DNA of 64,000 nucleotides from positions 164,300,001-164,364,000 of the forward strand of contig OX597814.1 in the NCBI GenBank assembly GCA_951406725.2. The letters run 5' to 3'. The translations under genes and the position numbers were made by a program. Origin of the DNA: Octopus vulgaris. Taxonomy: Eukaryota. Below are positions 1-64,000 of this stretch, in pieces; the first letter of the stretch is position 1; every line of letters begins with the position of its first letter. The notes under the pieces were generated by a model. That model made no database searches and was not told the DNA's origin. It was given only the letters and a program-made list of their open reading frames with translations.

Positions 1-130
1 ACCATTTCCAAGAAGTTGGGTGAATGTGTGTAGGCTCTCGTGTTAGCTCATCTTAAACAGTTTTTACGGCCTCTAAATTTAAATGCATTTACTTAATCTA
101 CTTCATTTATTTTTATCGTTCTCTTTCCAG

Positions 131-408
131 ATGTATGGTAATATGACGGGTAATGGTTCAGTTGGTTCCTTGCAGGCATCTCTCACTTTGGCTGAACTAA
201 ATGACTTGGAAGCACAAAAATATCTGTTGGTTATAATATTTGTAGCACTGTTAATGTTAGTGGGCACACCTGGAAACATCCTGGTTCTTTATATATATCG
301 AGGTCGTTTCAAACGTGTCTCTACATCGAACTATTTTATTGAAGCGCTAGCTATCTTTGATCTAATTGCTTGCATGATTGGAATGCCAACAGAAGTGTAT
401 GATTTGAG
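131..408 (+). CDS. Class A (rhodopsin-like) GPCR, coding exon 1 (N-terminus, TM1-TM2)
   Basis: Acceptor ctctttccag directly before ATG at 131; N-glycosylation sequons NMT/NGS; TM1 GTPGN and TM2 LAIFD motifs; donor GAG|GTAAGT at 408/409; 278 nt, phase 2. Confidence 0.93.
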
Positions 409-974
409 GTAAGTGTATAAGTCTTATATAAACTACACAAACGCATAACATATATTCGCATTCAGAGAATTATTAAGAATTGTGAAAAACTATCTTAATG
501 CTAGATCAGAAATCTTTACTAATGTCACCACTTCGACAAGTACCTTATATAGAAAAAAAAAAAACCCTATTAATCAGGAACAATCACATTTTATGCAATT
601 CTCTTTTCAGTTATATATCACTCCTTCGACTAGAATTTAAAGCCCTAAAGTAACACAGTTTTTGATACCTTATACTTCAATTTGATAATTTCCCACACTC
701 ATTTCTTATAACAGTCTTTACTTTCACTCCTTCATTGGTCATATTTTTAAAAAAAATCCTTCGTTAAACAGCTACAAAAGGGAAATGACCCACCCGACAT
801 TATATACACAAGTAATGGACCGTTACAACTTTTTAACCACACGATGTAACACCCAAAACAGCTTTATTATATGTGTCACAGAAATTTTATACGAGTTAGT
901 TTGTCGCCTGCTGATAAATTGATGTAAACTGATATGAATCGTTCAGCTACAACGTATTATCATCACTAACGAAT

Positions 975-1037
<63 letters not shown>

Positions 1038-1042
<5 letters not shown>

Positions 1043-1146
1043 ATCCAAACAAGAAAACACAGAAAAAAAGAGAAAAAAAGTGAAAAAAACACAGCAACGC
1101 AGGACGTGGAACAATTAAAGTATTATTGACGCTCAGGAAAGAAGGG

Positions 1147-1213
<67 letters not shown>

Positions 1214-1316
1214 CATACATACATATATTTTTCTCTCCTTTCCTGAGCGTCCAATAACACTGTTCTTATTCCACGTCCTTGCGTTGTTGTTTTTTCTTGC
1301 TTGTTCATGTTTGGAT

Positions 1317-1322
<6 letters not shown>
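1038..1322. mobile_element. Two truncated, inverted copies of a (TA)n-targeted short element (family P1, Penelope-terminus-like)
   Basis: 1038-1150 (-) and 1228-1322 (+) share ttcctgagcgtc(c)aataa...ttccacgtcct...tttggattaac|tata with copies at 26900-27086 and 34958-35170. Confidence 0.7.
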
Positions 1323-1363
<41 letters not shown>

Positions 1364-1366
<3 letters not shown>

Positions 1367-1775
1367 TGGCTGTGTGGTAAGTATCTTGCTTACCAATCAC
1401 ATTGTTCCAGCTTCAGTCCCACTGCGTGACACGTTGGGCAAGTGTCTTCTACTATAGCCTCAGGCCGACCAAAGCCCTGTGAGTGGATTTGGTAGACGGA
1501 AACTGAAAAGATGCCCGTCGTATATATGTATATATGTATATATGTATATACATGTGTGTGTGTTTGTGTGTCAGTGTTTGTCCCCCAACATCGCTCGACA
1601 ACCGATGCTGGTGTGTTTATGTCCCCCGTAACTTAGCAGTTCGGCAAAAGAGACCGATAGAATAAGTACTAGGCTTACAAAGAATAAGTCCTGGGGTCGA
1701 TTTGCTCGACTAAAGGTGGTGCTCCAGCATGGCCGCAGTCAAATGACTGAAGCAAGTAAAAAAGTAAAAGAGAGA
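1364..1775 (+). mobile_element. tRNA-derived SINE, family A
   Basis: A-box-like tggctgtgtggt, B-box-like ttcagtccc, internal (TA)/(TG) tract, tail aagtaaaagag; many copies in the window. Confidence 0.88.
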
Positions 1776-1964
1776 GTATATCATGTGTAATGTGTATGTA
1801 AGTTTGAACATGAATATAACAAAAAAATAATGTTATGAAACAGAAACGAAGAGTTAAACAATGAGAAAGTAAAATAATGAGACGTTTGAAAAAGAGCACT
1901 GAGAGATGATATTTACAAGAGTTGACACATCACATATATCATAAAGCACAATGAAATCATCACA

Positions 1965-2063
1965 GCACGGCACCTTGGGTACGTGTCTTCTGTTTATAGC
2001 TGGGGACCGATCAATGCCTTGCGAGAGATTTTTGGTAGACAGAAGCCGTCTGGAAGCCTGTCG

Positions 2064-2095
<32 letters not shown>

Positions 2096-2174
2096 TGTAT
2101 GTATGTATGTATGTATGTATGCATGTATGTATGTATGTATGTGTGTGTGTGTGTATGTATGCATGTGTGTGTGT

Positions 2175-2210
<36 letters not shown>

Positions 2211-2600
2211 GTGTGTGTATGTGTGTTTATGGATGGATGAATGTGTGTGTGTGTGTGTATGTATGAATGAATGTATGTATGAATGTGTGCGTATGTATGA
2301 ATGTGTGCGTATGTATGTATGTATGTATGTATGTATGTGTGTGTGTGTGTGTATGTGCGTGTGTGTGTGTGTGTGTATGTGTGGGTGTATTTACACCTTA
2401 CACCGCTTGACAACCGGCTTTGTTTTTTTTCACGTCCCCATAACTTAACAGTCGGTCTAAGGGACCGATAGAATGATAGAATAAGTACTAAACTAAAAAA
2501 AGAAAAAACAAACACTGGGGTTAAATTTTTCGACTAACCCTTTCAAGGCGATGAGCCAGCATTGCTGCAGTCCAATGCCTGAAACAAGTAAAAGATTGAA
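1965..2600 (+). mobile_element. Degenerate SINE family A with expanded internal microsatellite
   Basis: ggcaccttgg...tgtcttct, cttgacaaccgg, gaataagtact and gaaacaagtaaaaga blocks match family A. Confidence 0.7.
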
Positions 2601-2629
2601 AGATAGAATTCACAAACACACACACACGC

Positions 2630-2712
<83 letters not shown>

Positions 2713-2782
2713 TACACACATACCTATGTGTGTGTGTATATATGTATATGTGTGTATATATGTGTGTGTGTAAGAGAAAGAA

Positions 2783-2844
<62 letters not shown>

Positions 2845-4266
2845 GAAATACGAGGGAGAGAGAAAGGCGGAAATGGTTGTATGGCAGTGAGAAAATATAG
2901 CAATAAATAGAATAAGAAAATGAATATGAAGAAAGAGTAATGATATGTTATAGAACTCGGAGAGAGAAGCAAATGAGGTAAACGTCGCAAGAGTACGCAG
3001 AGAAGTGTTATTAACTAGATTCAACATGTCGCATTATTATGAAGCACAATATGTTCTTGACAAGTGTTGATTTCATTCTGACAAACGCTTTTTAGTAAAC
3101 ATATTTCAGACATTTAGATTACATATCAGGATATCTAATAGTGATATTCATTCACTCAATATTTGGTAAATGTTTATATCGTGTTTTATATTCCAAGATT
3201 ATATTATATTTCTGTGTTCCCATGTACAGGGAAATTATTATATAATTCGTGTAGATTCTAAAACACAATATCCCATATGGTTATTATATTATGATGCTGT
3301 GGGTGAATTTTTGACGTGATTGCCATTCTCAGTCGTAAAGTTATCACAAATTCTATCAATATCTTAAAAAATGAGCATCAACATCACAACTCATCAAACA
3401 TAGTGCTTTCCTCTGAAACCACTACATTTGATCACGACCGCTCAAATAAGTGACGATTCTACTTGTCCGAATGAGAAAAATGAATATTCTTTGATATGGT
3501 TCAGCGCGGCCTTTTCCCGTGTAGTAGTAACTTTATTCTTGATCGATTTATTATTAATGCTATATTATTTAAATATTTTACATTTAGAGACGTAATTGTA
3601 TGTAAATCAATCAAACTTTTGATATTTTACTCTCTTTAGTTTTAATATTAGTCTTAGCCTCACATTCAGTATTGCTATACATGTTTTTTGTGAGTTGTAG
3701 CGTTAGACATAGTTTCTAAGTCGATAGAAATAAAAAAAAAAATCTGTAAGGTGTGTGTGTGTGTGTGTGTGGGGGTTCTTTATGCTGTCTCTTGGCCCGC
3801 TCAAAATAGAAGCCAAATATTCTTCATATCACAGACTTTAGTGTTAGAAAAAAGGACACATTGGTTAATGTAGTCCCGGATGCGTTGTGGTCAGGAAAAA
3901 GGAGACGGCTCGTCTGCTATGCCTTTGATCATAAGTATATTTGATTAGGGCTTTTAGCTAAACAGCTATTCCGCCGCCGCCGCCACTACCACTACTCTCA
4001 CCACCACCACCACCACCATCACCGCTGCCGTTGCCTCTGCCATCACAAACGCCGCTGCCACCACCGCCACTACCACCAACACTTTATTCTTTATTCTTGC
4101 TATTTAAACAAGTAATGTGAGATATGGATGATGTCAATATATTCTTTGTAGTTCAATGCCATTCATCATTGCCAAGTAAATATTACAGAAACATTAATTT
4201 GTCAAGTCCTAAATTTTGTTTATCATTTCTCATCACGTTACTTACTTGTTCTCACTTCCTTTGCAG

Positions 4267-5209
4267 ATACCCATATATGTTTTCCAGCGACATTGGATGC
4301 AAAATCCTCCGCTTTTCCGGGACCTTCACCGTGATTGGATCTTCAATGATTTTGTTGGAAGTGGCTGTTGATCGCTATTGGAAAGTATGCAAACCACACG
4401 ACAAAATGTCTGTTTTGAGTATAAAGATAATGTGTGGAATCGCAGCCATAGTCGGCTTACTCATTGCTGTGCCTTCCATTTTCTACAGCGGTGTAAAACC
4501 CCGTGAGTTCGCCCCGAATTTAATCTCTCAGGACTGTACAGTTACAAACCCCAAGCTTGCTCTGATCTTCTTTTACCTTCTCTGTGTCATTTTCTTCCTC
4601 ATTTGTATCATTCTCGCAGTTCTTTATACGCTCCTCTACCTAGAGGTCCGACAACGAAGACGAAAGATGACCTCTCGTCAGGCTAGTACTGAGACAGAAC
4701 AGATTAGTATCAACGAAAAGGAAAAACAACCAGAATTCCCGAAAACATCCTCTCTGAGAAAATCCATGAAAGAATCGAATCCGAAAAGTCCCATGAGTCC
4801 CAAAAGTCCCATGAGTCCCAAAAGTCCCATGAGTCTAACCAGAGCTAGATTTGCCAGCAGCTTGCGTAAAAAAGTTAGCCGAACAACTCTAATACTGTTC
4901 ATTGTGACATTATTTTTCGTCATTAGTTACCTTCCGTCGTTATTGGTAATGATCATCAAGTACTCAACGTATAGGAGCCGTCGAGGTCGTAAGGAGAGTG
5001 TTACTGTCAAGGTGATTGAAAAACTCTTTTCAAAGTTCTTCCTCATCAACAATGCATGCAACCCGATCATTTACAGTTTCTTGAACCCATATTTCAGAAA
5101 GGAATGCGTGCGCGTGTTTCATAAATTCAGTTGTGGCTTTTCTGCACGCTGTTGCCGCTGTTGTCGTGTTGAACCTGGACATCCTGATACTCTATCTGCA
5201 AGTACCTAA
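4267..5209 (+). CDS. Class A GPCR, coding exon 2 (TM3-TM7, C-tail); orphan peptide-receptor-like
   Basis: Acceptor cttcctttgcag|A completes the phase-2 codon AGA (DLR-YPYM); TM3 Cys, AVDRY, TM6 FVISYLP, TM7 NNACNPIIY, helix 8 FRKE, Cys-rich tail; spliced CDS 1221 nt = 406 aa + stop. Confidence 0.95.
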
Positions 5210-5214
5210 CTTTG

Positions 5215-5281
<67 letters not shown>

Positions 5282-5525
5282 TGCGTGTGTGTGTCTGTGT
5301 CTGTTATCAATAACAACATAGATTTACTGACGAGAGGACTCAATATTGGTCATAGGGTCAAATTGTATGTATAGGGCCTAAGTTTCAGTTCATGCGATTT
5401 ATTCAACCAGAACACACACACGCACATATGTATATATATATGTATGTGAGTGTGTATGAATAATATATATGTGCGTGTGTGTGTATGTGTATATATGTGT
5501 ATCTCTATCTATCTGACTCTCTCTC

Positions 5526-5657
<132 letters not shown>

Positions 5658-6249
5658 ACATACGTACATATATACACGTACATGCATACATCTACATATC
5701 CCTCCTTATCAATGTACATAGCCCTTTTATTTTTTAAAAATATTATTTCCGCCTTTCATTAACACTCTTATGGTCATTACAAGTCGAACTTTAAACTTGG
5801 TAGTTAGAACAGTCAAGTACTGCTAACTATAGACGGTCTTGCTCAGTGTGTCTCAGGGCCATCTTCATTTTCTTCATTTTTGAAATCCTACTCAGCAAAA
5901 TGTCCAAGTACTTCATGAAGTTTTCACAATGATTTTACGAGAACTATGTATGTTTCAAGAAGTAACTTTTAATTTTTTTTTGATAACTAAGAGAAGGAAA
6001 GGTGTATTCATATCACTTTTACGGGCTTCCGAGACAGACGTGCTGGAAAAGTTATTCTTACACTGGAGATATGACTTGAATACTTGCAACATAACGGCCT
6101 TCGCTAAAACGTACGCAAGGGCCACGTAGTGGTGTTAAATCGGACGAATGAGTAAGTCTATTGCTTAAGAATCTGATGTTCACTGAATCTTATACTGAAT
6201 CTTTTGTTTAATATTTTGTTTAATTCCTCGACTGAGTCATCTATGATTT

Positions 6250-6785
6250 ACAGTAGTGATACCCAAACCTTTTTGCACCACCGACCGAGGGAACACACGC
6301 ATAACAGAACATAACAAAGTGCACCATATATAATTTAATTATATATATATATATAACACATATATTACATATGTAATGCGACAACATTTTCTAAGCAAAC
6401 TTTGGAAGTTTTGAATGTGTTTGGTATTTTACAGACAAGAAAGAAAATTTCGAGCACAGTATAATGTGAAAACAACAGAAAGATTAGGTATTTTTTCGTT
6501 TTAAAACGGTAAAATAACTAATCTTTCTGCTGTTTTGGCAGCTATACTATGTTCGAAATTTACTTTTTTGCCTGTAAAATGCATATGTAATATTTGTATA
6601 ATACAAAAACACCCTGCAAACTGCGATAATCAGTAGTAGTAGGCATCCATTGGTCTCGAGAGGCCATGGATCAGAGGTGATAGTCAGCAAAATAGAAATA
6701 AAACTAAAAATTTATTCTTTGTGTGGTCCAGTGCCAAATGATCTACAGCCTGGCATTGATTTGCGACCCGGCCTTGAATTACATA
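6250..6785. mobile_element. Possible old hAT-type non-autonomous element
   Basis: Left end tagtgatacccaaacctttttgcaccaccgaccg resembles hAT/Charlie-type termini; right end decayed, no TSD seen. Confidence 0.3.
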
Positions 6786-7157
6786 ATATAAACCATATTT
6801 TTGCGTCTATGTGTGAACTATGTTCGTATATTTTCTTATCTTCAGTACACACATATAGTACACACACATACGCACACACATATAGTTGCACGCGCACAAT
6901 CACACTCACATACACACAACTACAATCGCATAAATCACATGCAAATGTATACTTGCATAAACACGCTTGCACGCGCACAGTGCTACACACACATAATATA
7001 ACAGAATTTCGAACGATCTTATATTGCAATGGATTTGCAGCCTAGCTGATAAGAGTGTTAAAGTTCTCAGAAAGTCAGAAATGCCATTCACAACAAGGAA
7101 GCACAAGGAGACGGCAACCATCTGTAAAGATGGAACAGTTACTATGTACCTTCGTAC

Positions 7158-7188
<31 letters not shown>

Positions 7189-7252
7189 TGTATGTATGTA
7201 TGTATGTATGTATGTATGTATGTATGTATGTATGTATGTATGTATGTATGTA

Positions 7253-7722
7253 TGCCACTTTTGAGAAATCTCGAGATGCACATGAGAAAGTAAGGAGGGA
7301 TGTCAGGAAGGGCATCGCTGTTACACTTCCAGATGGGAAGGGTCTGCCTATGATGCTGACATGCAGTGTCTGTGCAAGACCCTGCCTCAGTAAAACTCGA
7401 CTCAAGAGTCATTTTCGTAGTCATAAAGCGAGACAGATGAGTGACAACATGGCCACTGGTAGTGGTGTAACACACCATACTAATCATATCTGTCGGGCAT
7501 GTGGAAGAGAGTGTAATTCGGCAGGAGGACTTAAACGACATGCAAAGGTACATGAAGTTCAGTTACAACTACAGCCGGCTATTACCGGTAAAGGTTTTAG
7601 TTGCCAATTCTGTACAAGACATTGTAGATCTTTAGCTGGGCTAAAAAGTCACATTCGATCACAGCACCAGTAACAGTTAAGCTTCGTGCAATGGCCATAC
7701 TCGATAACGGGGGGCAGCCATA
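7253..7722 (+). mobile_element. 5'-truncated RTE-clade LINE 3' end with three C2H2-like fingers, inserted in (TATG)n
   Basis: CSVC...LKSHFRSH, CRAC...GLKRHAKVH, CQFC...GLKSHIRSQH; short 3'UTR gcttcgtgcaatggccatactcgataacg also at 21617-21661 (-); flanked by (TATG)n on both sides. Confidence 0.75.
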
Positions 7723-8984
7723 ATGTATGTATGTATGTATGTATGTATGTATGTATGTATGTATGTATGTATGTATGTATGTATGTATGCATGCATGCAT
7801 GTATGTAGAACTAAGGATTCTGAAACCGAAGTAATTTATTCATATACAATTAGACAGAGCAAAATGAACAAGATAAGATAAAATAAAATGAATTAAACTG
7901 TTTAATTAGTACAGAAAATAAATCATTCCGGTAATACTTCATCATTAGAATATAAATACTCTGAAAATGTTCATATCCTTTTTTGAGTCATGGTTAGTTG
8001 CCGCTAGATTAAAGCCTTTGGCAAGTTGCAGTGTTATATTGCACAGAATCTTCAAAACGTATCTACACTTCCCAATTAGATGAATGAAGCTTAAGAAAAA
8101 CAAAAAGATCATCATATGCAACCAAAATATGACGCAAGTTAAATATCAGTATACTTTTTAAGCTTCACACAGGCACATACACACATGCATATAAACTCGA
8201 AAATGATCATACTTATAATATTATTTACGCATTTAAGATTGATAATAAAATCTGCGAACTTCAGCTATGAATAATCTTTCATTCTTAAACATAACTCCCG
8301 CCTACCAAACGACTATATACAAAACAGATATATAAAAAAAAATCATATATACACACAGCACACATATTTATGCATACACAAAGAGGCATAAACATACTTA
8401 TAGGCACATATATACACATAAACACATTTGCAATGACAAACAGTACTCGGTTTCCATCAGTTTCTGCGAACCGGTAGTTAATATATATATTTTTAGTGAT
8501 AACCAGTTAACGTTATGCTGGATCCTAAAAGATAATTAATCTTCTTGGAAATGTTATAACGTTAATCAGGTCACAAGAGTTAAATGAAGTCTGCTTGGGA
8601 AATTCAGTTGGTTCTGTAATGTTTAAAAGTGAAAGTCAATTACTGTATATGCAGTAATAAAGAACAAAATGCTTGCTCTTAACCCGTCAAGTAAGTAAAC
8701 ATAGATACATGGTGGCTGTCAACTCGTTCATGTGTTTAACCATCAGCGACAGACAATGGCTGTCAGTAATTCCAATGCTGAAATTTAAAGTTAATATCAG
8801 CTTGTACAACACCGCTAAGACTTTCATCTACAAAGCCAAGTCGTTCAGAAACAAGCAAGAGCAAGATCTCTGGTTTCATAATAAGGCTGGTGTTATTTCG
8901 GTATATCCTTCTGCAAGAGAGATGTCTAGACAAATACTAAGGAGCTCTCATCCCGGCTGTTAAATGAGCGTTAACTCTACTGAG

Positions 8985-9137
8985 TTCATCCACCCTTTGA
9001 TAGGTTTTGTTTTTCGTCCTTCTGGGTGTCCAGAGAAAACTACCTTCCTAAGCAAGTAGGTTGTTAGCGTTGCTGGGTTAGTCGCCAACGGCCCGACCGA
9101 GCATCAGGGTGTGCTGGGTTAGCACGGTGACCTGATA
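8985..9137 (-). mobile_element. 5' leader fragment of a LINE-related element
   Basis: Homologous to 22010-22172 (shared ggtcgggYcgtYggcgactaa, ggacaccc, gaaaaacaaaac); abuts a (CATA)n tract. Confidence 0.55.
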
Positions 9138-9531
9138 TAAAATACATACATACATAATATGCATGTATACATACATACATACATGAATACACGCACAAGC
9201 ATAACCGCCTAGTTGTGCCGGTTGAAACAACCTTACTCAGAGTTTCATGCAACGATGTACATCCGTATAACCGGCGGATAGTATAATATTTGTTTAATCA
9301 AAAGTAGAAAGAGTTGATAGAACTAATACTATACTATCCGTGATATGAAATTCTGAGTTACAAAGTTTTAATCTATATTATCATATACTATCAATATATA
9401 TAGTCTACAGATTATGAGTGTTGATGTTGAATACTCTTTTTGATTCGTGTAAATTCATTAAGCAAACATATGCGCTCTCTCTCTCTCTCACAAAGATATT
9501 TGTATTTTTGCATATACATGTCTGAATTATA

Positions 9532-9578
<47 letters not shown>

Positions 9579-9582
<4 letters not shown>

Positions 9583-9793
9583 GGGGTGCTGAAAAGTTCC
9601 TGGTTTTGAGTAAAAGAAAATACAGGAGGATCAGTCAATTATGTTTTTATTCAACATATTCCCGTCTTAGATTTACGCACTTATTGCAACGGTCCTTCAA
9701 TTGTTTTCTAAGCCCTGTAAAAGAACTCGGAAAGTTGGACCTCCGACCAGGTATTTCGCGATATCCTTTAAAGACAGGAACTTTTCCGCACCT

Positions 9794-9798
<5 letters not shown>
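9579..9798. mobile_element. mariner-derived MITE
   Basis: TIRs cgagggggtgctgaaaagttcctg / caggaacttttccgcacctcctcg; preceded by TA; sits in (TG)n. Confidence 0.85.
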
Positions 9799-9841
<43 letters not shown>

Positions 9842-9845
9842 ATGC

Positions 9846-9928
<83 letters not shown>

Positions 9929-10463
9929 AGTGTGTGTGAGTGTGTTTGCGTCTATCTATATCATATGTAAAATACTTATATGCATTTATGTGTACAGCTG
10001 TTATGTATTATAAATATATCGAACCACAACCACGGATGAACGTCTTTATATATACACTCATCACAACCGTATGTAAATAAACTCTATTAAGCACTGTAAT
10101 AAACTACACATTATATTAAACCCTTTTCAGTTGTTTTGAATAATTTATTTTTGCTGTTGTTTAATTCACTTTGGTTCCGATCATATAGATCTGTGATCAT
10201 AGGCGTTTAACCTATGGCACTAGAGATATATTAATTAGCCAATGTATACTTCATTTATTTAAAAAAAAAAGAGTTGGTCGCGATTTGAGGAGAGTTCGTG
10301 GCTATTTCTTTCATGTGAAACACCCACATAAGGGATCTCTCATGAACTTGAATCAAATGAAGGTGGGTATGATGTTTTATGGTGAGTCGATGTCTGTTGT
10401 TTGTCGTATTAGTATCGATGGTGATTGGTGGAGCTGTTTATTGTCAGTATTATTTAAATCCAA

Positions 10464-11110
10464 AGCGGCGAACTGGCAAAATTGTTAGCACGCCGGACAA
10501 AATGCTTTGCGGCATTTCGTCCGTCTTTACGTTCTGAGTAAAAATTTCTGCCGAGGCCGACCTTACCTATCATCTTTCGGAGTCGATAAAATAAGTACCA
10601 ATTGAGCACTGAAATCGATATAATCGACTTACCCCCTTCCCCGAAATTGCTGGCCTTGTGCCAAAGATTGAAACCATTATTTAAACCCATCTAAGGCGGA
10701 TGTATCGTCAAAACGTCGATCAAAATCTTTAACGACATTTCTTCCGGCATTTTGCGTACTGAGTTCCAATTCCGCCGTGGTCAACTTTTCCTTTCATCCT
10801 TTCGAGTCGATGAAATGAAATTCAAGTTAAGTACTAGGATCCAACTAGCTGTCTCCCATCGAAATTGCTGGCTTTAGGTCTAAATTAGAAACCATTATTT
10901 GAATCCATTTAAGGAGTGGCAGGATCGTTAAAGCATTGGAGAAAATATCTTTGCGGTGTTGGTTCCGGTTCTTTACAATCCTAGTTCAAATCACGTTGAG
11001 ATTAATTTTGTCTTTCATTCTTTCGGGGTAGATAAAATAAAGTATCAGTCAAATATTGGGGATCGACTGTATAGATTTAGCTCCTCTTCTCAAAATTCCT
11101 TTATTTAGAT
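10464..11110 (+). mobile_element. Three tandem, progressively decayed copies of SINE family B
   Basis: Repeating gcggcgaactggc...ttccgccgaggtcgac...tcatcctttcggggtcgataaa...aagtacc blocks at about 10464, 10693 and 10910. Confidence 0.75.
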
Positions 11111-12635
11111 CCATTTTAGTCATGTTCTAGCTTACCAAGGATCAAAAGCTTTCGAGCTGTTACCGAGTCATCTTCTTTCCAGGTATATTGTATCCAGAAA
11201 TACATCCAAAGCATCATTTTTTAAGATGGCGTGGTGTTATTTGAAGGCGACAGTCACACGAAAACTCCCTCGTGGACTTTTGTGGACTTTTGTAGTTGCT
11301 TAACCCCAGGAAATTTCTGATATCTCGAGATATTCCAGTCATGACTATCTCGTAGATTTGTATATCAAGGGTTACATTGATAACTATTTTTGTATCTTTC
11401 GATACATTGGATATACAGATTTCATGAACACAATTGTGTCTTCACACGACGTACTTCACATTACTCCACTAAACAAGATACTCCAATAAATACAAACTCT
11501 CAACGGTCTCAAAGATTTTCTACAACTTCCACGAAATTTCAACGACTCCTACGACTTCTCTCTCTCTCAACCCCTATACGCTACTTTTTATAAGAGATCG
11601 GCTAGTCCATTCTTCCAATCCCACAATGACCTCGCCACAACAGCTGTATTATTCTTTAGGCTGTTGGGTATAATTAGTGGGATATTTGAGATTTGACTGC
11701 TATTTCTAGCAAGTGGGAAAACCACTTAGAAAACTCTCGTTGGATTTTGATAATCGTTTGAAGGTGGTTGTATTCGGTTGTTTTGGTGTTTGGCAATGAT
11801 ATTTGAAAATGTTCGATTCTTTTGTTTGGGTTTTGGGGTTTATTAATAATGGCAGTTGAAGTTAAGTTATTACGAGCATGAAAATCATGCGAAGATCAAA
11901 ACGAAGATGTACATATTTATTCTTAACACGTTCCAACAGATGTGAATGTGCATATACTAATCGCTGTTGTATTTCGCCTTCAAAGAAAAACTTCCTTCAA
12001 ACGATTTGTCCTGACAACACGCTCAGTTCACTGACGCTGGTAGACTTTTGAAACAGTGGTGTTTTGGTCTCATTGTGTCTCTTCAATCAAAGCTATCTCT
12101 GAATTCCTACAAGAATGGTAGCTTTTGTTTATAGAAGTCAACAAATAAATTATTTACTGAGGCATGCTGATGTCTGTCAAGTCGATATTGAATTCTAATG
12201 AGAACGTAAAACAACGAGAAAGAAACCAATGATATGCATGAGTAAAAGTAGTTTTCATGGTCGTGGTTTTTGTTTAATCGCCAGGTCAATCAAGCCTTTA
12301 AGAAAGGAAAAAGACATATTAAACAATTAGATTATGTAATCCTGAAAAGACCCTACCAAATCATATGTCGATCCTGACAAAATTTGAAACAAATATTAGC
12401 TACAGTGAAACGCTGTATGAAGAAGTATTAGAATATGACAATATCATAGAATTGTTAAGAGTAATTGATATTTTCATCATAAAAAAATAAATGTAATTTA
12501 ATCTTAATAGTAAAGTCTGATTATACGCGACAGTAAGGACATTCCCATTGACCGAAAGTGAAAAAAGATATGTAAGATTGAAAATTTTGAAATCTAAATT
12601 AAATTGGTTAATTCGCTATCCTGTTGGTATACATA

Positions 12636-13589
12636 CAAGGTGTATTCCAGAAGTTTTGACACTTTTTTAGGAGAGACATTTATTAATTTCTATGAAATAC
12701 AAAACTCTTATCTTCTTCAAAATAGGATCATCTGACTTCAATGCACTTGTTGCAGCGTTCCAGCCACTATGTGAAGGCCTCCATGGAAATTCTCCAACGT
12801 GAAGGTGTCCAGGACCCTTTTCGCAGCTTCCTCCATCTTCTTCGGTTTGGGGGATAGTCAAAAGTCAGAGGTAACAAGGTCTGAACTGTAGGGAGGGTGA
12901 GAGATAGTTTTGATGCCCATCTTTGCTAAATAGTTGATTACCATAATGAAATTGTGGACTGGTACATTGTTCTAGAGTGGATGTTCTGACCTTTTGCGAT
13001 GAAATCTTCCTGAACCCTCTCAAAACCTCCACAAAGTACCCTCACTGACCGTCTGGCTAGAGGGAACCCAGTGGATGTAGGTGATGCCTTTGCAGTCGAA
13101 AAGGGGATCATCATGAGTTTACCGGTGGACTTGCTTTGCCTGGCCTCTTGTGCCAGCGAAAAATAGGTGTTCGGCTAGCGAAAAATAGGTGTTCGGCCAG
13201 CGAAAAATAGGTATTTGGCGAGCAAAAAATAGATGTTTGGCGAGCAAAAAATAGGAGTTCGGCTGATACAAGTTAACCCATAAGCTGTCCGGAGCATTTC
13301 ATAAGTTTCCGTAACGTTTTTGTCCAGTTTAACACAAAACTTTATTGCATGGAGAGCTTCCAAATTGTCTTCACGGCCCGACCGTATTCTGCAAACTAGT
13401 CAGTTGTGACAAGCAATGTTTTGTAGGATGTGTTCAAAGTGCTGTTACACCCGTCTCCTTCAATCTGGAATAAAAAGTTAGTAGGTCAGCTTCTTAGATG
13501 TATAGTAATGATATACTAAAATTACAATAATCTAAGACAGTTATAACTGCCTCTCCGAAAAAGTCTTAAAACTTCTGGAATGCACCTTG
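12636..13589 (-). mobile_element. Internally deleted mariner (Tc1/mariner) transposon
   Basis: TIRs caaggtgtattccagaagtttt... / ...aaaacttctggaatgcaccttg with TA on both sides; - strand remnant AIKFCVKLDKNVTETYEMLRTAYG matches the mariner N-terminal HTH. Confidence 0.9.
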
Positions 13590-13777
13590 TAAATACATAC
13601 ATACATACATACATACATACATACATACATACATACATACATACAAACATACATACATACATACATACATACATACATACATACATACATACGTACGTAC
13701 GTACATACATACATACATACATACATACATACATACATACATACATACATACAGACAGACAGACAGACAGACTGACA

Positions 13778-13990
13778 GAAAACGTGTATGGCCCATTGAT
13801 AAGGAGTTTGCAAACCCAATGTCCAAGATGCACTTTTAGTTTCATACCTATTATTATTATTGGAGCCACAAGATACATACAAAGCCGCCTGGAGCAAAGT
13901 GTGGCTGAACTTGGGTTCTTGAGGGAGAGAATGCAACTTCTCATTCATACGCTGCAGCTGATCACGATATCTAGAATCAAACAAAAGTCT
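13778..13990 (+). mobile_element. Extreme 3' fragment of a restriction-like-endonuclease (R4/Dong-type) LINE in (CATA)n
   Basis: [12 protein letters not shown]...[11 protein letters not shown]...LGF...LLIHTLQ parallels the C-terminus at 23320-23510. Confidence 0.55.
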
Positions 13991-15529
13991 TCACCGTCTG
14001 CTCAGCGTTGAAAGAATGATGAACAAAGTAAGATCCTTTCCTTTACAACCTTGCTACCAAGCAGGTAGCCGATAAAAATTAACTTTAAATTAAAGAGAGA
14101 AAAAGAAAACAGCATGCATTCAAACATACATACATACATACATACATACATACATACATACATACATACATACATACATACATACATACATACATACATA
14201 CATGCATGCATGCATACATACATACATACATACATACATACATACATACATACATACATACATAATATATCTAAGGAGAACGTAAGGAGAGCTAATAATG
14301 AAAATTACAGCTTTTACATCTAGGTTATAGATTTTCATTTGTATCTATTACGGCAGGTGGACTAGGCTATACAACACATTTGCATAAGAGCCTAAAAATG
14401 CTGGGATGTAGTGGGTGGGAGCTGCAAAAAAGAACAGCCAAAATGAAACCAAGTTAGTGGTACTGAAAATGTTTAAAAACTTCAAATACATTAGATGATA
14501 TATGTAAATTTGAAAATGATTTGCATAGTACTTTGTCAACAAAGGGGCCTATAAGTGAAAACCGAAGAGGCCGTTTCTAACAAGCCATAAAACCATGGCA
14601 AAAGCTGCCGTGGATAGGGAGATACATATAAGATGGCAGAGTATTGTTGGGAGCTTATAAGAAAAAAAAAATTCAGATGTGATCATGCTAAACAATAAGA
14701 GAAAGCTGCTTCCTAAACAGTACAGTTGGTTAAATAACCTTGCTTTTATGCCTATTTATATCTTCAAAGTTGAATCAACATGAGACGGATGGAATTTCTT
14801 GACTGAATGATGTGTTTCTTTGCACGAGATATATTTCTATCTACGATTACGTGTGTAATTTCGGTGGTATTTGATATATTTTTGCCTTTTATTTATTTAT
14901 TTATTTTGGTAACCGAAAAGTGAAAAGGCAACTGCATATATGTTATTACTTAAATTTTCAGTTTTTATAAAATATACTCATTTTCAGTCGTTTGATCGCT
15001 GCCATGCTGGAGCAACATCTTGCAAGGTCGATAAAATAAGTACAAAAGTCAATTCCCCACAGATATAACAGAATCTGTTTGGATCATTTTTGCACTGTCT
15101 TGCACTCATTGTTGAAAACAAATAAGATCTGAAAGATAAAAAATAACATTAAACACAAGCTTTGAATCACATTGTAGGTATTACTAAGATTGGTCTCTAG
15201 CCTTGGGTTGAAACCCATTTTACAATGCGGTAGAGAATTTTATTTAATAATAATGACAAAAAGGGTATACAGTGACAGTTCTGTAGAAACCATGCCTAAT
15301 TCAACAAAAAGAAGGCCAAAAATGGATTTCCCATGTCGTTTTGCATATCAAAACGGCCACGGATCTCTTGTACTTTTTGAGTGTTGCACAGTGATATCAC
15401 TATTTTTTTCCAAATTGTTTTATATTCTTCAGAAAAGTACCGAAGGAAAGTTAATCTCTTATGTTATTTTTCAACAACCACGCCACACACATATGCTTGT
15501 ACACACATACACACATACACACACACACG

Positions 15530-15564
<35 letters not shown>

Positions 15565-16400
15565 CACACACATGTACGTATGCACAAACACTGACAAACA
15601 AGCAATCTCTCCCTCCCGCGCTCTCTCCCTCTCTTACACACGTACAGACGGGTCAACAAATTCTTGGACACACATCTGCTCTCTCTCTCGCGCGCACAAG
15701 CATGTATACATGCACACATACATACGCACACACATACATACACACGCATGCACGCACACAGTCAAACTCTCTCCGTCACACACACACACACACACATTTA
15801 AGATCACGCACACGCACACTGTTAATGATAATAGTGAGACAAACTGGTGGAAGCGAGATAGGATATTTTTTAAAGTTGTTGTTTCAATAACAATGACACC
15901 AATAAAAGCAGCAACAACAGCAAAAACAACAACAACGACGACGACCGGAAGCACATTCGAATGGCCTCTTAACTTCATATTCAAACTAGGATGAGCAAAC
16001 TATGTGTTATGAAGAATAACAATATTATTGAACTCCCCCATTTTTCTTCTTCTCCATATCAGTCTGTTTTAATGCGTAAACAGAATGAATAATTAGTAAT
16101 GGTGTCAAATTTTGGTACGAAGCCAGCAATTTGAGGGGAATGGTAAGTCGATCGCATCGGCCCCAATGCTCAACTTGTACTTATTTTATCAATCCCAAAA
16201 AGATGAAAAGTAAAGTCGACCTCGGCGCAGTTTGAATTCAGAACATAAATACAGATGAAATACCGCTATGCATTTTGCTTGGCCTGCTAACGATTCTGCC
16301 TGAGAATGAATAATTAATAAATAATAACTGTATCTATTTACAGAGATGTACTTGCATAGCAAGTGATTTGATCTGAGATCGTGTGCTGAAACGAAAATAA

Positions 16401-16607
16401 TTGCAGCGTGGAAGGTGTTTGTAAGCCATTTAAGAAACACACAAAAGCCGTTCGATTCACTTCGATGCAGCACGGATTTTTGTCAGTGAACAGGTCGCGG
16501 TCTTAAAGCGATGAAAATATTTTGACAAATTAAACTTAAATGTTGAAGTGAATTGAACGGCTTTTGTGTGTTTCTTAAATGGCTTACAAACACCTTCCAC
16601 GCTGCAA
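16401..16607. mobile_element. MITE/foldback with about 63-bp inverted repeats
   Basis: ttgcagcgtggaaggtgtttgtaagccatttaagaaacacacaaaagccgttc...cacttc is inverted at 16545-16607; a partial copy lies near 33600. Confidence 0.8.
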
Positions 16608-17149
16608 CTGTATCTAATTTCGACGCAAAATCAACAATTTTGAGAAGAGGGGTCTTGTCGATACCATGGTCCCAGTACTTAACAGGTACATTATTTTCTC
16701 GATCAAAAGGTTACATGGTACAGTTCATCTCAGCCGTATTCTTTTTAGCGCTCTCAGTAGCCACTGGTAGTAGTAAACACATTTGACCTCTGCTGACCCA
16801 AAGGGAGTAAAGATTCTTTTGTCTCTATGGCTGACCTCCCCACCATCTACCGAATCTATTTATAGACCTGTAGAATATGATCCATTCACGAAACTGCTAC
16901 CCAACTATTTCCTCCAACAATGGCAATGGTGGTGATGGTGAAAATGATAAAAAAAATAATATGCCGCAGCTGCTAATACTAAATGCTACTAATACTGCAA
17001 TAATACTACAACTACTACTATTATGATAACACAGGAATCTGAGGCCCAACTACCACCCTTACCACTACTCCCACCCCTGCTACTATTGCTGTTGCTGTAA
17101 CCTCTGCTGCTACTACACATAAAACAATAATAACAATGATACCAGTGAT

Positions 17150-17165
17150 GACGATGATGATAATA

Positions 17166-17256
<91 letters not shown>
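17150..17256. repeat. (TGA)n/(TAA)n microsatellite at the 5' junction of an R4/Dong-type LINE
   Basis: Directly visible. Confidence 0.9.
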
Positions 17257-17259
<3 letters not shown>

Positions 17260-19416
17260 AAGGAAACGGATGGAGCCTCCTCATGGGCTGATTAATGATA
17301 CATCTAGTGATGGCGTCACAATAAAAACATGGTAATTGTGCAATCTGATAATCACTATCTGTTATGAGTGACAATGAAAAAAAAATATTGTGAATAACGG
17401 TGGTAATGAAACTGGAGCCAATGATGGTGACAGTGTTACATCCGGTAGGTTCAGAGATTCTGGTCCGGCCCCAGCCTGTCGATATCCAGAAAGGGACCGC
17501 CACACACGGCGTAGATGGACCAAGCAAATTAATGCTGTGGTCATGGAGTGTTACTACCTGAGCAGCCCGGTAGATGAAAATTGTGCTCAAATTAGGGGTT
17601 ACCGACAACGTGTGTATGATCATTGGAGAGAAAAGGGATTGTTTCAACTCACAGAACAGAGACTATGTGATCAAGTTAGAGCAATAAGAAAAAATGTTCG
17701 TTCACAGAAGTAGAGCTTGAAGCTATCAAAAGACGGGTCATGGAAAATAGCAGCAGAGATAACAATGAAAATACGGTTTTTACTAATAAGAGTAATCTCA
17801 TAGCACAGGAAAGGAGCAGTGGTAGTTTACTTGATGAGAGACATATAGAGGTTCTAAAAGAAGACAATAAAACTAATGGCGATATGACAGATGAACAAAA
17901 GACAATCTATGACAGAATAAAGGTAAGACTACAGGGGAACGATAGCGACCGATGGAAATTGAACCAAGAAACGAAAAATGTCAATGAAATTCTGAAATAC
18001 ATCAGAACAAACAACATCACAGAAACAAATAATTTGATCAAAGCAGCAAGTATGGTTGTGGCAGAAAACGTGGGTGTTGATGTCAAGAAAACGAAACATA
18101 ATGGGAGGGACAAAAGAAAAGATCCATGGTGGAAAAGAAGAATCCAGGCAGGGTTAGTCATGCTCTTGAAGGAAATCTCTGTGTTAGACCGAAAAGAGAA
18201 AGAGGAGCTTAAAAGCGAACAAAAATGCTGGGCGTTGAAAAGGAAGTATAATACTGAAAGTAGTAACAGAGGACCTGAAACAGCACCTTGTTGCAAAGAA
18301 AGCAAAGCTGGTAAGATACGACCAAAGAATGAAGGGTTACCACCAGAATAGGTTATTCAGACTAGATCAGAAGAAATTCTATAAAGAAATGAATGGAGAG
18401 TGCACAGATGAAAAGTTGATAGCAGATAACATTGAAAGTCAAAGGTTATGGAATGACATCTGGAGCAAAGACAAGGAGCACAAGAAGGATGCTGAATGGT
18501 TGCAAGAACTGGAACAAACAGCAGTCTGTCCAAAACAGGCAGAACTAGTCATTTCAGTTAGGGAAGTGAAGGAAATCAGCAAAAAATCGAGCAACTGGAA
18601 GGCCCCAGGACCAAATGGAGTTCAAGGCTACTGGATCAAAAGATTTGGTGAATGCCATGCACGAATAGCTGTGCAATTCAACACCTTGTTAAATGCCGAC
18701 CAAGTAACACCAGAGTGGTTGACATTGGGTAGGACAGCGCTGTGCCTGAGAAACATCGAAAAGGACAATACGGTAGACAATTACAGGCCGATATCATGTT
18801 TACCTCTTATGTGGAAGTTATTGACTGGAATACTTGTAGAGTCAATGTACGAACATCTGGAAAAAATGGAGTCCTGTCACATGAGCTTTTGCAAACAAAA
18901 GTGCGGAGGTACCAAGGATCAACTCCTGATAGACAGAACTGTACTTAGAGACTGCAAGAGGACGAAAAGTAGCTTAGCTATGTCATGGATCGACTATCGT
19001 AATGCGTACGATATGATCCCACATTCTTGGATTATGGAGTGTATAAACCTACTTGGTATTGCATCGAATGTTGAGTGACTGTTTCGAAAAAGTATGGCGA
19101 ATTGGAGGACAGACCTGACAGCATACGGAGAACGTTTAGGGACTGTAGAAATCAGGAAAGGCATCTTCTAAGGGGACTGTCTGTCCCCACTGATCTTTGT
19201 ACTGTGCTTGATACCACTAACACTGATTCTGAGGAAAGCAAAAGCTGGGTTTGTATTCAAAAGCCGCCAACAAAAAGTCAACCATTTGTTATTCATGGAT
19301 GACCTCAAACGTTATGGTAAAGATGAAGCCCAAGTCAGTTCCCTCGTTGATGCAGTGTATACTTTCAGTGTTGATATCAGAATGGAGTTCGAACTGAGGA
19401 AGTGTGGTGTGTTAGT
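17256..19416 (+). mobile_element. Decayed R4/Dong-type non-LTR retrotransposon, 5' part with reverse transcriptase
   Basis: Frameshifted ORFs: RRRWT...MECYY...EQRLCDQVRAI, NWKAPGP, NYRPISCL, GTKDQLLID, WIDYRNAYD-IPHSWI, GIF*GDCLSP, NHLLFMDDLK; truncated after RT. Confidence 0.88.
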
Positions 19417-19569
19417 AGAAAATTACAACCACGGGACTTCTGCCTACCTGTAAGAATTAATCGGCTCGAAGCTAAAGCTAGTACCATGAACGTACCCTGA
19501 ACGTAACAGTGACGAAAAATACTAATATCTACCTTGAAGAAATGCAGCTAGATGAACCAGCACCCGCAG

Positions 19570-19890
19570 GAAATGTAACTGGCACTTCGTCGGTCACGAC
19601 GACGTGGGTTCCAATTGGTCCTATCAACGGAACATCTTGCAAGCGAAATTAACGTCTAAGTGACTGAGCACTCTACAGACACGCATAACCTTGTTGTAGT
19701 TCGGAAAGAGATTCAGCGTGACACAGAATGTGACAAGGCTGGCCCTTTTGAAATACAGACACAACTCATTTTTGCCAGTTGAGAGGACTGGAGCAACGAG
19801 AAATAAAGTGTCTTGCTCAAGGACACAACGCGCGGTCGGGAATCGAACTCACGATCGTGAGCCGAATACCCTGACCACCAAGCCACGCGC
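19570..19890 (-). mobile_element. tRNA-derived SINE, family C
   Basis: - strand head gcgcgtggcttggtggt...gagttcgattcccg followed by tgtgtccttgagcaagacact; related pieces at 45270-45535 and 47600-47900. Confidence 0.75.
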
Positions 19891-20249
19891 AGAAAAATGA
19901 GCCCTGAAGCTCTTAAGATACGCATTTTTTTTTCAATTTCCATGCGAAAAAAATATTTGATCTTTTTTATTATTTATTGCGAATCTGTATATAAAGAAGA
20001 ACAAATTATTTTGGATCAGTTATGATTTATTATGGAGTTACTAACACCTCGACTTCCATGAAATTTTTTTTATTGCAAATTATCTCGGCTTTTTATAGAA
20101 TAAAAAAAAAAATGAAATAACTGAAATTACCAAGAAATCTTTTTACGATGCATTGTTGAAAAAGAAAAACAAAAGAATATGAGAAAGACAACTTGTTTAT
20201 CATAGATATAAAAGAAATGGGTGATATTTCCTGTTTTCTTAGAAGTCTT

Positions 20250-20744
20250 GAGATGAATGGTATATTTTGAAAGAAGGGGCAACACAAAAGCTAACATCAC
20301 ACTCAGGATGCATTCCTTTTTCGATTGCAGGCAGCACAAACTCTTGACGGACTCTTCTTTTCAGTCTAAGGTATGATATCTGGGAAATGTCTTTCTGTAA
20401 GACGAGCTAAGAAAGGTTTCTTTCCAGGGCGTCCTGGCTTGGGAGATGTTATACCGGGTTGGTTTTCTTGCAGGATCTTCTCAATCACTTGAATCCAAAA
20501 TTACAAAGGTTTTTTGCTCTCCCCGGACATCTTGTACAGATTATAAGCGTTCCATAAAGCTAGATCAATGATGTGGAAAGATATTTTACGTCACTTCCTT
20601 GGAATTGGATAATCAGCCAAGTGTTGGTCGACTCTATCTACGCCTCCTATCATATTGTTATAATCCATCACTGGTTTGGGCTTCTTTACAGTAACTCCTC
20701 TTTTCTCTACTTCAATTATCTCTGCATATATATACGTATATATA

Positions 20745-20821
<77 letters not shown>

Positions 20822-20900
20822 CGTATATTTTCGTTCAAATATATATTTACTTGGCATCACTGAACGAAAATATACGGGATAAAATGTTAAGAGGTTAGCT
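20250..20900 (-). mobile_element. piggyBac transposase remnant (C-terminal catalytic region and Cys-rich domain)
   Basis: KPKPVMDYNNMIGGVDRVDQHLADY motif, then frameshifted FHIIDLALWNAYNLYK and a degenerate Cys-rich C-terminus; split by (TA)n. Confidence 0.85.
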
Positions 20901-20989
20901 GAAAGGGCAAAACAATATATAAATAAATAAACGATAAACAACCAAACAAACCAGCGCCAATACACTAAGGAGAAATGAGACCAAAAACA

Positions 20990-21370
20990 ACTGTAGGGTA
21001 AATGCCCAATCAGAGCCAAGAACCTTGATATATACTCAATTCTTACCCATTAGTGACCGGCATACTCTAGTCTCAGACTGGAAACTGAGTGGGTATACTA
21101 TTACTACTCAAGATCAGCATCTTCCAACTAGGTATTACCTTTGTAATGTTCTGAAACATGAAAATAGCCCATTGTATCGAGCATGCGTAGAATAACTAGA
21201 GACAATCGACTACATAATCCCTGGATGCGACCGACTAGCACACCAACGGAGTACATGCAGCAACATGACGACAGCTCTATACATCCACTAGTCAATATGC
21301 CGCATATATAACCGCCTTCACAAAGAGAATTGGTGGGAATATAAATCGCCACAAGTTGTCTAGAATGTAT
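20990..21370 (+). mobile_element. Highly decayed R4/Dong-type LINE fragment (CCHC region)
   Basis: RAC...ETIDYIIPGC...LAPTEYMQQHD resembles the CCHC/RHD segment at 61525-61620. Confidence 0.5.
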
Positions 21371-21616
21371 ATGTGCAATTCCAAGTAAAACGGGCAGCTA
21401 ATTAGTATGTAAAACTACTTACAATATTTTATAATGTTGCTGTTATCTAAATTCTTGTGATAATGCAATCAGGCATTTCACAATAGGAAAAAATAAAGCA
21501 ATTGAAAAATGCATATATATGCATATACATGCATGCAAACACACAGATTTATACAAGTATACATGCACCAATAAATACATACATACATATATACATACAT
21601 ACATACATACATACAT

Positions 21617-22172
21617 GGTGGCTGCCCCCTCGTTATCGAGTATGGCCATTGCACGAAGCTTAATCAATGTTGTTATCGTGCAATGCCTGTGCAAGAAGAT
21701 TTTTTTTTAAAGTGGAGAAGGCTGTGCACTGAGTCAATCCCACTCACTAAGCAACAGCAGCCATAATCCAAAAAGAAGAACAAGTCAGCATCATCGGTAA
21801 CCACTAAGCCGCAGGCTTTATGTCGGAGTTATCTCAGTTACCTGAGTTACCTTCTCCTAGAAGGATGCCCTAACAAAGGCTGGGAGTCCTTCACTCCCAA
21901 TGGTTTAACCGCGCGATCGGGTATTCAGTCCGATCATTTCTATGTACCCGCACATGATATAGCCTTAAGACATTTATTGGATGGCCGTTGACTCTTAGGA
22001 GTTCCTCCGCCCTTTGACGGGTTTTGTTTTTCATCCCGCAGGGTGTCCAATAAACACCCTCCTCACCAAGCAAGCTTGGTGCGGTTGCCGGTTTAGTCGC
22101 CGACGACCCGACCATGCAACAGGTTGTACTGAGTTACATGTTACCAGTAGCACTCGAAAGTGACCTGACATG
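21617..22172 (-). mobile_element. Non-autonomous bipartite element: structured 5' leader joined to an RTE 3' tail, in (CATA)n
   Basis: 3' end matches the 3'UTR at 7680-7720; 5' end matches 8985-9137; no coding remnant recognised between them. Confidence 0.7.
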
Positions 22173-22324
22173 ATACATACATACATACATACATACATAC
22201 ATAGACTCACGCACACACATACAAACATTCATAATACACACATATGCATACTTACATACATTCATACATACATACATGCATACATACATGCATACATACA
22301 TACATAACCAAACTCGGACCACTA

Positions 22325-23560
22325 AAAAATATTAGAGTTGAATAAAGAAAATTTGGACCTCAACACTCTCTGCATTAAATAAAACTGGTCCACAATATGT
22401 TTGCAGTGCCAGTACTCATACCAACATTTGGGCTGCTAGATAGGACGCTTGATGAAATCCGAGCCATTGATGTGGAAACCCGGAAGATACTAACCAGCAC
22501 ACATAATTTCCACATAAACAGTGACGTAGACTGCTTCTACCTACAACAAAAACAAAGCAGCAGAAGTTTAACATCGATCCAGACTGCCTTTGAATATTCT
22601 ATCATATCTCTTCGGCAACATCTATTAACCACCAAGTGTCGAAGTGCATCCCTTGACCAAGTTTACATACATGAGGCCGATAATACCATAAGACTTGGAA
22701 GGCAGCTCCTTGAGCAGTATTCCTTGTCTGATAACCTTAAATACATGCTAAAAAAGTCGCGAGCGTATATCAGAGGAAGATCATGAATGGTTGTGTTAGT
22801 AGAAAACTCCGAGATGATAGTAACATTGATCATCAAAGCAGTCTACCATGGACCAACAATCGGATTACTACCACCCAATTTGAAGGGTATGTGATTGCAA
22901 TCCAGAAACAGGAAATATCAACCAAATACCTGATACACAAAAGGGATAGAGATGCAGGAAAATCAACACAATGTGACAACCGATGCAAACTTTGTGGAGT
23001 TAACAGCGAAGATATCACCCACATCATAAGCAATTGCCCGAAGATATCATTGTATTATCTACCAGACAAGATATTGTAGGTAGGACACTGTACAACGAGA
23101 TCCGTCAGAGGGATAACCCCGAGGACAAAGAAATAAGGACTCACAGTATGGTGGAAAGCACAGTCACTCATAATAAAAAGAAATACCAGTGGAATGTCAC
23201 AGTAAAAACCTCAATAAAATGTAAATACAATAGACCTGACATACTGATTTGGAATAGAGAAGAGAAAGTGTACAGTTATGGAAATCAGCTGTCCAGAGGA
23301 TGTTAACATAACGCGAAAAAGAAAATATCTACGCTAAACTGTTGAAAAATTTGCAGTTGCTCTATCCAAATAAGTGCAGGTTTATACCTTTAATTATTGG
23401 GGCACTGGGATATGTAACACTGCTTAAATGCTAATCTTGAGAAATTAGGCTTCTCAAAACTAGAAAGGAGAAAGCTGATTCGAAGGCTACAGATCCAATC
23501 TATCACTGAAACTATAAAAATCTGTAAAACTTTCCAGAAGTTTATCATTTAAGCATATAT
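22325..23560 (+). mobile_element. 3' part of an RLE-type LINE (R4/Dong-like) with CCHC and PD-(D/E)xK nuclease remnants
   Basis: FHINSDVDCFYL, IAIQKQEISTK, CKLCGVNSEDITHIISNC, NRPDILIW, FIPLIIGALG; flanked by (CATA)n. Confidence 0.85.
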
Positions 23561-23667
23561 AAGCATGTCTAGATATGCAAGTGTATGCATGAGAAGACAT
23601 ATATAAAGTAAAGGATACAAATCTGCACATGTACATACATACATACATACATACATACATACATACA

Positions 23668-23698
<31 letters not shown>

Positions 23699-24094
23699 CC
23701 TGTTGCTGTTGAAACTCCAATGAAGGAGCCTTGGATCTTGGTTAGAAATCGGCACTTACTCCATTGGCAAGAAATCATGAAATAAAACTGAATAATGACA
23801 TACATTCATGCATGCATACATACATACATACATACATACATACATACATACATACATACATACATACATACATAATTATTAGCGCACTTCGTTATGTTAA
23901 ATACTCGTATCTATGTGGCATTCTTGGAAAGTTGAGGTTTTAGGCAAAGAAAATCAATTAGGCAACACACTTTGTAAAATAAGCGGAATAGTAAAAATAT
24001 GCAAAACCTTTCTAATATTCAGTACCTACTCAATACCGTTGTTGAAACGAGGGGCTACTTTGTCACTTTGATAAAAACCAGCGCCCTTTCTTTC

Positions 24095-24171
24095 GTGTCT
24101 TCTACTATAGCCTCGGGCCGACTAAAGCCTTGTGAGTGGATTTGGTAGACGGAAACCGAAAGAAGCTTGTC

Positions 24172-24258
<87 letters not shown>

Positions 24259-24480
24259 TGTTTGTGTGTCTGTGTTTGTCCCCCCCCAACATCGCTTGAC
24301 AACCGATGCTGGTGTGTTTACATCTCCGTAACTTAGCGGTTCGGCAAAAGAGAACAATAGAATAAGTACTAGGTATACAAAGAATAAGTCCTAGGGTTGA
24401 CCTGCTCGACTAAAGGCGGTGCTCCAGCATGGCCGCAGTCAAATGACTGAAACAAGTAAAAGAATAAAAGAGTAAAAGAG
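24095..24480 (+). mobile_element. SINE family A, 5'-truncated
   Basis: Near-identical to other family A copies; tail aagtaaaagaataaaagagtaaaagag. Confidence 0.88.
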
Positions 24481-24529
24481 TATATATATATATATATATG
24501 TATAAGGGTGGAAAGGAACACACGAGTTG

Positions 24530-25107
24530 ATATATATGAAAAAACAAGTCAAAAATAGAAAATGCTAAGATAATTTTATAGTGAATCTTTCAGTACCGGT
24601 TTCGGTCATTTTGAGACCTTTTCAACTGTAACGATTAAATAATTAAATTTAGAAAAATTAGAAGAAAAGTTTTTTTAAAAGAATATTTCTGTAGTAGTGT
24701 TCAGATATAAGTAGCATTCTGCCTTTCTCTGACTCCCTTGTTTGCACTTGTGTGTTCGAGGTCGTTTTGAGTTCTTGGTAGGATAGGTGAAGAATAATGA
24801 GGCTGATGTGGAGAGGGGGTGGGGAAATCTGGGAATGCCTTATTCTTCACCTATCCTACCAAGAACTCAAAACGACCTCGAACACACAAGTGCAAACAAG
24901 GGAGTCAGAGAAAGGCAGAATGCTACTTATATCTGAACACTACTACAGAAATATCCTTTTAAAAAAACTTTTCTTCTAATTTTTCTAAATTTAATTATTT
25001 AATCGTTACAGTTGAAAAGGTCTCAAAATGACCGAAACCGGTACTGAAAGATTCACTATAAAATTATCTTAGCATTTTCTATTTTTGACTTGTTTTTTCA
25101 TATATAT
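24530..25107. repeat. 268-bp near-perfect inverted repeat (42-nt spacer), Penelope inverted pseudo-LTR-like
   Basis: 24530-24797 is the reverse complement of 24840-25107 with one mismatch seen; bounded by (TA)n. Confidence 0.93.
25009..25046 (+). ncRNA. Minimal type I hammerhead-ribozyme-like motif, U3-A8 variant (mirror copy at 24591-24628 on -)
   Basis: cag-UUGAAAA-ggtc(tcaaaat)gacc-GAAA-ccgg-UA-ctg: stem I cag/ctg, 4-bp stem II, palindromic ACCGGT stem III, GUA triplet. Confidence 0.65.
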
Positions 25108-25295
25108 ATATATATATATATATAAGATAGCTTGTATACACAAAGACGTCTGCATAAAATCCTAGAAACGCAGATGTTTCACCAAGTAAGAACCAAACAT
25201 TTGGATTCACATTCTCTAAATATATTGGTTAGGGTAGTACAGTGAAACATTCCAGGGATTCTCCATTAATGATTCTTGAATTACTAACATTTACA

Positions 25296-25359
<64 letters not shown>

Positions 25360-25483
25360 GCGCGCGCGCTTAAATAATAATGAAGCGCACACATTAGTGT
25401 ACTAAATTGACATACACAATCACTACATGAGTGTACGTTGATTCTCACGCGCCCTTACATATGTACACACATTTATATAACCA

Positions 25484-25875
25484 CTAGCAGTATCGCCCGG
25501 CGTTGCTCGGGTTTGTAAGGGAAATAACTATATAAGCATTTTTAGAGAGTTATAGCCAAAAAATAGCAAAAAAATGCATTAAAAATGGAAAAAACATGGT
25601 AATTTTTTTTTAAATCGTTGACTCATCGTAGTCATTTTTATAGAGTTACTTCCCTTATATAATAGCGAAAAAAATGCATTAAAATGGAAAAAAAACGATG
25701 GTAATTTTTTTTTTAAATCGTAGACTCATCGTAGACGCGCGCTAATACCCAGAAGGGCTCGATATGAATCACGACTATAAGATACCCGGTTTTGGTTAAA
25801 CTGCTCCGCAAAATGTGGGAGTAGTTAGGAATCTAAATCGTAGGAGACAGACACACAACTTGACTTTTATATATA
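25484..25875 (-). mobile_element. Non-autonomous Helitron
   Basis: - strand 3' end CCCGAGCAACGCCGGG hairpin + CTAG|T; 5' end atatataaaag; second copy from 38900. Confidence 0.82.
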
Positions 25876-26315
25876 ACCATAGACCTCAACAACTGTCTCG
25901 GCTTAAACAAAATAGACTTGTCACTTTATTAACGACCGGCTTAGAATAAAGAAAAACTAAAATAAATCCCGAAGAAATATATGCATATAAGTAAATACAT
26001 GCTAACATAAATCTATACTGTAATTCTCTATTGCTCTGGGAACAATATCGTTATCAAACTTTACATATTCATGTATCAAATTTAAGATGGCTGTTCGTTA
26101 CTTTCCACTCGTTTAATTTGAAGCTTTATGGCATATTCAGTTGTCAACCTTGTCACTGAATAATGGAATTAATTATCAAGGTGGACATGTCATAACATAG
26201 TTGACTTAGCTAATAAGCATGTAGCAACAGAGAAAAGGTTTGGTTATAAGATACACCCCACCCAGTCTTAATGAATGGCACGAAGGAAAGAGTAGGAGAG
26301 AGAGTGGGAGAGAAC

Positions 26316-26350
<35 letters not shown>

Positions 26351-26849
26351 GGGGGAGAGGCTGACAGAGAAAGTAATAGATGGAGAGATGGGGTCGCGAG
26401 CGAAACCACAAGAGAAAGCAAGATTGGTTTGGTTTAGAGAGATAAATAAAAGAGAATACGATAAAAAAAATAACGACACACGGAGAGTGAAAACGATATT
26501 TTAAAGTAATGGAAAAGAGAAAGAAGGCATAAAAGAATAACGGAAAGACAGAGACAGGTTGCTCAACCAATGAAATATTTGTAAAGTTGAAATCGCGTTA
26601 CAAGAAGCGTTAGACTTATAATTTTCTTCACAGCATAAAATTTATTGCACTCTTTTGGACTATTTGTATTACTATTTGACGACATAACAGAACATCACTA
26701 TTTGCTTCCGATTCTACTGTTTTACTATTTTAATCTACGAGAGTTTTTATATGACAGAAGTTGAAACATTGAGTTTGAGGAACCAACTGGATTGATTAAT
26801 AGCGGCAATATCTTCAATAGTAAGGTAATCTTTACGGATTATGTAAAGT

Positions 26850-26880
<31 letters not shown>

Positions 26881-26899
26881 TTGTATATATTATGTATAC

Positions 26900-27086
26900 A
26901 ATCTGACTTCCTCCGTTTCCCTTCCTTAGATCTTTCCTTTTCCTATGTTTCTGACGAAGAGCTCCGCTCGAAACGTTAAATCCTCCTTCTTTCTTTCCTT
27001 TCCTGAGCGTCCAATAACACTATACTTGTTCCACGTCCTTGCGTTGTTGTGTTGTCTCTTTGTGTATTCATGTTTGGATTAACTAT
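26900..27086 (+). mobile_element. Family P1 element with a minimal hammerhead-like motif at 26947-26981
   Basis: gttt-CUGACGA-a-gagc(tcc)gctc-GAAA-cg-UU-aaat; ends tttggattaac|tata. Confidence 0.72.
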
Positions 27087-28002
27087 ACACACACACACAC
27101 ACACACACACATCGCTAGCTTTTTTCCGTTTCCTATCTTCCCATCTCTCAATCTTTGTGTGTATATGTCTGAGTTTGTGTGTGTGTGTGTGTGGGGGGGG
27201 GGGCATGTGCGTGTGCATGATTGTGCGTCTGCATGTATGCGTGCATATGTGCACGTACACATATATATGTGTGTAAAAATGTTAATTTGAAGACATTTTC
27301 CCCCTGGTAAACTGGAAACAAAAGCTAAGCTGTGCATGTTAGTGACTCTCAAGGACAAGGTGAGATAATTTCACGAAATTAAGTATAAATTTCTCATCTT
27401 CATTTACATGTCAGGGAAAGGACACAGATTTTTGTTGCAGTTAGGGGTCAACTATGTACGCATGTTTCAGCATTTTGATCTTATCACTTTGTCTGCAGAT
27501 TAAAATTTAAATCTTTTACATACAGTAAAAGATTTTAGATACACTTTTGGTGAGGGCAATAATTACATGTAAAAGAACTCAAGTAAAAAGGTTAAAAAAG
27601 TGGAAAAAACTTAAGGTGGGGCACCAGCATTGTATAACACTGACGAGATCTAACAGATCAAAACGTACATATTTGTCTACTTTTTCCCTTAAGTATGTTT
27701 CTTAACGTTATCAGTGAAGTGAGTTTGCTTCAATTATGTTTGCTGATAACTTAAGAAAAGGCATGAACTTCTCAGTTCTCATTTCTCAATAAATTTTTTA
27801 TCTTTCAAAACATTGAGTATTATTCTTTACCCATATTTAGGTATGGGTAACAGTTATAGAGCGAGTCCTCAGCGAACAGAGTTGCCGACTTAGCTTCAAT
27901 TTCGGCTAAAAATTATTTCTCTTCACTCATGTCACTGATATCACTTCGTAAGTCATGAATATTCGGTTTGTAACTTTTAGTTCTATCAGTTCAAGCCAAC
28001 TA

Positions 28003-28403
28003 GGCGATCTTTCGTCTCTAGTAGACCTTTCCGTCGATTTCCGTAAAAAAATCTTTTTTTTACATATGGGCTTGCGGGAACTTTTGAAGTAATGAGAGCG
28101 AAAGAGACTAAGAGAAAGCGATTGTATGACGAGGGAAGTTCTTTTGAAGTTACCGTGCATGGGAGCATTGATGTATATGTGTGTGTGTGTGTTTGATGGG
28201 GTGTGGGAGACAGACAGTATGTTGTGTAAGTGAAGTGCTTCTGTTAGTGTGTGTGAAGAGACAGAGTAATGTGTGAAAGAAAGAGATAACTGAAATTTTT
28301 TACTTGGCGTATGTGTATATGTATGTATATTAGTTCAAAAGTAAAAAAAAAAAAAATTTTTACGGAAATCGACGGAAAGGTCTACTAGAGACGAAAGATC
28401 GCC
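28003..28403. mobile_element. MITE with about 48-bp TIRs and 8-bp TSD, Merlin-like
   Basis: TIR ggcgatctttcgtctctagtagacctttccgtcgatttccgtaaaaa at both ends; TSD gccaacta at 27995-28002 and 28404-28411; GG termini. Confidence 0.88.
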
Positions 28404-28983
28404 GCCAACTAAGTTCTGTTTTAAGTAGTTCTTCAGAAATCGTGATACAACAATACATTCAGTGTTAAGTTATGACCACCGTAAGTGACAATCGTTAAGG
28501 AGTGGTCCAAATCCGAAAAAAATTTTTCTGCAATGGAGAACAGATAAGTCATCCTTCAGGAAAGGAACCATCACTGATACTGGTGTGATTTTAATTTATT
28601 TCTTTATAGAATTTCTACTCAAATTTGATTTGCTATAAGTTTGATGGCAAAAATAATGTGCTAATGAGTTCCGTTAAAGTGTATATGACCGCTGTATGAT
28701 GTATAACTGAGAGTGTGTTTGATATGTACGTGATCAATTACACATCATAATATGATAATAAAATAGACAATAAATAACTTTGAGGCATTACTTCAATCTT
28801 TTACTCATAACCCTTTACATACCAGAGCTGTCTGTGGATGTGGATATTAGTAACTTTTTGCAGCCATTGGTAAAAAAAAAAGGAAGCCAAAAAGATAATA
28901 GTTGTGATTACTTTAACAAATCAAGAAAATTCACGAAACCGTTTTCAAAGTTTGGCTGGAAGTTTTGATCTTTATGATTTTAA

Positions 28984-29213
28984 GGCGGCGAGCTGGCAGA
29001 AACGTTAGCACGCCGAGCGAAATGCGTAGCCGTATCTCGTCTGCCGTTACGTTCTGAGTTCAAGTTCCGCCGAGGTCGACTTTGGCTTTCATCCTTTCGG
29101 GATCGATAAATTAAGTTCCAGTTACGTACTGGGGTCGATGTAATCGACTTAATCCGTTTGTCTGTCCTTGTTTGTCCCCTCTATGTTTAGCTCCTTGCGG
29201 GTAGTAAAGAAAT
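28984..29213 (+). mobile_element. SINE family B, full length
   Basis: ggcggcgagctggcagaaacgttagcacgcc head, gttcaa.ttcc B-box-like, conserved tttcatcctttcggg.tcgataaa core, tail taaagaaata. Confidence 0.88.
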
Positions 29214-30269
29214 ATATTTATGACGTTATGTTGCTGGATGGTCATGTCATCAGTTGAATCCATGTGTTGTCAGGTCTTTCATTCCTTAACCCGAAACGAA
29301 ATATTTGACGATAAACCTGGTCATTAGTATTAAACGAGTTTAACTAAAAGTTTTAGGGAAAAAATTATGCTTGCAATGTTGTTTGATAAGCCTTTTGCTG
29401 GTCATTCAGTTACTTGATAATTAATAATCCGTCTGCACCGACGATTTTTTATCTTTCAAAACATAGAGTATTGTTCTTTACCCATATTTAGGTGTGAGTA
29501 ACAGTTATAGAGTGAGTTCTCAGCGAACAGAGTGGCCGACTCACCTTCAATTTCAGCTTTAAATTATTATTCGAACTAATTATTCGACAAAAGCAATAAC
29601 ATCGTATTACTTTACGAATGTTGTATAAAATAAGGGACTGACAATAAAATTTCAATTAATATCATCGGATGCTAAGCATTAAACTTTTCAATTATACCTG
29701 AGTAGATGTAGATTTATAACCTTGGAAAAGTATTGAGCTAGATGGAAAATGGTACGGTCGAATAAATCGCCACAGTTCTTTGCTGGCAATTATTTAATTA
29801 ACCTCAGAAGGATAAAAACAAAGTTGACATTTAATTCAGTATGTAAAGAATTTTCTACCTTGTCCAGTACCACTATTATACTGGAGTTAATGCTTCTATT
29901 TTTCTTTGTATATCAGTTTTCAATACATACATACATACATACATACATACATACATACATACATACATACATACATACATACATACATACATACATACAT
30001 ACATTCATACATACGCACGCACACACACACGTTGCCCGGGAATGTAACTGTTCCTTATATATTGGAAGAAAAAAGCAAAATATGTTGTATAGAAATGTGT
30101 TATTCTAAATTTAATTTATTCTTCAATTGGGAAATCAATTCTGAATTCATAATACAAAAAAAAAAAAATAGTAATAATAAAAAGCAAAAATACAAAATTT
30201 ACCACTTTTATGAAGGGAGATAAATTCTACCACATATGTTGAAGGAAATTACATAATCGCTTCTGGGTA

Positions 30270-33015
30270 AACAAGATTCTTTGTTTTCTGGTTTGGAGCA
30301 TAGACAAATAAGTCTTACAAACTACCAACCCTGGAGCAACCAACATAACGTTGACCATGAGAAAAGCAAGGCTCAATTAGATGCAAGCCAGTGGATTTCA
30401 AAGTCTGACCTTAAGTTTTATTAATTGACATTGCGAAGCAAAGCCGCACTGGGGATTGCGTTTGTTTGAACTCAAATGGCATGTCTGCTGGTTTGATTGG
30501 AATTCTTGGAATGAAAATCTCTTTCCCAGAGGCATATCCAGTGATGATGGTAGCTTCTATCACATTAGGTGATAATGTTTTTACAATCAACCTTGTTCCA
30601 TTGCATAACTTAGGAGGATCTAAATTTCTTAGAAGCATTATTAGGACTCCTATCTTCAGAAAAAAGTTCTTGAAGAATTTTAGGTTCAAGTTCATTAAAA
30701 AATGCAGCCAAGTTTGTGGTGTCATACTTTGTCTTTCTTGCTATGTTAAATAACTAATTTGAGCGTTTATTTTTGGCAGTCCAGAGCAAGACTCTTGCAA
30801 ACTTTTGCCTCCCATGGCCAAAGCTTGATCTTCAATTTCAATCTCTGCTTGGTTAAAAATGGCTTCAGTGAACTGAATAGTGATATCTGGGTTTACCTAT
30901 TGTACTACGCACTTTAAGTTCTCAGCCATGTCCCCACGATGTTTCATTCAAAGCTGTAGAGGACTGCCAAGTTAACACATGTTCAGTATAATTGCAAAAC
31001 AATTATGGAGTTTCCTCGGAGAATCTAAAATTGATGCTTCAGTCAATGCAAGGTCCTAATGCTCATCATTTTCTAAAAAAACCTAGTTGATAGCATGCTT
31101 CTTTATACGTTTCACACATATGACCATTTACCCTCCTCGAATCTTGGAATGATTTGGGACTACGTACTTCCTGCAAAAGGAGCTGTAAGTAGTAGCATTC
31201 TGCTTGGCTTGGAGGAACACTGCAAACTCTTACACGAGCGTCGGCCCCGTGTTTCCTCTTGCGTCATTTATTGTTTCTCCAGGTGTAATACTTAAGTAAT
31301 TGTGGGTAAAAGCGTTTTCTTGCATCTTCATCTACTTGACACGACTTAAAAAAGACAGTAAGCGTAGTATATTTTGGAAAAAGCGCTTGTTGCAAGGCTG
31401 TTTTTTTTTGTAACGATAATCCTGTGACCATTATCAAGGTGGACACTCAGATGGATGATAGCTAGGTGTCTCTCATGAATGGGAAAATTGAAGATGCGCT
31501 AAAAAGCCTCATTGGTAATAATGCATCTTCCTGTGTCATACTGTGCATCCTAGTCATTTCTATTTATCTGCTGACTGCCGTTCTGCATAAGAGTGTATGC
31601 TGCAGTATCTAAACCTCTGTTTATATATTTACAAACATACTTAATATATTTGCAAACATACTTAATAACAGAGTTGCAGAATTCAACATTGTCTCTGGCT
31701 ACTTGTGCTCATCTGTGCTTCACTGTAGAATAATGATCATCTTCATCTACCCCGACTCCCCTTGTAGAGAGTGCGAACATTGTTCTCGGAAAATTTCTTT
31801 GAAAATTAAAATGGGGATTAAATAAAAAAAAATGAGTTACGTGAAAATCTTCACAAGAGTGATTGAAATAAATGGCGATTGTGGAACGCCCCACGCATGC
31901 GCGCACACACATACACACACACGTACACACACGCAAACACACATATACATACAGTATCAAACATCAGATGAAATTGAAATGGACGTGTGAGAGAGATAGA
32001 GAGAAGGTGTGTTGTCATGCATATGTACATACATAAATAAATATGCATACATCTTTTTGTATGTATGTGAGCGTGTGTGTATGTGTATGAGAGAGATATA
32101 GATAAAGAGATAGAGATAGAGATAAAGAGAGAGAGAGAGGGAATTCCACTTAGACATCTCTCTCTCTCTCTTTATGTCCCACACACGCACACATACATAC
32201 AAAAAAGATGTATGCACATGTATTTATGTATGTACGTATACATGACAATAGACCCTTCACTCACTCTCTCTGTCTCTGTCTCCCACACATATATGTATAC
32301 AAACGTACATACAAAAACACGCGTGTGCATGTGTGACTGACTACAAATACATAGAGCTGAACACAGCGCGCAAAAGGTAGATAAATAAAAAAATTACGGA
32401 AATTGACGAAGTGTGCATGTTCAAGGAAAAGAATGCCCATATTTTTTTGGACACCCCATGTTGAATTGCAAAATTCTAACGTGATATTTGTGTGATAACG
32501 AAATCAAACCTGGAGTGTATGTGTGCTTATATTAGAGAAACAATGTGTGTGTAAGTGTATATCTGTGTGTGAGAGTAAGAGAGATAGAGTGAGAGAGAGA
32601 GAGAACATTACAAACAATGAATGAAATAAACCTGAAATGAAAAAAATCGTATAAATAAAAGTTCGTTAAAAACTATCTTGTCCAAAATATTTAAATTTGT
32701 GAACTTAACAAATATTTCTGTCAGTAATTTATCGTAGTTGTTTGCAAATAGAAAATTAAAACTTGAAATGAAAACGTTAAAACAGAGTGAGAGGTTTTGC
32801 AAATGAAAGCAGAAAATTTCGCTGTTGCTACGTCCATACCAGAATTTGACATTGAGTCATATATAGAAAACAATATAATTTATTTTTAGTAAAAAAATAA
32901 ACTGAAAACCCTCTTATGTATCCGAGGTCAAATTATTCATGTATGGAACCACTTCAAGCAGCCGTTTTCGCGTGTAAAGCGAACACACACACACACATAC
33001 ACACACACTCGCACG

Positions 33016-33049
<34 letters not shown>

Positions 33050-33082
33050 AACACACGCACTGGTCTATTTTATATAAGAAGA
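30270..33082 (-). mobile_element. Decayed autonomous Helitron (Rep and Pif1-like helicase remnants)
   Basis: IMLLRNLDPPKLCNGTRL, FIPRI, PVRLCFAMSINK..GQT, CFSHGQ.YVGCSRV (30310-30665); NVEFCNSV.KYVCKYI Rep-region remnant near 31620-31690; 5' terminus A|TCTTCTTATATAAAA at 33082. Confidence 0.85.
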
Positions 33083-33110
33083 TATCTATCTATCAGACAG
33101 ATAGATAGAC

Positions 33111-33143
<33 letters not shown>

Positions 33144-33190
33144 TCTTCTTACAGAAAATAGACCTGTGTGTGTGTATTCGCTTTTCACGA

Positions 33191-33224
<34 letters not shown>

Positions 33225-33227
33225 ATA

Positions 33228-33311
<84 letters not shown>

Positions 33312-33639
33312 ATAGATTCAGGCTTCAAATTCGAGTATCTAAATGAAATGAAATTGTTTCATTGTGCGGACCTCCAAAAATTAATTTCATTAAATTTGAT
33401 TAACATGTGATTATCCAATTTCAATAACGAGGAAACGTTTGTTGGGAAACTTGGTGCTTTGCTTGCAAGATAGCGTCGTAATTATGGAAATATTTTGAAG
33501 ACCAATTATGATATGAATATTCCAATGTTTATTTGTGCACTTCAATGCGTACCTATATAATTTCTGTGATTGCAGTGTGCAAAACATGAGTTAGTCATTG
33601 AAAAACACACAAAAGCCTTCAACTTCACTTAAACATTTA

Positions 33640-34230
33640 TCTACATATATAAAACTCAGTGTGTGTGTGTGTGTGTGTAAACCCGCATAACTTCTGAAGT
33701 TCGCAACTGATTTTCTTCAAAGTGGGAACAAACATTTCTTATGTTCCAGAGTTGGTTTTAGACTCTTAAAAATTTTCACATAATGAGTAATGGGGCCTCT
33801 GGGCTCAGAAAACTCCCTTTCCCTGGGGTAAGTACAATTAGTGTGGAGAAGGTATGTAACTCTTTGCGAAGTAACTTTTCTTAAAATTTGCTAAGATATT
33901 GATATTATTTACCTTTCTTTATTGATATTTCATTATTAACGTACAATTGTCATTTTAGTTTATTACGCTATATTTCTTGAGATAATGTCTCCAAAGAAGA
34001 GATTCTTCATTAGTCGAAAAACGGTGGTAGCAGAGAAATTGAAAAGAAGGAAAGAAACTGAATCGTCACATGAGACTTCAATTAGACAATCACAAACTGC
34101 TACATGTACAGCTACTGCAAGAGCAATGGAAAACGATGAGCAGCGTAGTGTTTGCCTAGCCAAGAATGCTACATTTAACAGCTTCAGCCAATCCCCCACC
34201 ACTTACCATGTCATTTCTTTCATGTAGATT
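33640..34230 (+). mobile_element. Helitron 5' portion with RepHel N-terminal remnant
   Basis: A|TCTACATATATAAAA start followed by (TG)n; ORF MSPKKR...ETESSHETSIRQ...RAMENDEQRSVCL is typical of Helitron N-termini. Confidence 0.55.
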
Positions 34231-34469
34231 TCTCTCATGTGGTGCTGCTGAGCGCACCCACAGGCTTAATTTATTACATAGATGTATTTCCTACGTCTGC
34301 TGATTGTTCAGCGTGGTAGTGGCAGCGCCGACAGTTGCAAAGGAGAGTATATCCAATGAGATATTTTTGGTGCGTTCAAAAACCACATATCCCCCACCCA
34401 CTTGGATGTGTTAATTCTCTGTTTTCCTCATATATATATATATATAGCCAAAATTGTTATTTTCATTTC

Positions 34470-34830
34470 GGCTTATGGACATATCTTCATCTATGACTGT
34501 GAATGTTGGGTGATGACCGAAAGAGTACGATCACGAGTACAAGCGGCCGAAATGGGGTCCCATTGAAAGTCTCTATATTGACTTTACAATAGTATATGTA
34601 GTTTGGGGATCAGGGAGTCTCTCCAGGTTGAGCCTTTATTTCTCTGCATTCAGAAGCCATAACTTCAGCACTACGGGAGTTTTTAGAATGTTGCAGAATG
34701 TTTTTAGAATCGCAAGACGGATTCTTTAAGCCGAGTCAACTGGCAAGAGACTGAGTGATTGACCAAGAACGACATGACTGGATAATATCCAGAGTTTCAG
34801 TTGGTTGCGTTAGGGAATCCAGTCAATAAC
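34470..34830 (+). mobile_element. Decayed RTE-clade LINE 3' fragment
   Basis: IYDCECWVMTERVRSRVQAAEMG motif. Confidence 0.65.
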
Positions 34831-34921
34831 TATCGGATAAGAATAATTTCCCTTTCTGCAATTGATATTTCACTTCAAATAATTACCATAAAACTAATAC
34901 TCCATATACATTATAAATACC

Positions 34922-34957
<36 letters not shown>

Positions 34958-34962
<5 letters not shown>

Positions 34963-35168
34963 ATCCAAACATGAAAGCACAAAAAAACACAACAACGCGA
35001 GGACGTGGAAAAAATATAGTATTATTGGACGCTCAGGAAAGAAGGAAAGAAGGAGGGTTTAACGTTTCGAGCGGAGCTCTTCGTCGGAAACATAGGAGAA
35101 GGAAAGAACCAAAGAAGGGAAGACAGAGGGAAAAAAATCGCCAACGGTACACATGCGGTCACATTTTG

Positions 35169-35170
<2 letters not shown>
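34958..35170 (-). mobile_element. Family P1 element in (TA)n with a mutated hammerhead-like motif (35057-35091)
   Basis: Reverse complement reads gttt-CCGACGA-a-gagctccgctc-GAAA-cg-TT-aaac; (TA)n on both sides. Confidence 0.72.
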
Positions 35171-35212
<42 letters not shown>

Positions 35213-35914
35213 TAGCTGGTGTAACCGGTAATTCCCGGAGGTAAAGATGTTCTATTGAAACGTCTTATTACTCTGATATAAGGAAGCAATTTCATTATAA
35301 CTGCCACAAAAGATGTATTTTTCGTCTCAAAAAGTACAAAAACTGTCAACTGGAGAAGGGAGAGATTGATGGAGGTTGGCGTGAAAGGTTTTCGGAGTTT
35401 GGCGAGAAAGTACTCTTACTCGTCGTGGCATTTTAAAGGTGAACTTTATGAAGGCTAATTTATTAAAGATACTATATAAATGTAGTATATATGTATATAA
35501 ATATATGAATAAAAAGTTTAATGTTTAAGAATGAAATGAAGAAAGCGTAATAATAACGTTCACACTCACTGAGGGTCGCTCTCAGTAACTGTCTCTAGCC
35601 TACAGAATTCTTGTTTTTATAACTATTGAAAAGCAGCCAGAAGGATAAACATATTGTTGAGAACAAATCATTTCGTTGGATGTCTGTTATCTCCATTCCA
35701 GCCCCTGGTCGCCTAGAAGAGGTTAGAAGGGCCAAGTGGAAAAGATATGGGAAATGTATAACTGCTGTCATTCACAGAAAAACTATTGTTTCAACTGAGA
35801 AAAGCTCTGTTGAAGTGTTAAGTGAAATTTGGCAATCGAGGATCGAATCCACGCTATACCTGCATGAAGCCACTACAAATACGTTGTGAAATAAAAAAAT
35901 TTATCTACTGTCAT

Positions 35915-36975
35915 GGAAAAAGTGTAACTGTAAAAATGCAGAATTATCGGAGTAATGGGCATTCAAAAACGTATGTATGTATAGAAATGTAGTCTATAGA
36001 ATGCAGTGTTTAAGGTTTAAGATTCAAATCAAGGAAGTGCAATAATAATGTTTAGCAGTTCAAAACTAGTAGTGAAATGCAGAATTAGGTCAGCTGATCG
36101 TGAGAATCAAATACTGATCGCTTCGCTAAAAACTGCAGGTGTTATGGGTTATTTCCCTTGGGTAGTTTAAATAAAATATTAGTAATATGTAGTAGATAGA
36201 AAGATCCATTAGAGGGGCCCTATTATCGATTTTTTTCAACAATCTAAGTATGTCCCGAGGTTTCCAGACACGAGTTCTACTCTCGTGTCAGATAAAGTAA
36301 AAGAGTGATATTGCCTGAAAAAATTAGAAATTGGACATACAAAAATCAATATTCAAAGTAATCGAACATAAACAATGAAACCTGTAAAATGTTTCTAAAT
36401 TCAATGGCTCAATTGGTTTCATGAAAATGTGGTGTGGAAGTTTGGTTTCATTTTTAAAGAATTTTAAGCATTCAAAGTATGAGTTCATTGTATTGGCATA
36501 CACTTATTAAATACATTCTGGAATAAAAAAAATTATGTAGTGTAATTGAAAAATTTTAACTGGAAAAATGCAGAATTATCAGAGTTGTGCGCATTGAAAG
36601 TGTACATGCATCAAGAAAGTGCAATAATAAAGTTGAGCAGTTGAAAACTGTGAGTAGTGAAATGCAGAATTAGGTCCGCTGATCGTGAGAATTAAATATT
36701 GATCGCTTCGCTAAAAACTAACAACTGTAAATGAAGGAGCTATAGGTTATTTCCCTTCAGTGTTTAAAAAATATATTGTGCAGGTGCTATGGGTTATTTC
36801 CCTTGTGTGTTTAAAAAATGGCTGTGTTGTAAGTAACTTGCTTACCAACCACATGGGTCCGGGTTCAGTCCCACTGCATGGCACCTTGGACAAGTGTATT
36901 CTACTATAGCCTCGGGCTGACCAAAGCCTTGTGAGTGGATATGGTAGACGGACACTGAAAGAAGCCCATCGTATG

Positions 36976-37033
<58 letters not shown>

Positions 37034-37340
37034 TGTGCGTGTGTGTCTGTGTATAAGTTTGTGTGTCTGTGTTTGTCCCCCACCATTGCTTGACAACCGA
37101 TGGTGGTGTGTTTACGTCCCCGTAACTTAGCGGTTCGGCAAAGAGACCAATAGAATAAGTAGTAGGCGGTCGATTTGTTTGATTAAAGGTGGTGCTCTAG
37201 CATAGCCACACTCAAATGACTGAAACAAGTAAAAAGAAATGAGGTTGATATAGAGATCACTTCCATGGGGCCGTATTATCAATTTTTTCAACAATCTAAG
37301 TATGTCACGATGTTTCCAGACATGAGTTCTACTCACGTGT
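35915..37340 (+). repeat. Old tandem duplication (35915-36290 vs 36555-37340), second unit interrupted by a SINE
   Basis: Shared blocks aaaaatgcagaattatc, agtagtgaaatgcagaattaggtc, ttgatcgcttcgctaaaaact-like, ttttttcaacaatctaagtatgtc. Confidence 0.75.
36820..37235 (+). mobile_element. SINE family A
   Basis: Head tggctgtgttgtaag...gggttcagtccc; tail gaaacaagtaaaa. Confidence 0.85.
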
Positions 37341-38024
37341 CTAGTTTTATCAAAATCAATAAAACGACGTAGGAGGAGTCAGCTAACAACGCCACAAACA
37401 AACATACACCGATTTTCCACATATGTAGAATATATATATATATAGTATGTATGTATGTATGTATGTATGTATGTATGTATGTATGTATGTATGTATGTAT
37501 GTATGTATGTATGAATTGAAATGTTTTGTTTCCACCGTTATTAATAAGTTAGTATTTATGTAATTCATCTTCGTTAGTTATGGTGTGGCACAAGTTTAAA
37601 AAGTTTAAAATCATATCAATTTTATTAAATTGCCAATTCGTCTGCTGCCCCACTACGAGAATCACTACCTTATGCAACTGCGTTAGTGATTAATAATAAC
37701 AGGTACAGCAATTAAAATAAGCTTAGCAATTTATCACTCCCTGTACAACATGAGTGAATTCATTTAGGATCAATTACGACTAGGTAAATAACTTGAACTG
37801 ACTTATTCTCATTAGTGGCTAATTAATTGCTGCTGCAATATGAAATAGAGACCATTGATGCCTTTTGTCGACTGAAGTATGTTTGTTTTGTCAGTAGAGA
37901 GTGTGATTGATGGAAGCGATAACTTGGTTGTTTATTTAAGAGTGAAATCACGTCACTGGTCGTTTGGTTTTATGATGTAAAGTTCTTTTTATGAGACATG
38001 CATGACAACACACAAATACGCTGT

Positions 38025-38515
38025 CATTCAGTCAGTCAGCCACTCACTCACTCACTCATTCACTCACTCACTCACTCACTCACTCACTCACTCACTCACT
38101 CACTCACTCACTCACTCACTCACTTATTTACTCACTCACCCATTCACTCACTCACTCACTCACTCACAACTTCACTCACTCACACACTCACTCACTCACT
38201 CACTTATTTACTCACTCACCCATTCACTCACTCACTCACTCATTCACTCACTCACTCATTCACTCATTCACTCACTCACTCACTCACTCACTCACTCACT
38301 CACAACTTCACTCACTCACACACTCACTCACTCACTTATTTACTCACTCACCCATTCACTCACTCACTCACTCACTCATTCACTCACTCACTCACTCACT
38401 CACTCACTCATCATTCACTCACTCACTCACTCACTCACTCACTGATGGTCGCTCTCAGTAACTGTCTCACTCACTTACTCACTCATTCACTCACTCACTC
38501 TTACACAGACACACT
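38025..38515. repeat. (CACT)n microsatellite with internal higher-order duplication
   Basis: Interruptions cttatttact-cacccatt and cacaactt recur in the same order. Confidence 0.9.
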
Positions 38516-38899
38516 CACGTGTTTTCGTTTACAAGGAAAAAAGTGAAGTATGTACTCAATCCACGATGCAGAGTTTATGTTTGTTTGGAATCAAAGAAGA
38601 ATCCGTTCATTGTTATTCAGTTTCGGGTCACCCGTGTGATATCATTTGACTGGTTGTTCGTTGGTTTTTATAGTTCTTTTTATGATGCCCGCAAGCAGGC
38701 GCACACATACACATGCACATACACACACATGCACACTCATTCACTCACTCACTCACTCACTCACTCACTCACTCACTCACTCACTCACTCACTCACTCAC
38801 TCATCCACCCACTCACACAGACACACGCACACAAACACATACACATATAAACACATTCACTCGTTCACGCACAGAAAGACGTATATTTTTTATTTAGAA

Positions 38900-40198
38900 C
38901 TAGCAGTATCGCCCGGCGTTGCTCGGGTTTGTAAGGGAAATAACTATATAAGCATTTTTAGAGAGTTATAGCCAAAAAAATAGGAAAAAAATGCATTAAA
39001 AATGGAAAAAAAATTAAGGTAAATTTCTTTTTAAATCGTTGACACATCGTAGATATTTTTAGAGAGTTACTTCCCTTATATAATAGCGAAAAAAATGCAT
39101 TAAAATGGAAAAATATGATGGTAAATTTTTTGAAATCGTAGACTCATCGTAGACGCGCGCTAATACCCAGAAGGGCTCGATATGACTCACGACTATAAGA
39201 TACCCGGTTTGGTTTTTCTTAACCCTTTCGTTACTATATTTCTGACCAAAATACACCCCTTATGTGTTTCAATTATTTTCTAACGTAATCATAAATTTAG
39301 TCTGGTTTCATTAAACAACTATAACTTTTTTATTTATCAATATATTAATGTGATTTTTGGAAGATAATTTAATGAAATGTCCTCAACCAATTCTATACTA
39401 TAATTTTTGTCACAAAGTGACTCTAATTGCAGGTAGATACAGGTAAATTCAACAAAATATAAAATTATTAAAATTTTGTTCAAACATCGCTATAGAAAAT
39501 GGGTTATTAGCTAATATTCAATTGGGTATACAACAAAATTTTACGATAGAATTTGTTATTCTGGGTAACTTTCTGATACCCATAATAATATTTATGGCAA
39601 AATAGGCCTTAATTTCATTTAAGGTTGTGGGAAATAACAAACTATCCTTTCTTTCGTTTTGTTTACGTTTAGCGTAACGTTTCATTTCTGCCGTAATGAT
39701 TTCAAATGGGCTCATTCGAAAAAGTAAATAGAAATAGTCTAAGGCTTTACTCTCCTGGGAAAGTCTGTGGCTTGGTGCAGTTTCTTCAGAAAAATCACCG
39801 AAAGAAACAGTTTTTAAATTTTCACTCCATTCAGGTACCAATTCATTTTCTTAATCGCTGTCGGATTCACTGTTTTCACTTTAATAGCTGCCAACTTGCA
39901 AAGACAAAGGAGGAGAAGGGTGATAGCGTCAGTGAAACAGTTCGTTCCCTTTGTGCGTGTGTGCGTTTGCGTGTGGTGTAAACCACATTAAGAAGAGCAT
40001 TTGACATACACACCAGAATGTGAGTTTTCTGTAAATTTTGCTTAATTGGAGTTTAAATTTTAAAAACTGGACCTGGCATGACCCGATGCATTCTACTCTT
40101 AAAAATGCTAGGTAAATTGTAATTGAAGAAATCCTATATTGTAGATTTCTATAACTTACAAAGGGAGGCAGATAAAATCTGCCTTTTATAATAAGAGA
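38900..40198 (-). mobile_element. Non-autonomous Helitron carrying a piggyBac fragment
   Basis: 3' hairpin + CTAG|T at 38900; 5' A|TCTCTTATTATAAAAGG at 40198; 38900-39210 nearly identical to 25484-25795. Confidence 0.75.
39219..39860 (-). mobile_element. piggyBac remnant (one terminus plus N-terminal part of the transposase domain)
   Basis: TTAA|CCCTTTCG terminus at 39219; ALDYFYLLF...EMKRYA...TTLNEIKAYFAINIIMGIRKLP. Confidence 0.8.
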
Positions 40199-40834
40199 TA
40201 ACAAAAAAAGTGTATTCGATTTATGATGCAGAGTTTATATTTGTTAGGAATCAATTGATGATTCCTTTATTACTCTTCAGAGTTTCGAGCCATGTGTGTT
40301 CACTAAGGCAAGAATGAAACGAACTGGACGGAAAACCTGTATTGGGAAACACCGGTTAAACCAATTCTCATTCACCAATAAATCAAACTGAAAGACAATA
40401 ATTTGTGTTGTTTTTAATTGTCGATATCTATATATATAATGATGAGTTTGTTCGTGTGTGTGTGTATGTATGTATGTGCATATGTATGTGTGTGTGTGGG
40501 CGTATGTTCCTTATGCATTCAAAAACTGAGTTGCCAATTTTGACGCGTGGGGTATGAAAAGATTCAGTAATCTTTCGGTTACCAAATAAACTTTATTTTC
40601 ATTTACATATTTTCTACGTTATCTCAACAACCAGTTTTAGTTATTTGGAAGACAATGCTCTACAACGACCAGGCTTCATTAGAGAGTGAAAATAGTTTTA
40701 CACTTTCAATTTGAACCAGAATTACAAAGTGTTGCATTACGAGAGTGACGATGTGTGAATAAAGAAAGTAATGTTTCTCCTAATTAGTCACATCTGTACT
40801 ATAATAAAGAAAGCTGCTTCCTATTTATCTATAT

Positions 40835-41003
40835 ATTGGGTCATCCCATAAGTAATGCAGTTTTTTCAATTGCATGAACTAAAAGTCGGAGGAGGACGGG
40901 ATAAACTATCTGCTTCAACTTGCTATAAAAGCAGGTAGTAATTTTACCTTTGTCTTTATTCTTAGTGCAAGTTTTGAAGAGTGCAGTTAGATTTTAACAT
41001 TAT
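40835..41003 (+). mobile_element. mariner terminal fragment
   Basis: ta|ttgggtcatcccataagtaatgcagttttt resembles mariner TIRs. Confidence 0.55.
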
Positions 41004-41279
41004 TATATAAGAGAGAGAGAGAGAGCATGTGTGTGTGTGTGTGTGCTTGCGTATGTTATGTTCCTTATGCATTCCAAAACTGAACTGCCGATTTTGACGT
41101 ATGACGTATCAAAAGATTCAGCAATCTTCCGGCTACCAAATAAACTGGGTTATTATTATTATTATTCAGGTCTCTGCTTGGAATCGAACTCGGAATAATA
41201 GCCCGTGCTCTTAATCACTACGCCATATGCACGTGAGCAATTATGGAGTCAATTTTAGGGCTTATAAATCTAATATTTT

Positions 41280-41962
41280 TCTATCCTTCTTTAATACCGG
41301 TTCCCATATGCTGCTCATATCTGCACTCAGTCTGCTTAGGAGCTTGTTGTGTCCTAGCATATGTGCTGCTTCTTTTAGTTTTTGTACTTTCCAGTGGTGT
41401 TCTCTGTCTATTATTTTAACTTCATCCCACAGGGGGAGATGGTCTCCATTTTTCTATACATGATCAGCTATACCCGATTTATCAATATCTCCTCATGTCA
41501 CAGCTTTGCGATATTCGTCTACCCTTATTTTGAGGGGGCGGCATGTTTCCCATTTGTATAACCTACCACAGCTGCATGGGATGGAATACATGTAATCTTT
41601 GGTTATATTCTCTTCTATTGGTGGTTTTACTCGAAGGAGATATTTGCGAAGTGTTGTATTACTTTTGAACACTGTCCTGATGTCATATGGGCCGCATATC
41701 TTTTGTAGCTTTTCGGAGAGGCCTTTTACATAGGGTAGACAGACTTTGGACAGTTTATTGGTTTCATCCTCTATTTTCTTCATAATTGGAGTGGATAGTA
41801 TGTTTTTGGGGTAATTGTTCTTAGTAGATTGCTATTGAGGTTGATCATTTCTTCGTGGTGTGTATCACGATCGCTACTTATATTCTTTGCACGATGTTTT
41901 GGGCACTGAGCAATCCCTCTCTTTACACTGTATGGATGGTGGGAATTGAAGTTGAGGTATCA
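41280..41962 (-). mobile_element. Penelope-like element remnant (RT C-terminus + GIY-YIG endonuclease)
   Basis: YLNFNSHHPYSVK, LPYVKGLSEKL, MYSIPCSCGRLYKWET.RPL..R..EY, KSGIADHV, KLKEA; contains in-frame stops. Confidence 0.9.
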
Positions 41963-44534
41963 CGGTCAATCCTTGAAGGTAGTTGCACTTGATCCTTCTA
42001 CTACATACTTCTCTCATGGCCAACTCTCACTAGTTGGAAGCAGCAACAATTTACTCATTTCGACACCAACAAAAGATTACACAATGAACATTGTTTACCC
42101 TGAGGTACTTCAAGATTGACAGAAATTATTATGAGAATATATCTTTATATTTATTGTTTACTAATCCGAATGAGAACAGCAGTAACCCGGGCAAAGCCGC
42201 GTCATTCAGCTAGTACTTAATAAATATTTGAATGTCGGAGGCTGAAATCATATGTAACGATCGTAGAAGAGATAATTAATAATGGTTTCAAATTTTGGCT
42301 CAGAGCCAGCAATTTTGGGGGAGGGGATGAGTTGATTACATCAATCCAGCTGGTACTTATTTTATCGACCTCGAAAGGATGAAATGCAGAGTCGACCTGG
42401 GCAGAATTTGAAATCAGAACCTGAAGACGGACAAAATGCCGCTAAACATTTTACCCTGCTCAATATTCAATTTCACCCTATAGGTGAACATAGATACTGA
42501 GCGATGCATGAATCTTATAATGATCTATTCTGAACGTATCTTCAAGAGTTCAGCTTATGCCATATTCAAAAAGGTAAAGTTTTAAGGAGATTCATATATT
42601 CAATTTAATTTGATGATGTTATCAAATGTAATGATTTTAGAGGCAAAAAGTTACACATTTTCTGGATTATGCTAAATGTATTATAGAAAATTTTTTTAAT
42701 CATTTGGTTATTGACAAAAAAATTGGTATCTTTCTCCTTACAATTCAATCTTTTGCATTAATTTAATTATGTTTATGATGACAAATACGCTTTTTTTTTA
42801 GCATTCGGTGCAGACGTGACTGTGTGTTAAGAAGTTTGCTTCTTAACCACAAGGTTTTGGATGCAATTCTTACTACCTGGCACCTTGATGAAGTGTCTTT
42901 TACCATAGCCTCAGGCCGATCAAAGCCTTGTGAGTGTATTTAGTTAATTGAAACTAAAGGAAGCCCGTCTTATGTGTGTTTATAATGGTGGCGCTGCAGC
43001 ATGGCGACGTCTCTAGCCGAAACCAAGAGTAGAATATTTTATTGTCGGCCATTTTATAAACCTAAAGCAAAAGATCCCCTTCCTTTTTGAATAATGGTAG
43101 AATCCCACCTTTGGTGGTAAACAATGACACCCACTATAACCAGCACTGCATGGGATGGTTGTTTAAGTTTCGAGTCGTGTCACTTATTGATGTAATTATA
43201 CTAATCTCTTAAATTATTTGATGACACTTGAAAGTTTTCCCTTCATGCACGCCCTATCCAACTATAACAATAGTCTCTAATTGTTTCTCCCTTTAAAGGC
43301 GGAAACTTCTTATTTCCGCTTCATAATGTGTTTTGTTAGTAAAGGATCAGCGATAGGTATGATCCTCTTGATAGCAATAATTTTCATGAAATACAATTTA
43401 TATAAGAAGTTGTAGTAGTAGCAGCAGCAGTCGTAGTTTTTATTGTTTTCGATGGTACTTGTAGTGTTTATGATGATGATGTTGTTGTTTTATCTGAGGT
43501 CAGCTTTGAATGACCAGATATATGATGAAAGGCACTCTAGCTGTCTTGTCATTTTATATTCAGGAAACAAAACTCTTACGGCATTGGTTTAACACTACAG
43601 CGCTCAGCATGTTGGTAACGGAATTGTTGAGAGCCGCATGGAGCGTCCTTATAACTGATACAAGGCCACAAGTTAACAGTGCTTATGTTATGTATAAGTG
43701 TGTGTGGGAGGATTTATTATATAATTAACAATCTTCAATACATATAAATGGTATTTGCTTTATAGATGGGAAATGGATTAGATCTCAAAAGTCGGAGGTA
43801 CAAAACTATATAATGGATGGCATTTAATTCAATACCTTGAAGCAGACAGTTCAGAAACTGGGGTAAATTTCCTCCCTCTGTAGATTTTCGTTTACTCAAG
43901 GAATAAATTTACTAATTCTGGAACTGTATATATTTTTGTCAGTTATGCTGTGTTTGGTGAGGGTCATTATGTCAATCATAAACATACACACTGGTTCTAC
44001 TTAACTTCTTTCTATAGTATTTGTAAATCAGTTAAACGTTTAACCAATTAGTTAATTGATTGTTTGATTAATCGCTCCGCCAATCAATCAACAAGGTTCA
44101 CCAAAGTCCTTTCGACCCCATTCGTGACTTCATCAGTGATATATCCTCTTTACTTCAGATCTATTTAAAGTCGAGAAGAAAATTTGAAGTAGGACAGCTT
44201 TCTGAAAAAATACTAATTTTCTTTCTTTCTTACCACTTTGGATTTAACGATTTGTATTGTAGCTTTCTTAATTACTGTATTACTAATGGAATAATAGTCC
44301 AATTCAAAAGACTGGGTTTAGTTGTTACTTTTGTGTCGAATGTTTTACTCTGGCAAAAGCATAAACTCTTTTATTGAATAAAAGAAATTGAGGATAAATT
44401 TACTTAAAAAACTTGCTAGGATGGAGGGGTAGTAAATTGTACGAAAAAAGTAGGGAACTACTGCTTTAACATTTCTGTTATAACACTGTTCTATTATAAA
44501 TAATATGGGAACCACTCCAGGCACAATACTAACA

Positions 44535-44567
<33 letters not shown>

Positions 44568-44604
44568 AACTGCTACTGCTGCTGCTGCTGCCGCCGCCAC
44601 CACC

Positions 44605-44664
<60 letters not shown>

Positions 44665-45004
44665 GCTACTGCTACTGCTGCTGCTGCTACCGCTGCCGCC
44701 GCCAGTGCACAGCTGGTACTTACTAAATCGACCCTGAAAGGATGAAAGGCAAAATCAGCCTCAGTGGAATTTGAACTCAGAAAATGATCTCGCATTTCTG
44801 GGAAAGAATGGGAGTTGGATTAATCGATTCTTATTTTTGAACAGTAATTATATTATTTATCTTGGAGTGATAAAAAATAAAATCGACTCCGATGGAATTT
44901 AAACCCAGAATGTGAAGAGATATTGAATAAAACAAAGTATTTTCCCTGCTTTTCAGCCAATTTTGACATAACCTTACTCCTTCGTAACAACAACAACAAC
45001 AACA

Positions 45005-45035
<31 letters not shown>

Positions 45036-45889
45036 CAACAACAACAACAGCAGCAGCAGCAGTAATACGAACAATAACAACGATTTTCTGATATAGGCAC
45101 AAGGTCAGCAATTCGGTGGAGGGATCTAGTCGATGCAACCGACCCAAGTATTCGATTGGTATTTTATTTTATTGATTCCAAAGGGATGGCGTAAAAATAT
45201 CTGTGCAGGATTTAAATTCAGAATGTGGAATATGGAAAGGCATTTTTTTCCGACGGTTGAACAATTATGCCAACCCGCTGCCCCAGATAGGCTCCTTCCC
45301 AAGTCACATAGACCCACGAGACCGGTTTCCCGGCTTTTCTGGCGTATATGCTCTCCCACTGGACGAGACGCCGGCCCATCGCAGACAACTTATTTTTGCC
45401 AGCTGAATGGATTGGAGCAACGCGAGATGAAGTGTTTTGTTCAAGAACACAGCGCATTGCCTGGTCCAGGAATCAAAACCCTAATCTTACGATCATGGGT
45501 GCAACATCCTAGCTGCTAAGCCATGCACCTCCACACTACCGCCTCAGATAATTGCTTCTAATTTAGGTACAAAGAATGGAGAGGGTTAATAGAAACTGTT
45601 TACTCCAGTACTTGATTGGTTTCTATCTTATTGACCAAGGAGGGATGAAATGCAGAGTTAAGCTCAATGCGATTTGAATTCAGAACATAAAGAGATAGAA
45701 TAAATACCAGAAGGCATTTTACCGACGTTCTAGCAACTCAAACATTTATTACTCCAGGTTTCTTTTAATGTAGGTGCAAGGCAAGGGATTTGGAGGGAGG
45801 AGAACAATCGATTATATTGACCTCAATACTTGACTAGAATTTTTTTCGACCCCAACAAGATCCCTCGGCGGGATTCCAACTCAGACTGT

Positions 45890-46450
45890 GAAGAGCTGTA
45901 ACTAAATATTGGTTTCAAATTTTGGCAGAAGGCCAGCAAGTTCGGGGAAAGAAAAATCGATTACATCGACCCCAGTCCTCAGAGGTCGATGGATAAAAAG
46001 CGAAGTCGAAAGGATGAAAAGTGAAGTCGACGTCTGCGGAATTTGAACTAAGAACATAAGGACGGACAAAATGCCACATGCTAACGATTCTGCCAGCTCG
46101 CCGCCTTAGCTTCAACAATATATTGCAAATCATTTGTATAACGATCTGACAATCTTTCTAATCCAGTAAGTATAACAATGCTGATACGATGTTATGATAT
46201 TGATGATAATTTCTAATAAAAAGGTGGCGAGCTGGCAGAAACGTTAGCACACCGGGCGAAATGCATAGCCGTATTTCGTCTGCCGCTACGTTCTGAGTTC
46301 AAATTCAGCCGAGGTCGACTTTGCCTTTCATCCTTTCGGGGTCATAAATTAAGTACCAGTTACGCACTGGGGTCGATATTATCGACTTAATCCGTTTGTC
46401 TGTCCTTGTTTGTCCCCTCTGTGTTTAGCCCCTTGTGTGCAATTAAGAAA
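45890..46450. mobile_element. Inverted pair of family B SINEs (45890-46107 -, 46222-46450 +)
   Basis: Head-to-head copies about 115 nt apart. Confidence 0.8.
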
Positions 46451-46605
46451 CAGATAATTTCTAATATGGACAAAAGGCATTTCGTGCACGCGGAGAGAAT
46501 TTTTGATTATTTCAACTCCCAGTACTAAACTGGTTTTATTTTATCGTGCCCGAAAGGTGGGAATTGAAAACAAAATCTTGTTTATAATTGTTCTTATTTC
46601 ATGAT

Positions 46606-46690
46606 TGGAAATCTTTCGTCACACACCTCCAACCTCTTCAGCGACTCTCCATCATTGAAGAGGTCACAGGTGTGTGACGGAAAATTTCTA
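46606..46690. ncRNA. Isolated about 33-bp stem / 15-nt loop hairpin, candidate pre-miRNA
   Basis: gaaatctttcgtcacacacct-cca-acctcttca pairs with tgaagaggt-cac-aggtgtgtgacggaaaatttc. Confidence 0.4.
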
Positions 46691-46794
46691 GGCAATGGAC
46701 ATAAAAGCGAAATCAATAACAGTAAATATTATCTTTCCCTTCGTAATCATTGTTTTGATTAATACTATATTTTTAATACTTCATGCACCGCTAG

Positions 46795-47083
46795 GAAGAC
46801 AGTACGAGCAGCTCTCGGAAAATGCAGCAATCCACAAGAGAAAGCACCCAATCAACAATGGAATGTTTGTTCCCAGGGAACATACGAAATGGTTACATTA
46901 TCACCAAGTCTCCATACTATCCGGGTAGCTATATAACATTCACGTGTTCCTCGGGATTTTTCATGGTAGGTTCACCTTTCATGAAATGTTCGGTTAAGTC
47001 AACCTGGATCGGCAGCTTACCACGATGTGTTTCACTGGATTTGTCAACCAAATTTAACCTTAATTCATCTGATATCACTCTAG
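46795..47083 (+). CDS. Sushi/CCP-domain exon of a single-pass membrane protein
   Basis: Acceptor ctag|GAA; ATG at 46822 (aaaATG); CLFPGNIRNG...YYPGSYITFTCSSGFFMVGSPFMKC...W.GSLPRC is a canonical 4-Cys + Trp CCP; donor AG|GTAGGT, phase 1. Confidence 0.88.
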
Positions 47084-48297
47084 GTAGGTTCATTCATGGC
47101 TTTCAATAAGCATTTATCATTTTAGATAAGGATATATAAAAAGATAAAATCATAGATAGCAAAATTCAGATTGCAAAATTGTCGGAGAATAAGTGACTTT
47201 GAAATCATAATCACTGTGTACTAACCATCTTGTTGGTACATAGCTGACCCACTAGAACTTCAGTGTTCCAATTTGAGTAATAAGGGGACAAAAGAGCTTC
47301 AAGTCGAGTAAACTTGGGATTTGAAACTTCCAAGAGTTTAAATGTGCCTCGGGAGCGTTTAGTGGAACAATTTGCATTCCATTCGAAGTATGGTCCTACG
47401 TTGCAAAAGTTGCTCCAGTAGAACTTAAACCACTTTTAGATCTTGTGCTGCATATTGTTTCACAAAAGACCAATAAATAAGAAAACCTAATCGAGTTATA
47501 GCGTTAGAATAGTCATTTACAGAGTGTTTGTTGGTGGACTTGATATTAGACATTGTGAACAAAACATAGGGCCGTCGCAAATAGATGCTTTAGTTTAAAG
47601 GGAAAAGATCCCCTTCGGTCATGAATGACCATAGAATGCACCTAGAAAGTTCCCCTCTGAGGTACAACTCTGGGCAAGGTTGTTTATGGAAACCAAGCAG
47701 TCGCCCATGCATACCAGCCTCTCCTCTCCACACGACGGACGTTATCCAAGGGAAAGGCAAAGGCCGATACAACTTGGTACCAGTGACGTAATTTCTACAA
47801 CTGAAGCAACGTGAAATAGTGTCTTGCTCAAGAATACAACACAGAGCCCGGTCTTAGAATCGAACTCTACCGCATGGTTGTGAGTCCTACACTCTTACCA
47901 CTGAATCTTTACTTTACTCAGGGATTATTTCAGACGCCTGCGCAAAGTAAAGTCAAACTCAATATCTATACATTCAATGCATCGTAAAGAAAGGCTAAGT
48001 TGAATAAAGCTTTAATGTAAGCTCTATGCATTTGTGCTTTTATATAACCTCTGTTGAAATGATGATGATACTATTACACAGATTATATGACTAAAGGAAG
48101 ATCATTCAAACGTAACTTCAGTTTGGCTAAAAGAAAAATGATTCAAAGCTTGTATAGAATGTATGTAGATAAAAAGAGAGACGATATTTTAATATAAATC
48201 TTCTGTGGTCAAAAAGAGAAACAATCTCATAAGACAGAAAACCTGTTTATCTATTGTTAAATCAGATCGTAATTATAATCTGTTTATATCATTGCAG

Positions 48298-48388
48298 TTC
48301 CACGTTGGCTTCTAATCGCCCTGTTTACAATACTAGGATTCTTTCTTATGATTTTGATGATTTTATTATTCTACTACTACTGTTGCCG
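48298..48388 (+). CDS. Transmembrane exon of the Sushi protein (absent from the ORF track)
   Basis: attgcag| ... CG|GTAAGT; phase 1 in, phase 2 out; VPRWLLIALFTILGFFLMILMILLFYYYCCR. Confidence 0.88.
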
Positions 48389-48544
48389 GTAAGTAATTCA
48401 ATCTTGACAGAATGAATACCAGTAATTCAGACAGGTCAAACGAACTGTCGAAATTTGTTCTTTATAAAAATTGTCTTGGAATTTAATCCCAAAAATATTA
48501 ACATTCATTTAAATGAATAACGTAAGTGTTATGACTAGTAATAC

Positions 48545-48748
48545 TCTTTTCTTTTACTTGTTTCAGTCATTTGACTGCGGCCATGCTGGAGTACTGCCTT
48601 TTAGTCGAGCAAATCGACCCCAGGACTTATTCTTTGGAAGCCTAGTAATTATTCTATCGGTCTCTTTTGCCGAACCGCTAAGTAACGGGGGACGTAAACA
48701 TACCAGCATCGGTTGTCAAGCGATGTTGGGGGGACAAACACAGACACA

Positions 48749-48841
<93 letters not shown>

Positions 48842-48988
48842 GACAGGCTTCTTTCAGTTTCCGTCTACCAAATCCACTCACAAGGCTTTGGTTGGCCCGA
48901 GGCTATAGTAGAAGACACTTTCCCAAGGTGCCACGCAGTGGGACTGAACCCGGAACCGTGTGGTTGGTAAGCAGGCTACTTACCACAC
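48545..48988 (-). mobile_element. SINE family A
   Basis: Full reverse-complement match to family A. Confidence 0.88.
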
Positions 48989-49056
48989 ATGCAAATACCT
49001 GCACACATGCACGTACGCATGTGCGCGCATGCATGTGTTCACGGTATGGTGAAAAC

Positions 49057-49466
49057 GGCGAGCTGGCAGAAACGTTAGCACGCCGGGCGAAATGCTTAGC
49101 GGAATTTCGTCTGCGTTACGTTGTGAGTTCAAATTCCGCCAAGGTCAACTTTGCCTTTCATCCTTTCGGGGTCGATAAATTAAGTACCAGTTACGCACTG
49201 GGGTCGATGTAATCGACTTAATACGTATGTCTGTCCTTGTTTGTCCCCTCTATGTTTAGCCCCTTGTGGGTAATAAAGAAATAGGTATTTCGTCTGCGTT
49301 ACGTTGTGAGTTCAAATTCCGCCAAGGTCGACTTTGCCTTTCATCCTTTCGGGGTCGATAAATTAAGTACCAGTTACACACTGGGGTCGATGTAATCGAC
49401 TTAATACCTATGTCTGTCCTTGTTTGTCCCCTCTGTGTTTAGCCCCTTGTGGGTAATAAAGAAATA
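49057..49466 (+). mobile_element. SINE family B with duplicated 3' portion and 16-bp flanking direct repeat
   Basis: Segment atttcgtctgcgttacg...taaagaaatagg occurs twice; ggtatggtgaaaacgg on both sides. Confidence 0.88.
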
Positions 49467-49599
49467 GGTATGGTGAAAACGGACGGAGAGAGTAAATATT
49501 AGAGTTATGAATGAGTAGTGAGGACAATTTCACCGACAAAACCTTCCATGATGAGGTTCCCTTTTAGCCGTTGTTCGTTGACTGAAACAAGCAAAAGAG

Positions 49600-49637
<38 letters not shown>

Positions 49638-49758
49638 CTCTTTTACTTGTTTCAGTCATTTTGACAGCAGCCATGCTGGAGCACCACCTTTAGTCGACCA
49701 TATCGACTCCAGGACTTATTCTTTGTAAGCCTAGTACTTATTCTATCGGTCTCTTTTA

Positions 49759-49808
<50 letters not shown>

Positions 49809-50364
49809 GTGTGTATGTATGTATGTATGTATGTATGCATGTATGTACATATGTATGTAGGTGTGTATTTATATATATAATGCACAAGTGTTATATATGT
49901 GTGTGTATACGTATGTATGTATGTACATATGTATGTATGTATGTATGTAGGTGTGTATTATGTATACATATGCATATATATATGTATATAATGCACAAGT
50001 ATTATATATATGTGTGTATACGTATGTATGTACGTAAGTATGTATGTGTGTATGTATATATAGCAAAACACGAAAATGGAAATTTTGGAGTATTATTTAT
50101 TCACCATTACACATGTTTCATTTGTTAATATGAATTACAGGGTTTTACATGTTAGATAGACATATAAGAAATTTCCTATAAGAAATTTTTTCTGAGAGAA
50201 ATTTTTTTATACAATAACTCTGCAAATAGCATTTCTCTAATTCACAATTTTAATATGTATTTTGACAAATGTACAGTAGCAATTGAGGCTACATATTGGA
50301 TTGTAGCAATGGAATAGTCAGATGTTATTTAAGATGAAATAGTTGGGATTCATCTTAATTATCT

Positions 50365-50414
<50 letters not shown>

Positions 50415-50416
<2 letters not shown>

Positions 50417-50580
50417 GCGCAGGAGTGGCTGTGTGGTAAGTAGCTTGCTTACCAGCCACATGGTTCTGGGTTCAGTCCCATTGCGTGGCATCTTGGGCAA
50501 GTGTCTTCTGCTATAGCCTCAGGCCGACCAAAGCCTTGTGAGTGGGTTTGGTTGACGGAAACTGAAAGAAGCCCGTCGCA

Positions 50581-50614
<34 letters not shown>

Positions 50615-50832
50615 CGTGTATGTTTGTGTGTCTGTGTTTGTCCCCCTAGCATTGCGTGACAACCGATGCTGGTGTGTTTACGTCTCCGTCACTTAGCGGT
50701 TCGGCAAAAGAGACCGATAGAATAAGTACTGGGCTTACAAAGAATAAGTCCCAGGGTCGATTTGCTTGACTAAAGGCGGTGCTCCAGCATGGCCGCAGTC
50801 AAATGACTGAAACAAGTAAAAGAGTAAAAGAG

Positions 50833-50907
<75 letters not shown>

Positions 50908-51432
50908 TTAAAAAAGTAAATAAATTTGGAAAAGCACAGAAGTATATTTTCGAGAATGTTTAACATTTTTGTTACAGTGAGTCATTTAAAATATAACCGG
51001 TTTCGATGTATCCATTTTTCAAATAGGCGCAGGAGTGGCTGTTTGGTAAGTAGCTTGCTAACCAACCACATTGTTCCGGGTTCAGTCCCACTGCGTGGCA
51101 TCTTGGGCAAGTGTCTTCTGCTATAGCCCCGGGCCGACCCATGCCTTGTGAGTGGATTTGGTAGACGGAAACTGAAAGAAGCCTGTCGTATATATGTGTA
51201 TATATATAAGTGTGTGTGAATATGTTTGTGTGTCTGTGTTTGTTCCCCTAGCATTGCTTGACAACCGATGGTGGTGTGTTTACGTCCCCGTCACTTAGCG
51301 GTTCGGCAAAAGAGACCGATAGAATAAGTACTAGGCTTACAAAGAATAAGTCCTGGGGTCGATTTGCTCGACTAAAGGCGGTGCTCCAGCATGGCCGCAG
51401 TCAAATGACTGAAACAAGTAAAAGAGTAAAAG

Positions 51433-51434
<2 letters not shown>
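50415..51434 (+). mobile_element. Two full-length family A SINEs in tandem (50415-50832, 51025-51434)
   Basis: Both start ggcgcaggagtggctgt and end aagtaaaagagtaaaagag; each is followed by the same (TA)(TG) tract and about 120-nt segment. Confidence 0.9.
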
Positions 51435-51481
<47 letters not shown>

Positions 51482-51862
51482 AGTTAAAAAAGTAAATAAA
51501 TTTGGAAAAGCACAGAAGTATATTTTCGAGAATTTTTAACATTTTTGTTACAGTGAGTCATTTAAAATATAACCGGTTTCGATATATCCATTTTTCAAAT
51601 ATTGAAAAGAATTTTGGGGGAAACCAAAGAGGAAAAAAATTAGGGGCTCACAGTTTGTTCTAAAAGCATGGGTACAGAATGATAACTCACTAAATATTTT
51701 TTCCCCTTTGACTTCCCGAAAATTCTTTTTAATATTTTTAATATTTGATGTGATTGACACATCGAAACCAGTTATATTTTAAATCACTCACTATAACAAA
51801 TGCATTAAACATTCTCTAAAATATACTACTGTGCCTTTTCCAACTTTATTTACTTTTTTAAC
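51482..51862. repeat. Diverged about 160-bp inverted repeat with decayed hammerhead-like motifs
   Basis: agttaaaaaagtaaataaatttggaaaagcacag... is inverted at ...ctgtgccttttccaactttatttactttttta; GAAACCGGTT/GAAACCAGTT motif in both arms. Confidence 0.8.
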
Positions 51863-51981
51863 AATAATTTTTGATTTGTATGAACTCTTAAACTCATTTC
51901 AACTATACATGCATACATACATACATACATACATACATGCATACATACATACATACATACATACATGCATACATACATACA

Positions 51982-52017
<36 letters not shown>

Positions 52018-52019
52018 TG

Positions 52020-52231
52020 GGGACGGCATGATAGATCGTTAGCTCCTACATGCATTTTTTCTCTCTCCTTGTTTCTATCCTTGTTTTTTTTCTGTGTATC
52101 TTTCTGTTGAAGAGCGTAGGCTCGAAACCTAAAAGACTTTTTCTATTTCTATTCCTGAGCACCATACTAATACATTTGTTTGTTTGTACTCCACTTGCCT
52201 TCGTCTTTGGTTTATTTTCGTAAACCTTCCC

Positions 52232-52236
<5 letters not shown>
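52020..52236 (+). mobile_element. P1-related (TA)n-targeted element with hammerhead-like motif at 52099-52136
   Basis: tcttt-CUGUUGA-a-gagc(gtag)gctc-GAAA-cc-UA-aaaga, then ttcctgagc as in P1; ends at (TA)n. Confidence 0.6.
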
Positions 52237-52294
<58 letters not shown>

Positions 52295-52295
52295 A

Positions 52296-52386
<91 letters not shown>

Positions 52387-52479
52387 CTGTGTCTATTTAT
52401 GAGAATTCATAAGCTACAATGAAAGGACAATCAGATTAACACAGCAGATGTTTAGACTGAACATCTGTAAGTCAATATC

Positions 52480-53050
52480 TGCTAGGAAAAGGAGACTAAA
52501 GACGTAAAAAAAAAAAATAAATAAATAAACAGGAAAAACCAATCCCGAGATCTTTGTACATGTTTGCAAAAGAAAGAGCATTAGTGTTTCACACAGTAGA
52601 ATCATTGTTTGATTGCGGATCCCATCAGAGAGTAAGCGAAATACTGAATGAACAACTGGAAAGGAAATAGCTCATTAACCACCACCTGATCAGTCAGCGA
52701 TGGAGAGTACTGGTCGCATGATGACATCGCTGGTATCTTTGGGACCACTAACCTGGAAGGATCCCAACCCCATCAAGTAAGAGCATGAAGCAAGCAAACA
52801 AGCCAGATGGGTTATTTAACACTGTAATTTTGGACAGGGAGGTTTACTTCGATTTAGAAGATTACTCCAATTCAAAAGTGGTAGATTATTTCGATTTGAA
52901 AGAGGAAGATATTATGCCGGCCCTGTATAAAGTGAGCATATCCATGACAACATGCTCTGGCAATTTCTGAAATTCCCTCAAAAGCATGCACAATGGTTCT
53001 AGCAAACCACATCAGATATCTTTCGAAGGCTTCCTTGCAAATTCTTCCCA
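52480..53050 (+). mobile_element. Possible very old LINE (CR1/L2-like) fragment
   Basis: Coding-like composition with stops; EEDIMPALYKV...LKACTMVLA..IF-like pre-RT segment. Confidence 0.3.
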
Positions 53051-53339
53051 AGTTGCAAAAGTCGATAATGAATGAAATTATTCAAGCTGTTAGTAAATAA
53101 AAAGTCCTCTACATATTGATCACACCTTGTATTAATATATGAGTAGAATATGCTTCGTTAAGGAAGTCATAGAATACCAAAAAGAGGTTTATTTGGCTGT
53201 ATAGACGAGATCAACTCCACTCTGCATAGTTTATTTTTTCGATTAACTACACTTATTGGAGTTATCGTTCTTGTTTGTTGGTATTTGATTTCAAACATTC
53301 CTAATAAGTGAGTAGATGCACGAAGAATGGGGAAAATAA

Positions 53340-53652
53340 ACAAGGACCAGTTAAAAAATGTTTGAGGGGTTTTTGAATTAGTAAAAAAGCTTTTCACTGC
53401 AACTTCTCTTGGAGAAAAAAATTATCGCTTGAGACTAAAAGCTAAAAGTACCATTGTCAGCATAGAGTTTCCCTGTCTAGATCTGATGAGAACTAGGAGT
53501 TCGGAATGCATGTATACATCAGTCCCATAGGGGGCTCCTGAACTGACAATAGTGTTTTACACTTTTTTGTCTCAAGTGAAATTTTTTTTCTCCATGTGAA
53601 AGCCTTTTACAGGTTCAAATATCCCTCAAAACTTGTTTTGAACTGGTCTTAA
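53340..53652. repeat. Diverged foldback element
   Basis: aggaccagtt...tggagaaaaaaatt...cttgagac...attgtcag is inverted as ctgacaat...gtctcaag...aattttttttctcca...aactggtctt. Confidence 0.8.
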
Positions 53653-53854
53653 GTTTATTCTTAACGAGTATTTTCCCTACCAATAGCATGACAAATCGCA
53701 GTTAATCGAAGTTTTTCACATTAATATTTTATATACGTGACACTCGACTGTATCTGAACATCTACACGCCTCACCCCTACATACATATATGTATGTATGT
53801 CTGCAAATATGCATATACATGATGCATCGTTGTTCCAAAGTTTGAATGTGAATT

Positions 53855-55150
53855 TAGAATCTGGTAGAGGCACCACAGATATGATCTTTAGTGACAGAGA
53901 AGTGCACAAAGCAGAGACTTCCCCTATACAAAGTTTTCGCTGATATAACAAAAACCATTGACATGGTGGCTATAAATGCACTGATAAGAAAATCTTGGAA
54001 AAGTTGAAACTCCCTCATCACCTAAGTTTGTTGATTTGTTTGTTCATCTACACACTTGTACGAAGTCCTACTTATTTCATGTGGTGCTCTATCGAACATG
54101 ATCCATCTTACATCATTACATCTCTGCTTTACTCATCTGGGGCATGGGCCCTGTAACGATGACGTATCAAAATACTGGAGAGACTTCATCAAAAGTATCT
54201 AAGGTATATATAAGACAATAGTTGAAAATCTACCACACTTGAGACGGAAATGTGGATAAAGGCGGACTGTTTTAGTACGAAAATCTTGCTCCATCAAGTA
54301 CCATATGCGATAAGTCTGTCATGTAATCCATCTTGTTGATTTTAGATTTTCAAAGAGATTACTTTATGAAGGATTAGTTCTTGGAAAGTGCCCCTAGCAC
54401 AAACTAAGAGAGAGAGGGGGTGAGTGTGCATGTGAGAGAGGGGTGTGTGTGTGTGTGAGATAGAGAAGAGAGAGAGAGAGAGACCGTGACATCAGAATAA
54501 AACAATCTCAAGTCCTGAAACATCAGTGCCGTTCATTGGGAATATCTTGCACTGAAAAGATGGGAAATAGAAGACTATAACTAAGAAAAGTAGCCACCAA
54601 TTTGAGAAAATTCAAATTTCCCATCCAACAAGGAAATGTAATGCTTGAAAACTAGGACATTATTAAAGCTCTGCGTAGGAAAGGGGCAAGAGATATCCTC
54701 GCTTGAACAGTCTGTCGCTGCATTATAATTTCAAAAGCCTGACTTGTCATCCATAACAGGCTACATATCAGAGACCAGCATGGGATGCATATATCCATAC
54801 AGTTCTAATAACCCCAACAGAGCACTAGTGTCCTTTATATCCAAAAAATGTGCTCAACTACTGCAGGATTGAAAATCAATTTTGAACGAATGCACACAAA
54901 TGCAGTTACACTTGAGATGGTTCGATCAGGTTGCCCCCCCCCCAAGTCTAAGCTAAGAACATTAGACCCCTCTGTAAGAAATCTAGCGAAGGTGTATGGC
55001 AACGATGACAAAAAAAACAAAAAAAACAGAGAACATGGTACACAATTACGAATACAAACAAGAAATAACAACAAGCGTCTTTCGACTGTGAACGAATCAA
55101 ATTGAGCTGGCGTGTATGAAGTGAAAGCCTAAAAGAAGGACCATGGGAGA
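53855..55150 (+). mobile_element. Highly decayed RTE-clade LINE
   Basis: GRGTTDMIF, TK..D.V...AL.KIL RT remnants; C-terminal zinc-finger-like remnants (TVCR...IHNRLH, CSTTAGLK). Confidence 0.6.
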
Positions 55151-55614
55151 TGGGCACAAGAGGTGTTCGCGGTCGGCAGCATGTATGAATGCATATATGT
55201 ATGTGTACACGTATGCACAAATGTATGCATATATGTATTTGTACTCGTATGCATAAGTGCATAATGTTGGCTATGTATGCTGTACCTATTATATGCGCAG
55301 GCCTTGGTTCGGTGTTTTTCATTCAGAAAACTTGCAGTTATCCCCATGAACAAGTCTCCCCTTAACCCCCGTCCCAGCGTCACTTTACTTAAAGGCTGAT
55401 ACAACTGGGCACATGTATCTTCGCCGTATGAATGCAAATCTACCGGCACATACACCCCAAAGCATCCCATCCACCAACACACCACCCAAGATTGGTAACT
55501 TGTTTTTAACCAACTCCGAAAGAATTAAAAGTGAAGTTGATTGCCACTAAATTCGAACTCTGAGCGTAAAGAGTTAGAAGAGATGCCGCGAGACATTCTG
55601 CACCCCTACCTCTC

Positions 55615-56035
55615 TGCCTGTCGTTTTGCCTGTCTGCCTGTTTGCCTGCATGCTTGTCTGTCAGCCTGTCTGCCTGCCTGTCTGTCTATCTGCCTGCTTG
55701 CCTGTCTGCTTGTGTCTGTCTGTCTGTCTGTTTGTTTGACTGTCTGTCTATTTGCCTGCTTGCCTGTCTGTATGTCTTTTTGCCTGTCTGCCTGTCTGTT
55801 TGCCTGTTTATCTGTCAGTCTGTCTGCCTGTCTTTCTATCTATCTGTCTGTTTGACTGTCTGTCTATCTGCCTGCTTGCCTGTCAGTCTGTCTGCCTGTC
55901 TTTCTATCTGTCTGTTTGACTGTCTGTCTATCTGCCTGCCTGTTTGCCTGTCTGCCTGTCTTTTTGCTTGTCTACCTATCTGCCTGTCTGCTTGTCTGTC
56001 AGCCAGTCTGCCTGTCTATCTGTCTGCCTGTCTGC

Positions 56036-56069
<34 letters not shown>

Positions 56070-56375
56070 GCCTGCTTGCCTGCCTGTCTGTCTGTCTGTC
56101 TGTCTATCTGCCTTCTGTGTGCCTGTCTGTCTGCCTGCCTGTTTATCTGTCAGCCTGTCTGCCTGCCAGCCTGTCTGTCTATCTGCCTGCTTGCCTGTCT
56201 GTCTGTTTGACTGTATCTATTTGCCTGCTTGCCTGTCTGTCAGTCTGTCTTTTTGCATGTCTTCCTGGCCTGCTTGTCTGTCAGCCTGTCTGCCTGCCTG
56301 TCTGTTGTCTATCTGTCTGTATGCATGTATGTATGTATATATGTCTGTATGTATGCTCATGTGTGCGTGTGTGTA

Positions 56376-56411
<36 letters not shown>

Positions 56412-56420
56412 TGCGTGAGT
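55615..56420. repeat. Degenerate (CTGT/CTGC)n satellite grading into (TG)n
   Basis: Directly visible. Confidence 0.9.
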
Positions 56421-57169
56421 GTATACATGTACACACATTCGTGGGTGTAATTCAAAGTGAAGTACCATTTTTTTTTTACTTAACAATAAGTTTAAGGTGC
56501 ACCAACATCAGCGTCAACAGCACTAGTGAGAAAAGTGTTAACAGACATAAGAATATACAATAACTACTGTGTTTTTGCTGTTGTTATTGTGTAACCCCCC
56601 CCCCTCTCCACGCTGTTCCGATCAAGTTAACCACTCGTGAAAAGCCGTCACTGTCCATTTTATGTTCAGACATAATATTTCAAAGATTACATTATTCAAC
56701 ACGTCCGTCCTTATCTAAGAAGCTAGAGTTTGATTATGACGGCTATTTGGTTGTTATTTCTAGTGTGTCGAGTGACCACTTAAAGGATTTGCCCTCTTGA
56801 TATATTTGTAATAGGATTTTAAACAATATAATATTGAAAGTGTGGCAACACTCCTCGATATAAGAGCATTGTAATAACACTCCTCAAAATTACTTGGTGA
56901 GGCAATGGTAGTAGTAGTGGTAGCAGCAACAGCAGCAGCAGTTCTAGTTGTTGTTGTTGTTGTCGGTTTGCCTCAAATAAGACAGGATTTTATTTTATTT
57001 TCATGAATATTGAACCTCAGACTAACTCATCAAATGTAATGGTATTGTGTTACTTGAGGAAAATTTGGCTGCTTTTTCAGCATTATTGATTACTCTGAAT
57101 TTCAGAATTTTCTCGGGTGCCTTTCTGAAAAAAAAAATCATTAAAACTTATAATTTTTAACACCATTAA

Positions 57170-57677
57170 AAGGCAAGCTGGCTGAGTCGTTAAAAAGGCA
57201 AGCTGGCAGAGTCGTTAAAAACGCCAGGGAAAGTGCTTAACGACATTTCATCCGTCTTTATGTTCTAAGTTCAAATTCCGCCGAGATCGACTTTTCCTTT
57301 CATCGTTTCAGCAGTCAATAAAATAAGTACGAATCGAGTAATGGGGTCGATGTAATCGACTATCTCCTTCCCCTGAAATGCCTGGCCTTGTGCCAAAATT
57401 TGAAACCAATAATTTTTTACACCATGACAAAGGTGATTTTAATTAATTAAACATTCCTGCGCATTTCTTTTCTATTATAGGCACAAGGCCTGAAATTTGG
57501 GGGAGGTGGATAGTTGATTACATCGACCCCAGTACTCAACTGGTACTTAATTTATCGATTCCGAAAATATGAAAGGTAAAGTCAACCTCGGCTGAATTTG
57601 AACTCAGAACGTAGCGACTGGCGAAATACCGCTTAGCATTTCGTCCAGCATGCTAACAATTCTGCCAGCACGCCGCT
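57170..57677. mobile_element. Tail-to-tail inverted pair of family B SINEs
   Basis: 57170-57410 (+) and 57470-57677 (-). Confidence 0.8.
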
Positions 57678-59012
57678 TTACTATTACTGATAATAATCCT
57701 TTCTACTTTTATGGGGGCCACACTTTTAGGTCTATGCTTATACGACTGGGATGGGGTGGAAAATTTAAGTGCTGTACCCGCTTGGTACGCCTTCCATCGA
57801 TATGAGTTATAGGCTGGCGTGTAGCGCAAGTGCACCAACTGTTTCTTCATCTCTTACTCTGTTTTTAGTATCAGGTTTACTGTTCCGTACCCTGGTCCCT
57901 TCTGATATAGCAGTCCTCCAGCCATCAACGGAAAAGGCCTTTAGAAATCTGTCTGTAGTGCACGATGAACTTTCTGCTATGCAACGGTATGTCACTGTCT
58001 CCTAAATCAGGGATGCACAACCTTTATCGTCTGAAGGTCAAATCGTGAATTCAGTCACTTAAGGCAAGCCGCAAAGTATATAATATAATTAGGATAATCA
58101 AGAAACATACAAAAACAATAGTATAGAAAGAAACTAATATAAGGAGATATAATAGTAAAAGTTAAATATTGTAGGCAACGCTAATTTAAACAGATTCGCA
58201 AGCCCACAAAATATTCGTTGGGAGTCAAAGACAGTTACCTCTTCTGATCAAACATTCTAGAAGATTCCAGAAAATTCTAGGCGAACATGATTAACCTCAT
58301 CTTTGCTAAAGTACAACGCATAACTTCAAAATAGCACACAGGTGGTCGCTAGTAGAACATCGCCTTTTTAAGCGGCATTCCTGCTTAAATCAGCCTCTCT
58401 TCTTTAACTGCTTCTTCTAGACACGACAAGGTCCACCGCGACCTAGAAAGAGCTAGGTATATGAATTCAATATCTGATTCCCTACCAGTAGCTCGTCATG
58501 GTATTCTACGTCTAGTGCCCGTGGAAAGCAAATCTCGTAGCTTGATTTATTTTTATTTACTCAAAGTCATCATGGAACATGGCAAGTCGTTCAAAACCTT
58601 TCTTCTTCCTAGAAATCTTTATCGAACATTGTATACTCACTGTACGTGTTCATATATCACATGTTGGAATAAAATCTTGAACATGAAGCTATTCACACAG
58701 GATAACTGTTATTGTCTTTTATTGCACAGAGGTATTTCATGGGTATTGGATTAATGATTCAGTCCAATTATTGAAGTGCTGACGTTATTATTAGTGACTT
58801 CCCACGCTAAAATACTATTATGTATGTTTTCAGTGTGTGATTGTGGTACAAGCAGTTCGCTATGCTAATTTTCAGTAATTTATTAAAATGAGAACGTCAC
58901 AAATCTGCAGAATATGGTGGAGTTCAGACCAGAAAAGACCAGTAACAGCCGCAGCAGCAGTTACGACAACACTTACTTCTGATTAACGCACGAGACCAGC
59001 AGTTTTAGTGTC

Positions 59013-59212
59013 ATCATCATCATCATCGTTTAACGTTCGTTTTCCGCGCTAGCACGGGTTGGACGGTTCGACCGGGGTCTGGGAAGCCAGGGGCTGCTCC
59101 AGGCTACAGTCTGATCTGGCAGAGTTTCTACGGCTGGATGCCCTTCCTAACGCCAACCACTCCGCGAGTGTAGTGGGTGCTTTTTACGTGCCACCAGCAC
59201 AGGTGCCAGGTG
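59013..59212 (-). mobile_element. Short retroposon 3' part with (GAT)n tail (family D)
   Basis: - strand tggttggcgttaggaagggcatccagccgtagaaac...aacgttaaacgatgatgatg. Confidence 0.6.
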
Positions 59213-59444
59213 GGGGGAGGGGCTAAATAGATACCATGGTCTTTCTACTTGATAAGTACTTCATTTTACACCTACCCAGAAGGATGTTAGACAAAGCTTA
59301 TGTTGGTGGAATTTGAGTTTAGAACGTAAAGATTCGGAACAAATAATCTAGAGTGTTTTGTCTGACGTGCTAACGATTTTGTCTATTCACTGCCCTGGTA
59401 ATAATGATGATGATGATGATGATCATCATCATCATCATGATAAT

Positions 59445-60232
<788 letters not shown>

Positions 60233-60242
60233 TTCCTTAATG

Positions 60243-60291
<49 letters not shown>

Positions 60292-60574
60292 CCCCACCTT
60301 TGCTAAAGTACTGCGCATAACTTCAAAATAACACACAGGAGGTCGCTAATAGAACATCGCCTTAAATCAGCATCTTTTCTCTAACTACTTCTTCTAGATA
60401 CGACAAGGTCCACCGTGAACTAGAGAGAGCTAGGTACATGAATTCGATCTCTGTTTTATTACCAATAACTCAATATGGCACATCTACTACCCTTGGAAAG
60501 TAAATCTCGTAGCTTGATTTATTTCTATTTACACAAAGTCATCATGGAACATGGTAAGTTGTTCAAAATAAACT

Positions 60575-62022
60575 ACAGACAGTACATGGATTTACCAAAG
60601 AAATAAATATGGCTTAGAAAAATGTGCTAAAGCAACCTTGAAAAGAGGAAAACTAGTTAAGAGTAGCAACATCACACTAGACAAAGCCAATGAAATAAGA
60701 GAATTAGATCAAAGCCAGACATACAAATATTTAGGAATCAATGAACTAGATACGGTACACATAAACAAATAAAAGAGAAAATAACGAAAGAATAGTATAG
60801 ACGAGTTAGATCAATACTGAAAACAGAGTTCAATGCTAAAAACAAGATAATAGGTATCAACACTCTAGCCGTTACAGCTACAATATCCTTAGCTGGACAC
60901 TAAATGAACTAACCAAAATAGACTGGAAAGCAAGAAAAATAATGACAGGATCTAGGATGCACCACCCAAAATCTGACATAGAAAGGCTATGTATACAACG
61001 TATAGAAGGTGGTAGAGGCCTTATACAGCTGGAAAACTATTATAAAATAACGACTGCAAAAATACCTACTTCAGAAGCAAGGAAAACTGATACAAATAGC
61101 GGCAAAACACGAGCAAAACAAAAAACTGTTTTCAGTATTTAAGGAAGCTGACAAATACAAGCAAGGATTCATACAACCTAACAAATATGAAGAAGAAGAA
61201 GAAGAAGAAGAAGAAGAAGAAGAAGAAGAAGAAGAAGAAGAAGAAGAAGAAGAAGAAGAAGAAACTAAAGCTATAAAACAAATGAAATCCAAACTAAAAC
61301 TAGAACAGCAACGGACCTTGATAAAACGATGCCAAGAATAGCCCCTACATGGCAAATATTGGGCTAAACTAAACGCAAAAGAAATAGACAGAGAAAACTC
61401 CCAGCAATGGTTAAGAAGCTCAAGACTCAAAGCAGAGACTAAAGGATTTTTAATTGCGGCATAAGACCAAAGCCTCCTCGCCAGAAATTACCAAAACCAT
61501 ATAATGAAAAGAAATATAACAAATAACTGCAGAATATGTGGAGAAGGATAAGAAACAATAAATCATGTTATCTCTGGTTGCCCAGTCCTGGCTAAGAAGG
61601 AATATATTCACAGACATGACAGAGTTGGGACCTTCATACACTGGAAGCTATGCTAACACTATGGAATAACAACAGAAAAAAGATGGTATAAGCACATGCC
61701 AGAAAAGGTCACAAAGAAAACGAGAAGGCAACCATACTATGGGATATGCCCAATACACACAGATAGAGAAAGGCCAATAGGCCAGATATAGTTGTCAGGG
61801 ATCATGAAGAAAAAAAAAATGCTTTCTAATTGATGTATCAATACCAGCAAATGACAAAGTTTCTCTAAAAGAAATGGAGAAATTCTCAAAATACAAAGAC
61901 CTGGAAATAGACGTAACTCGAATGTGGAATCTAAAAGCAGAAACAATTCCTATCATAGTAGGCGCATTAGGTATGATTAAAAAATATTCAGACAAATACA
62001 TAACAATAACACCAGGACTAAC
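60575..62022 (+). mobile_element. Decayed R4/Dong-type LINE, 3' half (RT end, CCHC, restriction-like endonuclease)
   Basis: YKYLGI, MHHPKSDIERL...EGGRGL, CRICG..ETINHVISGC, YIHRHD, NRPDIV, IDVSIP, KYKDL...PIIVGALG; internal (GAA)n. Confidence 0.9.
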
Positions 62023-62039
62023 AAGTGGTGGGTGGGCAC

Positions 62040-62692
62040 CAGTGGATTGTATCGACTCCAGTACTCAACTGGTACTCATTTTATCGATCCTGAAAAGATG
62101 AAAGGCAAAGTCGACCTCGGCGACGAGCGAAATACCTATTTCTTTACTATACACAAGGGGCTAAACATAGAGGGGACAAACAAGGACAGACAAACGGATT
62201 AAGTCGATTACATCGACTCCAGTGCGTCACTGGTACTTAATTTATCGACCCCGAAAGGATGAAAAGTAAAGTCGACCTCGGCGGAATTTGAACTCAGAAC
62301 GCAGCGGCAGACGAAATACCACTAAGCATTTCACCCAGCGTGCTAATGATTCTGCCAGCTCGCCGCCTTCATCATCATCATCATCATCATCATCACCATT
62401 ATTGTTATTATTAGACGTCTCATAGTATTGAAGATATTGTATCTACCAGAGGTTTGCACTGCTATTATTAATAATAAATCCTTTCTACTATAGGCACAAG
62501 GCCTGAAAATTTGTGGGGAGTGGGTAGTCGATTACATCAACCGTAATACTCAACTGGTATGTAATTTACCGACCCCGAAAGGACAAAAGGCAAAGTCGAC
62601 CTCGATGGAATTTGAACTCAGAGCATACTGACAGGAGAAATACTGCTAAGCATTTTGTCCAGCATGCTAACGATTCTGCCAGCTTGCCGCCT
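62040..62692 (-). mobile_element. Family B SINE cluster (fragment 62040-62122, full 62130-62369, 62478-62692)
   Basis: Reverse-complement matches to family B. Confidence 0.82.
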
Positions 62693-62703
62693 TATAATAA
62701 TAA

Positions 62704-62744
<41 letters not shown>

Positions 62745-62922
62745 ATTTTAACACAAGCATAAGGCCTAACATTTGTGTGGATGTTATAGAACTTGATTGG
62801 TATTTCTTTTAACGACTTCGGTAAAATGAATGAGTTCTGACTTTAGTTGAATTTGAACTCAAAACGTAAAGGAACGTTACTAATTCGTAATCCTTCTTTT
62901 ATATCTTATTTCTTCTTCACAG

Positions 62923-63316
62923 TAAAACAAGCAGCACATTTGTCCCACGTCGGTTTAAATTGAATGAGGAAAGAATTAAACACCATTTACGCCAAGATGC
63001 ATCAAAGAAAGAGACAAAAAGTAGTAAATGTAATATTCCTGACCCAAAGAACGGTAGCAATTCTTTATCGAACAACAAAAGTAACAACAAAGAATGCAGG
63101 CGACAGTACTGCGCTAAGTCTTTATCAAACAGCATCAATTCTTCCACAGTTAGTTTAGAATCGACTCCAATCATCACGAAGCAAATGGTTGAAAGAGGAA
63201 CCATGGCTTGTATGCCACACTTATACACTATTTCTATGGAGAAGTCTCAAGCGAGACGAAAGGACCATATCATATTAAAGGACCACAATGGGCATTGCGT
63301 TGGTTATGCTATACCT
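62923..63316 (+). CDS. Cytoplasmic-tail exon of the Sushi protein
   Basis: Long polypyrimidine acceptor ttcttcttcacag|T completes phase-2 CG+T; open KTSSTFVPRRFK...CVGYAIP; donor CCT|GTAAGT, phase 0. Confidence 0.78.
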
Positions 63317-63490
63317 GTAAGTATAATTATATACCACAGTATATACAGCTCCGTGTAAGACCTGTAGTGAATCTTGCATGCATGAAGTGGATTCGATCCA
63401 CCATAGCCAAATTTAAATTAACACTGCAACAGAACTGTTCCCACGGTGGAACAACGGTTTTTCTCTGACGGCAGTTTTTATATTTTCCAG

Positions 63491-63514
63491 ATGCCTTTAG
63501 CTAGGCCGAAATAA
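63491..63514 (+). CDS. Probable terminal coding exon (MPLARPK*) of the Sushi protein
   Basis: Acceptor tattttccag| 174 nt downstream of the donor, phase 0, TAA at 63512-63514. Confidence 0.55.
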   Translation: MPLARPK

Positions 63515-64000
63515 TGTCTTCACCACTTGACCCTTTCTAACCTCTTCTACTTCACCAAAAGCTAGAATAGATAACAAGACCACCAACTAAAACTATTGTT
63601 CTCGATGATATATCTATCCTTCTGGATCTTTATATAAGCAAGCACATCCCAAGCAAAACGCAGTTCGTCACAGTTGTGACGACTCAACGGAGTTAGTCAC
63701 AGTTGGTGACGACTCAACGAGGTCTGGCTGACCAACCTTGGTCAGAGGGAGAAAGCAACTGTGAGACAACACCCTACAATTCTCTCTAGCTCTAATTCTG
63801 TTCTCTTACAACATTATTCTATCTCTCTCTCTGTAATTACTACTACTAAACAATGAAGAGGACACAAACACAAACTTTACTTCGCATGCTTTTGGATTTA
63901 TTACAACCTGCCCGTCGAGGCAATTCCTAGCCGTTACAGACCACAATATAATTATGTAGTAGTTTCGGTCAATCAGCATATATTACCAGTGCTTACTTAT

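Follow-up and report, generated by a model that had tools for sequence, protein, structure and literature searches.

The window analysed here is a stretch of 64,000 nucleotides of the Octopus vulgaris genome. It contains a near-perfect inverted repeat, reported in an initial annotation, whose two 268-nt arms (24530-24797 and 24840-25107) are identical at 267 of 268 positions, the sole mismatch being at 24682, and lie 42 nt apart, with (TA)n tracts flanking the repeat on both sides. The elements of the locus are distributed as follows:

24481..24499, no strand: (TA)n target microsatellite, left flank, read from the sequence
24500..24842, minus strand: 3' end (pLTR) of a Penelope-like element, 5'-truncated and tailed, taking in the 42-nt "spacer"; 99.7% identical to natural copy L031, reference positions 4411-4772
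24500..24529, minus strand: 30-nt "tail", left arm only; in full elements, the stretch between the pLTR and the start of ORF1
24591..24628, minus strand: minimal type I hammerhead motif with a U3-A8 core, predicted cut after 24594; mirror of the right arm
24838..24842, no strand: 5-nt microhomology at the head-to-head junction, which is unique in the genome
24838..25107, plus strand: second 5'-truncated copy, untailed; reference positions 4454-4723
25009..25046, plus strand: minimal type I hammerhead motif with a U3-A8 core, palindromic stem III and GUA triplet, predicted cut between 25043 and 25044; sister copies have U6 fused at the same bond
25100..25124, no strand: (TA)n target microsatellite, right flank, read from the sequence

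The left copy (24500-24842) is longer than the 268-nt arm and the right copy has no 30-nt tail; the "spacer" and the tail therefore both belong to the left copy. The tail is of the 30-40 nt kind that is present at one end only. The (TA)n tract entered by the element is held in the tail of a very high-copy SINE-like repeat (24285-24480). Elsewhere in the window, inspection by eye reveals a single-exon open frame of 362 aa resembling class A GPCRs (4121-5209, plus strand), together with broken LINE-type RT-like frames and a frame with several C2H2-like fingers (17680-19078, 22379-22786 and 7128-7673, all on the plus strand).

The correspondence between the arms and longer repeats was examined by searching the genome with the arm, which gave 1,713 first-look candidates. 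Among the 43 matches listed, 42 are 100% identical after rounding, in agreement with the recent insertion proposed initially. Longer copies (L031, L032, L045, L050 and others) carry upstream of the arm an RT-GIY-YIG open reading frame of roughly 760 aa, in which a CX4CX2C finger precedes the nuclease; in Pfam, RVT_1 scores above the cutoff (E 3e-8) and GIY-YIG just below it (E 4e-4). When copy L031 is compared with itself, the arm appears on either side of the ORFs in the same orientation, and an inverted truncated copy lies upstream. Both arms match the 3' end of this RT and GIY-YIG element colinearly, the mark of an endonuclease-bearing (EN+) Penelope-like element, so that the Penelope link suggested from the arms alone was borne out and the linked ORFs were found. 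By its anatomy the element is an endonuclease-bearing Penelope-like element of Neptune/Nematis type: a CX2-5CxxC finger before a C-terminal GIY-YIG and a microsatellite target are features of the Neptune clade, and the same features are present in Nematis. The available text of PMC8557442 describes the pLTR anatomy of these elements, and the likeness extends to the RT with C-terminal GIY-YIG, the CX4CX2C finger in the linker, the (TA)n target, the pLTR with hammerhead, the inverted 5'-truncated copy, the tail at one end and an ORF1 separated by a frameshift. Relative to that description the foldback locus keeps only two pLTR ends, and the features observed would fit either clade. No named reference Penelope-like protein is present among the 120 protein matches listed, and none of the copies retrieved has both ORFs fully intact.

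ORF1 (about 410 aa, no Pfam match) lies upstream and overlaps the RT-EN frame in the -1 frame (L031:4650-4710, minus strand). This arrangement also occurs in L028, L032, L035, L050, L093 and L095-L097. An in-frame T TTT TTA heptamer is present at the overlap in all 8 spanning copies, a nearby ATG is missing in 7 of the 8, and another family, 45% identical in ORF1, keeps the heptamer in frame. The overlap likely represents a programmed -1 frameshift; a frameshifted ORF1 is noted for Penelope-like elements in figure 1 of PMC8557442. In short copies the 5' truncations form a cluster some 220-250 nt upstream of the untailed end (L210-L265; reference 4476-4502), which may mark transcription start in the upstream pLTR, a reading partly confounded by subfamily divergence. 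Some RT-EN homologues (P0028, P0071, P0075, P0078, P0083, P0088) are filed under bacterial symbiont names and are probably host DNA in those assemblies. A pattern search of metagenome contigs gave 82 matches, and not one could be confirmed.

Judged from its sequence, the foldback consists of two copies of the 3' end of a young autonomous Penelope-like element, both truncated on their 5' side and placed head to head in a (TA)n tract. At least 21 head-to-head pairs were counted by eye among the first 100 motif matches listed. In 29 of 30 head-to-head loci examined, one outer end is tailed and the other untailed while the inner breakpoints differ locus by locus; the thirtieth locus is a local duplication. 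The head-to-head junction of the foldback itself occurs once in the 2.8 Gb genome. Since this junction is found once and inner breakpoints are not shared between pairs, the foldback is, on this evidence, a routine insertion product, that is ordinary transposon debris rather than a mobile unit. The element's protein would prime reverse transcription from both target strands of the (TA)n tract, using for each strand one of two start sites situated about 30-50 nt apart on one RNA; both cDNAs would then stop early and join through microhomology, giving the head-to-head arrangement. Rare variants common to both arms of single insertions (L224, L311, L445/446) fit one RNA template per insertion. According to the available text of PMC11167929, the Penelope protein of Anolis cuts and extends both target strands in vitro and starts reverse transcription at two internal sites bracketing the tail. 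This element (PAc Poseidon) resembles the octopus one in its two start sites around the tail, the extension of both target strands, the AT-rich target and the pLTR hammerhead, whereas it has a C3-G8 core and a single ORF, and in vivo cleavage ends were not found in that work.

The initial annotation had proposed a different origin, namely a non-coding, retrozyme-like element mobilised separately and moving as a unit. The locus contains no ORF, short opposed pairs are common (at least 8 of the pairs counted by eye among the first 100 matches are shorter than 1 kb), and true tandem hammerhead repeats are present in the genome; against these points, the junction is found once, breakpoints are own to each pair, and the arms correspond to a doubly truncated autonomous element, a one-off. 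Neither tandem head-to-tail units with same-strand hammerheads nor a discrete recurring non-autonomous unit is present at the foldback. This origin is largely refuted by the comparison, and we regard it as very improbable. With the non-LTR retrozymes, as described in the available parts of PMC7229834 and bioRxiv 10.64898/2026.07.22.740005, the foldback shares a non-coding locus and a type I hammerhead; it differs from them by having no tandem unit or two same-strand ribozymes, by a unique junction and by its colinearity with an autonomous element. A true retrozyme-like family does exist in the genome (L082:2246-4264, L083, L084, L197, L204), with 359-nt tandem hammerhead units; its insertions lie head to head in (TA)n, as those of the Penelope element do, and it occurs in C3-G8 and U3-A8 versions. 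No link between this family and the foldback's element was found. The family shares only a 10-nt core with the arm, which also argues against the retrozyme-like origin. That the inversion is an assembly or library artefact is extremely improbable: near-perfect palindromes are prone to such artefacts and the junction is seen in the assembly alone, but the arms are distinguished by a single base and by their outer ends, only one of which is tailed, the flanks are different, the arms meet at a microhomology, and the same one-tail pattern recurs in 29 of 30 loci. Four contig sets compared over 24285-25295 displayed neither the junction nor an empty site, the matches being swamped by the neighbouring SINE, and one contig, from a run guessed to be RNA, matches 24512-24749, a match that does not count as evidence of expression.

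The hammerhead motif of the right arm is laid out on the plus strand as stem I CAG (25009-11), U3 to A9 (25012-18), stem II (25019-33), GAAA (25034-37), palindromic CCGG (25038-41), U16.1 (25042), A17 (25043) and CUG (25044-46); the mirror motif occupies 24628-24591 of the minus strand. Each arm thus has the layout of a type I hammerhead with U3 and A8, a 4-bp stem II, a self-complementary ACCGGU stem III and a GUA triplet, and displays the Watson-Crick 3-8 pair, GAAA, A15.1-U16.1, H17 and stems I-III. As claimed initially, two opposed minimal type I hammerhead motifs with U3-A8 cores are present, and the cut predicted 3' of 25043 matches this layout and the equivalent bond at which U6 is fused in sister copies. 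The motif pattern has 1,820 matches in the whole genome and 0 for the reversed control, well beyond what chance would give. Rfam gives both motifs a weak Hammerhead_HH9 score, below threshold (22.9 bits compared to a gathering score of 52, E 0.021); Rfam miRNA matches were discarded as microsatellite and hairpin noise.

Taken by themselves, folding predictions give the active form no advantage. The isolated motif is no more stable than shuffled sequences (z -0.6 to -1.0), the hammerhead fold is lost in a 148 nt context, and the cofold minimum (-23.5 kcal/mol) lies below the active dimer (-20.7 kcal/mol). This is in keeping with the Anolis element, whose behaviour is reported as protein-assisted in the available text of PMC11167929. 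In a transcript through the locus, in either direction, the antisense arm comes first and the predicted duplex reaches about -450 kcal/mol, with one sense ribozyme only, so that the masking by double-stranded RNA put forward in the initial annotation is what the models predict. A locus transcript would fold into this long duplex and would offer no second same-strand ribozyme for a dimer; the foldback copy is probably inert as a ribozyme. Minimal Penelope hammerheads are described as having low activity in vitro (PMC4209133, available text), and U3-A8 as a natural variant active in vitro (PMC3088659, available text); the literature on the kinetics of U3A8 and C3U/G8A gave nothing usable.

The U3-A8 core is a published variant. 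The available text of PMC4209133 describes for the Cercyon hammerheads of Schistosoma a U3-A8 core (about 1,300 matches there), opposed pairs 100-700 bp apart, and a palindromic stem III with proposed dimers, which means that the headline of the earlier description (U3-A8 in Penelope pLTRs, in opposed pairs) had already appeared. The octopus differs in that U3-A8 dominates the ACCGGU-type motifs (the search patterns not being identical), copies are nearly identical, and genomic evidence points to cleavage. As far as that 2014 text goes, foldback anatomy and U3-A8 core are already published, and what is new is the set of fusions at the cut, at the level of the family.

Copies of the family are nearly all U3-A8; the exceptions are 13 copies changed at position 3, another 4 changed at position 8, and one C3-G8 copy. 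This last copy (L081) belongs to an older subfamily and was rejected as a lineage, and a C3-A8 pair at L223 is a local duplication left out of arm comparisons. Compensatory changes in the stems and at 3-8 were judged by inspection from two sources: the stem II pair 10.1-11.1, which is A-U, G-U or G-C across related subfamilies, and the tandem 359-nt family, whose C3-G8 and U3-A8 versions are 89% identical and represent a direct double change. The descriptor table was excluded from this evidence, because its loci had been chosen by core pattern. The interpretation of U3-A8 as a compensatory swap is thus upheld, and covariation is present in stem II and in the 359-nt family, whereas within the family there is almost none at 3-8 (the single C3-G8 copy). 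In other families U3-A8 has 3,084 matches (control 2) compared to 110 for C3-G8 with the same stem III, giving for ACCGGU-type motifs 1,820 + 3,084 U3-A8 versus 110 C3-G8, a rough ratio since the patterns differ. A young related Penelope family (L150-L179; about 98% identical, 1,133 candidates, RT-EN about 55% identical to that of the foldback's element) has a U3-G8 wobble core with an unpaired U before the core; it was amplified anyway, and cleavage may be dispensable. Hammerhead mutants of the Anolis element also transposed in vitro (PMC11167929, available text), in line with this. Repeat family L411-L420 has by eye an apparent A3-U8 core with a U inserted in GAAA, and in L372 a U6 end is joined to this family at the predicted cut. 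In hammerhead repeat families L476-L486 and L488-L498 (801 and 557 candidates), most retrieved copies have CCGA, not CUGA, at positions 3-6.

Cleavage of element RNA would leave copies beginning at the cut, and all 65 matches in which A17 is missing ahead of the predicted 3' product were examined. Unrelated sequence stands directly upstream in 31 of them and the element continues, with point changes or small deletions, in 34; at a control position six bases upstream (n=30) the corresponding numbers are 5 and 25. The excess at the cut (31/65 versus 5/30) has a binomial p of 1e-5 on arms, in a test that uses one control position, counts paired arms twice and misses junctions whose foreign base is A. 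By our reading of the true ends, 3 of the 31 (L267, L274, L283) and 3 of the 5 control cases were dropped, and four pairs are the two arms of one insertion; after these corrections about 24 independent insertions are found at the cut, compared to 2 at the control. Among the 31 foreign upstream sequences, 2 are 3' ends of U6 snRNA according to Rfam. The foldback's own youngest subfamily (566 copies) has 3 copies beginning at the cut, two of them inversion junctions, and none of the U6 or foreign-hammerhead fusions found belongs to it. All fusions with U6 and hammerhead halves are in older sister subfamilies, which agree with the youngest one in core, stem II, stem III and the proximal part of stem I and depart from it in distal stem I.

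The U6 fusions were characterized from both sides. Of 19 matches from a targeted search, 8 are arms (from 7 insertions) that carry U6 ending in exactly five T and joined to the first base after the cut, and the other 11 are chance matches, neither U6 nor element. Rfam places U6 above cutoff in 5 of 18 loci scanned, while L382 and L396 keep a short U6 end only; when a free gap of 0-30 nt was allowed, 4 of 4 U6 junctions were exact. In these sister loci a U6 3' end with its oligo-U is joined directly to the 3' part of a retroelement. From the other side, the genome contains 215 U6 3' ends, and among the 100 listed, 50 loci were examined (30 automatically, 20 hand-picked as not SINE-like); most listed ends are followed by SINE-like or gene-flank sequence. 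Among 52 distinct sequences after U6 ends, 3 clearly match the reference element, and all three map to the 3' product, two from base 1 and one from base 14 (a diverged copy, visibly starting at the cut); one further weak match is a simple repeat. We then made a prediction: for four U6 partners of unidentified kind, relatives were retrieved and a hammerhead was sought at the junction. A hammerhead ends exactly at the U6 junction in 3 of the 4 families (one C3-G8, one U3-A8 and, by eye, one A3-U8 with a U inserted in GAAA), and the fourth partner, L376, has no clear hammerhead. In L367 the U6 junction lies at the cut site of another U3-A8 family. Seven U6 3' ends about 1.1-1.4 kb apart form a tandem array (L336-L342; C1:139421211-139431293) that is probably a true U6 gene cluster, and U6-U6 head-to-tail fusions are present in L348 and L357.

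Other ribozymes also provide partners. In five insertions the Penelope cut is joined to the 5' half of another hammerhead, which stops at that hammerhead's own GUC. Uncut copies of two donor families run on into their own stem I strand; 5' halves of families L476-L486 and L488-L498 are fused to the Penelope 3' product in L276, L286/287, L291/292 and L326. The same fusion is present on both arms in L384/385, L364, L372, L286/287, L291/292, L296 and L315, one arm being tailed and the other not. Rfam did not recognise the foreign hammerhead halves in the fused loci. The hammerhead cut is also where SINE fragments (on both arms in L296) and a fragment of ORF1 are attached (L293, L296, L306, L266).

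When a hammerhead cuts, its 3' product begins with a 5'-OH and its 5' product ends in a cyclic phosphate. Some element RNAs would be cut after A17, giving a 3' product with a 5'-OH, and a ligase, likely of RtcB type, would join this product to RNAs that bear a terminal 2',3'-cyclic phosphate; the chimeric RNA would then be reverse-transcribed and inserted. The 3' product retains both RT start sites, so the ligated chimera would still be a substrate. In the available text of PMC6789731, mature U6 bears five U and a cyclic phosphate and is joined by RtcB to 5'-OH RNA before LINE-1 retrotransposition, and in that of PMC7229834 RtcB circularises hammerhead-cut retrozyme monomers in vitro. The chimeras of U6 and LINE-1 (PMC6789731) resemble those of octopus in that U6 with five U is fused to the 3' part of a retroelement and retrotransposed, with RtcB chemistry. 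The octopus chimeras differ by their acceptor, a Penelope-like RNA, by a junction fixed at the scissile bond where that of LINE-1 is variable in the text available, and by the use of 5' halves of other ribozymes as donors. It is likely from these junctions that minimal Penelope hammerheads cut their own RNA in living germ-line cells. We infer cleavage with fair confidence, and the identity of the ligase with less.

The fusions could also have arisen without RNA ligation, the hammerhead cutting in vivo and the reverse transcriptase, once at the 5' end made by the cut, jumping to U6 or a further cleaved RNA at its 3' end. Template jumping is a proposed route to LINE-1 chimeras (PMC11838501, available text), the fusions are known as inserted DNA with no ligated RNA observed, and a few of the partners joined there are fragments of SINEs or elements, which need not end in a cyclic phosphate (L266, L293, L296). 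Nevertheless, the same partner is joined at the same bond on both arms of an insertion, which favours a chimeric RNA as the simpler template over a single jump, and the identified partners are RNAs expected to carry cyclic-phosphate ends; we therefore consider jumping unlikely. Improbable in our opinion is a vestigial motif, with 5' ends gathering through a stall of the reverse transcriptase at stem I or a nearby protein nuclease. The weak predicted fold agrees with it, as do the low in vitro activity of minimal Penelope hammerheads (PMC4209133) and the zero read ends at the site in Anolis RNA-seq (PMC11167929), in the text available for both. A stall or a nuclease would however ignore hammerhead numbering, whereas the junctions are base-exact between H17 and N1.1 in five families with differing sequences, and the foreign hammerhead halves end at their own H17.

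Taken as a whole, it is very probable, from the sequence comparisons, that the locus consists of two truncated Penelope ends joined together, and that the family's U3-A8 pLTR ribozyme likely self-cleaves in vivo in element RNA and is probably silenced at the foldback. Cutting in vivo by minimal hammerheads of animal Penelope elements is stated as open in the available texts, with an "absence of in vivo evidence" (PMC4209133) and a function "still unclear" (PMC8557442); the fusions, which in five families fall base-exactly on the scissile bond, are sequence-only evidence for cleavage of a kind that any assembled genome can provide, by listing what follows its U6 retrocopies. In the full-text literature outside subscription papers and supplements, no report of U6-Penelope fusions at ribozyme sites was found. 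With moderate confidence, we propose that minimal Penelope hammerheads, including U3-A8 and apparent A3-U8 forms, cut in the germ line, and that their 5'-OH products are ligated to U6 and to the hammerhead 5' halves of other elements before insertion. As part of the same proposal, U6 retrocopies would tag active cut sites in any genome, and this swapping of sites would give unrelated RNAs a Penelope 3' end, possibly the origin of new retrozymes.
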